A DNA stretch of 64,000 nt from contig CM069147.1 in assembly GCA_035221665.1 (NCBI GenBank), forward strand, positions 12,524,001-12,588,000, read 5' to 3'. Position 1 is the stretch's first letter; every line of letters starts with the position of its first letter. The position numbers and the translations under genes were made by a program. Shown piece by piece: positions 1-64,000 of this stretch. The stretch is from Okamejei kenojei. Lineage: Eukaryota. The notes under the pieces were generated by a model. That model was not told the DNA's origin. It searched no databases and saw only the letters and a program-made list of their open reading frames with translations.

Positions 1-852
1 TTGGGGGCACTCAGTAGGTCAGGCAACATCTGTAGAAAAAGAAACAAGTTAATATTTCTGGTTGAAGACCCTTCGCTACAACTGGAGAAAAGAAAGCATG
101 TTTTGCTTTTGATTGCTGGCAAAATGGGGTTAGAATGGGTAGAATAACGGAAATGTCTCTGACGAGGTGAAATTGGTTGATCTGAAAACGAGAAGCTGGT
201 GCGACTTAGGTGGGGCAGGGATAGCGAGAGAGTGAATGTCGGGGGTTACTTGAGTTGGAGAAATCAAAATTCATACCACTGGGTTGTAAGCTGCCCAAGC
301 GAAATATGAGGTGTTGTTTCTCCAACTTGCTTTTAGCCTCACTCTGATAATGGAGGAAACCTAGGTCGGTGTGGGAATGGGAAGGAGAATTAAAGTGTTT
401 AGCAATCGGGAGATCGGGTAAGTTCAGCAGACTGAGTGAAGGTGTTCAGCGAAACGATCACCCAGTGTACTTTTGGTTTCACCGATGTATAAGAGTCCAC
501 ATCTTGAACAATCGATGCAATAGTGAACCTCTGCCTAACTTGAAAGGACTGTCAGGGTCCCTAGACAGAGTCGAGGGAGAAGGTATAGGGACAGGTGTTG
601 CATCTTCTGCGGTTGTTGGAGAAGGTACCTGGGGAGGGGGTGGCTTGGGTGGGAAGGGATGAGTTAACCAGCGGGTTGCAAAGGGAACGGTCTCTGTGGA
701 AGGCAGAAAGGGGTGGAGATGGGAAGATGTGACTAGTGTTGGGATCCCTGTTGGAGGTGGCAAAAATGTTGGTGGATTATGTGTTGTATGCAACGGCAGA
801 TGTAAGGACTGGGTGGGGGGTTTAAACCAGCATCTGTAGTTCCCTCCTACAC
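1..852 (-). mobile_element. Penelope-like element 3' fragment (linker and GIY-YIG endonuclease, degraded)
   Basis: Minus-strand frames give PLSAFHRDRSL...RRRCNTCP and YCIxCSRCGLLYIGETKSTLGDRFAEH...HFNS...HLIFRLGSLQPSGMN (YIGET at 475-489). pLTR-like sequence flanks both sides. Confidence 0.85.
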
Positions 853-1094
853 TTGAACCACTAGATGTCTCTGTTCTACAACGCTACAGAACTCTGTCAT
901 TTACTGTGAAGTCTTGCTCTGGTTTAACTTCTCAAAATGCAACACTTCACAAAGTCTCTTATATATTACTAATGACAGCTGAGAGAGGGGAATACTGACA
1001 CAAGATCACAAATGAATGACTGTCAGAAATACCCAGTTCTCATATACACAGTAAGAAAAAGTAAATTACTTAAATTTAGAAAATTAAATTCTGT

Positions 1095-1600
1095 CCTAGT
1101 GAGACCACACCTGGAGTATTGTGTGCAGTTTTGGTCCCCTAATTTGAGGAAGGACATTCTTGCTATTGAGGGAATGCAGCATAGGTTTACAAGGTTAATT
1201 TTCCGGGATGGTGGGACACTCTGGAGTATAGAAGGATGAGTGGGTATCTCATTGAAACATATAAGATTGTTAAGGGCTTGGACACACTTGTTCCCGATGG
1301 GGGAGTCCAGAACCAGGGGCCACCGTTTAAGAATACGGTGTAAGCCATTTAGAACGGAGTCGAGGAAACACTTTTTCTCACAGAGAGTGGTGAGTCTGTG
1401 GAATTCTCTGCCTCAGAGGGCAGTGGAGGCAGGTTCTCTGGATGCTTTCAAGAGAGAGCTAGATAGGGCTCTTAAAATTAGCAGAGTCAGGGGATATGGG
1501 GAGAAGGCAGGAACGGGGTACTGATTGGGGATGATCAGCCATGATCACATTGAATGGCTTGAAGGGCCAAATGACCTACCCCTGCACCTATTGTCTATTG
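1095..1600 (+). mobile_element. CR1 LINE 3' fragment
   Basis: [15 protein letters not shown] and FFSQRVVSLWNSLP motifs, followed by a CR1 3' UTR tail. Confidence 0.9.
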
Positions 1601-2008
1601 ACCTGCCAATTTCCATACCTGAAAAGTAATTTATAATGAATAATCCTTCCAAATAAGCTTTTAAAAGTTACTTTTCACCACTTTTGACTTTTTGAAGCCT
1701 ACTAATACAGTAGTTGAATATATAGTTTAAATCATAAATAGCATTAAATAATAATCCTCCTGGATAATAGTTGATCTTTGCACTGCTCTGGTTGCCCAGT
1801 TCAATTTTTGGAATCTAAAATGACAGTCTTTTAGTATGGATATTTATGTTTCCTTAAATGTCGAAAAACAGAAAATGCTGGGAGTACAGGCTAATTATGG
1901 GAGTGGTCAAAAGTGAGAAAACTGTTAATATTTTAGGGTGATCATTTTTTTCCTTGTAGCTGTTGCCTGATGTTACCAATATGTTTTGTTTTAAATTTCT
2001 GTTTCTGT

Positions 2009-2207
2009 NNNNNNNNNNNNNNNNNNNNNNNNNNNNNNNNNNNNNNNNNNNNNNNNNNNNNNNNNNNNNNNNNNNNNNNNNNNNNNNNNNNNNNNNNNNN
2101 NNNNNNNNNNNNNNNNNNNNNNNNNNNNNNNNNNNNNNNNNNNNNNNNNNNNNNNNNNNNNNNNNNNNNNNNNNNNNNNNNNNNNNNNNNNNNNNNNNNN
2201 NNNNNNN
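2009..2207. other. Assembly gap
   Basis: Run of N. Confidence 1.
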
Positions 2208-2819
2208 CATTTCAAATTGACGTCCAAGCCACCTGCTGAATATTTTTACATAGAGAGGCAGTAATCCTTTTTCTTGTGGGAGGGGCTAAAACAGGTAAAG
2301 AGTATGGCTTCAGATTGCGTTAGTAGGTTACTTGTGCTCGGGTCTTCACAAAAGATAAGAGAGTAGCCCATAGCAACAATAGTCCTTGCAATTTTTAAAG
2401 ATCTTTATCTAGATAGGTAATGCAAAACACATTTTCCCATCTACAGTAATGTATTGAACTATTTGGTTTGTAATGGAAGCTAATTGCTTATGATACCCTT
2501 AATATAATACATAAATTATTACTAAAAGATGGCCAAGTTTGAAATCATTGTTGGGGAATGTCATGGTGGGAGATGTTTCCATGAATTTCTTGCTGTTATA
2601 CTTTGGAAATAACGCCATAAACGTGGTGTTGACTTCTTAATCATATTTTTTTCTTGTGTATGATTTCATCAGTTTACTGAGGTATTATGCACCGCTCACT
2701 GGCTTTTTATCTTAAGACTGAAGCATCCTAGATGTTGTAGATTCTTTTAAAAAACCCTCTGGATTGCAAAAAGTGTGAGGAACATTGCCGAGAGTAATGA
2801 AAATAAATGTTATACTTTA

Positions 2820-3559
2820 CTAGACCAAGGGGGACTCGTTGGATCCTGTACCCTCAACGCGAGGGAGAGAGGGGAGTGGAAGAGAGATGGAGGAGGAAGA
2901 AGGATGGCGGGGGAAGAAGAGAAAGGCTGGGGGGAGGGAGAGGGAGAGAGAGGGGAGGGGGAGCGAGAGTCTGGAGGGCGGGGGGGAGAGGCCGGGGGAG
3001 GGGGAAGGAAGCCCAGTGGGAGGGGAGAGAGAGAGAGAGCGCTGGGGGGGGGGAGGGGAAGAGAGAGCCCAGGGCTCTCTCTTCCCCTCCCTAATACAGG
3101 GCCCGTCTTGCACGTTCTTCACTCTCAGTGAATGCCGCAATCTGAAAAGCGAGCGGGGAGTGGAGGAGGGGAGCGGGCAGCGGTGTTCGTGTCAACCAAA
3201 TTACTGCGTGTTCAGCGGCTTCTATCCAGAGCCCGGGGGGGGGGGGGGGGGGCGGCCTGCCAAGTGCGAGTCGACTGTGAGCGGACGGCGACCCTGCGAG
3301 TGGGGGGGGGGGATAATGGGGTAGCTCGCAGCGCGTGGAAAACGGTGCGCAGCAGGCCGCGCGAGCAGACCCATTTTGTGACGTCATCGGCTCGTTTATT
3401 TTCTAAGTTATTTGAAGCTTGTGAACATTTTCACAAATAACTCAAGAAATAAAGCTCAAATTTTTCAGGTAAGACGATTTTGGAGTCCCGTATAAAACTT
3501 AAGAAGAATATGTTTTTGAAAAAAATTGCCGTAAGGGCGTCGTTTTTTGGAGCAGATGT

Positions 3560-3627
<68 letters not shown>

Positions 3628-3653
3628 TATCAGACTTTTTAATAGTTATATGA
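2820..3653 (-). mobile_element. Non-autonomous Helitron
   Basis: On the minus strand it starts A|TCATATAACTATTAAAA (3653) and ends with a degenerate hairpin GGATCC-AAC-GAGTCC then CTTGGT-CTAG|T (2820). It has no TSD and sits at an A|T site. The 3' end matches the element ending at 55774. It contains (CT)n(CA)n at 3562-3627 and a GC-rich interior. Confidence 0.75.
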
Positions 3654-3711
3654 TATCCATTCTCATATTCTTATGATGCATATAACTGAAAATCATCGTG
3701 TTTCTTTTTAA

Positions 3712-3912
<201 letters not shown>

Positions 3913-4545
3913 TAAATATTTATCGTGTTGAGATAATCAAGATTTAAAATGTCAGAATGCGGTTTTGTGTTTTGGCAATATATATATATTTTTTAAATTC
4001 CCTGTATTCTATAAGAAATCTCTCACTGTTAGGTTCCAGCATTTTGTTTCATACAATAGCAGAGAAAATTTGCCGTGCTATTTGTGGCAAAAACAACTTG
4101 TTCAGACCTACATAACGGTCATATTTGGTCATATTTTTATCCATGATATAACAGAAAGCAAAACCTTATGATATGAGGGCTAGTTTACCTTTTGTGTGGG
4201 CAGAAAATATCAAACACATTTGGCGGGTGAAAATGACAAATGACCCGACTGTGATGGAGACGAGCAATGAAAAAAGTAATCAAATTTCCATTAAAGAACC
4301 TTGGTGATGGTGTAACGTGGGCTCACTATTCCCCAACCTGCACTTAATTCTGGGGACAATTGGTCTATGAAACCAGTTCTTGGGCCATTGTTCCACAGGG
4401 TCTGACCAGTGAACGCAAGTTCCACCTTCAGAATTATTGTAGTAACCAATTAAGCCACTCTGTCAACATTTTTTTTAACTGTCATCTAAATATTGAAAGT
4501 TCTTCATTCTATTAATAATACTAATAAAATTATAAACACTAAACT

Positions 4546-6450
4546 TGGGACGGGTTGCACCTAAACTGGAGGGGGACCAACATCCTAGCGGGAAGGTTTG
4601 CTAATGCTATACCGGGGAAGGGTTAAACTAGATTGGTAAGGGGGTGGGATATCGTATAGGACAGAGGCTAGAAGTTGGTATGGAGGGTGGTGTGGAAAAC
4701 GTTAGTGGACAGAATAGGCAGGTGAAAGGCTGAGAGCGAAGAAGGAAGGTTGGTGTAAACTGCACGTATTTTAATGCAAAGGGCCTGACGGGTAAGGCAG
4801 ATGAGCTTAGGGCATGGATAGGTACATGCGACTGAGACGTAGCCATCACTGAAACCTAATTTATGGGCGGTTTCATAATTTATGGGCAGGACTGGCAGTT
4901 CAATGTTCTGGGATATAGGAGTTTCAGGAGAGACAGGTGAGAGAAAAAGAGAAGGGGGGTTGCCATTGTTGGTTAAGGAGGATGTCACGGCTGTGTTCAG
5001 AGGTGACGCTACGGGTGGTTCGTCTAGTAAGGCTATATGGGTGGAGCTGAGGAACAAGAAAGGGATGATCACCTTGTTGGTGGTGTACTACAGACCCCCA
5101 AATAGTCAACGGGAATTAGAAGAACAAATGTGCTGGGAGATTGCAGGCAGCTGCCTGTCAGAAAAGGTGGTTGTAGTAGGGGATTTTAACTTTTCCAATA
5201 TAGACTGGGAAAAATCATAGCTTGTGAACGGTTTAGATAGGGTGCAATTCTATAAAAGTGTTTTTGAAGACGTGATTAAAATGGTTGATGAGGGCAGAGC
5301 TGTAGGTGTTGTGCACATGGACTTCAGTAAGGTGTTCGACAAGGTTAGGCATGGTAGGTTGCTCTGGAAGGTTAGATCTCACGGGATCCAAGGAGAGATT
5401 ACTGAATGAATAACAAATTGGCTTGATGGAAGGAAGCATGGTGATGGTGGAATGTAGCTTCTCGGACTGGAGTCCTTGACTAGTCGTGTGCCTCAGGGTT
5501 CGGTGTTGGGCCCATTACTGTTTGTCATCTACATCAATGATTTGGATGAGAACTTACAGGGCAAGATTAGCGAGTTTGCTGATGATACAAAAGTTAGTGG
5601 TTTTGCAGATAGTGAAGATGGTTGTGAAAGATTGCAGCAGGATCTGGATCGCTTGGCCAGGTGGGTTGAGGAATGGTTGATGTTGCATTTTGGGACGGTG
5701 AACAAGGGCAGGACCTACACAGTGAATAGCAGGCCTCTGGGTAGAGTTGTAGAGCAAGGGGGTTCGAGGAGTGCAGGTGCATTGCTCCTTGAAGGTCGAG
5801 TCGCAGGTAGATAAGGTGGTCAAAAGGTTTTTGGCACTTTGGCCTTCATCATTCAGATTATTGAGTGTAGAAGTTGGGAGGTCAGGTTGGACTTGTATTG
5901 GTAAGACTGCATTTAGAAAATTGTGTTCAGTTCTGGGCACCAGGTTATAGGAAAGATATTGTCAAGCTTGAAAGGGTTCAGAAAAGATTTACAAGGATGT
6001 TTCCAGGACTAGAATGTGTGAGCTATAGGGGGAGGTTGAGTAGGCTGAATCTCTATTCCATGGAGCGCAGGAGGATGAGGGGGGATCTTAGAGTTATACA
6101 AAATCATAAGAATAGATCGGGTAGATGCACAAAGTCTTTAGCCCACAGTAGGGGAATCGAGGACCAGAGGACATAGGGTTCAAGGTGAAGGGGAAAATAT
6201 TTAATAGGAATCCGGGGGATAACCTTTTCACACGATGGGTGTATGGAACAAGCTGCCAGAGGAGGTATTTGAGGCTGGGACTATTGCATCATTTAAGAAA
6301 CAGTTAAAGCGGTCGGTACATGGATAGGACAGGTTTGGAGGGATATGGACCAAGTGCAGGCATAGGGGACTTGTGTAACTGTGACATTGTTGGCAGTGTG
6401 GGCGACTTGGGTCGAAGGGCCTGTTCCACACTGTATCGCCTATGACTCTA
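4546..6450 (+). mobile_element. CR1 LINE, internally deleted (ORF1 esterase end, APE endonuclease, RT)
   Basis: DGLHLNWRGTNILAGRFA (SGNH esterase-like), YYRPPN/VVGDFNF (APE), [22 protein letters not shown] and FADDTK (RT). Multiple stops and frameshifts. Confidence 0.92.
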
Positions 6451-6502
6451 TTAATGTTAAAATAATTAAAGTTTTCAAACAGTGGAAAGGTATATCAACA
6501 GA

Positions 6503-6682
6503 TAATAGGTGTGTGTGTGGCCATTCGGCCCTTCGAGCCAGCACAGCCATTCAATGTGGTAATGGCTGATCACAATCGGTATCCCGTTCCTGCCTTCTCC
6601 CCATATCCCCTAACTCCACTATCTTTAAGAGCCCTATCAAGCTATCTCATGAAAGTATCCAGAGAACCGGCCTCCACTGCCG
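6503..6682 (-). mobile_element. CR1 3' end fragment
   Basis: ggccattcggcccttcgagcc...ccttctccccatatcccc is the reverse complement of the CR1 tail seen elsewhere in the window. Confidence 0.8.
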
Positions 6683-6751
6683 TCATATGTTTTAATTTTA
6701 GTTGCTAGTTAAAATCATGTAAGCAAGCTCACACGCGGGCCTAGTGGACGA

Positions 6752-6995
6752 TAACATCGGAGGCCTGGATCGCCTCAGCGCAGAGGGAGATCAAGGAGGG
6801 AAGAAGACAAAGACTTTAAGACTTTTGCCCTCCACCACAGTGAGGAGGTGCTTGGTGAACTCACTGTGGTGGATGTTCAATATGTGTTTATTGTGTGTTT
6901 TGTTTTTTATAATATGTTATGACTGCAAGGTAACAAAATTTCGTTCAGACCGAAAGGTCTGAATGACAATAAAGGATACTTTACTTTACTTTACT
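6752..6995 (+). mobile_element. Hairpin-bearing interspersed repeat (SINE or LINE 3' UTR), copy 1
   Basis: Homologous to 33140-33365 and 63828-64000. Two stem-loops, AATAAA and a (TTTAC)n tail. Confidence 0.7.
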
Positions 6996-7699
6996 CTCCC
7001 CACAATAGGTTGAGAGAGTAAAGAGAGGAAATTGGTGAGGCCTTGACAAAGATATTCAAATCCTCTCTAGCTACAGACCATCCCCAGGAAGACTAAAGAG
7101 TAGCCATTGGTGTTCCTTTGTTTAAGAAGGGAAATGGAGATAATCCAGGACGTATGGAATATATATAACTATGGAGATATGGCTATATATAGGTGCTGGC
7201 CCTGCAGCCAATATACTTGAAAATATAGTTAGCATTCTTCCAGTGAATGTGGTTAATCCACTGCAGATATTGTTGGTTTAGTAATGAATATGTGTTGACT
7301 GATATTCTAGAATGTGCTAATTTAAATTGGTGACTAGTAGAGGATGCCTAAAATGTATATGAGATAGTAACATTTAGGACATTTTGGAGCATTTCCTTGT
7401 TCTGACCTCACTACTGAAAAGAAATGGAGTAAGGCTTGGTATTTCTATTATTTGGTATTGTGTGCCAAATTATTGTTTGTCCTCTTTATTGCTTACTATT
7501 CAAATACATATAACTGTAAGTAATCACCACTGCACTAAAAATGTAACTTCTTATGAATCTGCAGCTGGTGAATGAACTTTACTTAAAATATGTGTTTAGG
7601 AAAAAATGTTTAGTTAAATCTGCCTGATAAAAATAATTAGTTTTCATTTTATTTAAACTGCAGGGGGATGAATAAATTGCATCATTCTAAAACTGAAAT

Positions 7700-8347
7700 T
7701 TGACACACTCATTTACAAATTGTGTAAAAATTACAAAATTTTGGATATAAATATTTAGGATAATTTCGAATGTTGTTAATATGAACCTGACTCTTGACTC
7801 AAAGTTAATAATACTGGGAATACTGGAAACAGATCAATTAATAACAACAAATCAAATAATTTTTATTGATTATAGTTTAATAATTGGGAAAAAAATAATA
7901 TTAAAATTCTGGAAAGGTCCTACATCCCCACAATCAAAATGTGGAATACAGAAATGTCGGAGACACTCCATCTGGAAAGATTGAGGCTCGTCCTAATGGA
8001 CTGGTTGGATCTTTTCAGAGGGATATGGTCTCCATATATTGAATATCTACAGGGTCAAAATGGCTCGGTGCGAGAGCCTGACTGAGACCTGAATAATAGA
8101 ATAGATGAAGAATTACGTATAACAAATCATGGATATATCTCCAACGATGGATAACTTTTTAACACTGCATTTACTTCCTTATTTTCGATTTTTTACCTCT
8201 ATTATTTTTCTCTATCCTTTCTTACTTATTAAAAAAAAATGTATAGAAATATAAAGTCTTAAATGTTAATATTAATAATATTATGAACGTATGTAAGAAG
8301 TATTTTCTATTAATATGTATTTACAACTAATAAAAAATATTCATCAG
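7700..8347 (+). mobile_element. 5'-truncated L1-clade LINE with 12-bp TSD
   Basis: Closely matches the 3' end of the copy at 41422-43191. TSD TAAAACTGAAAT at 7688-7699 and 8348-8359. Confidence 0.9.
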
Positions 8348-8435
8348 TAAAACTGAAATCAATTGTTGTAAACCTAAGCATGCAGTGGTGAAATAATGAA
8401 ACAACAATATTAAAATAGGGTTTTTGCAATTGTAG

Positions 8436-8569
8436 GTACTAAACCACATAAGTGCCCTGATTGTGATATGGCATTTGTAACCAGTGGAGAATTGGTGAGG
8501 CACCGTCGCTACAAACACACCCATGAGAAGCCATTTAAATGTTCCATGTGTGACTATGCTAGTGTGGAG
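8436..8569 (+). CDS. CTCF: CTCF coding exon (ZF3, start of ZF4)
   Basis: tgtag|GT...GAG|gtaaga. Translates [45 protein letters not shown]. Phase matches both neighbouring exons. Confidence 0.98.
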
Positions 8570-9150
8570 GTAAGAGTGAAATATTAAATCTTTGTCTTCG
8601 TTAGATTTTATGAAACATTAGCAGGATTGAAATTAATGTATACCTTTTAAAGAAATAAAAAACTAATATGTACAAGGACTTCTGATGGGATTCCCTTGTT
8701 AGGGAAACATTAATGTATGGTACATTATTGAGTATGGTGCAGAAACAACAGTTGAACTTAATTTTGTAGCATTTCACGCTTTATGGAAGTATTGTAATGA
8801 ACAATATTGAAGACAAATGTATTTGAAATTTATTAAAAATGCCGTTCAAATGTCCACAAGACAAAGATAGAATGGAATGAATGCTGTTTAACAATTTGAA
8901 TTAGTGTTTCAAAATTAAATGTAAATAATATGGTAATCTACTTTCAAATTAACATTGATCTTGAGAAGACTGTCCAAAATAATGTATTTTGGGAGGTTTG
9001 GTAATGATATTGGGCACCAAAATGTAAATACAGTCAATAGATTGAAGTGATAATTAGTTGAACAAAAAGAGTGAGTGATTGAATAATTAATTGGGCCAAA
9101 GTTATAATACTCCGTTATAAAATGTTCTTATTCTCAGCACTAAAGGGTAA

Positions 9151-9396
<246 letters not shown>

Positions 9397-9796
9397 TAAT
9401 TTATGTTTCTGGCAGAGTTAAATTATTTTAGAGCTAGTAAAGAAAATAATTGGTGATGTTACATTGTAATGTCACATCAGGTAATGTTCAGACCTTTATT
9501 TATAGCTTGGTATTCCTTTACAAAGTTCTTCTCAACAACGGGTACTATTCTCAGATGTGCCATTTCCAGAGTATTGGAGGAGGATAATTATCAGAATCCA
9601 TATGAGATAACGATGTAGGTGTTGCATTTTGGACAAATGCAGGCCCACACCAATCTCTTGCTCCAAGTAATGATGCCGTGATGATATATTTATCACCTTT
9701 AAAGACTAGCTTCAACATTTAACCAAGCTTTATCCAGTGATAAAGCTGGACAATCTCACGTGTGTAATGAAGCTTTCTCTCTGAAAATTCTAGTTT

Positions 9797-10088
9797 TGTT
9801 TAGAAATACAGCGCGGAATCAGGCCATTTAGCCCACCGAGACCGCTCCGACCAACGATCCACGCTCATTAATACTACCCTACACACTAGGGACAATTTAC
9901 ACTTACACCAAGCCAATTAACCTACAAACCTGTACGTCTTTGGTGTGTGGGAGGAAGCCGAAAATATCTGATAAAACCCACACAGTCACGGGGAGAACGT
10001 ACAAACTCCATACAGACAGTAGTCGGGATTGACCTGGATCTCCTGCACTGTAAGGTAGCAGCTCTACCGCTGCGCCACCTTGCTGCCC
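9797..10088 (-). mobile_element. tRNA-derived V-SINE
   Basis: Minus strand has a GGTGGCGCAGCGGTAGAG head and the V-domain GGAGTTTGTACGTTCTCCCCGTG...CCTCCCACAC. Many copies occur in the window. Confidence 0.85.
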
Positions 10089-10239
10089 AGTATGCTTCAT
10101 TTTTAACATTGAAGCAAATCATTTGGTGTTAAAACTCATAAATGTTTTAGTGTAAATTTTGTTGCTTTGTTGCACACAAAAAGTGTGCAAAACTACCATT
10201 CATTGTACGAATCTTTAGCAGAGTATTCTTCTAGTGTGA

Positions 10240-10434
<195 letters not shown>

Positions 10435-11374
10435 TAAATGTGTTTCCAGGCCAATGCCATTTCAAATTTATTTTGTATACATTTGTAGCAAATAGTCATA
10501 TACAATACATAAACAATATTATCCAAGCAAACATTAGTGAGGGACACGCACAATGTCTTCAAAGCTAAGGTTTTGCTCCATGTGATCTGTAATTCATTGA
10601 ATTTTGTGGGAACAAAAATATTAACGTAACACTTAGGTTCATACACTTTGCTTTTCACCCGAATGTGCTCGCTATGTTTACTTTCGTTTCTTCGTTCATT
10701 CTTTCCCTTCTATTATCTCCAAAGAAAAACACCAAAAAAAATTATAGAGAGCATTGAAAAGCTATACACTATAGAACTTTGATAGTAGATAAAATAAATG
10801 TCTGATTTCTTGGGCTGAACAAGACGTACTTGCATGAAGTACAATTTTTTTTAATTTTTGTTTAATGCAATGATGCTAGGAGGAGACCATTGTAGGCACA
10901 TGCTTGTTCCTATTTAATCCTATCATCACATTGCTTGACTGCGTGCATACAATATCGCCGTTATATTTTTTGGCTACCAATTCCAAATAACTACTTGTAA
11001 GATCCATTTTCTGATGGGCAAAGAAAAATAATTTAACTTCAATACTTGTTGTCATAGAGAAGAGAAGCATTTTATTGTCACTAAGTAAGCTTTTCGTTTT
11101 GTTTCTTATATGCTTTGACTAAGATTTTATATTACGTTATATTAGCAGTGTGGTAAAAAGTAAATTAAGATTTGTCACTGCATTAACGTGACATTACTGT
11201 TTTTTACACCTAATTTATTTCTCGTTGTTATTTGTCTTTTTTCGGAGATTTGTGTAATAGACTCACTCAAAACAATGATTCAAAAATTTCAAAAAAATAT
11301 CTGGCACAGAGCATCACATAGGATGCTTGTGGTACATTCAGAATCTTTCTTATTTCCGCCATATAGTGAGATAA

Positions 11375-11623
<249 letters not shown>

Positions 11624-12067
11624 TAGTTGAAACACCCGTATTAATTTAACTGTGGGTGGCAGGGTGGTATATTTAGTACATTTTAGGTTTTTATGATGAC
11701 AGTTTTAGATCAGAGAAATTGAAATTCTGGGGAATTTTACTTCATAGAAAGTCGGTCAGTGGGAATGTGGTAACATGGATATGGAACTTGGTTCTGAATT
11801 AAATGTGGCTCGCGTCAATCTGTGCAGTGTAAATGATGAAGAAATAATCTACAAGTAGTGGAAAATTAGCAATTTTGCTGAGAAATAGAATGGATTTTGA
11901 ACTGCCAATTTTTTCATCATGAATAAGTGGTAGGTGTGCATTTTGAATTAAAGTAATGATAGAGATGCTCATGGCAAGGGCCAAAAGTAATTTGTCAAAT
12001 GTTCATAACCTTTCGGTGCATGCCATATTACTTACTATGTTAATGCTGTTCCATTTCTTTCCTGCAG

Positions 12068-12250
12068 GAACGTCACATGGTGATGCACAAACGTACTCAT
12101 ACTGGAGAAAAGCCTTATTCATGCAACCAGTGTGATAAAACCTTTCGGCAGAAACAACTGTTGGACATGCACTTCAAGCGCTACCATGATCCTAGTTTTA
12201 TTCCTGCTACGTTTATGTGCTCAAAATGTTCAAAAGCCTTCACTCGTAAG
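12068..12250 (+). CDS. CTCF: CTCF coding exon (ZF9-ZF11)
   Basis: ctgcag|GAA...AAG|gtatca. Translates [61 protein letters not shown]. Confidence 0.98.
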
Positions 12251-12781
12251 GTATCAAATATCTTAGATTTGTTCATTGCTAGCAGGTTATGTACAAATGT
12301 ACAAAAAAAATACTAGAAAAAATGGAAGGTTTTGAAGGAGGGTTGTAGTGATGTGCTGCTCCTTCACAAATTAACATTACTTTTTTTCATTTGTGAATAG
12401 CACTTTTTTTTTTTCAAGAGCACATTTTGGTGCTTGTTTCCCCCAAGCGTAGTACTTTCCTAAGCAGTACTTTTCAATTGAAGGGAAACATATTTATCGA
12501 AAGTATTTGAAGTCACGGCGCAAGGAAAAAAGACCACTGAATCCATACTGACCATCAGCACCCGTCTACACTAATGATGTGTATAGGACCTCTTCTATTG
12601 CAGGCTGGGTTCTGGAATCCTAGCTTAATCACCATAACTTTGCTTGTTTGTAAGTAATCAAGTGCAAAAGCATATCTAAAACTGATGGAGATACATCAAT
12701 GGGCTCCATACAGTCACACCAAAATATCTTCAACTACTGTTAAAATATGTTAGTCTGCTTTTGAAACAATATAGTTTTACT

Positions 12782-13735
12782 GGGGAGAAGGAATGGGTGA
12801 TGTTTCAGGTCGTGACCCCCTGTTCAAACTGTTTGAAACATCACCCATTCCTTCTCTCCAGGGATGCTGCCTGTCCCGCTGAGCCACTCCAGCATTTTGT
12901 GTCTATCTTTGGTTTAAACCAGCATCTGCAGTTCTGAAGAAGGGTCTCGACCCAAAACGTTACCCATTCCTTCTCTCCAAAGATGCTGCCTGTCCCCTTC
13001 AGAGCTATCAAGTAGTACGGATTTTCTGTCAGTTTAACGCGTGGGAATTTAAACGAAGAAATGTCGGCTGCGCGCTGTGGGTTCTAAATATAGCGCTACC
13101 GCTGGAGCTCTATGGGCTTTAAACACAGCGCTATGGCCACAGACTGTTCAGGGAAATTCTCGTATAACAATGAGTCTTTGGAATTCTCTTTGAGCCTTTG
13201 ATTATTTTTCAGGCAGTGGTAGAATTCTGGATAAGTCTAGTGGTGAAAGGTTACCAGTGGGATTGCAGTTACATTAGGATTGGCCTTGATTTTACAGAAC
13301 GGTCGATGGGTTCAAGGGAGAGAGGGAGAGGAGGGAGGGAATAAGAGGGAGGAAGAGGGGGAGGGTGGGAGGGAGGGGGAGAGAGAAAGAAAGGGAGTGA
13401 GGGAGGGAGAGGGATGCTTCCAAAATGGCTTCTACATCATCATCTGGTGCTAAAAGCAGGAAGCAGCCATTCAAACAGCATTATGCAAAGAGATGGCAAT
13501 GAATGCGCTGTCAAGTACAGTGCGTAGAAGACGTGCCAATTGGTAGCAAAATTATGCATTCGTGTACTCTTACATGGGTATGACCACACATTTAAAAAAT
13601 ACATTTTTTTCCACAAAAATACTGATTTCCTCAGCAAAATACTGATTTTCAGATACTAGAATACTGAAATGCTCTGACAAAACTTGGCAGCTGAGTTACT
13701 CCAGCATTTTTTGCCTATCTTCGGTTTAAACCAGC
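12782..13735 (+). mobile_element. Tandem Penelope pLTR-derived repeats interrupted by a TIR element (about 13000-13693)
   Basis: Inverted plus tandem copies of the 'cacccattccttctctcca...ctgagttactccagcatttt...aaaccagca' repeat. The insert has imperfect TIRs CAGAGCTATCAAGT / ACTTGGCAGCTG. Confidence 0.65.
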
Positions 13736-14022
13736 AGAAATCGATAGCAGAAATTGAAAATGCTAGTAATATACCACAGGTTATTTAGAGTCAGATGAAT
13801 GCATCTTGGGTGACGTATTTTCAGCATTTATATCTTTTTCATGTAAAGTTGGACTGCTGGTTAATCCCACACCATAAAGAAAAGAATGCAATATTTAGAA
13901 TGTTAATGCGGTTATTGTATTTTTTCCAAAAGTTGGAATCAAATTAGTGTTTTTGTTAACTGAAGTTTTTTTGCATTAAAAAATTCAAGTACATATTGAT
14001 CTTCCTGCTTTGCATTTTGCAG

Positions 14023-14158
14023 AATACGATGACAAAACATGCTGAGAATTGTAGTGGACCAGGAGGCGAGGAAGGAGATGCAGCAGAACGCAAGAAGAGC
14101 AAGGGACGAGGGAGGAAGCGGAAAATGCAATCTAAGAAAGGAGATTCTTCTGATAGTG
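14023..14158 (+). CDS. CTCF: CTCF coding exon (end of C2HC ZF11, basic RNA-binding segment)
   Basis: ttgcag|AAT...AGTG|gtaatt. Translates [45 protein letters not shown]. Confidence 0.97.
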
Positions 14159-15014
14159 GTAATTTTGTGCTCTACTCTGAAGTATTCTGCAGTAGCTTAA
14201 CAAACCTGAATAGAAAATCCTTATTCAAATATCTGTATTATCTCTATAGAAAGTGAGATTGGGCAGGTGGTTAGAAATTTTCCAACACACCAATTCAGGA
14301 ATGTAATTTACTTAATGGACTTCAATTCTGTATACCTCATTGAATGCCACGTAGATTCGGCAGAAGATAGTTACTGATCTATTTTTGTTTGCTTTGTAAG
14401 AGGATAATACTTATGACCAAGACCTGCTACTCTCAAGCCTATATATAATTAATTGAGGTTGAAACAATTGAAAACTTCCTGTATTTAATTAAATTATGCA
14501 GTCAGCAGTTTAAATGTTGATTTCATTGACATTTATTGATTATTGCTTGGTTGCTCATTATCTTCCCAATTTCTAATATTTCATTTTCCATATTCCACTG
14601 TAAGCATGTATTTCAGCTATAAAACATAGTTTACCTGAAAGCTTTAGTTTTACTTTTTTGCAATTGGCTTGGGATTTCCACTTTGTTTTCTACTTCAAAA
14701 CATTGTGAACTGTGGACAGGTGGTAGAAATGACAAGAAAAATCTAAATATTTAAAGCGATGATATGAGGGGAAAATAGAGAAGTATCTAGAGGTTTGATA
14801 TTTTAATATTTGTCACTCTTCTATTAATAGTAGTTACTTTTCCATATTGTACATTCTTTGTCATTTTGTTTTGTGCTCATTGATTTCAGCATTATTCAGT
14901 AGACTTCACACTTTTTAAAAATTAGATAAACAAGTTTTTTCCTAAATTAGATGAACAAGTTACTTTGCGGTGATGCTTGAATGTTCCTTTGTTTTTACGA
15001 TGATACTTTTGTAG

Positions 15015-15209
15015 ATGAAGATGATATGGCTGAACCTGAACTAGATGGAGATGAAGATGATGAGCCAGATGTGGGCAAGGCTGAGAAAGAGGAAGATGAG
15101 GAGGATGAGGAGGAGCCTCCTGTTGTTGAAGTCATCCCAATACCAACGCCAACCAAAAAACGAAGGGGCCGACCACCTGGAAAAAGTAATCAGGCAAACA
15201 AGAATGCTG
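15015..15209 (+). CDS. CTCF: CTCF coding exon (acidic tract and AT-hook-like KRRGRP)
   Basis: ttgtag|AT...GCTG|gtaatc. Translates DEDDMAEPELDGDEDDEP...PTPTKKRRGRPPGKSNQANKNA. Phase 1-1. Confidence 0.95.
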
Positions 15210-16005
15210 GTAATCTACTCTTCTTTAAAATATTTGGAATGTGTCCATAATATGTAGAAATATCCTATTATTGTGTACCTTTGTTCCTGTTTAAATGCTA
15301 GCCGTAGCGGAACAACCCGGCCTTCATGACCAGTGAGGTCAGAAATGGGTAGCTGATGGGAAGAAATGTATTTATGTGTAACTTTTTTTTAAATGACTAT
15401 CTTAAGAATCCCAAAGATGAGAAATGTGGATAATAGTAAGATTAAACGAGAACTTACCATTTCGAAGTTTGATCTTTATTTTATGAGGAGTAACGATGAG
15501 GGATTACGTGAAGAAGCCCCGCCTGGCGCTGGAACGGCATACTTCAAAGCAGCGGCATGAAAAACACAGAACACAATAGCCGGAGTAAGATAGTAAGGCT
15601 CATCATAGATTTAGAACTACCAGATGATCATTTATTTTATGAGGGTGTGGAGTGGAGGGCACGTAATCCCTCATCGTTACTCCTCATAAAATAAAGATCA
15701 AACTTCGAACTGGTAAGTTCTCGTTTAATCTTACTATTTTACTTCGGAGTCACGTGAGTGACTACGTGAAGATTTTGAAGTTTCTGTGTTTTTCATGCCG
15801 TAGAATTCTTCCATACGACAGTCCGGCTAGGTCAACACATACATGAGAAAACCAGACTAGTTTTAGTTCTTTCCATAAATCTTTTAATGATAAAAGAACA
15901 TATAATAACCCTCTTTTATACCCGAGGGAACCATTACAAAGTGAAAAAAGATATAAGTGATAACATAATTGATAATATAAATCAATAGTGAAACAAAGCA
16001 GGTGA

Positions 16006-16973
16006 TTATAGTGAACCCAACACCGCGTGTCCAAAGCCTGTCATTGTGTGAACAGGTTTATTGTAGAACTTTGAAAAGGTTTCTTCTTTACACCACCTTG
16101 CGGTTTCTAAAATATGTTCGAGTGGTACGTCCTGTAACTTCGCCGCGGATGTAGCTGCTGCCCTGGTGGAGTGAGATTTGAACACATCAGTGTCTACTCC
16201 TGCTAAAAGTAACACCTGTTTTAACCACCTTGAGATTGTTTGCACTGAAGCTTTTGTGTGTGGTTTCTTATGCGTAATCATTAATGTTTTTTCATCTCCT
16301 CGAAGAGTTTTGGTAACTTTTACATAATGATTCAAATGTTTAACTACACACAACGTTGGATCAACGGGATAAGCTTGAAACATTACCTTCGCTCCAGTTC
16401 TCCCTGGTCTGCTTTGTTTGATCAGATCATAAACATAGAACACAATGTTATCTGCAGTCACATGCAGTCTAAACGTAACATTTGTAATGTTTGCACCCTT
16501 TGAGCTGAAACCAATGCCATTAACATTACTAATTTAAATGTTAACCTTTCCAATGACAAAACTTCGATTGGAGTCCATTGCCTAAGTAAGGTAAGTACAA
16601 TGCTAACATCCCAAATTTCTGTATATCTTGGTTTGGGTGGATTTTTGTTAAAGATTCCTTTCATAAATCTGGATATTAATGGATGTGATCCAATTGATTT
16701 CTGGTCAGAGATTTGTCCTAAATAAGATGATAAGGCACTACGTGCACTATTAATGGCACTGTAACTTAAGTGTTGTTCAAAATGCAACTCGGCAAGGAAC
16801 TCCAATATGTTTGCAATGTTCACAGTATGATAGGATATATTTGACTGTCTGCAAACATTTTCCCATTTCTTTATATGTGACATATATTGTCTCTGAGTGC
16901 TATCTCGCCATGATGCGACTATAATATCCATAGTTCTATCCGACAATCCAAGCTCCTGTAGTGGTCTGGTCAA
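16006..16973 (-). pseudogene. DIRS tyrosine recombinase, frameshifted near 16460
   Basis: SAM-like N-terminus (SWRDSTQRQY...SARSALS), SAQRVQ (box I Arg), HSTRAAATS (HxxR), and ARW...FSKFY (catalytic Tyr). Confidence 0.93.
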
Positions 16974-16999
16974 AACCTGCAGATTAACAAATTCATATA

Positions 17000-19900
17000 A
17001 GTATGTAATGGATGAATTTCTTTGGTTACTGGTTTTATCAATAAATCACTGCTGCTAGGAATTGACATATATGGTTCTTTTAATCATGTTTAACATCAAT
17101 GGGAACCATGGTTGTGTCGGCCAATTTGGAATTACCAATAATCCATGGCAGAAAACTCTTGTTCTATTTTCTTCAGACATCTGCTGAACCAGAGCAAATG
17201 GCGGAAAAGCATAAAAGAACATATTCCCCCAGTTTAGTGAAAAAGCATCTACTGCTCACTGCGTCTGGATCTGGTTCCCAAGACACATATTTAGGCAATT
17301 GATGATTTAGTCTTGATGCAAACAGATCAATGTCTGGTAACCCATATTGAGTCACAATTTTACTGAAAATTACTGGGTTCAACATCCATTCTGTGTTATC
17401 TTTAAACATCCTTGATCTATTGTCTGCCACCACATTGTCTTTACCTGGGATGTAATTTGCCGAAATCCACATTTGGTGGTTAATACACCATTGCCATATC
17501 TGATTGACCAAACAATCACATGATAACCGATCTGACTCCACCCATGTGATTAATATATGCAACAGCTGTTTTATTGTCTAATTGTATCAGTACATGCAGA
17601 TTCTTTTTTGTAGAACAATATGCCTTCAACCCATAAAATGCACCCAATAATTCTAAATAATTAATACCATATGTTTGGAGAAACATTTCCTCTTGGACAG
17701 TCCATCTGCCCCCACAGCTGGTGAATGAATCTGTCGCCCCCATCCGAGAGCACTAGCATCTGTTTGGAAAATTACTTCAGGCTGTTGTATCAGAATGTTT
17801 TTAGCAGCTTGTGGGACATTTTCAATCCACCATTGTAATTCCAATAAAGCTTCTTTTGTTAATTGCATAGGCCTATCAAAATGGCCTGCTCTCTTTTTTA
17901 GAGCTCTTATTTTGTCCCTTTGAAGGTTTTGGTAATGTAATGGACCAAATTCTACTGCAGGAAATGCTGCTACTAGTTTACCAATAACCTTTGCTACTTC
18001 TCGGATGGAGGGATAAGGTTTGTGAATGAGACCCCTACAGGTCACCAAAATATCATCAATCCTATCTGTTGGCAAAGTTACTAACATAGTAACTGAGTTA
18101 ATTACAAACCCCAAATAGTTAATTGACTGTGCTGGCTGCAGCTGGGACTTAATTGGATGAATTAAGAACCCTAACTTCTCAAATCAAGTTTTAGTTGCTG
18201 AAACTGATTTTCCAGCTGATTCCTGATTACTATTGATGATTAAAATGTCATCCAGATAAGCCATAATGATGTGCTTTTGTGCTCTTAATTGTGCTAAAGC
18301 TGGTTTCAACAGCTTTGTAAAGAGCCTGGGAGCTGAACTTACCCCATTTGGTAAAGCTTTGAATTGCCACAGCTGTCCCAGCCAATTAAATTTTAAGTAC
18401 CTTCGAAAGAACTGATGTATTGGTACTGAATAGTACGCATCCTTTAAATCAATTGTAGCCATATAACAACCTGCTGATATCAAATGTCTTGCAGTGTTAA
18501 ATGTTTCCATTTAAAAATGTTTATATTCGCCAAATTTATTAAGATTTGTAAGGTCCAGAATAATTCTGCAACCACCATCTTTTTTATTTCTTGGAAATAT
18601 ATTTGACACAAATTGATGCTCATGTTCAACAGTTTTTTCAATAACACCTTTTTTAAATAATTTGTCAATTTCCACATTAATTTCTGCCTCTTCAATTGCA
18701 GAAAACATGAAACCATAAGCAGGTTTATTTTGTACCGGAGAATTAACACCTTTAAATGTAATAGTAGCTCCTGAAACTGTTTGTAAAATAAACCGATCAG
18801 ATGTAATGGCAAGCCATTCATCATAAAACATTTGTAATCTCCCTCCAACTGGAGATTTGTCCACAGTTTCTTTAAGCATAGAATAATTTTTTTGTACCTC
18901 TCCATATGAACGTGGTGGTCTCCTACTCCCCGTATACGGGTGAACATTAGGCTGTGTCGGATGATAATATTTTCTTATCATACTCCTGCCTCTGTTTCCA
19001 AAATCAAATCCCCTTCTTGACGAAAAATACCTTTTTTGTCCAAAGACGAAAGGTCTCATGTGGCTAATAGATTTAGCCTCTTCATCCATTTCTCTTATTT
19101 GTTTAGGCAGGTTTTCTCCAAATAGATAACCAGGAGCTTGAACACCACTTGATCGACACAGACCTGCAAACCTTGGATGAAATATGGGCCGAATTGCAAT
19201 TTTCCTCATACAATTAATTTCATAGAAGGAATTGCATAATAAGCCCAAAGTATCTTTTTGAATTTTATCCATCTCCAACCCCTCCATTTGCCTTCCAAAA
19301 GCAGTAATGGCAGCAGAAATCAATTTGAGGATTCTTTGAAATCTTATTTCTTGTCCTCTCATGCCTGGAGTCATAGGCGTCCATATAGACGGATTAACCG
19401 TAGGTACCTTCAATGAGGTGCAATTTTCCGGTGTTTTATATAATTCTGCTGTTTCAATCATCACAGAATCTTGAAGTTGGTGAGATACCATATAATTAAT
19501 ACTGGCAGCTAGGTTTTCTACCATAGCCTCACCACTTCCTTCAGGTATAGCAAAATCTTTTGCCATCTCAGGCACATCTGGCCTTCTCTTTTTTATTCGT
19601 GGTGTGCACTCATAATCCACATCACCACTTGCAGGGTCTGTCTTTTGCAGCCCTGATACACTTGGAATTATATCCAATGAGACTTCCTCCGCCCTTAATC
19701 CTGGGTCCGGAGTTTCCAATTCCCAATTTGGCACATATTCTGTATATTCAAGCCCCTCAGGGTCATTTTGGGAAACTTCTGGGTACTGTGACCCTTGTCT
19801 CATTATATTTTGGAGCACTTTCTCCATATGTTCCATTTTTAGCCATATAGCTTTATTATCCGGAGGACTTTCATTATCAGAGTCATTATCAGAAACCACG

Positions 19901-20115
19901 GGCCTCACGGATTTCTTTTTACATTTTCTAGGAACATTTTCCTCCGTGGTTTGTATTTCTGGAGAAATTATAGTCTCACTAACGGGTGAATCAGCGGCCA
20001 CCGGTATCGGAACCGGATCCGCACTAAACTCTTGTCCCGTATCTTTAGCTTCACCCCGGGACGATCTTTTTACCCGTGAAATTTTCCTTTGAGACTTCTC
20101 CATTTTCTTTTCCAT
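17000..20115 (-). pseudogene. DIRS gag + pol (RT, RNase H, DAM-like methyltransferase), disrupted
   Basis: PVGGRL..W, IDLKDAYY, YLDD, TDAS.GWG, INYLEL, DNKTAVAYIN, IPGKDNVVAD, IDLFASRLN and YAFPPF (17196-17213). In-frame stops at 18511-18513 and 18184-18186, plus several frameshifts. Confidence 0.93.
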
Positions 20116-20777
20116 TTATCTGGCTAAATCAGTACGCCAGCGTGACTCTGATTTTAACTTTTACTTTCTCTTTTGCTGGTTTTACCAGCGTAACGTCTTT
20201 TTTAGAACGTCCCCACTTTTCCTTACACTTACCTGCGGGTCCGTTCCGGCCGCTGCGAGGAGCTGCGCTCTGCAACTCTTGCTTCTGCCGTCAGCGTCGA
20301 CGTAATGCCGTTCCAGCGCCAGGCGGGGCTTCTTCACGTAGTCACTCACGTGACTCTGAAGTAAAATAAGTCTGTAAAGATTTTTGGTTATTTCTGAAGT
20401 AAAATGATGGAAAGAAAGGTGAGGATTTGAGGTGAACACGAATGCTAATTTTAGTTTCTGGGTCTACATGAAGCTTTTGGTATGGTCCTGAGTGACGAAC
20501 TTGCATCTTAAATTTGTGCATATGCAATGAGAAATTAGTTTGAGAAATATAGGAAACGAGGGTGTTTGAAGTATTTCTTGAATTGTGCAGGAGATTCGTT
20601 TTGAATCTCTGGTATTTGTCTAATACAAAATAATCCATGATCTAGCTATTTGACCCGTGATCTAGCAATAACAGTTTGAACCAAGAAAAATATCTATAAT
20701 AATGACACATTCAGCTGCAATTTTGACATTTTGATTCAGAACCTACAAGTTGCCAACCTACAACACTGTCATGTAGA

Positions 20778-21317
20778 AATCATAGAATCATAGAAAATAG
20801 GTGCAGGAGTAGGCCATTCGGCCCTTTGAGTCTGCACCGCTATTCAATATGATCATGGCTGATCATCCAACTCAGTATCCTGTACCTGCCTTCTCTCCAT
20901 ACCCCCTGAGCCACAAGGGCCACATCTAACTCCCTCTTAAATATAGCCAATGAACTGGCCTCAACTACCTTCTGTGGCAGATAATTCCAGAGACTCACCA
21001 CTCTTTGTGTGAAAAAAAATCTTCTCATCTCAGTCCTAAAAGACTTCCCCCTTATCCTTAAACTGTGACCCCTTGTTCTGGAGTTCCCCAACATCGGGAA
21101 CAATTTTCCTGCATCTAGCCTGTCCAACCCCTTAAGAATTTTGGAAGCCTCTATAAGATCCCCCCTCAATCTCCTAAATTCCAGCGAGTACAAGCCGAGT
21201 CTATCCAGTCTTTCTTCATATGGAAGTCCTGCCATCCCAGGAATCAGTCTGGTGAACCTTCTCTGTACTCCCTCTATGGCAAGAATGTCTTTCCTCAGAT
21301 TAGGAGACCAAAACTGT
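20778..21317 (-). mobile_element. CR1 LINE 3' fragment
   Basis: ORF 20840..21235 gives YEERLDRLGLYSLEFRRLRGDLIE. CR1 microsatellite tail at the left end. Confidence 0.92.
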
Positions 21318-21319
21318 AG

Positions 21320-22356
21320 GCATCAGAGTAGGAATTAACGGGTCGTTTTCAGAATGGCAGGCAGTGGGGTGCCGCAAGTCTCGGAGGTGGGTCACCAGTT
21401 ATTTACAATATAATAACGATATAAAAACGAGGGAATTAAATTTGACATCTCCAAGTTTTCGGATGACTCGAAGCTGAGTGGCAGTGTGAGCTGCGAGGAC
21501 GATGCTATGAGGCTGCAGGTGACTTGGATAGGTTGGGTGAGTTGGCAGATGCAGTACAATGTGGATAAATGTGAGGTTCTCCACTTTGGTGACAAGAATA
21601 GGAAGGCAGATTATTATCTGAATGGTGTCAGATTAGGAAAAGGGGGAGGTGCAACGAGACCTGGGTGTGCTTGTACATCAGTCACTGAAAGTAAGCATGC
21701 AGGTACAGCAGGCAGCGAAGGAAGCTAATGGCATGTTGGCCTTCATTGCAAGAGGATTTGAGTTTAGGAGCAAGGAGGTCCTACTGCAGTTGTACAGGGC
21801 CCTGGTGAGACCGCACCTGGAGTATTGTGTGCAATTTTGGTCTCCTAATTTGAGGAAGGACATTATTGCTATGAAGAGAGTCCAGGTTAATTCCCGAGAT
21901 GGTGGGACTGACATGTGAGGAAAGAATGGGTCGACTGTGCTTGTATTCACTGGAATTTAGAAGGATGAGACGAGAACTTATATAAACATATAAAATTCTT
22001 AAAGGATTGGACAGGCTAGATGCAGGAAAAATGTTCCCGATGTTGGGGGAGTTCAGAACCAGGGGTTACAGTTTAAGACTTGGGGGTAGGCCATTTACGA
22101 CTGGATGAGGAAAAACTTTTTCACTCAGTGAGTTGTGAATCTGTGGAATTCTCTGCCACAGAAGGCAGTGGAGGCCAATTTACTGGATGTTTTCAAGAGT
22201 TAGATTAAGCTCTTAGGGCAAAGGGAATCGAGGTATATGGTGAAAAAGCAGGAATGGGATACTGATTTTAGATCAGTTATGATCATATTAAATGGCGGTG
22301 CTGGCTCGAAGGGCCGAATGGCCTACTCCTGCACCTATTTTTCTTTGTTTCTATGT
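21320..22356 (+). mobile_element. CR1 LINE 3' fragment
   Basis: RT C-terminal motifs ([35 protein letters not shown]) and a 3' tail. Confidence 0.92.
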
Positions 22357-22414
22357 CTGGTTTCAACGTAGAAAGAGAACAGCAATTAACATTTGCTTCC
22401 TCCTTTCTCATCAG

Positions 22415-22578
22415 GAACAGGTCAACAATTACAAGAAGCGGGGACTACAACTATTGAAAACATCATTGTTGAGATAAAGAAAGAGCCAGAGGCAGAAGAT
22501 GTACAGGTGCAAGCAGGAATTGAGGCTCAGAATGGAGACATCACACCTGAAATGATCCTCAGTATGATGGACCGGTGA
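22415..22578 (+). CDS. CTCF: CTCF terminal coding exon
   Basis: Polypyrimidine tract then catcag|GA. Translates ...[17 protein letters not shown]...[16 protein letters not shown], the characteristic CTCF C-terminus. An alternative in-frame AG lies at 22419-22420. Confidence 0.96.
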
Positions 22579-24416
22579 TGGAGGAAGGCCAGGCATGCTA
22601 ATAATATGGCCCAGCGCAATAAGATAAACATGTATTTTTTTGCTTTGACACATGCTTATATGAAATGATTTAGACCATTTAACCTTTTGAGTACTAGAGA
22701 ACTTTTCATCGGGAAGCTGAAATGAATATAGACTAGTCCCTTCTTACAGCATAGAATGCTATTTATGAATCAGAAATTGTTATTTTATATGTTTAAAAAT
22801 TGTCCCCGCTGTTTTCTCTGAATAATTTCTCAGTACTGAAATGGTACACCATGAGATGCTTTGTATGCTTTATGTACACAGAGCAGTAAACTTGTTCCTG
22901 TCCTAATATAACAATTGTGTACAGTATCTGTGCCGTAGCACCTTTTGCATAAGAGGAATGTTTCCCAGTGGCACGAAATATTGTGATATATATATATATG
23001 TTGCAAAGAACATAGGCTATTTTTACCATAACAGTCCTGCCCTATTAAGAGCTGAGCAGGTGGAAATTTGACTTGTAGTAAACTTTAAATACAAAAGAAT
23101 TGTGAATTTTTGGAAGTATAGTTATGACTTTGTGCAACCTGATTATAAATGGTAATACATAAGTTTTGGTTTCTTTCACTATGGTAGGGTGTATCAAACT
23201 GCAAATCACTGATTCAAAATCATTGTGTTACTGTTAAATTAAGTTCAAGCCACATGAATTATTTTAGAACTGACCACCCATAGTAACACTGATGTTTGTT
23301 GTGTGTTTGTTTTTTTTTGTACAGGGCATCTCAAAAATGGTCATGCTTGTTGTAGATAACTTTTTTACATTTTAATCTTTTCTAGTGATTATGTATCAAA
23401 AGTGCAGGAGAATAACATTTTAACCACTGCTTGAGACGTTTACAAATTATTTGTCACGAAGAGTCAAACTCTTCCGTGTTTGTGAATATGTGCAGAATCA
23501 TGTAAAAATTAATTTGCAAATTGAGCTGTTCAGAGCAGAAACTGTCAAATTGTAATAAGCACATTCACAGCATACTACAAATCCCTTTATAGTTGCAGAT
23601 TTTAATGTTGTAAATTTTAATTACTTTCATTATAGGTTGGCTGTCTCCCACCTATTACTTTTCGCTTCTCTGAACCTCTATGTATCTGATATATTTGTAA
23701 GAGGGCATAATGGAACTAATCATTTAAAACTAGAAGAGAGTTTTGAAGATTGAGTATATCCATTTGTGCTTTGTGATGCAAAATAAAGTAATGTGAAGTT
23801 AGCGCTATTGCAGATATGAGAAAGATGTGCCAGAAAAGTATGTCAGAAAACATATGCTTTATTTGCTAAATCAACATGAATTTTTTTTGTTCTCGGTGAA
23901 TTGCAATTAAATCTGCTTTGTGCCCATTTTTAGCTTTTGACTCTGGGTTGATTTTGGGTTTTTTTTATTGTGGCTGTACTGTTTCCGTGAAGGACAGGGA
24001 GACAAGCTGATGAGGAAGCATTGTAAAAATACTCTTTCAATGGGTTTGTGAAAGCTAGGGTAAAGCATCTAATTAATGTAGTGCTGTACAGCTGGTAAAT
24101 AAACCATTTACCTGCCTTTCATGTGTGTTTTCATTTTAGTGAATTTATATTACATTTGCATATTCATTCATCTGTCAATATTTGGAGCATATAAAATCGC
24201 AGAACCAGTGCATTTTATAAAACATCTGTAACAAAACAAATTTAAGATTGTATTGGTTCTCACTTTAGGTGTGTTTCATTCTCCTTCCCAATCCCATCAC
24301 CTTAATCTGACATAAATGTGTTATACATTATATGTACATTTGCTATTGATTTGGCTGGATAATATCTTACGCTAATTTTACTTTCACAGGCATCTACCAA
24401 AGGTTCATAGAATAAA
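22579..24416 (+). other. CTCF: Probable CTCF 3' UTR with candidate poly(A) signals
   Basis: Repeat-free, AT-rich sequence after the stop. AATAAA at 23782-23787, 24098-24103 (followed by GT/T-rich sequence) and 24411-24416. The true end is not determinable from sequence alone. Confidence 0.6.
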
Positions 24417-24914
24417 GTCTGAACTTAAAAGCTCAGAAATGTAAGGGCTCATACCAGTGGACACTGCTGCTAAGGAATATAAGGAATATAGATGAAAAAT
24501 GAATAACTAGCCGGTTTCTTGTAAAATGTTTATAAAAGTGACCAATTAAGTTAAACCTTTTGTATATAATGCATTGGGTCCGGATGTCTATTGGGAATGT
24601 GGTTCATTTTTAATTAACAATTAAGATGTAAGAATTAATGCCATTTGTTTATTTGATTGAGAAAATGTGTTGCTGCAGATGTTACCTCACACTACTATCC
24701 CATTGCCATTAGAAAGGGTGTATTCTTATTATGAAGATAGACACAAAAAGCTGGAGTTATATCTGTTTGGTATAACTGAACAGCTGGTTTTGGCATTTAA
24801 AGGGGCAGTTAATGATAGTTGGTCTGTAGTCATACGCTCCTATCCTAGTAAGGATTGCAGATTTCCTTCTCTTAATTTAATGGTGACATAATCGCCTTAA
24901 CCCCGTTCATATGT

Positions 24915-26060
24915 TCTTAGAGCAGAATAAGGCTATTTGACCCATCGAGTCATTCAATCATGGCTGATCTATCTTTCAACCCCATTCTCCTGCCTTCACC
25001 CCATAACCCCTGACACCCTTACTATCACAAATCTGTCAATCTTTGCCTTAAAAATATACATTAAGTCTTGGCCTCAACAGCCATCTGTGGCAATGAATTC
25101 CACAGATTTGCCATCTTCTGACGAAACAAATTCCTTCTCATCTCCTTTCTAACGGTACGTCCTTTTATTCTGAGGCTGTGGCCTCTGGCCCATTACTCTC
25201 CCATGGGTGGAAACATCCTCTCCACTTTCACTCAATTCAGGCCATTCATTATTCGCTAAGTTTCAGTGAGGTCCCCCACCCTTATCTTTCTAAACTCCTG
25301 CGAGTACAGGCCCAGTGCCTTCAAACGTTCAACATATGTTAACCTGATCATTCTCTTAAACCTCCTGGTACCTGTCCAATGCCAACACATCCTCAGATAT
25401 CAGGCCCAAAACTGCTCACAATATTCCAAATGCAGCATGACCAGTGCCTTATAACGCCTCAGCATAACTTCCCTGTTTTTGTATTGTAGCCTCTCTAAAT
25501 AAATGTTAGCATTGCATTTGCCTTCCTTACTACCGATTCAACTTGCAAATTAACTTTTTAGGAATCCTGCACCAGCACTCACAAGTCCTTTTGCACCTCT
25601 TGATTGCTCATTTCACTCCCTATTGAGATCATAATCTATGCCTTTATTCCTACTACCAAAATGCATGACTCCACTCTTTGCTCTGCTGTATTCCATCTGC
25701 CACTTCTAAGCCCACGCTCCCAACCTATCCGTCCTTCTACAGAGTCCCTGTTTTCTCCACACTGCCTGCCCCTCCACTTATCTTTGTATCATATGCATAC
25801 TTTGCTACAAAACCTTCAATTCCATCATCCAAATCATGTATACACACCATGAAGAGTAGCAGCCCCAGCACCGACCCCTGCGGAACACCACTAGTCACTG
25901 GCTGTCAACCAGAAAAACCCTCATTTATTGCCACTATCTACCTTCTGCAATCCAGCCAACCTGCTGTCTATGCTAATATCTCCTCTCTGATACCATGGGT
26001 TCTCACCTTCTGTAGCAACTTCATGTGCGGCACCTTAGCGAAGGCCTTCTGAATATCCAG
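24915..26060 (-). mobile_element. CR1 LINE fragment
   Basis: The reverse complement contains GVPQGSVLG and FQKAF RT motifs and the CR1 3' UTR. Confidence 0.85.
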
Positions 26061-26906
26061 GTGTCGGTTAACATTGATATCAGATTTTATTTAAATCCCC
26101 AGATGTAAAGGTGAGATTTTAACATCTCTTTTGGCTCATGGCTCACTGTAACTAATTCACTTACATAACCAATAACTTAACCTTGTTGGATACTGTGTCA
26201 ATGGAAATATTGTAAGGTGTGCACCTGTTAGGTGCTGGCATAAAATTCAAGATTATTTAGTTTGAGGATTACGATATGGAAGTCAATCAAAATCCACAGG
26301 TTGGTTCTAAAGTTTCAATCTATTTATTACACTTGGTCAACTCTTCACATGTTCACTAAAAAGAGCACATTCTGGAAGGCAGTTTGAAAACATTTTATTT
26401 CAAAAAATCAACTACTGTGTATCTCACTTATTGCCTACAAGTCGACCAAATTTTATTGACAACAAATCTGTAATGTGACTACTTTCCCATATTCAGCATT
26501 ATAACCTCTACGTGATCATGGAGCTAAAGTATTACGGGTTGTCTGCAACTGGTTGCCAGTGCATAGCATCATTCATGGCACAATAGTAAGTTTGGATACA
26601 CGTGCTTTAAATTTTGGAGTATTGATTTGAATTTGGGCAGCCTTCGTTGGTTTTTCCTTTTTGAGAGGGTGGATTGCTGATGATTCGGTGGGATTCAATG
26701 TTGCATAAGCAGCTGGGGAGATGGGACATCTGTGTAATAGTGGTATTAGGCTGCCCTGATCATTAAAAATATATATGCTTTTCTAACAGTTTGTATGGTT
26801 TCATAGTTGTATTACATAGAGTATGTACTGTAGTACGTGTTTCAGCAAGCGTGATCTCAACAGGAACAAATTAAAACTTTGCCATTTGGTATCACAGGAT
26901 TGCTTA

Positions 26907-26923
26907 GCCACAAGATGGTGCTG
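26907..26923 (+). promoter_or_regulatory. Candidate CTCF-binding motif between CTCF and CARMIL2
   Basis: GCCACAAGATGGTGCTG in apparently unique sequence. Motif match only. Confidence 0.4.
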
Positions 26924-27029
26924 TAGATCAAGCCATGAGCTTATGCCAAATGAAATACAAAGCATTGCCTAGAAAACAAATTGCATTGTACTGTTTTCTC
27001 CCCAGTGTTATGCAGTTAAAAAAAACAAT

Positions 27030-28147
27030 TTAAGTGTGGAGAATGCTGATATACACGGGTAGTTTGAGATTAGGAAGGTGGAGGTGTTGGGGTACTTGAA
27101 GATAGGTGGATAAATCTCCAGGATCTGATGGGATCTGTCCCAAGTTAGTGACAGGAGCAAGTGAGGAAATTATGGGAGCCTTGACAAAGATCTTTGCATC
27201 TCTAGCCATAAGCAATGTCCTGGTTGACTGGAGAGTAACTAATGTTGCCCCTTTATTTAAGATGGGAAGTAGAGAGAAACCAAGGAATGGCGGGCCTGTG
27301 AGCTATTGGAGAGGATTCCTTGGGATATGATTAATTCCCATTTGGAAGAGAATGGGTTAATTAGGGACAGTCAGCATAACTACACAGCAGGTTATATCTT
27401 ACTAACTTGATTGAGTTGGTTCAGGAAGTGACAACGATGATTGATAAGTGTAGGGCAGTGAATATTATTAGATGGATTTTTGTAAGTTATTTCATATAAA
27501 GTTCCCCCTGGTATACTGATGCAGAAGCTTAAGATGCATGGTTTTAGTAATCACTTAGTCATATGGATTCTAAACTGGCTTACTGTTAGATGACAGGGTT
27601 GTGGTGGAAGGACAATATTCAGGCTGGAGGTCTGTGACCTGTGGCGTTTCACAGGGACCTCTGTGCCTGGGACCTCTGCTGTTTGTGATATATAAAAATG
27701 ACTTGGATGTGAATGTGGATGGTTAGTAAGTTTGCAGATGACACCAAGATTGCTGGGATCGCAGACTGAGGAATTAAGTCTTTTTTTAAAAGCATTAATG
27801 CACAAAATGATCTTGGGGTCCAAGGCCATAACTCACAGAAGATGGCGGCACAAGTAGATAGGGTGGTAAATAAGGTGTATGGTATGCTTGCCTTCATTGC
27901 AAGGGGCATTTGAAGTATTGCCTGCAGTTCTGGTCGCCCTACTAGAGGAAGGATGTGGAGGCTTTGAGAGGGTAGAGAGGATTTTCAAGTATGTCAGACT
28001 GGTATCGGAGGTTATGGGGAGATGGCAGGAGAATGGGGTTAGGAGAGAGAGATAGATCAGCCATGATTGAATGGCCTAATTCTACTCCTATCACTTAAGA
28101 TCAGTATGCTGCCTGGGTTAAAGGGTTTCAGCTACAAGGAGAGGTTA
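27030..28147 (+). mobile_element. Old CR1 LINE, 5' part (continues at 32580-32930)
   Basis: KSPGSDGI, DWRVTNVAPLFK and FADDTK motifs. The element is split by the L1 insertion. Confidence 0.85.
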
Positions 28148-29159
28148 TTTAAAAAAAAATATCTTTATTTATTAGCGGTACTGTCAGTTCCATTAGTGTA
28201 CATCCCTTGTATTGTATTAGTCATTGTACCCCTTAATTTTTATTTTTTAAGGCTTTAGAAAAGAAAGAATAGAGAGAAAAATAGCAGCATAGATAGTAGA
28301 AAAGTGAAAAAGAGATGTGAAAGTGCAAAAGCGTGACAGAGGTGAAAGGAAACCCTTGAAGAGTTAGAAACGGGAATTAAGAGATAGACCCTGGAGAGGA
28401 AAAAAAAAGAAAAAGGGAAAAATAGAGAAAGAAAAAAGAAAAGCCAGTTACTTTATTATAAACATCTCGCTAAAGGAATCTACCAACTCGACAGTTTTTC
28501 TTCCCCCTTTACCAAGAACCGACACCGGTACTTTTTTGAGGTATTCTTGCACCTTATCCTTGTAATAGATTTATAAATGCAGACCACGTCTTATAAAAAC
28601 AGTCTGATTTTCCTGCTAGTCGGAGTCTCATATCTTCCAAGTGTAGTGTTTCGAACATAGTTGAGATCCACATATTGACTGTTGGTACCGGAGAATTTTT
28701 CTAGAATTTTAAGATTGGCTTTTTTCCAGTTATTAAGCCATATTCAAGTAGAGTCTTTTGAAACACATATAATTCGGGGCAATCTTCCGATATCCCGAAG
28801 ATTATCCAGTCTGCTTCCGGGGTCAGTTTTATTTTAAATATTTTTGTAAAAATTTCAGTCCAAAATGTTTGAATTTTTGTACAAAAGACAAATGAGTGTG
28901 CTATATTAGCTTCTTAACATTGACATTTATCACATATAGGAGAGAAGTTGGGAAAAAGTTTACTTATTTTAGTTTTTGAATAGTATAATCTGTGTAGGAT
29001 TTTAAATTGTATTAAGGTGTGTCTTACATTAATTGAACATTTATGCACGTTTAATAAATATTCTTCCCACCTTTGGGAATGTTTATACTTAATTCTTTTT
29101 CCCAGTCTCTCCTGATACCATCTGTTGTTAGTATTTCTGCATTTAGAATAATATATATA

Positions 29160-30748
29160 CAGTGGCTTGCAAAAGTATATTCATAACCCTTGAACTTTTC
29201 CACAATTTGTCACGTTACAACCACAAACATAAGTGTACTTTATGTGATAGAACAACACAAAGTGGTGCATAATTGTGAAGTGGAAGGAAAATGATACATG
29301 GTTTAAAAAAATGTTTTACAAATAAAAAACTGAAAAGTGGTGTGCAAAAGGATTTAGCCCCCTTTACTCTGATACCCCTAAATAAAATCCAGTGCAACCA
29401 ATTGCCTTCAGAAGTCACCTAATTAGTAAATAGAGTGTCACTTGTGTGTAATCTAATCTCAGTATAAATACAGCTGTTCTGTGAAGGCCTCAGAGGTTTG
29501 TTAGAGAACATTAGTGAACAAACAGCATCATGAAGCCCAAGGAACACACCAGACAGGTCAGGGATACAGTTGTGGAGAAGTTTAAAGCAGGATTAGGTTA
29601 TAAAAAAAATCCCAAGCTTTGAACATCTCACGGAGCACTGTTCAATCCATCATCTGAAAATGGAAAGAGTATGGCACAACTGCAAACCTACCAAGACATG
29701 GCCGTCCATAAACTGACAGGCCGGGCAAGGAGAGCATTGATCAGAGAAGCAGCCAAGAAGCCCATGGTAACTCCCATTCTCCCACAGCTCAGGTGGGAGA
29801 ATCTGTCCACAGGACAACTATTAGTCGCGCACTCCACAAATCGGGCCTTTATGGAAGAGTGGCAAGAAGAAAGCCATTGTTGAAACAAAGCCATAAGAAG
29901 TCCCGTTTGCAGTTTGCCAGAAGCCATGTGGGGGATACAGCAAACATGTGGAGGAAGGTGCTCTGGCCTGATGAGACCAAAATTGAAGTTTTTGGCCTAA
30001 ATGCAAAATGTGGGAAACTAACACTGCACATCACCCTGAACACACCATCCCCACTGTGAAACATGGTGGTGGCAGCATCATGCTGTGGGGATGCTTTTCT
30101 TCAGCAGGGACAGGGAAGCTGGTCAGAGTTGATGGCGAGATGTATTGTGCCAATTACAGGGCAATCTTGGAAGAAAACCTGTTAGAGTCTGCAAAAGACT
30201 TGAGACTGGGGCGGAGGTTCACCTTCCAGCAGGACAACGACCCTAAACATACAACCAGAGCTACAATGGAATCGTTGGTTTAGATCAAAGTATATGCATG
30301 TGTTAGAATGGCCCAGTCAAAGTCCAGACCTAAATCCAATTGAGAATCTCTGGCTAGACTTGAAAATTGCTGTTCACAGACGTTCTCCATCCAATCTGAC
30401 TGAGCTTGAGCTATTTTGCAAAGAAGAATGGGCAAAAGTTTCAGTCTCTAGATGTGCAAAGCTGGTAGAGACATACCCCAAAAGACTTGCAGCTGTAATT
30501 GCAGCGAAAGGTGGTTCTACAAAGTATTGACTCAGGGGGGCTGAATACTTTTGCACGCCACACTTGTCAGTTTTTTATTTGTAATAAAATTTGGAAACCA
30601 TGTATCATTTTCCTTCCACTTCACAATTATGCACCGCTTTGTGTTGGTCTATCACATAAAATCCCAATAAAATACATTTACGTTTGTGGTTGTAACGTGA
30701 CAAAATGTGGAAAAGTTCAAGGGGTATGAATACTTTTGCAAGCCACTG
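29160..30748 (+). mobile_element. Tc1/mariner DNA transposon (DD34E, IR/DR type, Passport-like), disabled
   Basis: TA TSDs at 29158-29159 and 30749-30750. TIRs of about 200 bp start CAGTGGCTTGCAAAAGTAT. The transposase at 29530-30530 has WPDETK, QQDNDPKH, WPSQSPDLNPIE and GGSTKY*, with frameshifts. Confidence 0.96.
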
Positions 30749-30829
30749 TATATGATATTAGGTTTGCTGATTCTGCCTTTGTATTCATTACCTCTTCCAG
30801 TAAATCTGGAGACATATAGTGATAATCTT

Positions 30830-31420
30830 AAACATAGAAACATAGAAATTAGGTGCAGGAGTAGGCCATTCAGCCCTTCGAGCCTGCACCGCCATTCAAT
30901 ATGATCATGGCTGATCATCCAACTCAGTATCCCGTACCTGCCTTCTCTCCATACCCTCTGATCCAACTCACTCTTAAATATAGCCAATGAACTGGCCTCA
31001 ACTACCCTCTGTGGCAGAGAGTTCCAGAGACTCACCACTCTCTGTGTGAAGAAAGTCTTTCTCATCTCGGTCTTAAAGGATTTCCCCCTTATCCTTAAGC
31101 TGTGACCCCTTGTCCTGGACTTCCCCAACATCGGGAACAATCTTCCTGCATCTAGCCTGTCCAACCCCTTAAGAATTTTGTAAGTTTCTATAAGATCCCC
31201 TCTTAATCTCCTAAATTCCAGAGAGTATAAACCGAGTCTATCCAGTCTTTCTTCATAAGACAGTCCTGACATCCCAGGAATCAGTCTGGTGAACCTTCTC
31301 TGCACTCCCTCTATGGCAATAATGTCCTTCCTCAGATTTGGAGACCAAAACTGCACGCAATACTCTAGGTGTGGTCTCACCAAGACCCTGTACAACTGAA
31401 GTAGAACCTCCCTGCTCCTG
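30830..31420 (-). mobile_element. Young CR1 3' fragment with 7-bp TSD
   Basis: Open CR1 C-terminal ORF. TSD TAATCTT at 30823-30829 and 31421-31427. Confidence 0.92.
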
Positions 31421-32579
31421 TAATCTTGTTTGTATTTTTTTCAGATAGTCACAGATTTGGAAATATTTAAAATACTGATTGTTTCCCAAATTGTATTTTA
31501 GTTGTGTTTGTTTAAATGATAATAGTTTTCCCGATTCATACACATCTCCGAAGATTTTAATTCCAGCTCTTTCCCATTGTATAAATGCTTTATCTATAGA
31601 TGAAGGTTTAAATGAGGGGTTTTTACCGATAGGAGATAAGAGAGATAAATTTCTTAATTTTAGATTGTGTTTTATTTGTTTCCAAATTCTGATTGTACTG
31701 TATATAATTGGATTATTGTTGTAATTTATATTATTCATCGATATTGGAGAGAGAAGGATTGCTCCAATATTATAAGGAGAGCAATCCTCTCTCCATAATC
31801 GTCCAATCCGATTGGGGAGAGTTATCCAGCAATTGGATCATGTTTCTGATATTTACAGACTAGTAGTAATACATAAAGTTGGGGAGTGCTAATCCCCCTA
31901 CTACTTTGGGTTTATTCAGATGAGCTCTTTGTATCCTGTGGGATTTATAATCACAAATAAAATTTGTGATATCTGAGTCCAGTTTTTTTTTAAACTTTTT
32001 GGGTGAATATATTGGGATAGATCGGAACAGGTATAAAATTTTTGTTGGAAAAATCATTTTTATGGCATTTATTCGGCCTATTAAGGACATCGGAAGCGTT
32101 TTCCAAACTTTAATCAAGTTACATAGTTTCTTAAGTAGAGGGTTATAATTTTCGTCAAATATCTTGATATCTTCTAGTAATTTTGATGCCCAAGCATTTA
32201 AATTTTTCCGTAGCTATTTTGAAAGGAAACTCTAAAAGATGCGTAGAGTCTTTCGGTTTTATTGACATGATTTCACTTTTATTCCAATTTATTCTATATC
32301 CTGAAAATGATCTGAAGTCCTATATTAATTTTAAAATATTTGGTATAGTAATATGAAGTTTTGTGATGTACAATAGTACGTCGTCAGCGTATAGTGATAT
32401 TTTATTATTGGAATATTTTGTTTTATCTCCATGGATATTCGGATGAGTTCTGATTCTTTCCGCTAGGGGTTCAATTATGAGGGCAAATAACAACGGTGAT
32501 AATGAACATCCTTGTCTGTTTCCCCTTGACAAATGAAATTTCGTAGATAAATTATTGCTCGTTAATATTCTGCCCGTTG

Positions 32580-32930
32580 TACAAGGAGAGGTTAGATAAG
32601 CTTGGATTGTGCTCCTTCATTCACTGGCAACTTGATAGAAGTATATAAAATTATGAGAGGCATAAAGAGGGTAGACAGTCAGAACCTTTTTTCGAGGGTG
32701 GAGCACTAGAAGGCATCACTATAAGGTGGGAGGGGGAAACTTTAATCGAGAATTGCAGGGAAAGTTTTTTATTACTGAGTTGTGGGGGCCTAGATCACAT
32801 TGCCAGGGGTGGTGGTGGAGGAAGATACAATAGAGGTTTTTAGATAGGCACATGGAAGTGCAAGGAATAATGTGATATGGATCGTACAGGCAGATGAGAT
32901 CAGTTTAATTTGGCATCATGTTTGGCATGT
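32580..32930 (+). mobile_element. CR1 3' part (continuation of 27030-28147)
   Basis: Resumes YKERLDKLGL exactly at the L1 TSD. Confidence 0.85.
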
Positions 32931-33139
32931 TTTTTGTTGGATTGTTTTCTCTGAAGAATTGCAGATCTGATGGAAATACTGGCACCAAAGTGACAGTTCA
33001 ATCATTTAACCTTTCAGTTGTGCATGATAAAGATTGAAACATATGAGATCAAGCTGAGAGTTGAAAAAATGTAAACTTTTTAAATGAAAAAAAATCCATT
33101 GACATCCACTATAAACCCACTGACACCTGGACCAACACC

Positions 33140-33365
33140 TTGATCGGAAGCATGGATCGCCTCAACGCAAGGGAGAAGAAGGAAGGAAGAGAAAAGGACT
33201 TTAAGAATTTTGCCTTCCATCACAGTGAGGAGGACCTGGTGGACTCACTGTGGTGGATGTTAAATCTGTGTTTATGGTGTGTTTTGTTATTTCCATGTTA
33301 TGACTGCAAGGCATGACATTTCATTCAGACTGAAAAGTCTGAATGACAATAAAGGATACTTTAAT
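33140..33365 (+). mobile_element. Hairpin-bearing interspersed repeat, copy 2, next to a Penelope RT fragment
   Basis: Homologous to 6752-6995. The adjacent 33388-33460 encodes PFLDLTISIAGDRLLTNIHYKPTD, a PLE RT motif. Confidence 0.65.
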
Positions 33366-34447
33366 TTACCATTTCTGACATTTCCCTACCATTTCTTGAC
33401 CTCACTATCTCCATCGCAGGTGATAGACTACTGACCAACATCCACTATAAACCCACTGACTACCTGGACTCCATTGAATGTTAACATTGTTGTGCTTTTA
33501 TAACAACTACTTTGGGTGAAGATAGTTTCATAAATATTAGCACATCATGAAGATCTCGCATGTACCTCTGGTTACAAAGTGAAAAGTTTCAGGAATGATA
33601 GTTTGTAAGTATCTCAGTTAAATTTGTGTGGATTATACTTGAGAAGATTGCATGATAATGCGCCCAGCAAAGGAGTTTGTTCGCTCATGTGTAAAACGAC
33701 GCATAGGCTCGCTGTTGGCGTCCATCGTCGTCCAACATGTTGACTGAATTGGTCGCCCGACGCGTCACAGAGTGCATTGTGTCGTCGTTCCTGGGGATCG
33801 CCAGGAGGCCTCTGTCATGATCCCCAGCAAAGGAGTAAGGAATCATTGATGACAACATCTGAACTTCCAAGTTTAATCGAGCATGTACAATTCATAATTC
33901 AATTTGCAGTGTAATAGCGACGAATGCTGGCAGTTTCTTGCAAATACTGGCCCATACTTTGCTTCTAGCTCCCTTCATAGTGTTATTTTGTTGATGCTAA
34001 TTTTTGCATATTATTATATTTATACCTTTTCCCCTCATTTTGGTATAACGTCCAAATTTGCACCCTTTTGTTGTTAGACTTCTTCATGGTATTTTAATGG
34101 AGAACATTTCCTGCAACCAAATGAAATAAAATTGAACACGATTCTCTACCTTGGAGAACAGTGTCCAGGGCAACCTGTGTGTACAACTGAGCTGAACAAA
34201 CAATTGCATTAAAACCTAACCAAGCTGATAGATTTTTGTTTTTTAACAACTGGTTAAATACAAAAATGACAATTCAGGAAAATAATATTGAAGCATACTG
34301 ATGACAATATTGTCACTGAATAATTTTTATATTTCCAACAAGCACTGTTTCCTCTTGGGGTCGTGTGGTTACTGATTCAGGATGTGTAGCTGCTTCAAAT
34401 TGGTATTTATCATTCTCGGTTACGCCACTGACGCTATCACTTTAGAA

Positions 34448-34487
34448 ATGGATATTTCAAGTCAAGATATTTCAGAAGAGTTGCAAG
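34448..34487 (+). CDS. CARMIL2: CARMIL2 (RLTPR) first coding exon
   Basis: Translates MDISSQDISEELQ then G|gtaatg. This 40-nt phase-1 start exon resembles CARMIL N-termini (…I/VSxEL…) and splices in frame to 38741. Confidence 0.8.
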
Positions 34488-35452
34488 GTAATGATTTTTG
34501 CTTTTGGTAATTCTTAACGAAGAGTTTAGTGTGCCACCTTTAAATTTCTCTGTAGTCTCTCAGTTTTAAGTAGTTACTTTTGAAAATGCAAACCAGAAAG
34601 GAGACGAGCAACTAGCATATGATTCATCCTGCAACGTGCTTAAGCAACACTTGCAAAGTACATGAGTAAAGTAGATCATGGATAGAAAAAAAATACAAGA
34701 ACATTTCATTAGCAGAAATACATTATATTTGTTAAAATGTGAAAGGTTATGTTGTAATCTGGGCATATATGTTTTAATAAATGCACTTTAGGCATTTTAA
34801 AACACTTTTTTTAAGCATCTTGAGAATATTCTTCACTTCATGATTACATTGTGTTACTTTTAAATTGCGCTTTTATTGAGACTAAAATTGCATTACATTG
34901 AATTTTAACTGAAAATTGCTTTCTAAAGGAACTGTATTCATTTCAGTGCTTTTCAGTTTGTTATTAATTTGATAGGTTTATTTTATAATGAGAGGCTAAG
35001 CAGACTCGGCCTATACTCCCATACTGACGAGAATGATATGTAATCTTAGATTTTTTTTTTTAAGAGCATTATAGTGTGGATGTGGAGCTGATGGTTAATG
35101 CTGGCTGGAGTACATAAAACCCACTGTCATAGTCTTAAAATAAGGGGTCAGCCAATTGGCACAGATTGAATGAAATGTATTTGTGAGGAGCAGGCATATT
35201 GATATCCCGAGAGACAGTTCCTCAATGGAGCCAGCGTCCCTCCTGGCACAAAGCTTCGTGCTCCGCTTGTAACATTTTGGTTTTAGAAGACTATAGACAG
35301 TGATTATCACAGTAGAATTACACTGTTCAAGAGTCGAGTGTTTATTTGCCATTTTGCACTGGATATGAACTGGAACAATTAAGTTCAAACTTGCCAAAGC
35401 TTTACAGGCACATTAGGCTTAACAATAATAATAAATGTGCAATAAGTTACTT

Positions 35453-35620
35453 AGGGTACAATGACACAGTGGTAGAACTGGCGCCCCAGTGCGCCAAAAT
35501 GCCAGGTTAGTTCCTGACTACACGTGCTGTCTATAAAGAATTCCTGCGTCGTCCTTGTGACCTCGTGGGTTTTCTCTGGGTGCTCTGGTTTGCTCCCACA
35601 CTCCAAAGACCTACAGGTTA
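35453..35620 (+). mobile_element. Degraded V-SINE
   Basis: tRNA-like head and remnant V-domain. Confidence 0.65.
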
Positions 35621-38106
35621 ATAAGTACTCTTGAACAGTGCAGGACTGCTATGATGGCACTCTCAATACTGTCTTCCAGAACTGAGATGATAGCCATTAC
35701 CTTGGCAGAAAGATCTATCTCTGACGGTATGTCCATGAGTTGATGTACCAGTAGCCTGAGCTTCAGTGTCTGCAATCTGTGCTGTTGAATCTTATGAGAG
35801 TTGCCAGCAGAAGTTCCAGAATGGTGAGATCACTGTTAATGGAGATGACTACCAGGCCAAGAAAGACAAAAGGTGCTCAGCGGGTCAGGCAGCATCTCTA
35901 GAGAATGTGGACCAGTGACGTCTTCATGTCAGGACCCATCCGATCCCAAAAGCAATTGTGTATCCCTTTTCCTGCCAGGAATGATGTGTTAGTGAAAATT
36001 TTGACTTACTTTGAGAATGTAGTTGAAGTATTGTTGAGGTATAGATTGCAATGACTGTGAATGAGGATGGAGTAGCCTGGTAAAATTTGCTCTTAGAGCA
36101 AAAGAGTAAAGGAGAGAAAATGATAGGAAATCGTGCATGTTTTGAGTTCTGGGATCAGTTAGATTAAATTAAAGAATGGAAATGAGTAATTTGATAAATG
36201 TTTTTCTGAATCTGGTAATTTTTTTAATGAATTTCCATAACAAAATTAATCCAGTTAGATTATAACTAATATACATCTGCCCAAAAAAACAGCAGAAATA
36301 CTTTAATGCTAGCAAAAGCATTGAAATATCTTCAATATTGCATACATGATCTTGGTTAATTACTCTGTTTCATGTACTCTGCCGTCTATTTCTACTGATT
36401 GCAATGATTTTAAATTTCCTCTGATTTAACTCCCTTGAGATGACACTTGCTTTTCGAAAGTGCAATTTTGTTTATTGATCCATATCTGTTTTAATATGGG
36501 TAACACTGAAATGAAACTTTCTTTCATTAGAATTTTGAGAACTGGTACAACATTACAGCCAATTGCAGTGACTGACTTTGGCAGAAGTTAACGTGTATCA
36601 GGAATGCCTTGTAATTTCCCCCCGACCCGCTCCTCCTACCTTTCTGTCGGTGATGCTGACTTCTGGCTTCCACTGTGCCATTTGGTTATTTTATATGCCA
36701 TACAATACAATAATATAAATAAATGGAAGTGTGTGTGTTTCATGATGGCACATTGCCAGGGAATGACAGAGCACAGATGGACAATTTGTAATTTCTGCAG
36801 AGAACAACTGAATCAAAATAAGGCACTTTTCCACAAACACGCTGAGATGAGCAGATGCTATTACAGCAGGCAATGAATGGAGTTAGGAAGGTGAAAAATA
36901 TATATATTGTCAGTGAAAAATTAAAGACATCCTTGAGGATTAATCTTCAGCACTTAAAAATAGTTAACAAGTTTTGTGCAAAGCGAGACATTAAAGCCTT
37001 TTCATGAAGATACATAAACGTTTCATGAAGCTGTTGTTAATTAACATACAAAACTGTTTCAATAGATTTTCAGGATTTGAAAGGTCACATTTTATGAAGT
37101 TATCACACAAGTGCAAATAGACAATAGTTTCAGGAGTAGGCCATTTGGCCCTTCGAGCCAGCACCGCCATTCACTTTCATCCACAATCAGTATATATTCA
37201 TGCTCTTCTTAGGTAAAGCTAATACTGTCATATAGCACAGAAAGAAGCCCTTAATCAAAGAATGTCGCTGTGACGTGACCATAAAGCATTCATTCATTTG
37301 GCCCAACATGTTCATGCTGAACATCACGTACCACTCCTAACTAATCCTCTATACCAATAGTTGGTCCAAAGCCTGCGATGCCTTGGCAATTTGAGTGCTC
37401 ATTAAGACAATTGTTAAGTATTGTGAGACTCCCTGTCTCCATATCATCATTGAAAGCAAAATATCTTGACGTACATTTGTCAAGTCAGGGCTAATTTTGC
37501 TTCTGTGCCTCTCCAGAGGTTTTGCAGTGCAGAACACCACACCGAGAGCCATGGATATGATTTGGAGAACATTTTACCACAGGCTCAAATCAATCCAGAA
37601 ACTGAAGCACTTCATCCAATTCCAAATTGATTCTAGTTGACCATAACTTCTACATCTGTTCCTGGGACTGATAAGTTGGACGTAGCTATCATGGGCCATG
37701 CCCATAGACTATTGAATCTCCTGCTGAGACTCCTTTAAGTCCATATGTTTCTTAATCCTGAGCTGAGAAGCAATCCTTTATAAACTGCTCAAGTTTACTG
37801 AAACTGATGAAGTGAAAAAATGTAACACGATAAGTAGAACGTTGGATCTTTAATGCTCCCTTTCTAAGGTTTCAATGCCACAATGTTTTAGTAGTCAAAA
37901 CCAGGACAGAACAGGGCTTCCACAATTGAAGTCTGGATGGTGTTATCAGAAGGTGATATCTAAACATAAAGAATCTGTTGCTGCCTGTGGTGTCAGCAAA
38001 TCAGCAGCTGCTCTCACTAAGCAATTCATTCAATTGAATTCCTTCCATCCTGTAATCACTACCAGATATAGTTAACTATGAGCCTGAAGAGGCCTATTTT
38101 ATTTAC

Positions 38107-38386
38107 TTTAGAGATACAGCATGGAAACAGGCCCTTTGACCCACCAACCAGCGATCACCCGATACACTCACACTTTGCTAGACATTAGGGACAATTTACA
38201 ATTTCACCAAAGCCGATTAACCTACAAAGCTGCATGTGTTTGGAGTGTGAGAGGAAACCGGAGCACCAGGAGAAGTCACGGGGAGAACGTGCAAACTCCG
38301 TACAGATAGCACCCATAGTCTGAATCGCACCTGGGTCTCTGGTGCTGTAAGGCAGCCGCTCTACTGCTGCGCTGCCGTGCCACCCC
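38107..38386 (-). mobile_element. V-SINE
   Basis: Same family as 9797-10088. Confidence 0.85.
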
Positions 38387-38740
38387 TAACTGAGGAACAT
38401 TTCATGGAGCTCCGCATTTTGAACCTAAAGTTATCAACCCCACTCTGATAAACAATTATCGGATGACATTATGCACTTAGCCACTAGATTATGTTCATGA
38501 CTTCCTGTTCATGGAGTCTCGCTATTTAACCAGAATAATAGAGCCTGTTCCTGTTGCACGGAAGCAAAATGAAAATACACCTTGGTTAAGACCTTGTTCT
38601 AACTTGCAACTTTGACAGTATTTAACTATAGATTGAGCTGTAATAATAGATTTGCTTCCTCATGAGTAAAGTACATTAACATTGTGATTTGTAAAGTGTC
38701 ATCCCTTCCAGCAATGCTTCAGTGTTTTATTTGTTTACAG

Positions 38741-38832
38741 AACAAATAACCAAGATTTTACAGCCAAAGAAAGTAGAGTTCATGAAGAAAGTGACATCAA
38801 CAGTGAAGTGCAAATCAGAAGCAAAGATATTG
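38741..38832 (+). CDS. CARMIL2: CARMIL2 coding exon 2 (PH-like domain)
   Basis: tttacag|AA...TTG|gtatgt. Translates EQITKILQPKKVEFMKKVTSTVKCKSEAKIL, comparable to recalled human CARMIL2 EITRFLWPKEVELL...VL. 92 nt, phase 1-0. Confidence 0.85.
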
Positions 38833-39214
38833 GTATGTTCATTAATATTTGGGATGTTCTAAAAAATGGTACATATGTGTGCTAGTGGGAAAATGTGTTT
38901 TAAATTTATCATTAAGCTAGCAGCGGCAATGGTAAACCACTTACTTCAAAGGTCGTGCTAGGAATATTTCATTCTGAACTTGTGACTGATTTTATCTGGA
39001 AAACAATAGAGAAACTGCAGTTGGTCCTGCTCTGCAGTCTAGAGTAGGCAGGGGGTAACATGTAAATATGTAACTCAGATCTAACACTCAGTTGTCATGA
39101 TCTGCTATCAGGCCTAGAGTATGGTCTTGCAATAAGGTCCGGGTATCATGTTCATTTGTGTGCATTTATACCACTGCAGAGGTTGTTTCCATTTAATAAA
39201 TGGAAGCAGAAAAT

Positions 39215-40125
39215 TACATAGAAACATAGAAAGTAGGTGGAGATGTAGGCCATTCGGCCCTTTCAAGCCAGCACCACCATTCAATATGATCATGGCTGAT
39301 CATCCCGAATCCATACCGTGTTCCTGCTTTTCCCCCATATCCCTTGATTTGGTTAGCCCTAAGAGCTGTGAAGCTCAACTAAACATTGCGAAGGAACAAA
39401 ATCTCCAAAATCATAATAGAGAGTTGATAGGCAGAAGGATAACCCTTTAACAGTAGTGATGTGCAGACGGATTGTGGGGTCCAAGTCTATAGCTCCCTGA
39501 AAATAACAAAGCAAGTAGATGGAGTGGTGTATGGTATGGTATGGTATGCTCACCTTTATTGGACTGGGCATAAGTCAAGAAGTCGTGAGGCAGTTCTGTA
39601 CAAATTTGGTCAGGCCACATTTGGAGTATTGTGTGCAGTTCTGGTTCCCTGGAATGGATGTGGAAGCTTTGGAGAAGGTGCAGAAAAGGTTTACCAGAAA
39701 GTTGTCCGGATTAGAGGGGCATTAGCTACAGGTAGAGATTGAACAGATTTGCTTTCTTTGGAAGCCCAGAGGTTGAGTGGAGACCCGACAGACATATATA
39801 AAATGATGAGAGGCATAGATAGGACAGACCGTCAGAACCTTTTTCCCCAGGGTGGAAATGTCAAAGTCTAAAGGGCACAGCTTTAAGGTGAGGGGCAAGT
39901 TTTATATTACACAGAGTGTGGTGGGTACCTGGAACGTGCTGTCAGGGGTGGTGGTGAAGTCAGATAGGATGGTGGTGTTTATGAGGCTTTTAGATAGGCA
40001 GATAGAGATGTTGGGAATGGAGGAATAAGGGTCATGTGAAAGTAGATAAGGTTTGTTTACCTTGGCCCCTTGTTCAGCACGGACATGCTCGGCTGAAGGG
40101 TGTGCTCTTGCACTGTATTGCTCTA
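39215..40125. mobile_element. CR1 fragments (minus-strand tail 39215-39365; plus-strand 39460-40125)
   Basis: [13 protein letters not shown] motif and CR1 3' UTRs. Confidence 0.8.
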
Positions 40126-41421
40126 TGATGTATTATATTTAAGCTATTAGCAATGTGCTATGGACTGAAAAGCGAAGTAGTGACTTTGCTAATACTCACT
40201 TGATTACCCCTTTAAATTAACATGTGTTTGATTAAGCGTTGTGGACAATGCCATATGTGGTGGGATTCTTGCCAATTGCTCAATGTTCCCACCTTGATCT
40301 CCATTGGTAGATGACAAGATGGTACTTGTTATCTCTGAAAGAAAACATGGAAGCAATATAGACAACAACTGAGAAAAATCCAGAGAGAAATATTAATTCA
40401 AAGAATTTGATTTCACGATATAATATGAAATTGCACTCATTGTGAATCCTGAAAATACTTCAGTGTTTTCATGTTTTAAGCTTTCTGAGGATACCTTACA
40501 AGTATGCAGTGTTTGCTTTTTTTAAATTTCCAAATACAGATGCAAAAAGCAGAGAATTTCACTATTTAAAAAATTCAACGATAGAAACCAGCAGGCCTTT
40601 GATTCTCCCCAGTCCACAGTGAGTTTGTTAATCTTAATCATTATGTGAATAGGAAAGATTTAGAGGGTTATTATGGGCTTAATTAAGACAAATGGCACTG
40701 TGTAGATTGGGGATCTTGGCCGGTAGGGACTGGTTGGGCTGAAGGGTCTGTCCCCGTGCTGTATTAGTCTGATTCTCAAATAAGAATGCTCCAATTGAAC
40801 ACTTTCCATGACTATGAAGGACTTTTGTTAGAACTGTGTACATTTGGACATGATTTATGCGTTGGTGATCATCTGGCAAGACTAGCTGTCGGGTTCATTA
40901 AACACAACCAGATGGCATGATACTAAAAAATGGCAACTATCCATGAAGTTGTACTTCGATAAGTTTTAATGTCTGCTCTGGGAGGGAGCAGGAAATGGAT
41001 TTGGAAAGGGAAATTAATATGCCTTATTAAGAATACTTTTCCTTCTCATTAAAGGAATGCTATACATCGGAGATCTGGGTATCTTTTTAACAAGGAAGTA
41101 AACATGCAGATATAACTGGTTAATTAGGAAGCCATGTGGAATGCTGTAAAATAGATGAAGTAAATAAGGAACTCTTCCCACAGTAAATGAAAATTTAAAA
41201 AACCTGCAGTGCTACAAATCTAAAAATAAAGCAGTGCAGGAAAAACATTCAGCTGCTCAGGCAATGCGGACTGGAGGACAAGTTTAAGAATGTTGGTCAC
41301 TGCACGGCTTTTAGTTATTTCCAATGTATTCAATGTTTAATTTTCTAATGTTTTTAACATTTACATCTCAAAATATCTTGGATGGACTATCCTGGCAAAT
41401 GTTGTCAGATAGACACAAAAT

Positions 41422-43191
41422 TGATTCTTTATTTAAATCCAACTTCCCACTCTTATTGAATAAATTAAATAAGAACATTTTATATTGGAAAACTCTACCC
41501 ATCTCAATGCTAGGTAAAATTAATGTAATAAAAATGATTTTTCTTCCGCAATTATGATATCTTTTCCAATTAATTCCAATATATCTTCCTAAAAATTTAT
41601 TTAGGAAGGTGGACTCTTTAGTTACCAACTTTATCTGGGATTATAAGAGCCACAGAATAAATAAAAAAAACATTTATGTAAATCAAAAATAAATGGAGGT
41701 TTAGCACTACCAAACTTTATGTTTTATTACAGGGCAGTTAATATTAAAAATATGAATTTTTGGTTAGTAGAGACAGATAAACAATCAATTTGGTTAAGAA
41801 TGGAAAAAGAAGATTGTTCTCCTTTTGAAATTAGTTCGATAATATTTGCCAATATTAATTTAGGTAAGAAAACCTATAGTGAAAACCCTATAATAGAAAG
41901 TGGAATACGTATCTGGAAACAAATAAAGAAAACATTAAAATTGGAATCTATAACACTAGCCCTTACCATTGTAAATAATGTTACATTTAAACCTTCAATG
42001 ATAGATAAAGGCTTTTTACAATGGAAAAATAAGGGAATTAATAAGACGGGAGATCTCTACAGGGAAAATTCTTTCCTTTCATTTCAAGAATTACAACAAA
42101 TTTATGGATTACATTCAAAAGATTATTTTAGATACTTACAAATTAGAGACTATGTAAAAGCAAACACACAGGAAATTAGAAATAGAAAGACAGAAATTTT
42201 AGATGAATGTCTAAATAAACATCCGAACACAGAAAAATTGATATCATACATTTATAATATCCTATTGGAAAATGATGTCCCATTAACAGAAATATATAGA
42301 CAATCATGGGAAAACGAATTAGGTCAAATTATTAGACCAGAAGTATGGGATGAAAGTTTACAACACATACACCACTGTTTGTTAAATGCTAGACACTCTC
42401 TTATACAATTTAAAAAATTACATAGACTACATTACTCAAAATCCAAACTACATAATATTTTTTCAAATGTATATGCCATATGTGATAAATGTCAGCACTT
42501 AGAAGCTAACTTGACACACTCATTTACAAATTGTGTAAAAATTACAAAATTTTGGATAGAAATATTTAGGATAATTTTGAATGTTGTTAATATGAATCTG
42601 ACTCCTGACTCAAAGTTAATAATACTGGGAATACTGGAAACAGATCAATTAATAACACAAATCAAAGATTTTTTATTGATTATAGTTTAATAATTGGGAA
42701 AAAAATAATATTAAAATTCTGGAAAGGTCCTACATCCCCTACAATCAAAATGTGGAATACAGGAATGTCGGAGACACTCCATCTGGAAAGATTGAGGCTC
42801 GTCCTAATGGACAGGTTGGATCTTTTCAGAGGAATATGGTCTCCATACATTGAATATCTACAGGGTCAAAATGGCTCGGTGCGAGAGCCTGACTGAAACC
42901 TGAATAATGGAATAGATGAAGAAATACATATAACAAATCATGGATATAACTCCAACGATGGATAACCCAACGATATATCCAACGATGGATAACTTTTTAA
43001 TACTCCATTCACTTCCTTATTTTCGATTTTTTATCTCTATATTATTTTTCTCTATCTTTTCTTACTTATTAAAAAAAATGTATAGAAATATAAATAAGTC
43101 TTAAATGTTAATATTAATAATATTACAAATGTATGTAAGAAGTATTTTCTATTAATATGTATTTACAACTAATAAAAAATATTCATCAAAA
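41422..43191 (+). mobile_element. 5'-truncated L1-clade LINE with 15-bp TSD
   Basis: ORF2 C-terminus including WKTLPISMLGKINVIKM and the CCHC-like CDKC...THSFTNC. TSD AGATAGACACAAAAT at 41407-41421 and 43192-43206. Confidence 0.93.
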
Positions 43192-44066
43192 AGATAGACA
43201 CAAAATGCTGGAGTAACTCAGCAGATGCAACATCTCTGGAGAAAAAGGATGGGTGATGTTTTATCTCCAAACTAAAAACTGAAGGAACCTGAGGGACAAC
43301 TTTTATACACATAGAGTGGTAGGCATATGGAACGAGCTGCTGGAGGAGGTAGTTGAGGTGGTTGCTATCACAACATTAACAAAAACATTTGGACAGATTC
43401 ATGACTAGGTTAGGTTCAGAGGCATATGGGCCAATCGCAAGTAGGTGGGATAGTGTAGATGGGGCATGTTGGTCGGCATGGGCACGTTGGGCTGAATGAG
43501 ATGATTTAAGTTTGGTGTTGTGACAACCTGACATTGAACTGCTGTGTTGGATTAGAATGATTTAATTGACTACCTAGATGTGTGTGTGGCCACACACGAG
43601 TCTGAAAGGAAATCCTCAACCTCCAGCACTGTTAAAATATATCCTGACCAAAAATTTGAATGCATAAAGGGCATTGAATCCACAAAATATAACTGCCGCT
43701 CAAGTGCAGATAACCATCATGTGCTTTGCAAGTACGCACATACATTTCATGCCAAGTAAGTTGTCAGCGAGATAGCCTGGTGAGTAATTATCTGACCATT
43801 CTGACTCTTTTGGTTCAACAGTTTCAATTTTATTTTTATTTTCTAAAAGTTTGCAGCAACTATGTACATAGGCATTTGAAAAGTGAAGGATTGGATATAG
43901 TTGTAAGAATATACCGCTGAGCCTCAGGAATGCAAATTTGCAATGAGAAGCAATTTACCAATTCAGGACATTGACCTTTATATAATTTGTTTATTCATAA
44001 TTAATTCAAATAAAATATTCTTTATAATTTCACCTGTTTTGAAAATGCTATTGTGTTTAGTATTTT

Positions 44067-44672
44067 AGTATAGAGATGCAGCGCGGAAACAAGCCCTTCG
44101 CCCGCTGAGTCCGTGCCGACTAGCGATTCCCGCACACTAACCTACATACACGAGGGACAAAAAAAATCACAATTTTGTCAAGCCAAATAACCTACAAACG
44201 TGAACGTCTTTGGAGTGTGGGAGGAAACCGGAGCACCCGGGGAAAACCCACACACGTCACGGGGAGAACGTACAAACTCCATACAGACAGCACCTGTAGT
44301 CAGGATCGAACCCGGGTCTCTGGCATTGTAAAAGCCCTGTCCCACTCTACGAGTTCATTCATGTGCTCTCCCGAGTTTAAAAAAAAATCAAACTCGTGGT
44401 AAGAACGTAGCGGGTACGTTGGAGCTCGGGGACGTCTCTTAGCGGCTCGTAACGCTAATGGCAGGTACTCGGGAAATGCAGTAAGCTCGGGAAGGCACGT
44501 GAAGATTTTTCAACATGTTGAAAAATGTCCACGAGAGTTCCGAGTACCTACGAGCGGCCATTACCGTAAATCTTCGAGTTCGAATCGGGGCAAACTCGGG
44601 AGGATTCTTTGAATGAACTCGTACAGTGGGACAGGGCTTTAAGGCTGCAACTCTACTGCTGCGCTACCATGC
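44067..44672 (-). mobile_element. V-SINE interrupted by a MITE
   Basis: The SINE sequence is continuous across the 44332-44639 insertion. Confidence 0.85.
44332..44639. mobile_element. PIF/Harbinger-type MITE
   Basis: TIRs AAGCCCTGTCCCACT / AGTGGGACAGGGCTT extend into longer imperfect inverted repeats. 3-bp TAA TSD at 44329-44331 and 44640-44642. A related terminus lies at about 51776. Confidence 0.85.
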
Positions 44673-45867
44673 TGTCTGTGAAACGCATTTAAAATTAATA
44701 ATTTGATTTAACTGCCATTATTAATGTAACTGACATGAGTTAAATAGAAACTATAACATTGTGTTTTGCTAAATCAAATGGCTTACCCAGGATATAAAAG
44801 ATTTCAAAATACTGTATTCAAAATATTAACTCCCTCAAATAATTGCTGGAAACATCCACAACAAAGCAACCAAAACAACACTCTTACCTTTGGTAACATT
44901 TATGCATTGGAGTCAAAAGTTATTGCGGATATTGGATTTTCTCTCTGGAACTATTTTGCTACCATGCTGAGAACTATATTCTGCACTCTTGTATCTGTCT
45001 CTCCGCTCTACCATTTGTACCTGTTTGCCTGATTGTATTCATGCATAGTATTATCTGTTTAGTTTGGGTAACACACTATCTCAGTGCACATGAAATAATA
45101 AACCTAACCTCGGTTGTTGATCCAAAGACACTCCAGAAACCTGTCACGTCAGTGCTGTGCTTCAAAAGTACTGCATTGTCAGGATATATATTACAAATAA
45201 GATATTAAACTTAATTCTGTCTGGAATCTAGATTCTGCCTTGAAGATCCTTTTACATTATTTTGGGTAGAATGTGGAGTTTTTCATTTTGATTTTTGTAG
45301 AAGACCGTGTGGTATGTCGGGTAAATTCATGCTCAAGGTGGAATTAGGAGGCAAGTAATAAAATGGTTTGCAAAGTATAAGCAAGTTCGGTATTCCGATT
45401 GCGCGTGCCCAGGTCATAGGTCACTCGTGATAAACGTTCTCGGCAGCTGTGCTGCTGCATGAATACAGGCCTGTGTTTCATCCGTAGTCAGGATGGAACC
45501 CGGGACTCCGGTGCTGCAAGCGCTGTTGAATTGCTACTGGTCCGTCCCCGTCCCTGTCCCCTCCGGGTGTCCTATCCCTGTCTTGGGGCGGCCGGAGATG
45601 TCCCTGGATTGACAGGACACCGGCCCGTTGCAGTGGCGGCCCTGGCTTAAGGCCAGCACGGAGAAGAAGCGCTAACTCCAGCTCAACTTTGCCTGTCCTG
45701 CCAGGTTAACCGACAGCCCTGGACTGACGGGACACCGGACCAGAGCAGTGAGGTAGCGCTTCTTGTATGCACATGTATAACCACAAACCGACAAATGAAT
45801 AAACAATGACTGTGCACCGTCAAATAGAATGCCCCAGTTCTAGAAGGAAGGATCTGGGATGAGCATT

Positions 45868-46005
45868 CTTCTTCTTGCGTATGGCGTGCACAGCCTAAAG
45901 TCGCAGGACAACTTGTTCTGTGTGATCTTATTTGATTGTGCATGCCGGGTTGATTGCATTCGTCGAAACAAGGCAGACCACGTGAAGGTTGCAATCTCCC
46001 ACCCC
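45868..46005 (-). mobile_element. 138-bp non-autonomous retroelement with ribozyme head and (AAG)n tail
   Basis: TSD GGGAT(G/A)AGCATT at 45856-45867 and 46007-46018. The minus-strand 3' end reads CTGTGCACGCCATACGC(AAG)n. Confidence 0.8.
45952..46005 (-). ncRNA. Minimal HDV-like (CPEB3-type) self-cleaving ribozyme
   Basis: GGGGUGG(P1) GA GAUUGCA(P2) ACC(P3) UUCACGU(L3) GGU(P3') CUGCCUU(P1') GU UUCGA CGAA(J4/2) UGCAAUC(P2'). P2 and P3 are fully Watson-Crick. P1 has 3 G-C and 4 G-U pairs. Confidence 0.8.
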
Positions 46006-47759
46006 AGGGATAAGCATTGAAGCTGCTACATTGTAATAGAACTTTAACGGAAGTTCTTTATTAATATTGAGTTGCTTTAAAATCATATTTTGCCATTAAT
46101 TAGAAAAACAATACCTATGTCACAGTTTGCATCCTCTCAATTACAAAAGCAACATGCATCCCACCTCTCATGCTAAATGAGTGAACCTATTTCCTGAGTT
46201 GTTATTTCAATAGGTTCAGAAGTGATAATGTGACAAGTGCGGTAGGTGCACAAATGACAAGGCAAGATAAGAGACAAGAGACATTTATTGTCACATGCAC
46301 CAACCGGTAAAGTTAAATTTGTGGTCAAGTGCAGCTTCAGCCTATGATTCCACTTCCTTGTCAAAAGTTCCCTTATATAGTAAAGAGGCAACTGATATAT
46401 CCACCGCTCAAACAAAGGAGGCAGGTGCATATTCTTGTGTAAAATAATCTATTTGCTTCCTAACGTGTGCGTGACACAAATGAATATTACTTAAAGGTGA
46501 TATCGTTTGCTCAGTGTTTAAAAGTAGCAGTACTCCCACCACATTAATTTGCATGCATATTAATATTGAGGTCTTAAGGCATGGCCTTTGCAATAAGCAA
46601 TTTAACTTTCCTGCACTTACAACAGCATGCATATTTTAAGATGAAAAAAGTAAGCAAAAATCACAAGTTAAAGCTGCACTTGTACCCCTCACAATCATCT
46701 CACCATTTTTGTAACAGGAATAATTTGCAGTTCTATATCAACAGTTACAATACCTGTGATGTTTAAGCAGAACTTGGATGCTGTTTTGTGCTAGATTTGA
46801 GATAATGGCATAAAAATTGAGACTGCAACCAGGCCAATTGAGACTGCAACCAGGCCAATATAACTGTACAATCTGGGTTTCCCTTAAAGATGGTTAAGTC
46901 GTGTAAAAACATAGCAGAGGCTGGGATTGATTTATTCAACCAATGCCATTCAAAGAGAAAGCCTTTGGTAGATAGTAGCGTAAAATGGACAAAATTAGTA
47001 ACATTGTTTCAGCCACACTTTATGTGTGTAGCCTTATTTTAACTTTCCAGTACATACATTTTAAAACTCTGGTTCTCTAAAATATATATATATTTAAGCT
47101 GTACTTTTTAAAAAAAAGAGATTTGTAAAGCACCCAATACTTGTACAGTTACTTTTTGTGTCAACTTAAAACTTATCTGCAAGAGATATTTTAAGCGAAC
47201 AAATACAATCATCTTATTACATATGTTCATATCATGCATTAATTTTAAGAGAATAAACCCAGGGTCTGTCGTGATATTTGGGTTATTGACAACTTCAAAT
47301 GTTATTTCTTTGCTATTATTTATTCTTGGAATGTGAGTAAAGCTAATGGGCCTGCTTTAATTGCCAATCGTAATTCAATCAGTTTAGAAACAGAACATAC
47401 AGGCTTAACTGTATCGTAACAAAGCTCTCCCATCATCCATTAGAACTAGAAGCAAAGAGATCTTTGGAAACTCATAGCATTCAGCAGTTCCATTAATTTA
47501 GCACCTTGCCTCATATTCCTAGTTTCCCAAACAATTCTCGGGACCAACCCGACATTTCCTCTTCTAGAAGATAGGAAAGGTTTAGAGGAATTTGGGCCAA
47601 AGTGGCAAGGTGGGATTAGCATAGATGGGGCATCTTGGTCGGCATGGGCAAGTGGGGATGAAGGGCCTGTTTCTGCGTTGTATGACCGTCTCCAAGATGT
47701 AAGACCACCACCTCTTCTCCAACTTCTAGTGCAAAACTGCTTCTTCCAGATTTTTCAGT

Positions 47760-48059
47760 TTAGTTCAGAGATACAGCTTAGAAACACGCCCTTTGGCCCA
47801 ACATGTCCGTGCCAAACATCGACCGCCCATATACTAGTCCAATGTCCTGCACACTATGGTCAATTTTACAGAAGCCAGTTAACCTACAAACCTCCATGTC
47901 TTTGAAATGTGGGAGAAAACTGGAGCACCCAGAGAAAACCCACCCAATCACAGGGAGAATGTACAAACTCTGCACAACAGCACCTGTAGTCAGTATTGAA
48001 CCTGGGTCTCTGGCACAGTGAGGCAACAGCTCCACCGCCACACCACTGTGCTACTGCCC
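47760..48059 (-). mobile_element. V-SINE
   Basis: Same family as the other copies. Confidence 0.8.
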
Positions 48060-48423
48060 AGATTAATAATGATATTGTTACAATTTTAATAATTTGTTAA
48101 TAATACGAACAGCAGCATTAATGCCTCTAGAAACTACTCCAGCATTTTAATTTTAAAAAGTGTGGATTGGCTATTGGGGAATCTCACCCAAATTACACCA
48201 TACAAAATGAATCATAAGTTATCTGTGAGGGTCTTGCCAGCATAATGAAAAGTAAAAAAACTTACAGTTTATTAATTGAACATTTAATTATTCATAATGC
48301 TTTAGGACAGTGCCTTGGGATGTTTTTCTGTACATGGATACGTAACGCCACTTAGGGAAAGGTCTGTGCGTCCAACTGGTATGATAGCCTGAACATTTCT
48401 TTAACTGTAACAACATTAAGGCT

Positions 48424-48600
48424 AAGATAGCCACAAAAAGCCGGAGTAACTCAGCTGGAAAGTTGTCTGACGAAGGGTGTTGACCTGAAACATCACCCAT
48501 TCCTTCTCTCCAGAGATGCCTGCCTGTCCCGCTGCGTTCCTCCAGTTTTTTGTGTCTATGTTCGGTTTAAACCAGCATCTGCAGTCCCTTCCTACACAAG
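48424..48600 (+). mobile_element. Penelope pLTR-derived short element with 9-bp TSD
   Basis: TSD ATTAAGGCT at 48415-48423 and 48601-48609. Inverted 5' segment, then a CTGACGA...GAAAC hammerhead-like core. Confidence 0.75.
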
Positions 48601-50623
48601 ATTAAGGCTCGCATCCAACATTGAGAGGGAGTAATTCATGCTTGGGGTTTATGTAATGCAGAAATGACCTGCAGAATCCTTTTTCTTTTTAGGAACTTAC
48701 CGGAAAAGCTGGCCATCAGTCCATCATTGAAACTATCGAGGTTGAGAATAAAAGTCTCCTTGAATAATTACTTGAGTTCAGCAGTTTGTCTTAATTATTA
48801 AAAACAAAACAAAATTCCTTTAAACTGGCTAACACAGTGCACTAAAGTAAAGGGACTGTAGATTGCTTGCAGTTTCCAAAGATCTCACAGCCTCTGGTAA
48901 AATTCCTACAAATGAACCTCAAAATCCACCTTGAGGTAATTAAGCGAGTGACTTAATAGTTACACTTAGCACCAAGGTGTGTGGATCGCGGATCGGCCTC
49001 TACAGACATCTGTAGACCCACAAGTAGATGACCCTATGGAGAGGATAGGACAGTCATACTCGTTTCGAATGACCATCTATGACGATGAGTTACACTTTAT
49101 TAAAGTTATTAAATTGTATGAGCTGCTGAAGATTTGTTATTGATCAACCAATTGGAGTACATGTTGCTAGTTCCATTTAAATGACATCATACCCCATCGC
49201 CCTTTCCTTCTCTCCAGAGATGCTGCCTCACCCGCTGAGTTACTCCAGCATTCGGTGTCCACCTTCGATGTAAACCAGCATCTGCAGTTCTTTCTTACAC
49301 ATTGAGAGATTAACCTGATGGGGTTTACTTGAAATGATTAACATGGATTATTTTGGATTTTTAAATGTATTTCTGAATCATTGTTTAAATATTGTTGGTG
49401 ATGCAAGTGTATTTCAAAAATATCTTTAACGCTTCTAAACGTATTTCTGTTGTTGCCTCTGCTTTCGGACAAAAATATCCCTTCATTGGTCTCCTCACCT
49501 CCAACCCCCCCACACTCGCGTACACATGCACACACCATCCTCGAATCTGTGCTGCCTAATGTGGATGGTTTGATGGAGATTAAGTTGACACAAAAAGTAA
49601 CTGTACAAGTATTGGGTGCTTTACAAATCTCTTTTTAAAAAAAAGTACAGCTTAAATATATATATATTTTAGAGAACCAGAGTTTTAAAATGTATGTACT
49701 GGAAAGTTAAAATAAGGCTACACACATAAAGTGTGGCTGAAACAATGTTACTAATTTTGTCCCTTTTACGCTACTATCTACCAAAGGCTTTCTCTTTAAA
49801 TGGCATTGGTTGAATAAATCAATCCCAGCCTCTGCTATGTTTTTACACGACTTAACCATCTTTAAGGGAAACCCAGATTGTACAGTTATATTTAAAAATC
49901 AAAAAAATATACACCAGAGGCTGTGCAATTGTCCTCTTAGCATCTTGGACCAGACAGGGGTGATGCTGTTGTCAGGATTGAAGTGGGTCTCTGGTGCTGT
50001 AAGGCAGCTGCTCTCTCGCTGCGCCACCGTGTCGCCCCAAAACTTGGAGATGAATGTTTCCAGTCCTTCTGTGGCCTTATCCTTGACCTTGCCATATACC
50101 GCAGCATTTGAGAGCACGCACAAAGGCGTATTGTGATACACGATGGAATGTCACTAATTGTTCATTCTGCAGTCGGCCTCAATGCCTGATTAACTCTATG
50201 TCACGCAGACACCAACAAGGATCTGCATTCCTCCATAAGAGCGCTGCACCTGTGTTGTGGGTAAATTGAATGGCCACCATAACATGGGGAAAGTTCAGTG
50301 TCATATCAAAACACCTGCAATTAAATTAATTATTTTAGATCAGCTACGCACAGTTATGAACCAGTTGGAGAGAATACCCGGGTGTCGGATGTTCAACCTC
50401 CCCAGGTAGGGGAGTATAAGAGTAAAGTGAGTCCAGAATATAAATAGATATATATTGCGCTTCATAGTATAGCATAACTTTAGTACTGCATGAATGATCT
50501 ATTAGATATTTTCCTGGCCATTTCTTTCATGTGTAAGTAATGTACTTTGAATCTCCTAAAGTTGATTTTTATTTTGTACGATGTTTTTTATTCCAGAATT
50601 ACTGAAATGTTTTTTTGTTTCAG

Positions 50624-50674
50624 GTCATTACATTGTGGCGGGCATTTTTACTGCCTAATCGGGTCCCTGCTAAG
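50624..50674 (+). CDS. CARMIL2: CARMIL2 coding exon 3
   Basis: tttcag|GTC...AAG|gtaagc. Translates VITLWRAFLLPNRVPAK, matching the CARMIL motif (L/T)xWRA(F/Y)LL...P.K. Confidence 0.9.
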
Positions 50675-51279
50675 GTAAGCTCCAATGATCACCGACTAAG
50701 CTCTAATGATCTTTTATCTTTGCCCATTTTTATGTTCATTTTCACTATTGAATAAAATATTTAAATTGTAAATAGTCAGGTTCGAACCTGGCTCTCTGGC
50801 CTGGCTTTCTTTAGATTAGAAAGGTCTTGCTGGAACCTTGACATTGACTGCTAAATTACCAACTTTTCAAAGTTTAAATCATTAACAGAACTTGTGGTAT
50901 GTAAGAGAATTTCCAATCTGGTTCCTAATAAACCAATTAGAAATGTTTTCTCAGAGCCATCACCTTGTTAGAAAAGTTATTTATATAGGTTTTAGGCCAA
51001 GTATCTAGCCCTGACTGTATTAATATATAACAGTCTCCTGTTAAATTTTCTATTTCTCAATTTTCTCCCACTAACCCGTTAACTTCTTGTATTGGATACG
51101 GGCGAAATTAGTTAATTAATACCCTTGTGGCATCAGCGGTGATCACACTGACACTCGCAGTAGGGTGCACTCAAGTAGTTTATTCTATTTCCAGTGGTAA
51201 GAAAGTCCAGGACCACATGGAAGAGCTGTCTCTCCCCATCAGAGCACAAGTGTAATGATGTTGGCGATCTCAGGACTGC

Positions 51280-51737
51280 GACTTCCATATAAAGAAAGAC
51301 TGGATAGACTTAGCTTGTACTCGCTGGAATTTAGAAGATTGAGGGGTGATCTCATAGAGACTTATAAAATTCTTAAGGGGTTGGACAGGCTAGATGCAGG
51401 AAGATTGTTCCCGATGTTGGGGAAGTCCAGGACAAGGGCTCACAGTTTAAGGATAAGGGGGAAGTCTTTTAGGACCGAGATGAGAAAATCGTTTTTCACA
51501 CAGAGAGTGGTGAATCTGTGGAATTCTCTGCCACAGAAGGTAGTTGAGGCCAGTTCGTTGGCCATATTTAAGAGGGAGTTGGATGTGGCCCTTGTGGCTG
51601 AAGGGATCAGGGGGTATGGAGAGAAGGCAGGTACGGGATACTGAGTTGGATGATCAGCCATGATCATATTGAATGGCGGTGCAGGCTCGAAGGGCCGAAT
51701 GGCCTGCTCCTGCACCTAATTTCTATGTTTCTATGTT
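51280..51737 (+). mobile_element. Young CR1 3' fragment
   Basis: Intact C-terminal ORF (51255..51644) and a (TTTCTATG)n tail. Confidence 0.92.
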
Positions 51738-51944
51738 TTAGTCCGGTTCTTCGAAGGAGGGGGTGTGGCAATCTTAAGGGCCTGTCCCACTTAGGCGATT
51801 TTTTAGATGGCTACAGGCGACTAGGTTGTTGCCACATGGTCGCCGGGCTGTCGCCTGTGTGGGCGTGAGTGGTCTCCCCAGTCGCCCAAAGAATCGTAGC
51901 GTTTTTCTGGTCGTCGCTGGATTTTGAAATTTTCAAAAAATTTC

Positions 51945-52846
51945 TAGGTGCTGCAAGCGCAAATGTGCAGTCACCCCTGAGCTTAAACCTAGACCGCGGG
52001 ATAGTCAGTAGCCTCAAGTCGGCCGACCTGAGGGACCTGGAGATAGAATGGTGGGTTAGAAGATTTTTGATATGGGGGGGGGGGGGGGAAGCCCATTAAG
52101 GGCTTTGTATACATATAGGAGGAGCTTGAAGTTGATTCTGTACCGTACTGGGAGCCAGTGGGGAGAGGCCAGAATCGGGGTGATGTGGTCCCTTTTACGG
52201 GTACCCGTCAGAAGTCTCGCTGCGGCGTTTTGAACCAATTGCAGGCGGGACAGGGATGATTGCTTGATGCCAGTGTATAGGGAGTTGCAGTAGTCAAGGC
52301 GGGAGGAGATGAAGCTGGAAGAAACTAGCTTTTACCACAGAGTTGACTTGCTTGTCAAACGTTAATGCAGAGTCAAGTATCACGCCAAGGTTTTTGACGT
52401 GCGGTTTGACTAAGGAGGTTAGGCTTCCAAGGCTGCCTGTTATTGTTTGATGGAGTCGGAGGGGCTGAGTAGGATGACCTCAGACTTGCTCTCGTTTAGT
52501 TGGAGGAAGTTCTGTGCCATCCAACAATTTATGTCCTCGAGGCAGTGCATGAGGCTGATTAAATTTGACCGGTTGTTGGGTTTCAGGGGGAGATAGAGCT
52601 GTGCGTCATCTGCATAACAGTGGAAATAAATGCCGTGCCTTTGAATGACTTGGCCGAGGGGGAGCATGTACAGAGAGGAGAGAATGGGGCCTAGGATGGA
52701 GCCTTGTGGCACCCCGCAGAAAAGGCTAGCCGGGGAAGAGAAAGAATTGCCTATGTTGGTAGAGAAACTCCTACTTTTGAGGTAGGAAACAAACCAGCTC
52801 AGGGCAGTGCCACAAGATGGCGCTGGCAGTCTCTGGATTATCCTGA
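51945..52846 (-). mobile_element. L2-clade LINE RT and C-terminal fragment
   Basis: GVPQGSILGP, YADDAQLY, and QNAAARLLTG..DHITPIL..HWLPV..RINFK motifs. Confidence 0.9.
52809..52825 (+). promoter_or_regulatory. Candidate CTCF-binding motif
   Basis: GCCACAAGATGGCGCTG at the edge of the L2 fragment. Motif match only. Confidence 0.45.
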
Positions 52847-53047
52847 NNNNNNNNNNNNNNNNNNNNNNNNNNNNNNNNNNNNNNNNNNNNNNNNNNNNNN
52901 NNNNNNNNNNNNNNNNNNNNNNNNNNNNNNNNNNNNNNNNNNNNNNNNNNNNNNNNNNNNNNNNNNNNNNNNNNNNNNNNNNNNNNNNNNNNNNNNNNNN
53001 NNNNNNNNNNNNNNNNNNNNNNNNNNNNNNNNNNNNNNNNNNNNNNN
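52847..53047. other. Assembly gap
   Basis: Run of N. Confidence 1.
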
Positions 53048-53141
53048 TTCTTTTCCCGGCAGTCCAATCTCGACCACATGGTGGCGCTGATGGTCTTAGG
53101 TAGTCTTCCTCATACCTGCAACAGGGAAACATAACTTGGAG

Positions 53142-53340
53142 GGTACACAAAAAGCTGGAGAAACTCAGCGGGTGCAGCAGCATCTAAGGAGCGAAGGAGA
53201 TAGGCGACGTTTCGGCTGAAGAAGGGTCTCAACCCGAAACGTCGCCTATCTCCTTCGCTCCTTAGATGCTGCTGCACCCGCTGAGTTTCTCCAGCTTTTT
53301 GTGTACCCTCGATTCTCCAGCATCTGCAGTTCCTTCTTTA
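53142..53340 (+). mobile_element. Penelope pLTR-derived fold-back element with 15-bp TSD and hammerhead core
   Basis: Perfect 77-bp inverted arms at 53139-53215 and 53234-53310. TSD AAACATAACTTGGAG at 53127-53141 and 53341-53355. Confidence 0.85.
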
Positions 53341-53915
53341 AAACATAACTTGGAGACATGCAGTCCACTTTATCTCCCTTCCTCACCCTTTTCTTTCTTC
53401 TTTTTTTGTTCTATTTCGTTCATAATATAATCACCATTTTAATATTATTGCCTATGTACTACTAACAGTTATATTGAAGACGATTTCTTATTTTATCTTA
53501 CAAAGATTTCCGCGCTGTATCTCTAAATCTAAAGATAGAAGATTTGATTTTCACAATCTATGACTAGTGGCTGTGACTAGTGGTGTGCCTCAGGGTTCAG
53601 TGCGAGGCCCATTGTTCTTTGTGGTTTATAACACCAAATTGAATGAGAATGTAGAAAATGATTAGTAAATTGAGGTCGGAGGAAGAGGATGATCTTGTTG
53701 AGGTCTATAAAACCATGAAGGGAATAGATGGGGTAAAAACACAGTATTGTACCCAGAATAGAGGAAGAACCAGGGTTTTAAGTTTAAGGTGAGAAGGGTA
53801 AGATTTAATAGGAACCTGAGGATGGTGAGTACATGGAAGGAGCTGCCAATGGAGGTAGTTGAAGCAGGTACTATAATAACATTTAAAAGACATTTGGACA
53901 GATACGTGAATAGGA

Positions 53916-54097
53916 GATAGCCAAAAATGCTGGAGAAACTCAGCAGGTGAGGCAGCCTCTATGGAGCGAAGGAAATAGGCAACGTTTCGGCCCGAAACAT
54001 TGCCTATTTCCTTCTCTCCATAGACACTGCCTCACCCGATGATTTTCTCCAGCATTTTTGTCTACCTTCGATTTTCCAGCATCTGCAGTTCCTTCTT
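53916..54097 (+). mobile_element. Penelope pLTR-derived fold-back element inserted in a CR1 fragment (53570-54225)
   Basis: Imperfect palindrome centred near 53991. TSD ATAC(G/A)TGAATAGGA at 53902-53915 and 54098-54111. Confidence 0.8.
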
Positions 54098-54476
54098 ATA
54101 CATGAATAGGAATGGTTCATAGGGATATGGGCCAAACACGGGTAGGTTGGACTATAGTATACATGGGTATCTTAGTTCGCATGGGCAAGTTGGCTGAAGG
54201 GCCTGTTTCTGCGCTGTCTGACTTTGGACTCTGACTCGCTGGAATACAAAAGTGGACACAGTCAAAGCTTGATCCTGTGTAAGAGGGAAGTGCAGATGCT
54301 GGTTTAAACCGAAGATGGACACACAAAGCTGGAGTAACTCAGCAGGACAGGCAGCACCTCCAGAGAGAAGGAATGGGTGATGTTTTGGGTCGAGATCCTT
54401 CAGACTGGTTAGGGATAAGGGAGATGAGAGATATAGACAGTGATGCGGAGAGATAAAGAACAATGAATGCAAGCAT

Positions 54477-54982
54477 TAGTAAGTAAGTAAGTTTATTGGC
54501 CAAGTATTCACATACAAGGAATTTGCCTTGGTGCTCTGCCCACAAGTAACAACATGACATACAGTGACAGTTACGAATGACTCAGAAAACACTAAACATT
54601 AATAATAATAAAACATTTATGATAAAACACCACTGATCAAGCATGTGAACGAACAAAACGTGGATAAAAACTGTTTTTATGTCTGGCTGTGGCAGCTTTG
54701 ACAATCCGGAGTCACCTTCCAGAGGGAAGTGATTCAAAGAGTTTGTGGCCAGGGTGAGAGGGGTCAGAGATGATTTTGCCCGCTCGCTTCCTGGCCCTTG
54801 CAGTGTACAGTTCATCAATGGAGGGAAGGTTGCAGCCAATAATCTTCTCTGCTGATCGGACGATTGGCTGCAGCCTCCAGGTGTCGTGCTTGGTGGCTGA
54901 GCCAAACCAGACCATGATGGAGAAGGTGAGAACAGACTCTACGATGGCCGTGTAGAATTGGACCATCATTGCCTGTGGCAGA
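54477..54982 (-). mobile_element. Rex1/Babar-clade LINE 3' fragment
   Basis: FYTAIVESVLTFSIMVWFG...AEKIIG...DPSHPGHKLFESLPSGR, with a (CTTA)n tail. Confidence 0.88.
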
Positions 54983-55149
54983 TTCCCACCACAACCGACA
55001 CTTCACACCCACTCACAGCCTGACCTCAGTCTGCAAAGACCGTGCCTTTTTACACCCACCCCCTCCAATCACCACTTCACACCAAATCATCCACACCCTC
55101 TGTGCTGCACAACATAACTTTTCCAATATCAACAATACAAATAGCATTA

Positions 55150-55774
55150 GCGGAAATCGCTATCAAAACATTGGGGGGAGGCGACCACCACCCCCCTGCC
55201 CACACACCCCTTTCCCTCCCCCACACACCACCCCACTCCCCCTCACCTCCCTCCCCCCACACCCCCCCTCTCCCATGGGGAGAGTTTCTGGCGGGGGAGC
55301 ATCCTGCAACTGGGGATGGAATGACCCCAGGCAGGGGCTGGTGAGGGGGGGGGGGGCGTTCTGCAGCAGGGAGGGGGATGGCATCAGGAGGGGGCTGTCG
55401 GGGGCCGGGGGGGGAGGGTCCTTCAGCGGTAGGCCATGGCAGCGCTGCCCCCACCGGCCCCCGACAGGCCCCGCCTGAAGAATGCAACAAGAGACGCAAC
55501 ACATACAAACCTCCCCTCCCAACACACACACCCCTCCCCCCCCACACCACGCTCTCCCCCCTTCCACCTCCATCCCCCTGTCCACACACATCCCCACTCC
55601 CCTCCTCCCCTCCTACCGCAGATGAAGAGGAAGGGAGGGGAGTGCTGGGGGTTGAGGGGAAATGCGCAGTTAGGGGCTATGGGTGAGTGGTGGAATATTG
55701 TATTGGGGATTGGGTTGCGTTGGGGGACCAGGCCACCCCTGGGACTGGGACCCAACGGGTCCCACTTAGTCTAG
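55150..55774 (+). mobile_element. Non-autonomous Helitron (3' end clear, 5' end uncertain)
   Basis: Hairpin GGGACCC-AAC-GGGTCCC (55747-55763), then a 7-nt spacer and CTAG|T (55771-55774). The interior is C-rich low-complexity sequence. Confidence 0.75.
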
Positions 55775-55945
55775 TTAACCTACAAACCTGTACGTCTTTG
55801 GAGTGTGGCAGGAAACTGGGGCACCCGAGGAAAACCCCTGCAGTCACAGGGAGAATGTACAAACTCCATACAGACAGCACCCACAGTCAGCATTGATCCT
55901 GGTTCTATGGCACTGTAAGGCAGTAACCTGACCACTGTGTCACCC
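55775..55945 (-). mobile_element. V-SINE, 5' part
   Basis: V-domain and tRNA-like head. Confidence 0.8.
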
Positions 55946-56714
55946 TGGAAAAATAATTTTAAGAATAAACTTTTTTTTGTGGCTGAATCATTGAAACACT
56001 GAAACAACTTTACGCCCTTGTGAGTGAACAATGCTAATAGTTGAATACCAGAGGTTGAGTAAAAATTCTTCATTTCAAATTTACACAACATTGGAACAAT
56101 CTGTTGCCTTGTGCAACGACCTGCAGATGCTGCATGCAGTAAATAATCTGTACCTAACCACAGCGCAGAGAGGGCAGGTGGGCATGTTTCATAGAGACCT
56201 CAGGTCTATTTATATAAACACCAGCATGAAATGCATTCTTGGCTGAAGATTCATACTAAATAAACTTCAAAGTTCCAAATAAAATGTGCCGTTGTCAGGG
56301 CTAAATATTATGAGGTGAAAGAGGTTTATTCCCTGACGAGTAAGCACAAGGAAGAGAAATAGTAAAAGGCTCTGAAAACACTTACACGCGAATGTTTCAT
56401 CTCCGTGGACTGCACATTTGTAAGTGTGTTTCTTCATCTGCTGGCTTTCATACAGCTCTGCGGTCGGCCCTGTGTAACATAAGCTGTATGATGATACTGT
56501 TTTGTATCCTGCCATGTGGAACCTGTAAAATGGATTGTGATGAATTGGCCTCTTACAGGCAATTATTCAAAGTTTTCACCATAAGCTCAAAAATGGTTAC
56601 ATTTATAGTCATACGGCCTGGAAGCAATCCCGACAGCTGAACCTGTCCATGCTGACCACGATGCCTCTCCAAGCTAGTCCCATTTGCCCATGTCTGACCC
56701 ACATCCCTCTAAAC

Positions 56715-56975
56715 CAGTGGTTCTTGTTGTGGGTGGTACTGCCCCCTGGTGGGCGGTGGAATTACCTAGAGTGGGCAACTAAAAAGTTGTAATTGTATTT
56801 TTAATAAATGTGCAAATAATTGTTACCATTTTGAATTTTATTGTATTATTATCTTCTTGGTGAGTCATGTAAACCGCTATTCTGAATAATGCTCTTTATA
56901 GGGTAGGTTTGGGAGCACTGAGAATTAGTTTATGGACCCAAGAAGGTGGTGGCCAAAAAAGATTTGGGACCACTG
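56715..56975. mobile_element. hAT (Charlie-like) MITE inside a CR1 fragment (56640-57145)
   Basis: CAGTGGT(T/C)C termini, with degenerate 8-bp TSDs CTCTAAAC / ATCTAATC resembling the NTCTARAN target. Confidence 0.7.
56739..56752 (-). promoter_or_regulatory. Candidate CTCF-binding motif
   Basis: Minus strand reads CCACCAGGGGGCAG, matching the CTCF core consensus. Motif match only. Confidence 0.5.
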
Positions 56976-58007
56976 ATCTAATCCTCTCCATGTAGCTGTC
57001 CAAATGTCTTTTAAATGTTGTTATTCTACCTGTCTCAATCACTTCCTCTGGCAGCTCGTCCACATACTTACTACCCTCTGTGTGGAGAAAAGGTACCTCT
57101 CAGTTTCCTTTTAAACTTTTCCCCTCTCGTCTTGAACTCATGCCCTCATTTCAGAGTTTGTGTGCTCTATTTTTAAATTGAATCATGCATTCACTTAACA
57201 GATACTAAAAGTTTTTTCAATAATACAATCTGTATTAAATTAACAAATCAGACAGCACCCTAGTCGTCGTACTAGTTTCACTGTCGTCCAGTTGAGTTTC
57301 ACTGTTTGTTTCACCTAGCCCACAGCCAACAATGGACCATTGTGTGCGCCACCTTTCCTTGATTATCGTTACCTTTTGCATATCTTTCATTCATTTGCTC
57401 TATATCTCTCTATATCACCAGCTGTATCTCCTATTTGCTTTTCCCCTGACTCAGTCTGAAGAAGCGTCTCCACCAGAAAAGTCACCTATTTCTTTTCTCC
57501 ATCTGATGCTTTCTGTCCTGCTGAGTTAGTCCAGCTTTTTGTGTCTATCTTTGGTTTAAACCAGCATCTGCGGTCCCTTTCTACATGGAACGATCAAGCC
57601 TTGTAATTGTCCTTAAATCTTCTTGCAGGATCACGGATCCATTTCATTGTCCCTTTGGTTTGATAGAAATCCACTCTCAATTACTGAAAACACACGGGCA
57701 GCTTAATAATGAAATATAAATGAAATTCAACTATTAAAATGGTAAATGTGTAGAGCAATAATGGTGACACCTTTGTTCTTCCATTGTCCATTGAACAATA
57801 GCCCATGGTTCAACTTAATCCAATTTTCTCTTGTAAAGAATCTGAACCCGAGATATGTGGCTGTCACTTCTGTTTAGAGGAAAGGTCCCGACCCGAAACG
57901 TTCCCCCATCGACTTTCTCCAGAGATGCTTCCTGACCTCCTGAGTTACTCAAGCATTTTGTGTCAATTTTGTATACCTTCCATACTTGGGGTTCTGTGTA
58001 TCTTTAG

Positions 58008-58301
58008 ACTTTAGACATACAGCGCAGAAACAGGCCCTTCAGCCCATCGAGTCAGTGCCGACCAGCGATCACCTGTATTCTAGCACTATCATACACACTA
58101 GGGACAATATACAATTTTTACCAAAGCGAATTAACCTACAAACCTGCACGTCTTTGAATTGTGGGAGGAAACTGGAGCACCTGGAGAAAACCCACGTGGT
58201 CACAGGGAGAATGCACAAACTCCATTCAGACTGCCCCCATAGTCAGGATCGAACCCTAGTCTCCGGCATTGTAAGGCATCAACTCTACCGCTGCGCCACC
58301 C
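58008..58301 (-). mobile_element. V-SINE
   Basis: Same family as the other copies. Further copies lie at 59560-59800 (-), 60698-60945 (-) and 62149-62315 (+). Confidence 0.85.
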
Positions 58302-58618
58302 TTAAACAAATACAAATACAATATCATAAGGGATTTTTTCTTGTACTAAGAGCTTTTCCTTAATTTGTAATTCTTATGCACGTAAATGGCTGTTAGGGGT
58401 ATGAAGCACTATTGTTGGTTTGAAAGCTTCTGGTCACCATGTAAGCAACTGATTTGGCAGGTACTTCAGTTTACCAGCTGAAGGGTTATTAACGATTATA
58501 ACTCCCGCTTTCCACTGAAGAGCTACAGTAAGTGCTTGTGGTTTCATGGATCACCATTCTTTTTGCTGTCGCAGCCCCCCTCACGTATAACAATTTGTGC
58601 ATCTGCCTTTGTTCTCAG

Positions 58619-58678
58619 GTGGAAAGTTCTTTCAGTTACTTGGAGATCAGTGCAATTGATGTCGCTGATCACAATCAG
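58619..58678 (+). CDS. CARMIL2: CARMIL2 coding exon 4
   Basis: tctcag|GTG...CAG|gtgagt. Translates VESSFSYLEISAIDVADHNQ, containing the CARMIL FSYLE(I/V) motif. The paralog assignment rests on CTCF-CARMIL2 synteny. The gene continues beyond the window. Confidence 0.9.
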
Positions 58679-58909
58679 GTGAGTGTTTCAATTCTTGCTC
58701 TAAGTAAAGCCTCTATTTGTACGCGCTTAACAACACAAAAGTTGTTGTAAAGCATAACAATAAATGTGCTCTACAACCAGTTGGTTGTTTAATATAATGC
58801 TTGTCAAATACATAATACATAATCATAAGTTCGAAGATTTGTTATCAGTTCTAAAAAGTTAAAAAATCTTGAGAAAACCTGCTACTGATCTCTGCAAAGA
58901 AAGAATTGA

Positions 58910-59240
58910 GAACTGCACAGCACAGGAATAGGCCCATTGGTCCACAATATTTGTGTCAAGTATGATGCCAATTTAAACTGATCTCATCTGCCTGTACATG
59001 ATCCATATCCCTCTACTCCCTGTACTTCCATATGCCAATCTAAAAGCCTCTTAAACGCCACTATCGTATCTGCCTCTACCACCACCCCTGGCCACGCGTT
59101 TCAGGCCCCAACTGATCTCTGTATAACTTGCCCTACATATCTCCATTAAACTTTCCCCCTCTTACCTTAAAGCTATGCCTTCTAATATTGGATATTTCCA
59201 GTCTGGTTAAAAGGTTCTGACTGTCTACCCATGTCTAATC
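58910..59240 (-). mobile_element. CR1 3' fragment
   Basis: Reverse complement of a CR1 C-terminus and UTR like 32650-32930. Confidence 0.75.
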
Positions 59241-62200
59241 ATTACTGTTATGAGATACATGACTTGCTGTACCATTTTTTATCACATCTCTGATCCGAGA
59301 TGTGAAATATTAAAAGGTGTTTTGTTCATGTTTTGATGAAAGCTACCTCCAATTTATTTTTTTGCTACATATTATTCAAGGTAGAAGACACATTTTGTTG
59401 TTTTAATTTGAAATTATCAAAGATTAATCACTTATTATGATGAAGTACAGAAAATGCATCAGGATAGACACAATGTTCTTCTAGAACTGAGATGAGTATT
59501 TCAAATCTTTTCTATAAGATGTAGACACAAACAATTGCAATGCTGGTTTACAAAAAAAGTCTCAGCGTATCAACAGGCCCTTCAGCCCACCATGCCCATG
59601 CCAACCATAGATCGCCCGTTCACACTAATTCTCCATTATCCTACTTTCTCATTGGGATGTGGGAGGAAACTGGAACACCCTGCAGGAAACCCACGCGGTC
59701 ACGGGGAGAAAGTGCAAACAGCACATGAGATCAGACTCAGGATCGAACCTGGGTCTCTGGCGCTGTGAGGCAGCAGCTCTATCAGCTGCACTATTGCACC
59801 AGTGGTGTGGTTATGATTCGTAATATGCTTTCCAGCAGAGTGCTGGATGCAGGTTTAAGTGTAGCCTTTAAAAGGGATCCAGAAAACTGTTTGGAAACAA
59901 AGAATATTGCAGGAAAATGGGGGAAGGGGATTTGGAGTAGAACAAAATGGATTGTTCTTCAAGAGGGACACTGTAGACTCACCCTGGTGTGTGCACCGTT
60001 CTTTCATTCTGTAATGTTACAACAACAATGACAACAATCATAGAGGTTTAAGAAAACATCACGTCCTGAACTTACCATGTGCTGCGATAAATATTGAATA
60101 AAAAAAATTACTAAGGCATATTCTTGTCTTGATGCAGAAGTCTAAGGCAATTATTTATTTATAAACACAAAATTCAGCTAAATTTGTAACTCTGAATACA
60201 TTACTTTGGACAGAATATACTCATTTGGACAGGTACATGACTAGGAAGGATTTGGAGGGATGTGGGCCAAACACGGGCAGGTGGGACTAGTGTAGATGGG
60301 GCAAGATGGTCGGGTGGACAAATTGGACTGAAAGGGCCTGTTTCCACGCTGAATGACTCGATGAATCTACTTGTTCAAAATGTAATTATGATTACAATAG
60401 TACGCAGTATGTGATTTAAAATCAAAACAGAAATCTGATCATGTGTTCACCCTCAGTAAGCTCATAATTAATTATGTTTTGATTTGGATTTGTGCTCAGG
60501 GTACTTGAGATTGCCCCAGAACCCATATGAGAGGTTGTGTCTGGCACTCTGGGGGGAAAATGCCTGGTTCAAATCTGAAGGACACAGAGTGAGTTCATTC
60601 TGATCGATCCTGAATGACCTCAACATCTGTGCTGTAGCAGTGGAGTTCTATCATCCACAAGCCTGCATTGTGCTGGGGGCAAGCAATGACACATAGACTT
60701 TAGAGATACAGCACAGAAACAGGCCCTTCGTCCATCCAGTCTGCTCCGACCAGCGATCACTCGCACGATCTTACACACGAGGGACAGTTTACAAGTTTTA
60801 CCGAAGCCATTTAACCTACAAACCTGTATGACTTTGGAGGAAACCTGAGATAACCCACGCGGTCAAACTCCACACAAACAGCACCTGTAATCGGATCTCT
60901 GGCGCAATAAGGCAGCAACTCTACTGCTGCGACACCGTTCCTACCCATCGCAGAGCAGATAGCATTCTGCATTCTAAAAGTTCATGAATAAAAGAGCCTT
61001 TGATGAGGTATTTTAAATACCCATTTGGTCCTGTGTAATATGAAATTGAAACATTGACAATTTGGGCATGGGTGAGTCAGCATGGGCAAGTTGGGCCGAA
61101 GGGCCTGTTTCCACATTGTATGATTATTTGACTTGTTGACTCTCTGACACGTTATTGACTCTCTGGTGCGTATTGCAATTTGTAAACTCTCACTATGTTG
61201 TGCCTACATGCAGGATAAAAAACCTGTTTAAGAACTCTGCTATTCAATGTTTGCATCTTGGAATTACAAGGGACAGAAAAAGTTCTGAAGGTGGAAAGCA
61301 AAGGCAGCTTTGTCTGAGAAAAATGCTATTTATGTTACGGCAATACCAGTAAAATGCCAACATAATGCATGCTCTTCTCGATCTGAAACATGGCAGGAAA
61401 TAATTTGCTCAGGTCAAACGATCTTATCACTCAAATGGAAATGCATGCACTACCTCTCAGGTGTAAATACATCACACCGTTTTGAATAACCACTAATTTT
61501 ACTTAGAAGTTCTCTCTCTCTCCCCCTTATTTTTCGATGCACAGCAGCACAAGTACGATTTGTACTACAGATACCTCCAACCGAAAAGGATTTTTTTTTT
61601 TTTTTTAAATGTGACATTAGATTGTATGTGGTAAGTGGGGGGGGGGGGGGGGGGGGTTGGGGGTGTTAAAAAACAATTTCAACTTCCTTTGCTGCCTGGA
61701 AATGCATTTCCTGGTCTGAAACCCATTATGTTCAATCAAACATAAGCAGCTGAGAAAATCTGCTCATCTATCTCTCTACCACGTTGCAAAGCAATGGTCC
61801 TTTTTAAAAAAAACTTATTGTTAAATTTATATTTGAAATGCTGTCGATGCAGATAAAGCTTTTTCACCATTTTACTAATTTGTACTCTAGATGTTTACTC
61901 TTTCCTCGGTATGTACTCAAGTGTACTGTCACTGTCCATTACATGTGTCAGTACTGACACCAAACAACCTCATCGTACCACAGCCAAGTATATATTTTCC
62001 TTTTTTTTTTGCCATGCATAACAAATACAGTGGCGATTTTATTGTCGGTTTGGGTAATACTGATCTTTAATACTGATCTAATAACATGAAGACCAAATAG
62101 CATTTGCATCTTCGTGGGGACGTGGAAAGGAGGAGCTTCAGAAGCTCGGGACGGCACGGTGGCGCAGCGATCGAGTTGCAGCCTTGCAGCGCCAGAGACC

Positions 62201-63449
62201 CAGGTTCGATCCTTACAAAGGGTGCTGTTTGTATGGAATTTGTAGGTTCTCCCTGGGTTTTCAATGGGTGCTCCGGTTTCCTCCCACTTTCCAAAGGCCT
62301 GCAGATTTGCAGGATAACCGTTTTGCCACTATGCCACCCTAAATCATTTTAATAATCCATAAAAATATAAACATTTTGTGCCTATATTCCGTTTTTCCCA
62401 ACAGCTTTGAAATTACAGGTTCTAATCTATTAGTGTGACCAGTGCACCACTAATCAAGGTGTGTGTTGTACGTCTGATATTTTAATACAGCTGTAAAAGG
62501 TCAGTAGCCAGAAATTCTGTTGTGTTGCATTTGCTTTTTAAGCTGTGCATAACTGAACTGCCTCCATTTTATTGAGCTTGTAGGGCAAACCCAGCAAAAC
62601 AATGATGCAAATCATTTAAGATCCTTAACAGCACTTCCTTGTCCATGTTTGCTTGCGTACACAGCAGAGCACAACACACACTGATAACAAAAGTCACCTG
62701 TGCTGTTGCTTCTTTAGAACCTCCCCATTGAAATCCTACCACATTTCAAGTTAGGAAACAGAGCTGGCCACACACAGTATTCAATGTTTTTTACCAGTGC
62801 GTTGATGCATGGTGCCCATGTTATTTAAAGAGCAATCAACCAGGGATAACTTTATTCGAGCATCAAGTGCAGATGACCTCTGATGGTTTCAGAGTCTCGA
62901 GTGTAGCAGCAACTGCTTCCAAACTGTTGGTGAGTACCGGGAAGCCATCTGTTATTTAATACTGTGCTTCTTTCCCATGGCTGTACCTGTGATGCATCTG
63001 CCTGGTGTGCTACATCCCAGTGACAAGACGAAAGGATTCAAAGGTAAAGCAGACTTGCCAGTTGACCTTGAAGGAAAAGGAAAAGCAAAAGATGGGCATT
63101 TGCCCCAAATCCTATTGCTCAGAGTATATTTGGATCACAATCCTACCTTTAGCAGGAGAGGCAGGGTATTTGAAGGTTTAACATTTTTGGAGGCAATAGT
63201 GTCGGGCAAACCGCTGGTATTTCCAGCCATGAACCTTTGTCTAGACTGTGCCTCTAGAGGTAAAGGTCTTTGGCGTTCTAACATTATTAATCTGTAGATC
63301 ATTGCATGGTTAATCTGTGCCGGATTTCACAGTTTACAGCTCACTTCAGCATCAAGGACAGTATCGGCACTTTCCAAACAAGAAAGCAGCACCTTATTTC
63401 TATTCCTCCTTTAGTTAAGAGCAGGAGGCAGTTGTATGTACAGACAGAC

Positions 63450-64000
63450 TTTAACTGCGACCGACCCGAGGCTCCGGAGGTAGAGCCAGCCATGACTTAC
63501 CAGCGCGGGGCTGGCCGACTTCGGGGCTGCTGCGGGTTCAGGCGTTCCGGCGGCCCGACTCGGAGCTGTGGCGGCTTTCCGGTGGCGGTGGCGGCGGCAG
63601 CGACTTCGAGGCCCGGCCGCGGGCCCAGTGGACGACATCGTCGGGAGCTCGCAGGTCACAGGTTGGTGACCTGTTTTTCCGGAGCTCCCGCCACAACAGC
63701 TGCGCCTGCTGGACTGGAGGGTGGCAGCTTCGGCAGCTTCAGCCGCCCTGGGCCGTGGAGTTGAACCGGCCCGCTCGCGGAGCGCGGTTCACCCACAGGA
63801 CGTATTTACATCACCCGGTGTGGTCACAACATCGGAGGCCCGGGTCGCCTCAGCGCAGAGGAAGAGGAAGAGGAAGAAGGGAAGAGACAAAGGCAAGATT
63901 TTTGCCTTCCATCACAGTGAGGAGGTGTCTGGTGAACTCACTGTTAAATATGTGTTTATTGTGTGTTTTTGTTATTTACTATATGTATGACTGCAGGCAA
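63450..64000 (+). mobile_element. Hairpin-bearing interspersed repeat, longer copy 3 with CpG-rich 5' part (runs off the window)
   Basis: 63828-64000 aligns with 6752-6930. The upstream 380 bp is GC/CpG-rich. Confidence 0.65.

Follow-up and report, generated by a model that had tools for sequence, protein, structure and literature searches.

RTE, Ingi, Vingi and R2 elements all have bipartite non-autonomous LINE derivatives (PMC5786205). In trypanosomes, the NARTc/L1Tc and RIME/ingi systems include short deleted derivatives of Ingi-group LINEs that carry a 5′ HDV-like ribozyme, Pr77/L1TcRz, and L1TcRz cleaves just upstream of the element (PMC4035085). The window analyzed here, a stretch of 64,000 nucleotides from Okamejei kenojei, holds an insert of comparable design: it is a short deleted LINE derivative with a predicted HDV-like ribozyme at its 5′ end, and its predicted cut likewise lies just upstream. 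Unlike NARTc and RIME, the insert resides in a vertebrate, has a Vingi-type partner without RNase H, measures 138 nt and belongs to a family of about 20,000 copies. Unlike L1TcRz, its head, known here from sequence alone, lacks the P4 helix and has an L3 and a P1.1 of the CPEB3 type. Vingi-1_EE derivatives, Bov-A and R2 SIDEs (PMC5786205, PMC3414825) resemble the insert in combining the 5′ and 3′ ends of a parent LINE with no RNA-gene head. Minimal P4-less HDV-like and theta ribozymes resemble its head in the missing P4, a length of about 54 nt and a J4/2 with C first and A last; in PMC10879173 they come almost only from gut phages, next to tRNAs, whereas here the fold heads a vertebrate retroelement. 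The mammalian CPEB3 ribozyme (RF00622) differs in being single-copy and intronic, and the window family lacks P4, has different helices and gives no match to RF00622.

Comparison of these sequences makes it highly probable that the element is a non-autonomous, deleted Vingi-type LINE composed of about the first 80 and the last 44 bases of its parent, that its predicted minimal HDV-like ribozyme head likely cuts the RNA free at G1, and that the CPEB3 ribozyme would go back to an older Vingi of the same ribozyme lineage, whose 5′ end became fixed. Internally deleted LINEs are themselves a known category; the surprising parts are the link between Vingi and CPEB3 and the predicted panhandle.

The original prediction described a 138-bp insert with a 12-bp target-site duplication (one mismatch) and an (AAG)n tail. 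We found exactly this insert on the minus strand at 45868-46005, ending in (AAG)3, with one additional base (46006) between the 5′ copy of the duplication and G1. Its reading of the head as a double pseudoknot, with P1, P2, P3, L3, GU, a P4 remnant and J4/2, proved correct to the letter, and its statement that the head has no tRNA, 5S or 7SL origin agrees with the lack of any Rfam small-RNA match and with the assignment of the head to a LINE 5′ UTR. CpG decay, offered as the source of the G-U-rich P1, did not hold: 28 of 30 copies have U at position 5, and in the LINE this base has A as its partner. Two changes, C31U and C35U, are private to the window copy. P1 plus P3 come to a computed −6.7 kcal/mol in this copy, whereas three other copies reach −11.7 to −12.8 kcal/mol, and because of this weaker pairing the window copy is probably decayed.

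Table. Features of the element in the window (minus strand) and loci with inverted Vingi heads
Feature	Position	Strand	Remarks
Target-site duplication, 5′ copy	46007..46018	-	12 bp
Predicted minimal HDV-like ribozyme	45952..46005	-	54 nt; G1 at 46005; predicted cut between 46006 and 46005
Ribozyme P1, 5′ strand	45999..46005	-	partner 45970-45976; 4 G.U pairs here vs 2 in the family majority
Ribozyme P2, 5′ strand	45990..45996	-	partner 45952-45958; 7 Watson-Crick pairs
Ribozyme P3 and L3	45977..45989	-	3 bp and 7-nt loop; L3 as in the Rfam CPEB3 consensus
G37-U38 and P4 remnant	45963..45969	-	P1.1 partner (one C-G pair and U.U); 5-nt remnant
J4/2 CGAA	45959..45962	-	45962 equivalent to catalytic C75
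5′ UTR-derived part (partner LINE of Vingi type)	45925..46005	-	identity 68/81 to L196, 71/80 to the L189 head
Predicted terminal stem (panhandle), 5′ arm	45937..45946	-	source LINE 5′ UTR
Middle	45912..45924	-	13 nt, aligned to neither LINE end; resembles a short local duplication (by eye)
Part from the LINE 3′ end	45868..45911	-	identity 40/44 to L187; holds the stem 3′ arm (45883-45892) and (AAG)3
Target-site duplication, 3′ copy	45856..45867	-	
Short 5′-inverted Vingi heads beside truncated bodies	L186, L189-L191, L225, L228, L230, L231, L233, L235, L238, L239, L248		

The insert is antisense to a CARMIL gene, one plus-strand frame of which (58532-58747) matches Carm_PH with an E value of 2.8e-4, under the cut-off. 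A plus-strand CARMIL_C exon lies 59 kb past the window end, and a candidate first exon near 34.4 kb, picked by eye, has no Pfam match. The insert thus appears to be intronic in this gene, which we presume to be the paralogue CARMIL2 from synteny with a zinc-finger gene. A single antisense copy carries no information on the orientation bias that the original prediction expected. Exons of a multi-zinc-finger gene, presumably CTCF from its sequence, are present upstream of the CARMIL gene at 3712-15247 on the plus strand. Self-comparison of the window also displayed palindromic elements of some 170 bp, almost perfect inverted repeats, at 53139-53310 and 53909-54097.

To the question whether the sequence is single-copy, the genome gave a clear answer. 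A search with the element returned 2,357 candidates, of which 40 were scored, and the best 30 loci are 94-100% identical. Exact 21-nt words from the head and the tail matched the genome 10,537 and 9,310 times, respectively, and the reversed-pattern controls gave 0 matches. In the first 14.8 Mb of C1, 47 copies are common to the 100 head and 89 tail matches, and from this overlap we estimate the family at about 20,000 copies. Three subfamilies (A, B and C) differ in J4/2 (CGAA or CUAA), in pair 5 of P1 (U.G or U-A) and in the middle region; in subfamily C, LINE nt 1-96 run directly into the 3′ end of the LINE. Two copies stand head to tail at L007:1501-1784 with a repeated target word between them, and at another locus (L002) two copies lie within 600 bp.

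The insert had been described as starting at, or within one base of, the predicted cleavage-site G1, and 5′ ends do pile up there. When the first 30 copies were picked by their tail alone, 29 extended to G1 within one base, in a subtelomeric sample in which two of the 29 represent one duplicated locus. A duplication of at least 9 nt directly adjoins G1 in 22 of these 29 copies, against 36 of 810 shuffled pairings; one copy, wrongly anchored in the automated count, carries a 12-nt duplication. Divergence between copies is only about 5%, too little time for conservation inside the family to be evidence of selection.

The partner was sought with a pattern built on a reverse transcriptase motif taken to mark Vingi-type LINEs, which occurs at 172 places in several families. 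One of these families ends in the short element's own tail. Of 20 sampled copies of this LINE, two, L193 and L196, retain the full length of about 3.05 kb and have the element's head at their 5′ end, while four further copies carry the same head as a short inversion. Nucleotides 1-81 of the window copy align with the LINE 5′ UTR and nucleotides 95-138 with its 3′ end (identities in the table). The broken ORF of the LINE matches Pfam RVT_1 with an E value of 9e-29 and, weakly, APE and zf-RVT, and RNase H was absent among the five partner-LINE frames scanned with Pfam; the nearest intact relative encodes 1,019 aa, 75% identical, with APE and RT only, and no named reference protein came back from that comparison. 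In PMC13708176, a compact single ORF with APE and RT and without RNase H is the Vingi layout, which the partner LINE (3.05 kb, single ORF with APE and RT) shares, although RTE has the same layout and it is not decisive alone. By eye, nt 2-74 of Vingi-2_Gav are nearly identical to the heads of sister families that the same pattern recovered. The partner LINE is assigned to the Vingi type on its architecture, the RT motif and this 5′-end match.

Mobilization of a high-copy element by a LINE, as originally proposed, accords with the fact that both ends are common to one LINE family, and the "RTE-like" mobilizer gives way to a Vingi-type LINE. RTE was dropped as a partner after the LINE sharing both element ends was found. 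The genome's best RVT_1 matches, presumably L1/Tx1-like from their motif, have no end in common with the element, and patterns with negated letters for the LINE ends recovered, among the loci read, only subfamily C and deleted copies. Of the "ribozyme-headed SINE", the ribozyme-type head and the LINE mobilization stand, and the SINE class does not. A novel SINE class that had acquired its ribozyme head independently and was mobilized by RTE would account for a microsatellite-tailed element with neither RNA-gene head nor ORF. It is nevertheless very improbable: a single LINE family has the head at one of its ends and the tail at the other, the full-length L193 and L196 refute it, and a named Vingi head belongs to the same lineage. 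The head is LINE 5′ UTR and not the small-RNA derivative that defines a classical SINE. The element is a bipartite, internally deleted non-autonomous LINE, a category already known.

Covariation in P1-P3 had been proposed as a check; the fold of the head was evaluated across families, and compensatory changes were indeed found. In the majority sequences of six Vingi families (4 to 12 copies each), 99 of 102 P1-P3 pairs are kept while the helix sequences differ, and P2 varies in a compensatory manner at most positions. Constant in all six are the C that starts J4/2, the C-G of P1.1 and a 7-nt L3. The same descriptor applied to random 100-mers gave no fully paired sequence in 1,500 and two short by one pair. 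Within the window family, the catalytic C of J4/2 is C in all 30 tail-selected copies, and G1 forms a wobble with U in 23 of 30. A second short family (L242-L245, L247 and L249; six loci) also lacks P4 and has a 5-nt remnant. In the proposed comparison with Rfam models, the HDV-type RF02682 (HDV-F-prausnitzii) aligned with the window copy in the same register at a sub-threshold 10.3 bits (E 6.5, cut-off 44), and the CPEB3 model RF00622 (gathering cut-off 35 bits) gave no match. Plain MFE folding of the window copy gave no signal (z 0.36), as expected because the fold is a pseudoknot. The G37-C44 hairpin (UUCG loop), a potential competitor of this fold, was rejected as unstable (+1.7 to +2.0 kcal/mol). 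Taken as a model, the head is likely a P4-less HDV-type ribozyme, for which cleavage is predicted.

In the Vingi heads of L212-L214, L3 has UCC in place of UUC and GG replaces GU, which by eye would give a two-pair, HDV-type P1.1 with a 6-bp P1. A further head variant, U29C, begins at G1 in all 7 copies that carry it among the 30 of the subtelomeric sample. It is apparently enriched near chromosome ends, 8 of its 19 matches on C1 falling in the first 17 Mb, perhaps through GC-biased conversion rather than as a source lineage.

We propose that the element is transcribed inside a longer Pol II RNA, that this RNA would self-cleave at G1, and that the short product may then be reverse-transcribed in trans by the Vingi-type LINE. 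Alternatively, the LINE 5′ UTR could hold an internal Pol II promoter that sets the precise 5′ end, the fold being inherited, slow or vestigial in this P4-less lineage and serving mainly to bind protein or protect the 5′ end. Several observations are compatible with such a promoter. In about 6% of one poly(A) RNA run, with 616 reads placed, molecule starts showed no pile-up at the element 5′ end, and 203 reads cross this end into unrelated flanks; one strand was 1.3-2.4 times deeper, a figure given no weight here because the strandedness of the library is not established. Because short elements are easily copied to full length, their 5′ ends would pile up in the same way if a promoter started transcription at G1. 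Pr77 of L1Tc is both promoter and ribozyme (PMC4035085), and the R2 ribozyme fold is described with cap-like protection (PMC13708176). The U29C variant, which breaks one P3 pair, is present in 422 copies by exact head match, but against 10,537 matches this is only 4% of heads genome-wide. The promoter is also hard to reconcile with core letters (the J4/2 C, L3 and the P1.1 G) that stay constant in six families while the helices covary, and with the start of each family at its predicted cleavage site. We regard it as improbable and retain self-cleavage at G1 as the preferred explanation of the 5′ ends.

The two LINE-derived parts of the short element are predicted to pair with each other, nt 60-69 from the 5′ UTR with nt 114-123 from the 3′ end. 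The comparison was extended to the five families with both ends, one of which is known from its short element only, the sixth having no 3′ end. In all five, the strongest partner of the 30 nt behind the ribozyme was the 25-nt stretch just in front of the tail of the same family (−12.8 to −18.4 kcal/mol), in windows that were chosen after the pairing had been seen by eye and with one 3′ copy each for two families. The own 3′ end surpassed those of six other families in all five cases, the closest rival reaching −15.2 against −17.1 kcal/mol. The second short bipartite element, about 165 bp long and with a CPEB3-like head that scores 35-40 bits with RF00622, has a 12-bp terminal stem. Vingi RNA may thus close into a panhandle recognized by the Vingi protein, in which case deletions inside the loop would remain mobile. 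With a head in direct orientation as the reference, the inverted heads of all 13 copies measured span 64-110 nt, and these lengths point to a twin-priming hot spot directly behind the ribozyme and the stem arm.

Regarding the CPEB3 ribozyme, the original prediction had likened L3, the one-pair P1.1 and J4/2 CGAA to those of the mammalian sequence, and L3, GU and J4/2 of the window copy are identical to the Rfam consensus. All helices of the window family differ from CPEB3, with the same segment lengths to G37-U38, L3, GU and J4/2, which makes it, judged by its sequence, a distant cousin of the CPEB3 ribozyme lineage. The suspected relevance to the origin of this ribozyme turned out stronger than had been guessed, through the sister families and not the window family. 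RF00622 yielded 42 matches in this genome among 59 candidates scored, 30 of them above the cut-off, the best with 66.8 bits. Among these 30 loci, four continue into Vingi coding or 3′ sequence, 14 are inverted beside a Vingi body, seven are short elements and five displayed no Vingi link; Vingi coding sequence adjoins 18 of the 30. One head, L222, shares 57 of 67 nt with the Rfam CPEB3 consensus, 44 of them within its first 46 nt (by eye), and the P2 and P4 differences of its related families from CPEB3 are largely compensatory (by eye). No RF00622 match was found in 150 kb over the probable CPEB3 gene of this genome (C15, 7.70-7.77 Mb; one CPEB locus scanned), the paralogue being presumed from an N-terminal motif.

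Beyond this genome, the gharial Vingi-2_Gav (nt 2-74, PMC5786205 supplement) agrees with the CPEB3 consensus at 38/40 and 14/14 positions on the two sides of distal P4, in total 52 of 54 (by eye). In the same supplement, the alligator SINE2-1_AMi, which descends from a head of this kind, has a CPEB3-like P4 stem. The CPEB3-like body of SINE2-1_AMi lies behind a tRNA head and ahead of a small hairpin and the Vingi-type tail motif; its L3 is altered and its P1 shortened, which would make it unable to cut (by eye). PMC5786205 makes no mention of CPEB3. Given that Vingi heads match the CPEB3 consensus and that the probable CPEB3 locus here gives no RF00622 match, the mammalian ribozyme likely arose by exaptation of the 5′ end of an older Vingi that had inserted into the CPEB3 intron of a mammalian ancestor and became fixed there.

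The likeness could instead reflect convergence on a constrained fold, or a Vingi that took its ribozyme from an ancient CPEB3 intron, given that HDV-like folds constrain L3 and J4/2 and that similarity alone does not give the direction of transfer. Convergence is countered by an identity (52/54) that spans the freely covarying P1, P2, P3 and P4 base, when only six nucleotides are invariant across the HDV-like class (PMC8256844). As to transfer from CPEB3, a 2021 study reports the ribozyme in mammalian CPEB3 and not outside mammals (PMC8233481), it is absent at the probable CPEB3 gene here, and Vingi heads of this type occur in six diverged families of this genome and in a crocodilian. We hold both to be unlikely and favor descent of the CPEB3 ribozyme from a Vingi 5′ end. 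The literature searched contained no statement of a Vingi origin for the CPEB3 ribozyme or of the panhandle; Repbase entries and patents lie outside that search, and earlier papers on HDV-like ribozymes or Vingi may already show the likeness.

It seems reasonably probable, as a more general reading, that Vingi 5′ ends carry a lineage of CPEB3-type ribozymes ranging from P4-less forms to near-exact counterparts of the mammalian one, that the CPEB3 ribozyme is a domesticated Vingi end, and that Vingi RNAs form panhandles. If true, the panhandle explains both why two ends suffice in trans and why 5′ inversions start right behind the ribozyme. Vingi heads would provide the missing outgroup for the CPEB3 ribozyme and make its origin a testable claim. 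The P4-less HDV-type fold, so far mainly a phage feature, would now be present in a vertebrate genome at a copy number of about 20,000, and many copies may lie in transcription units. RNA-only gene insertion is a goal for which Vingi proteins are being engineered (PMC13708176), and the natural 138-nt template may represent a minimal cis module for them, consisting of ribozyme, terminal stem and tail.
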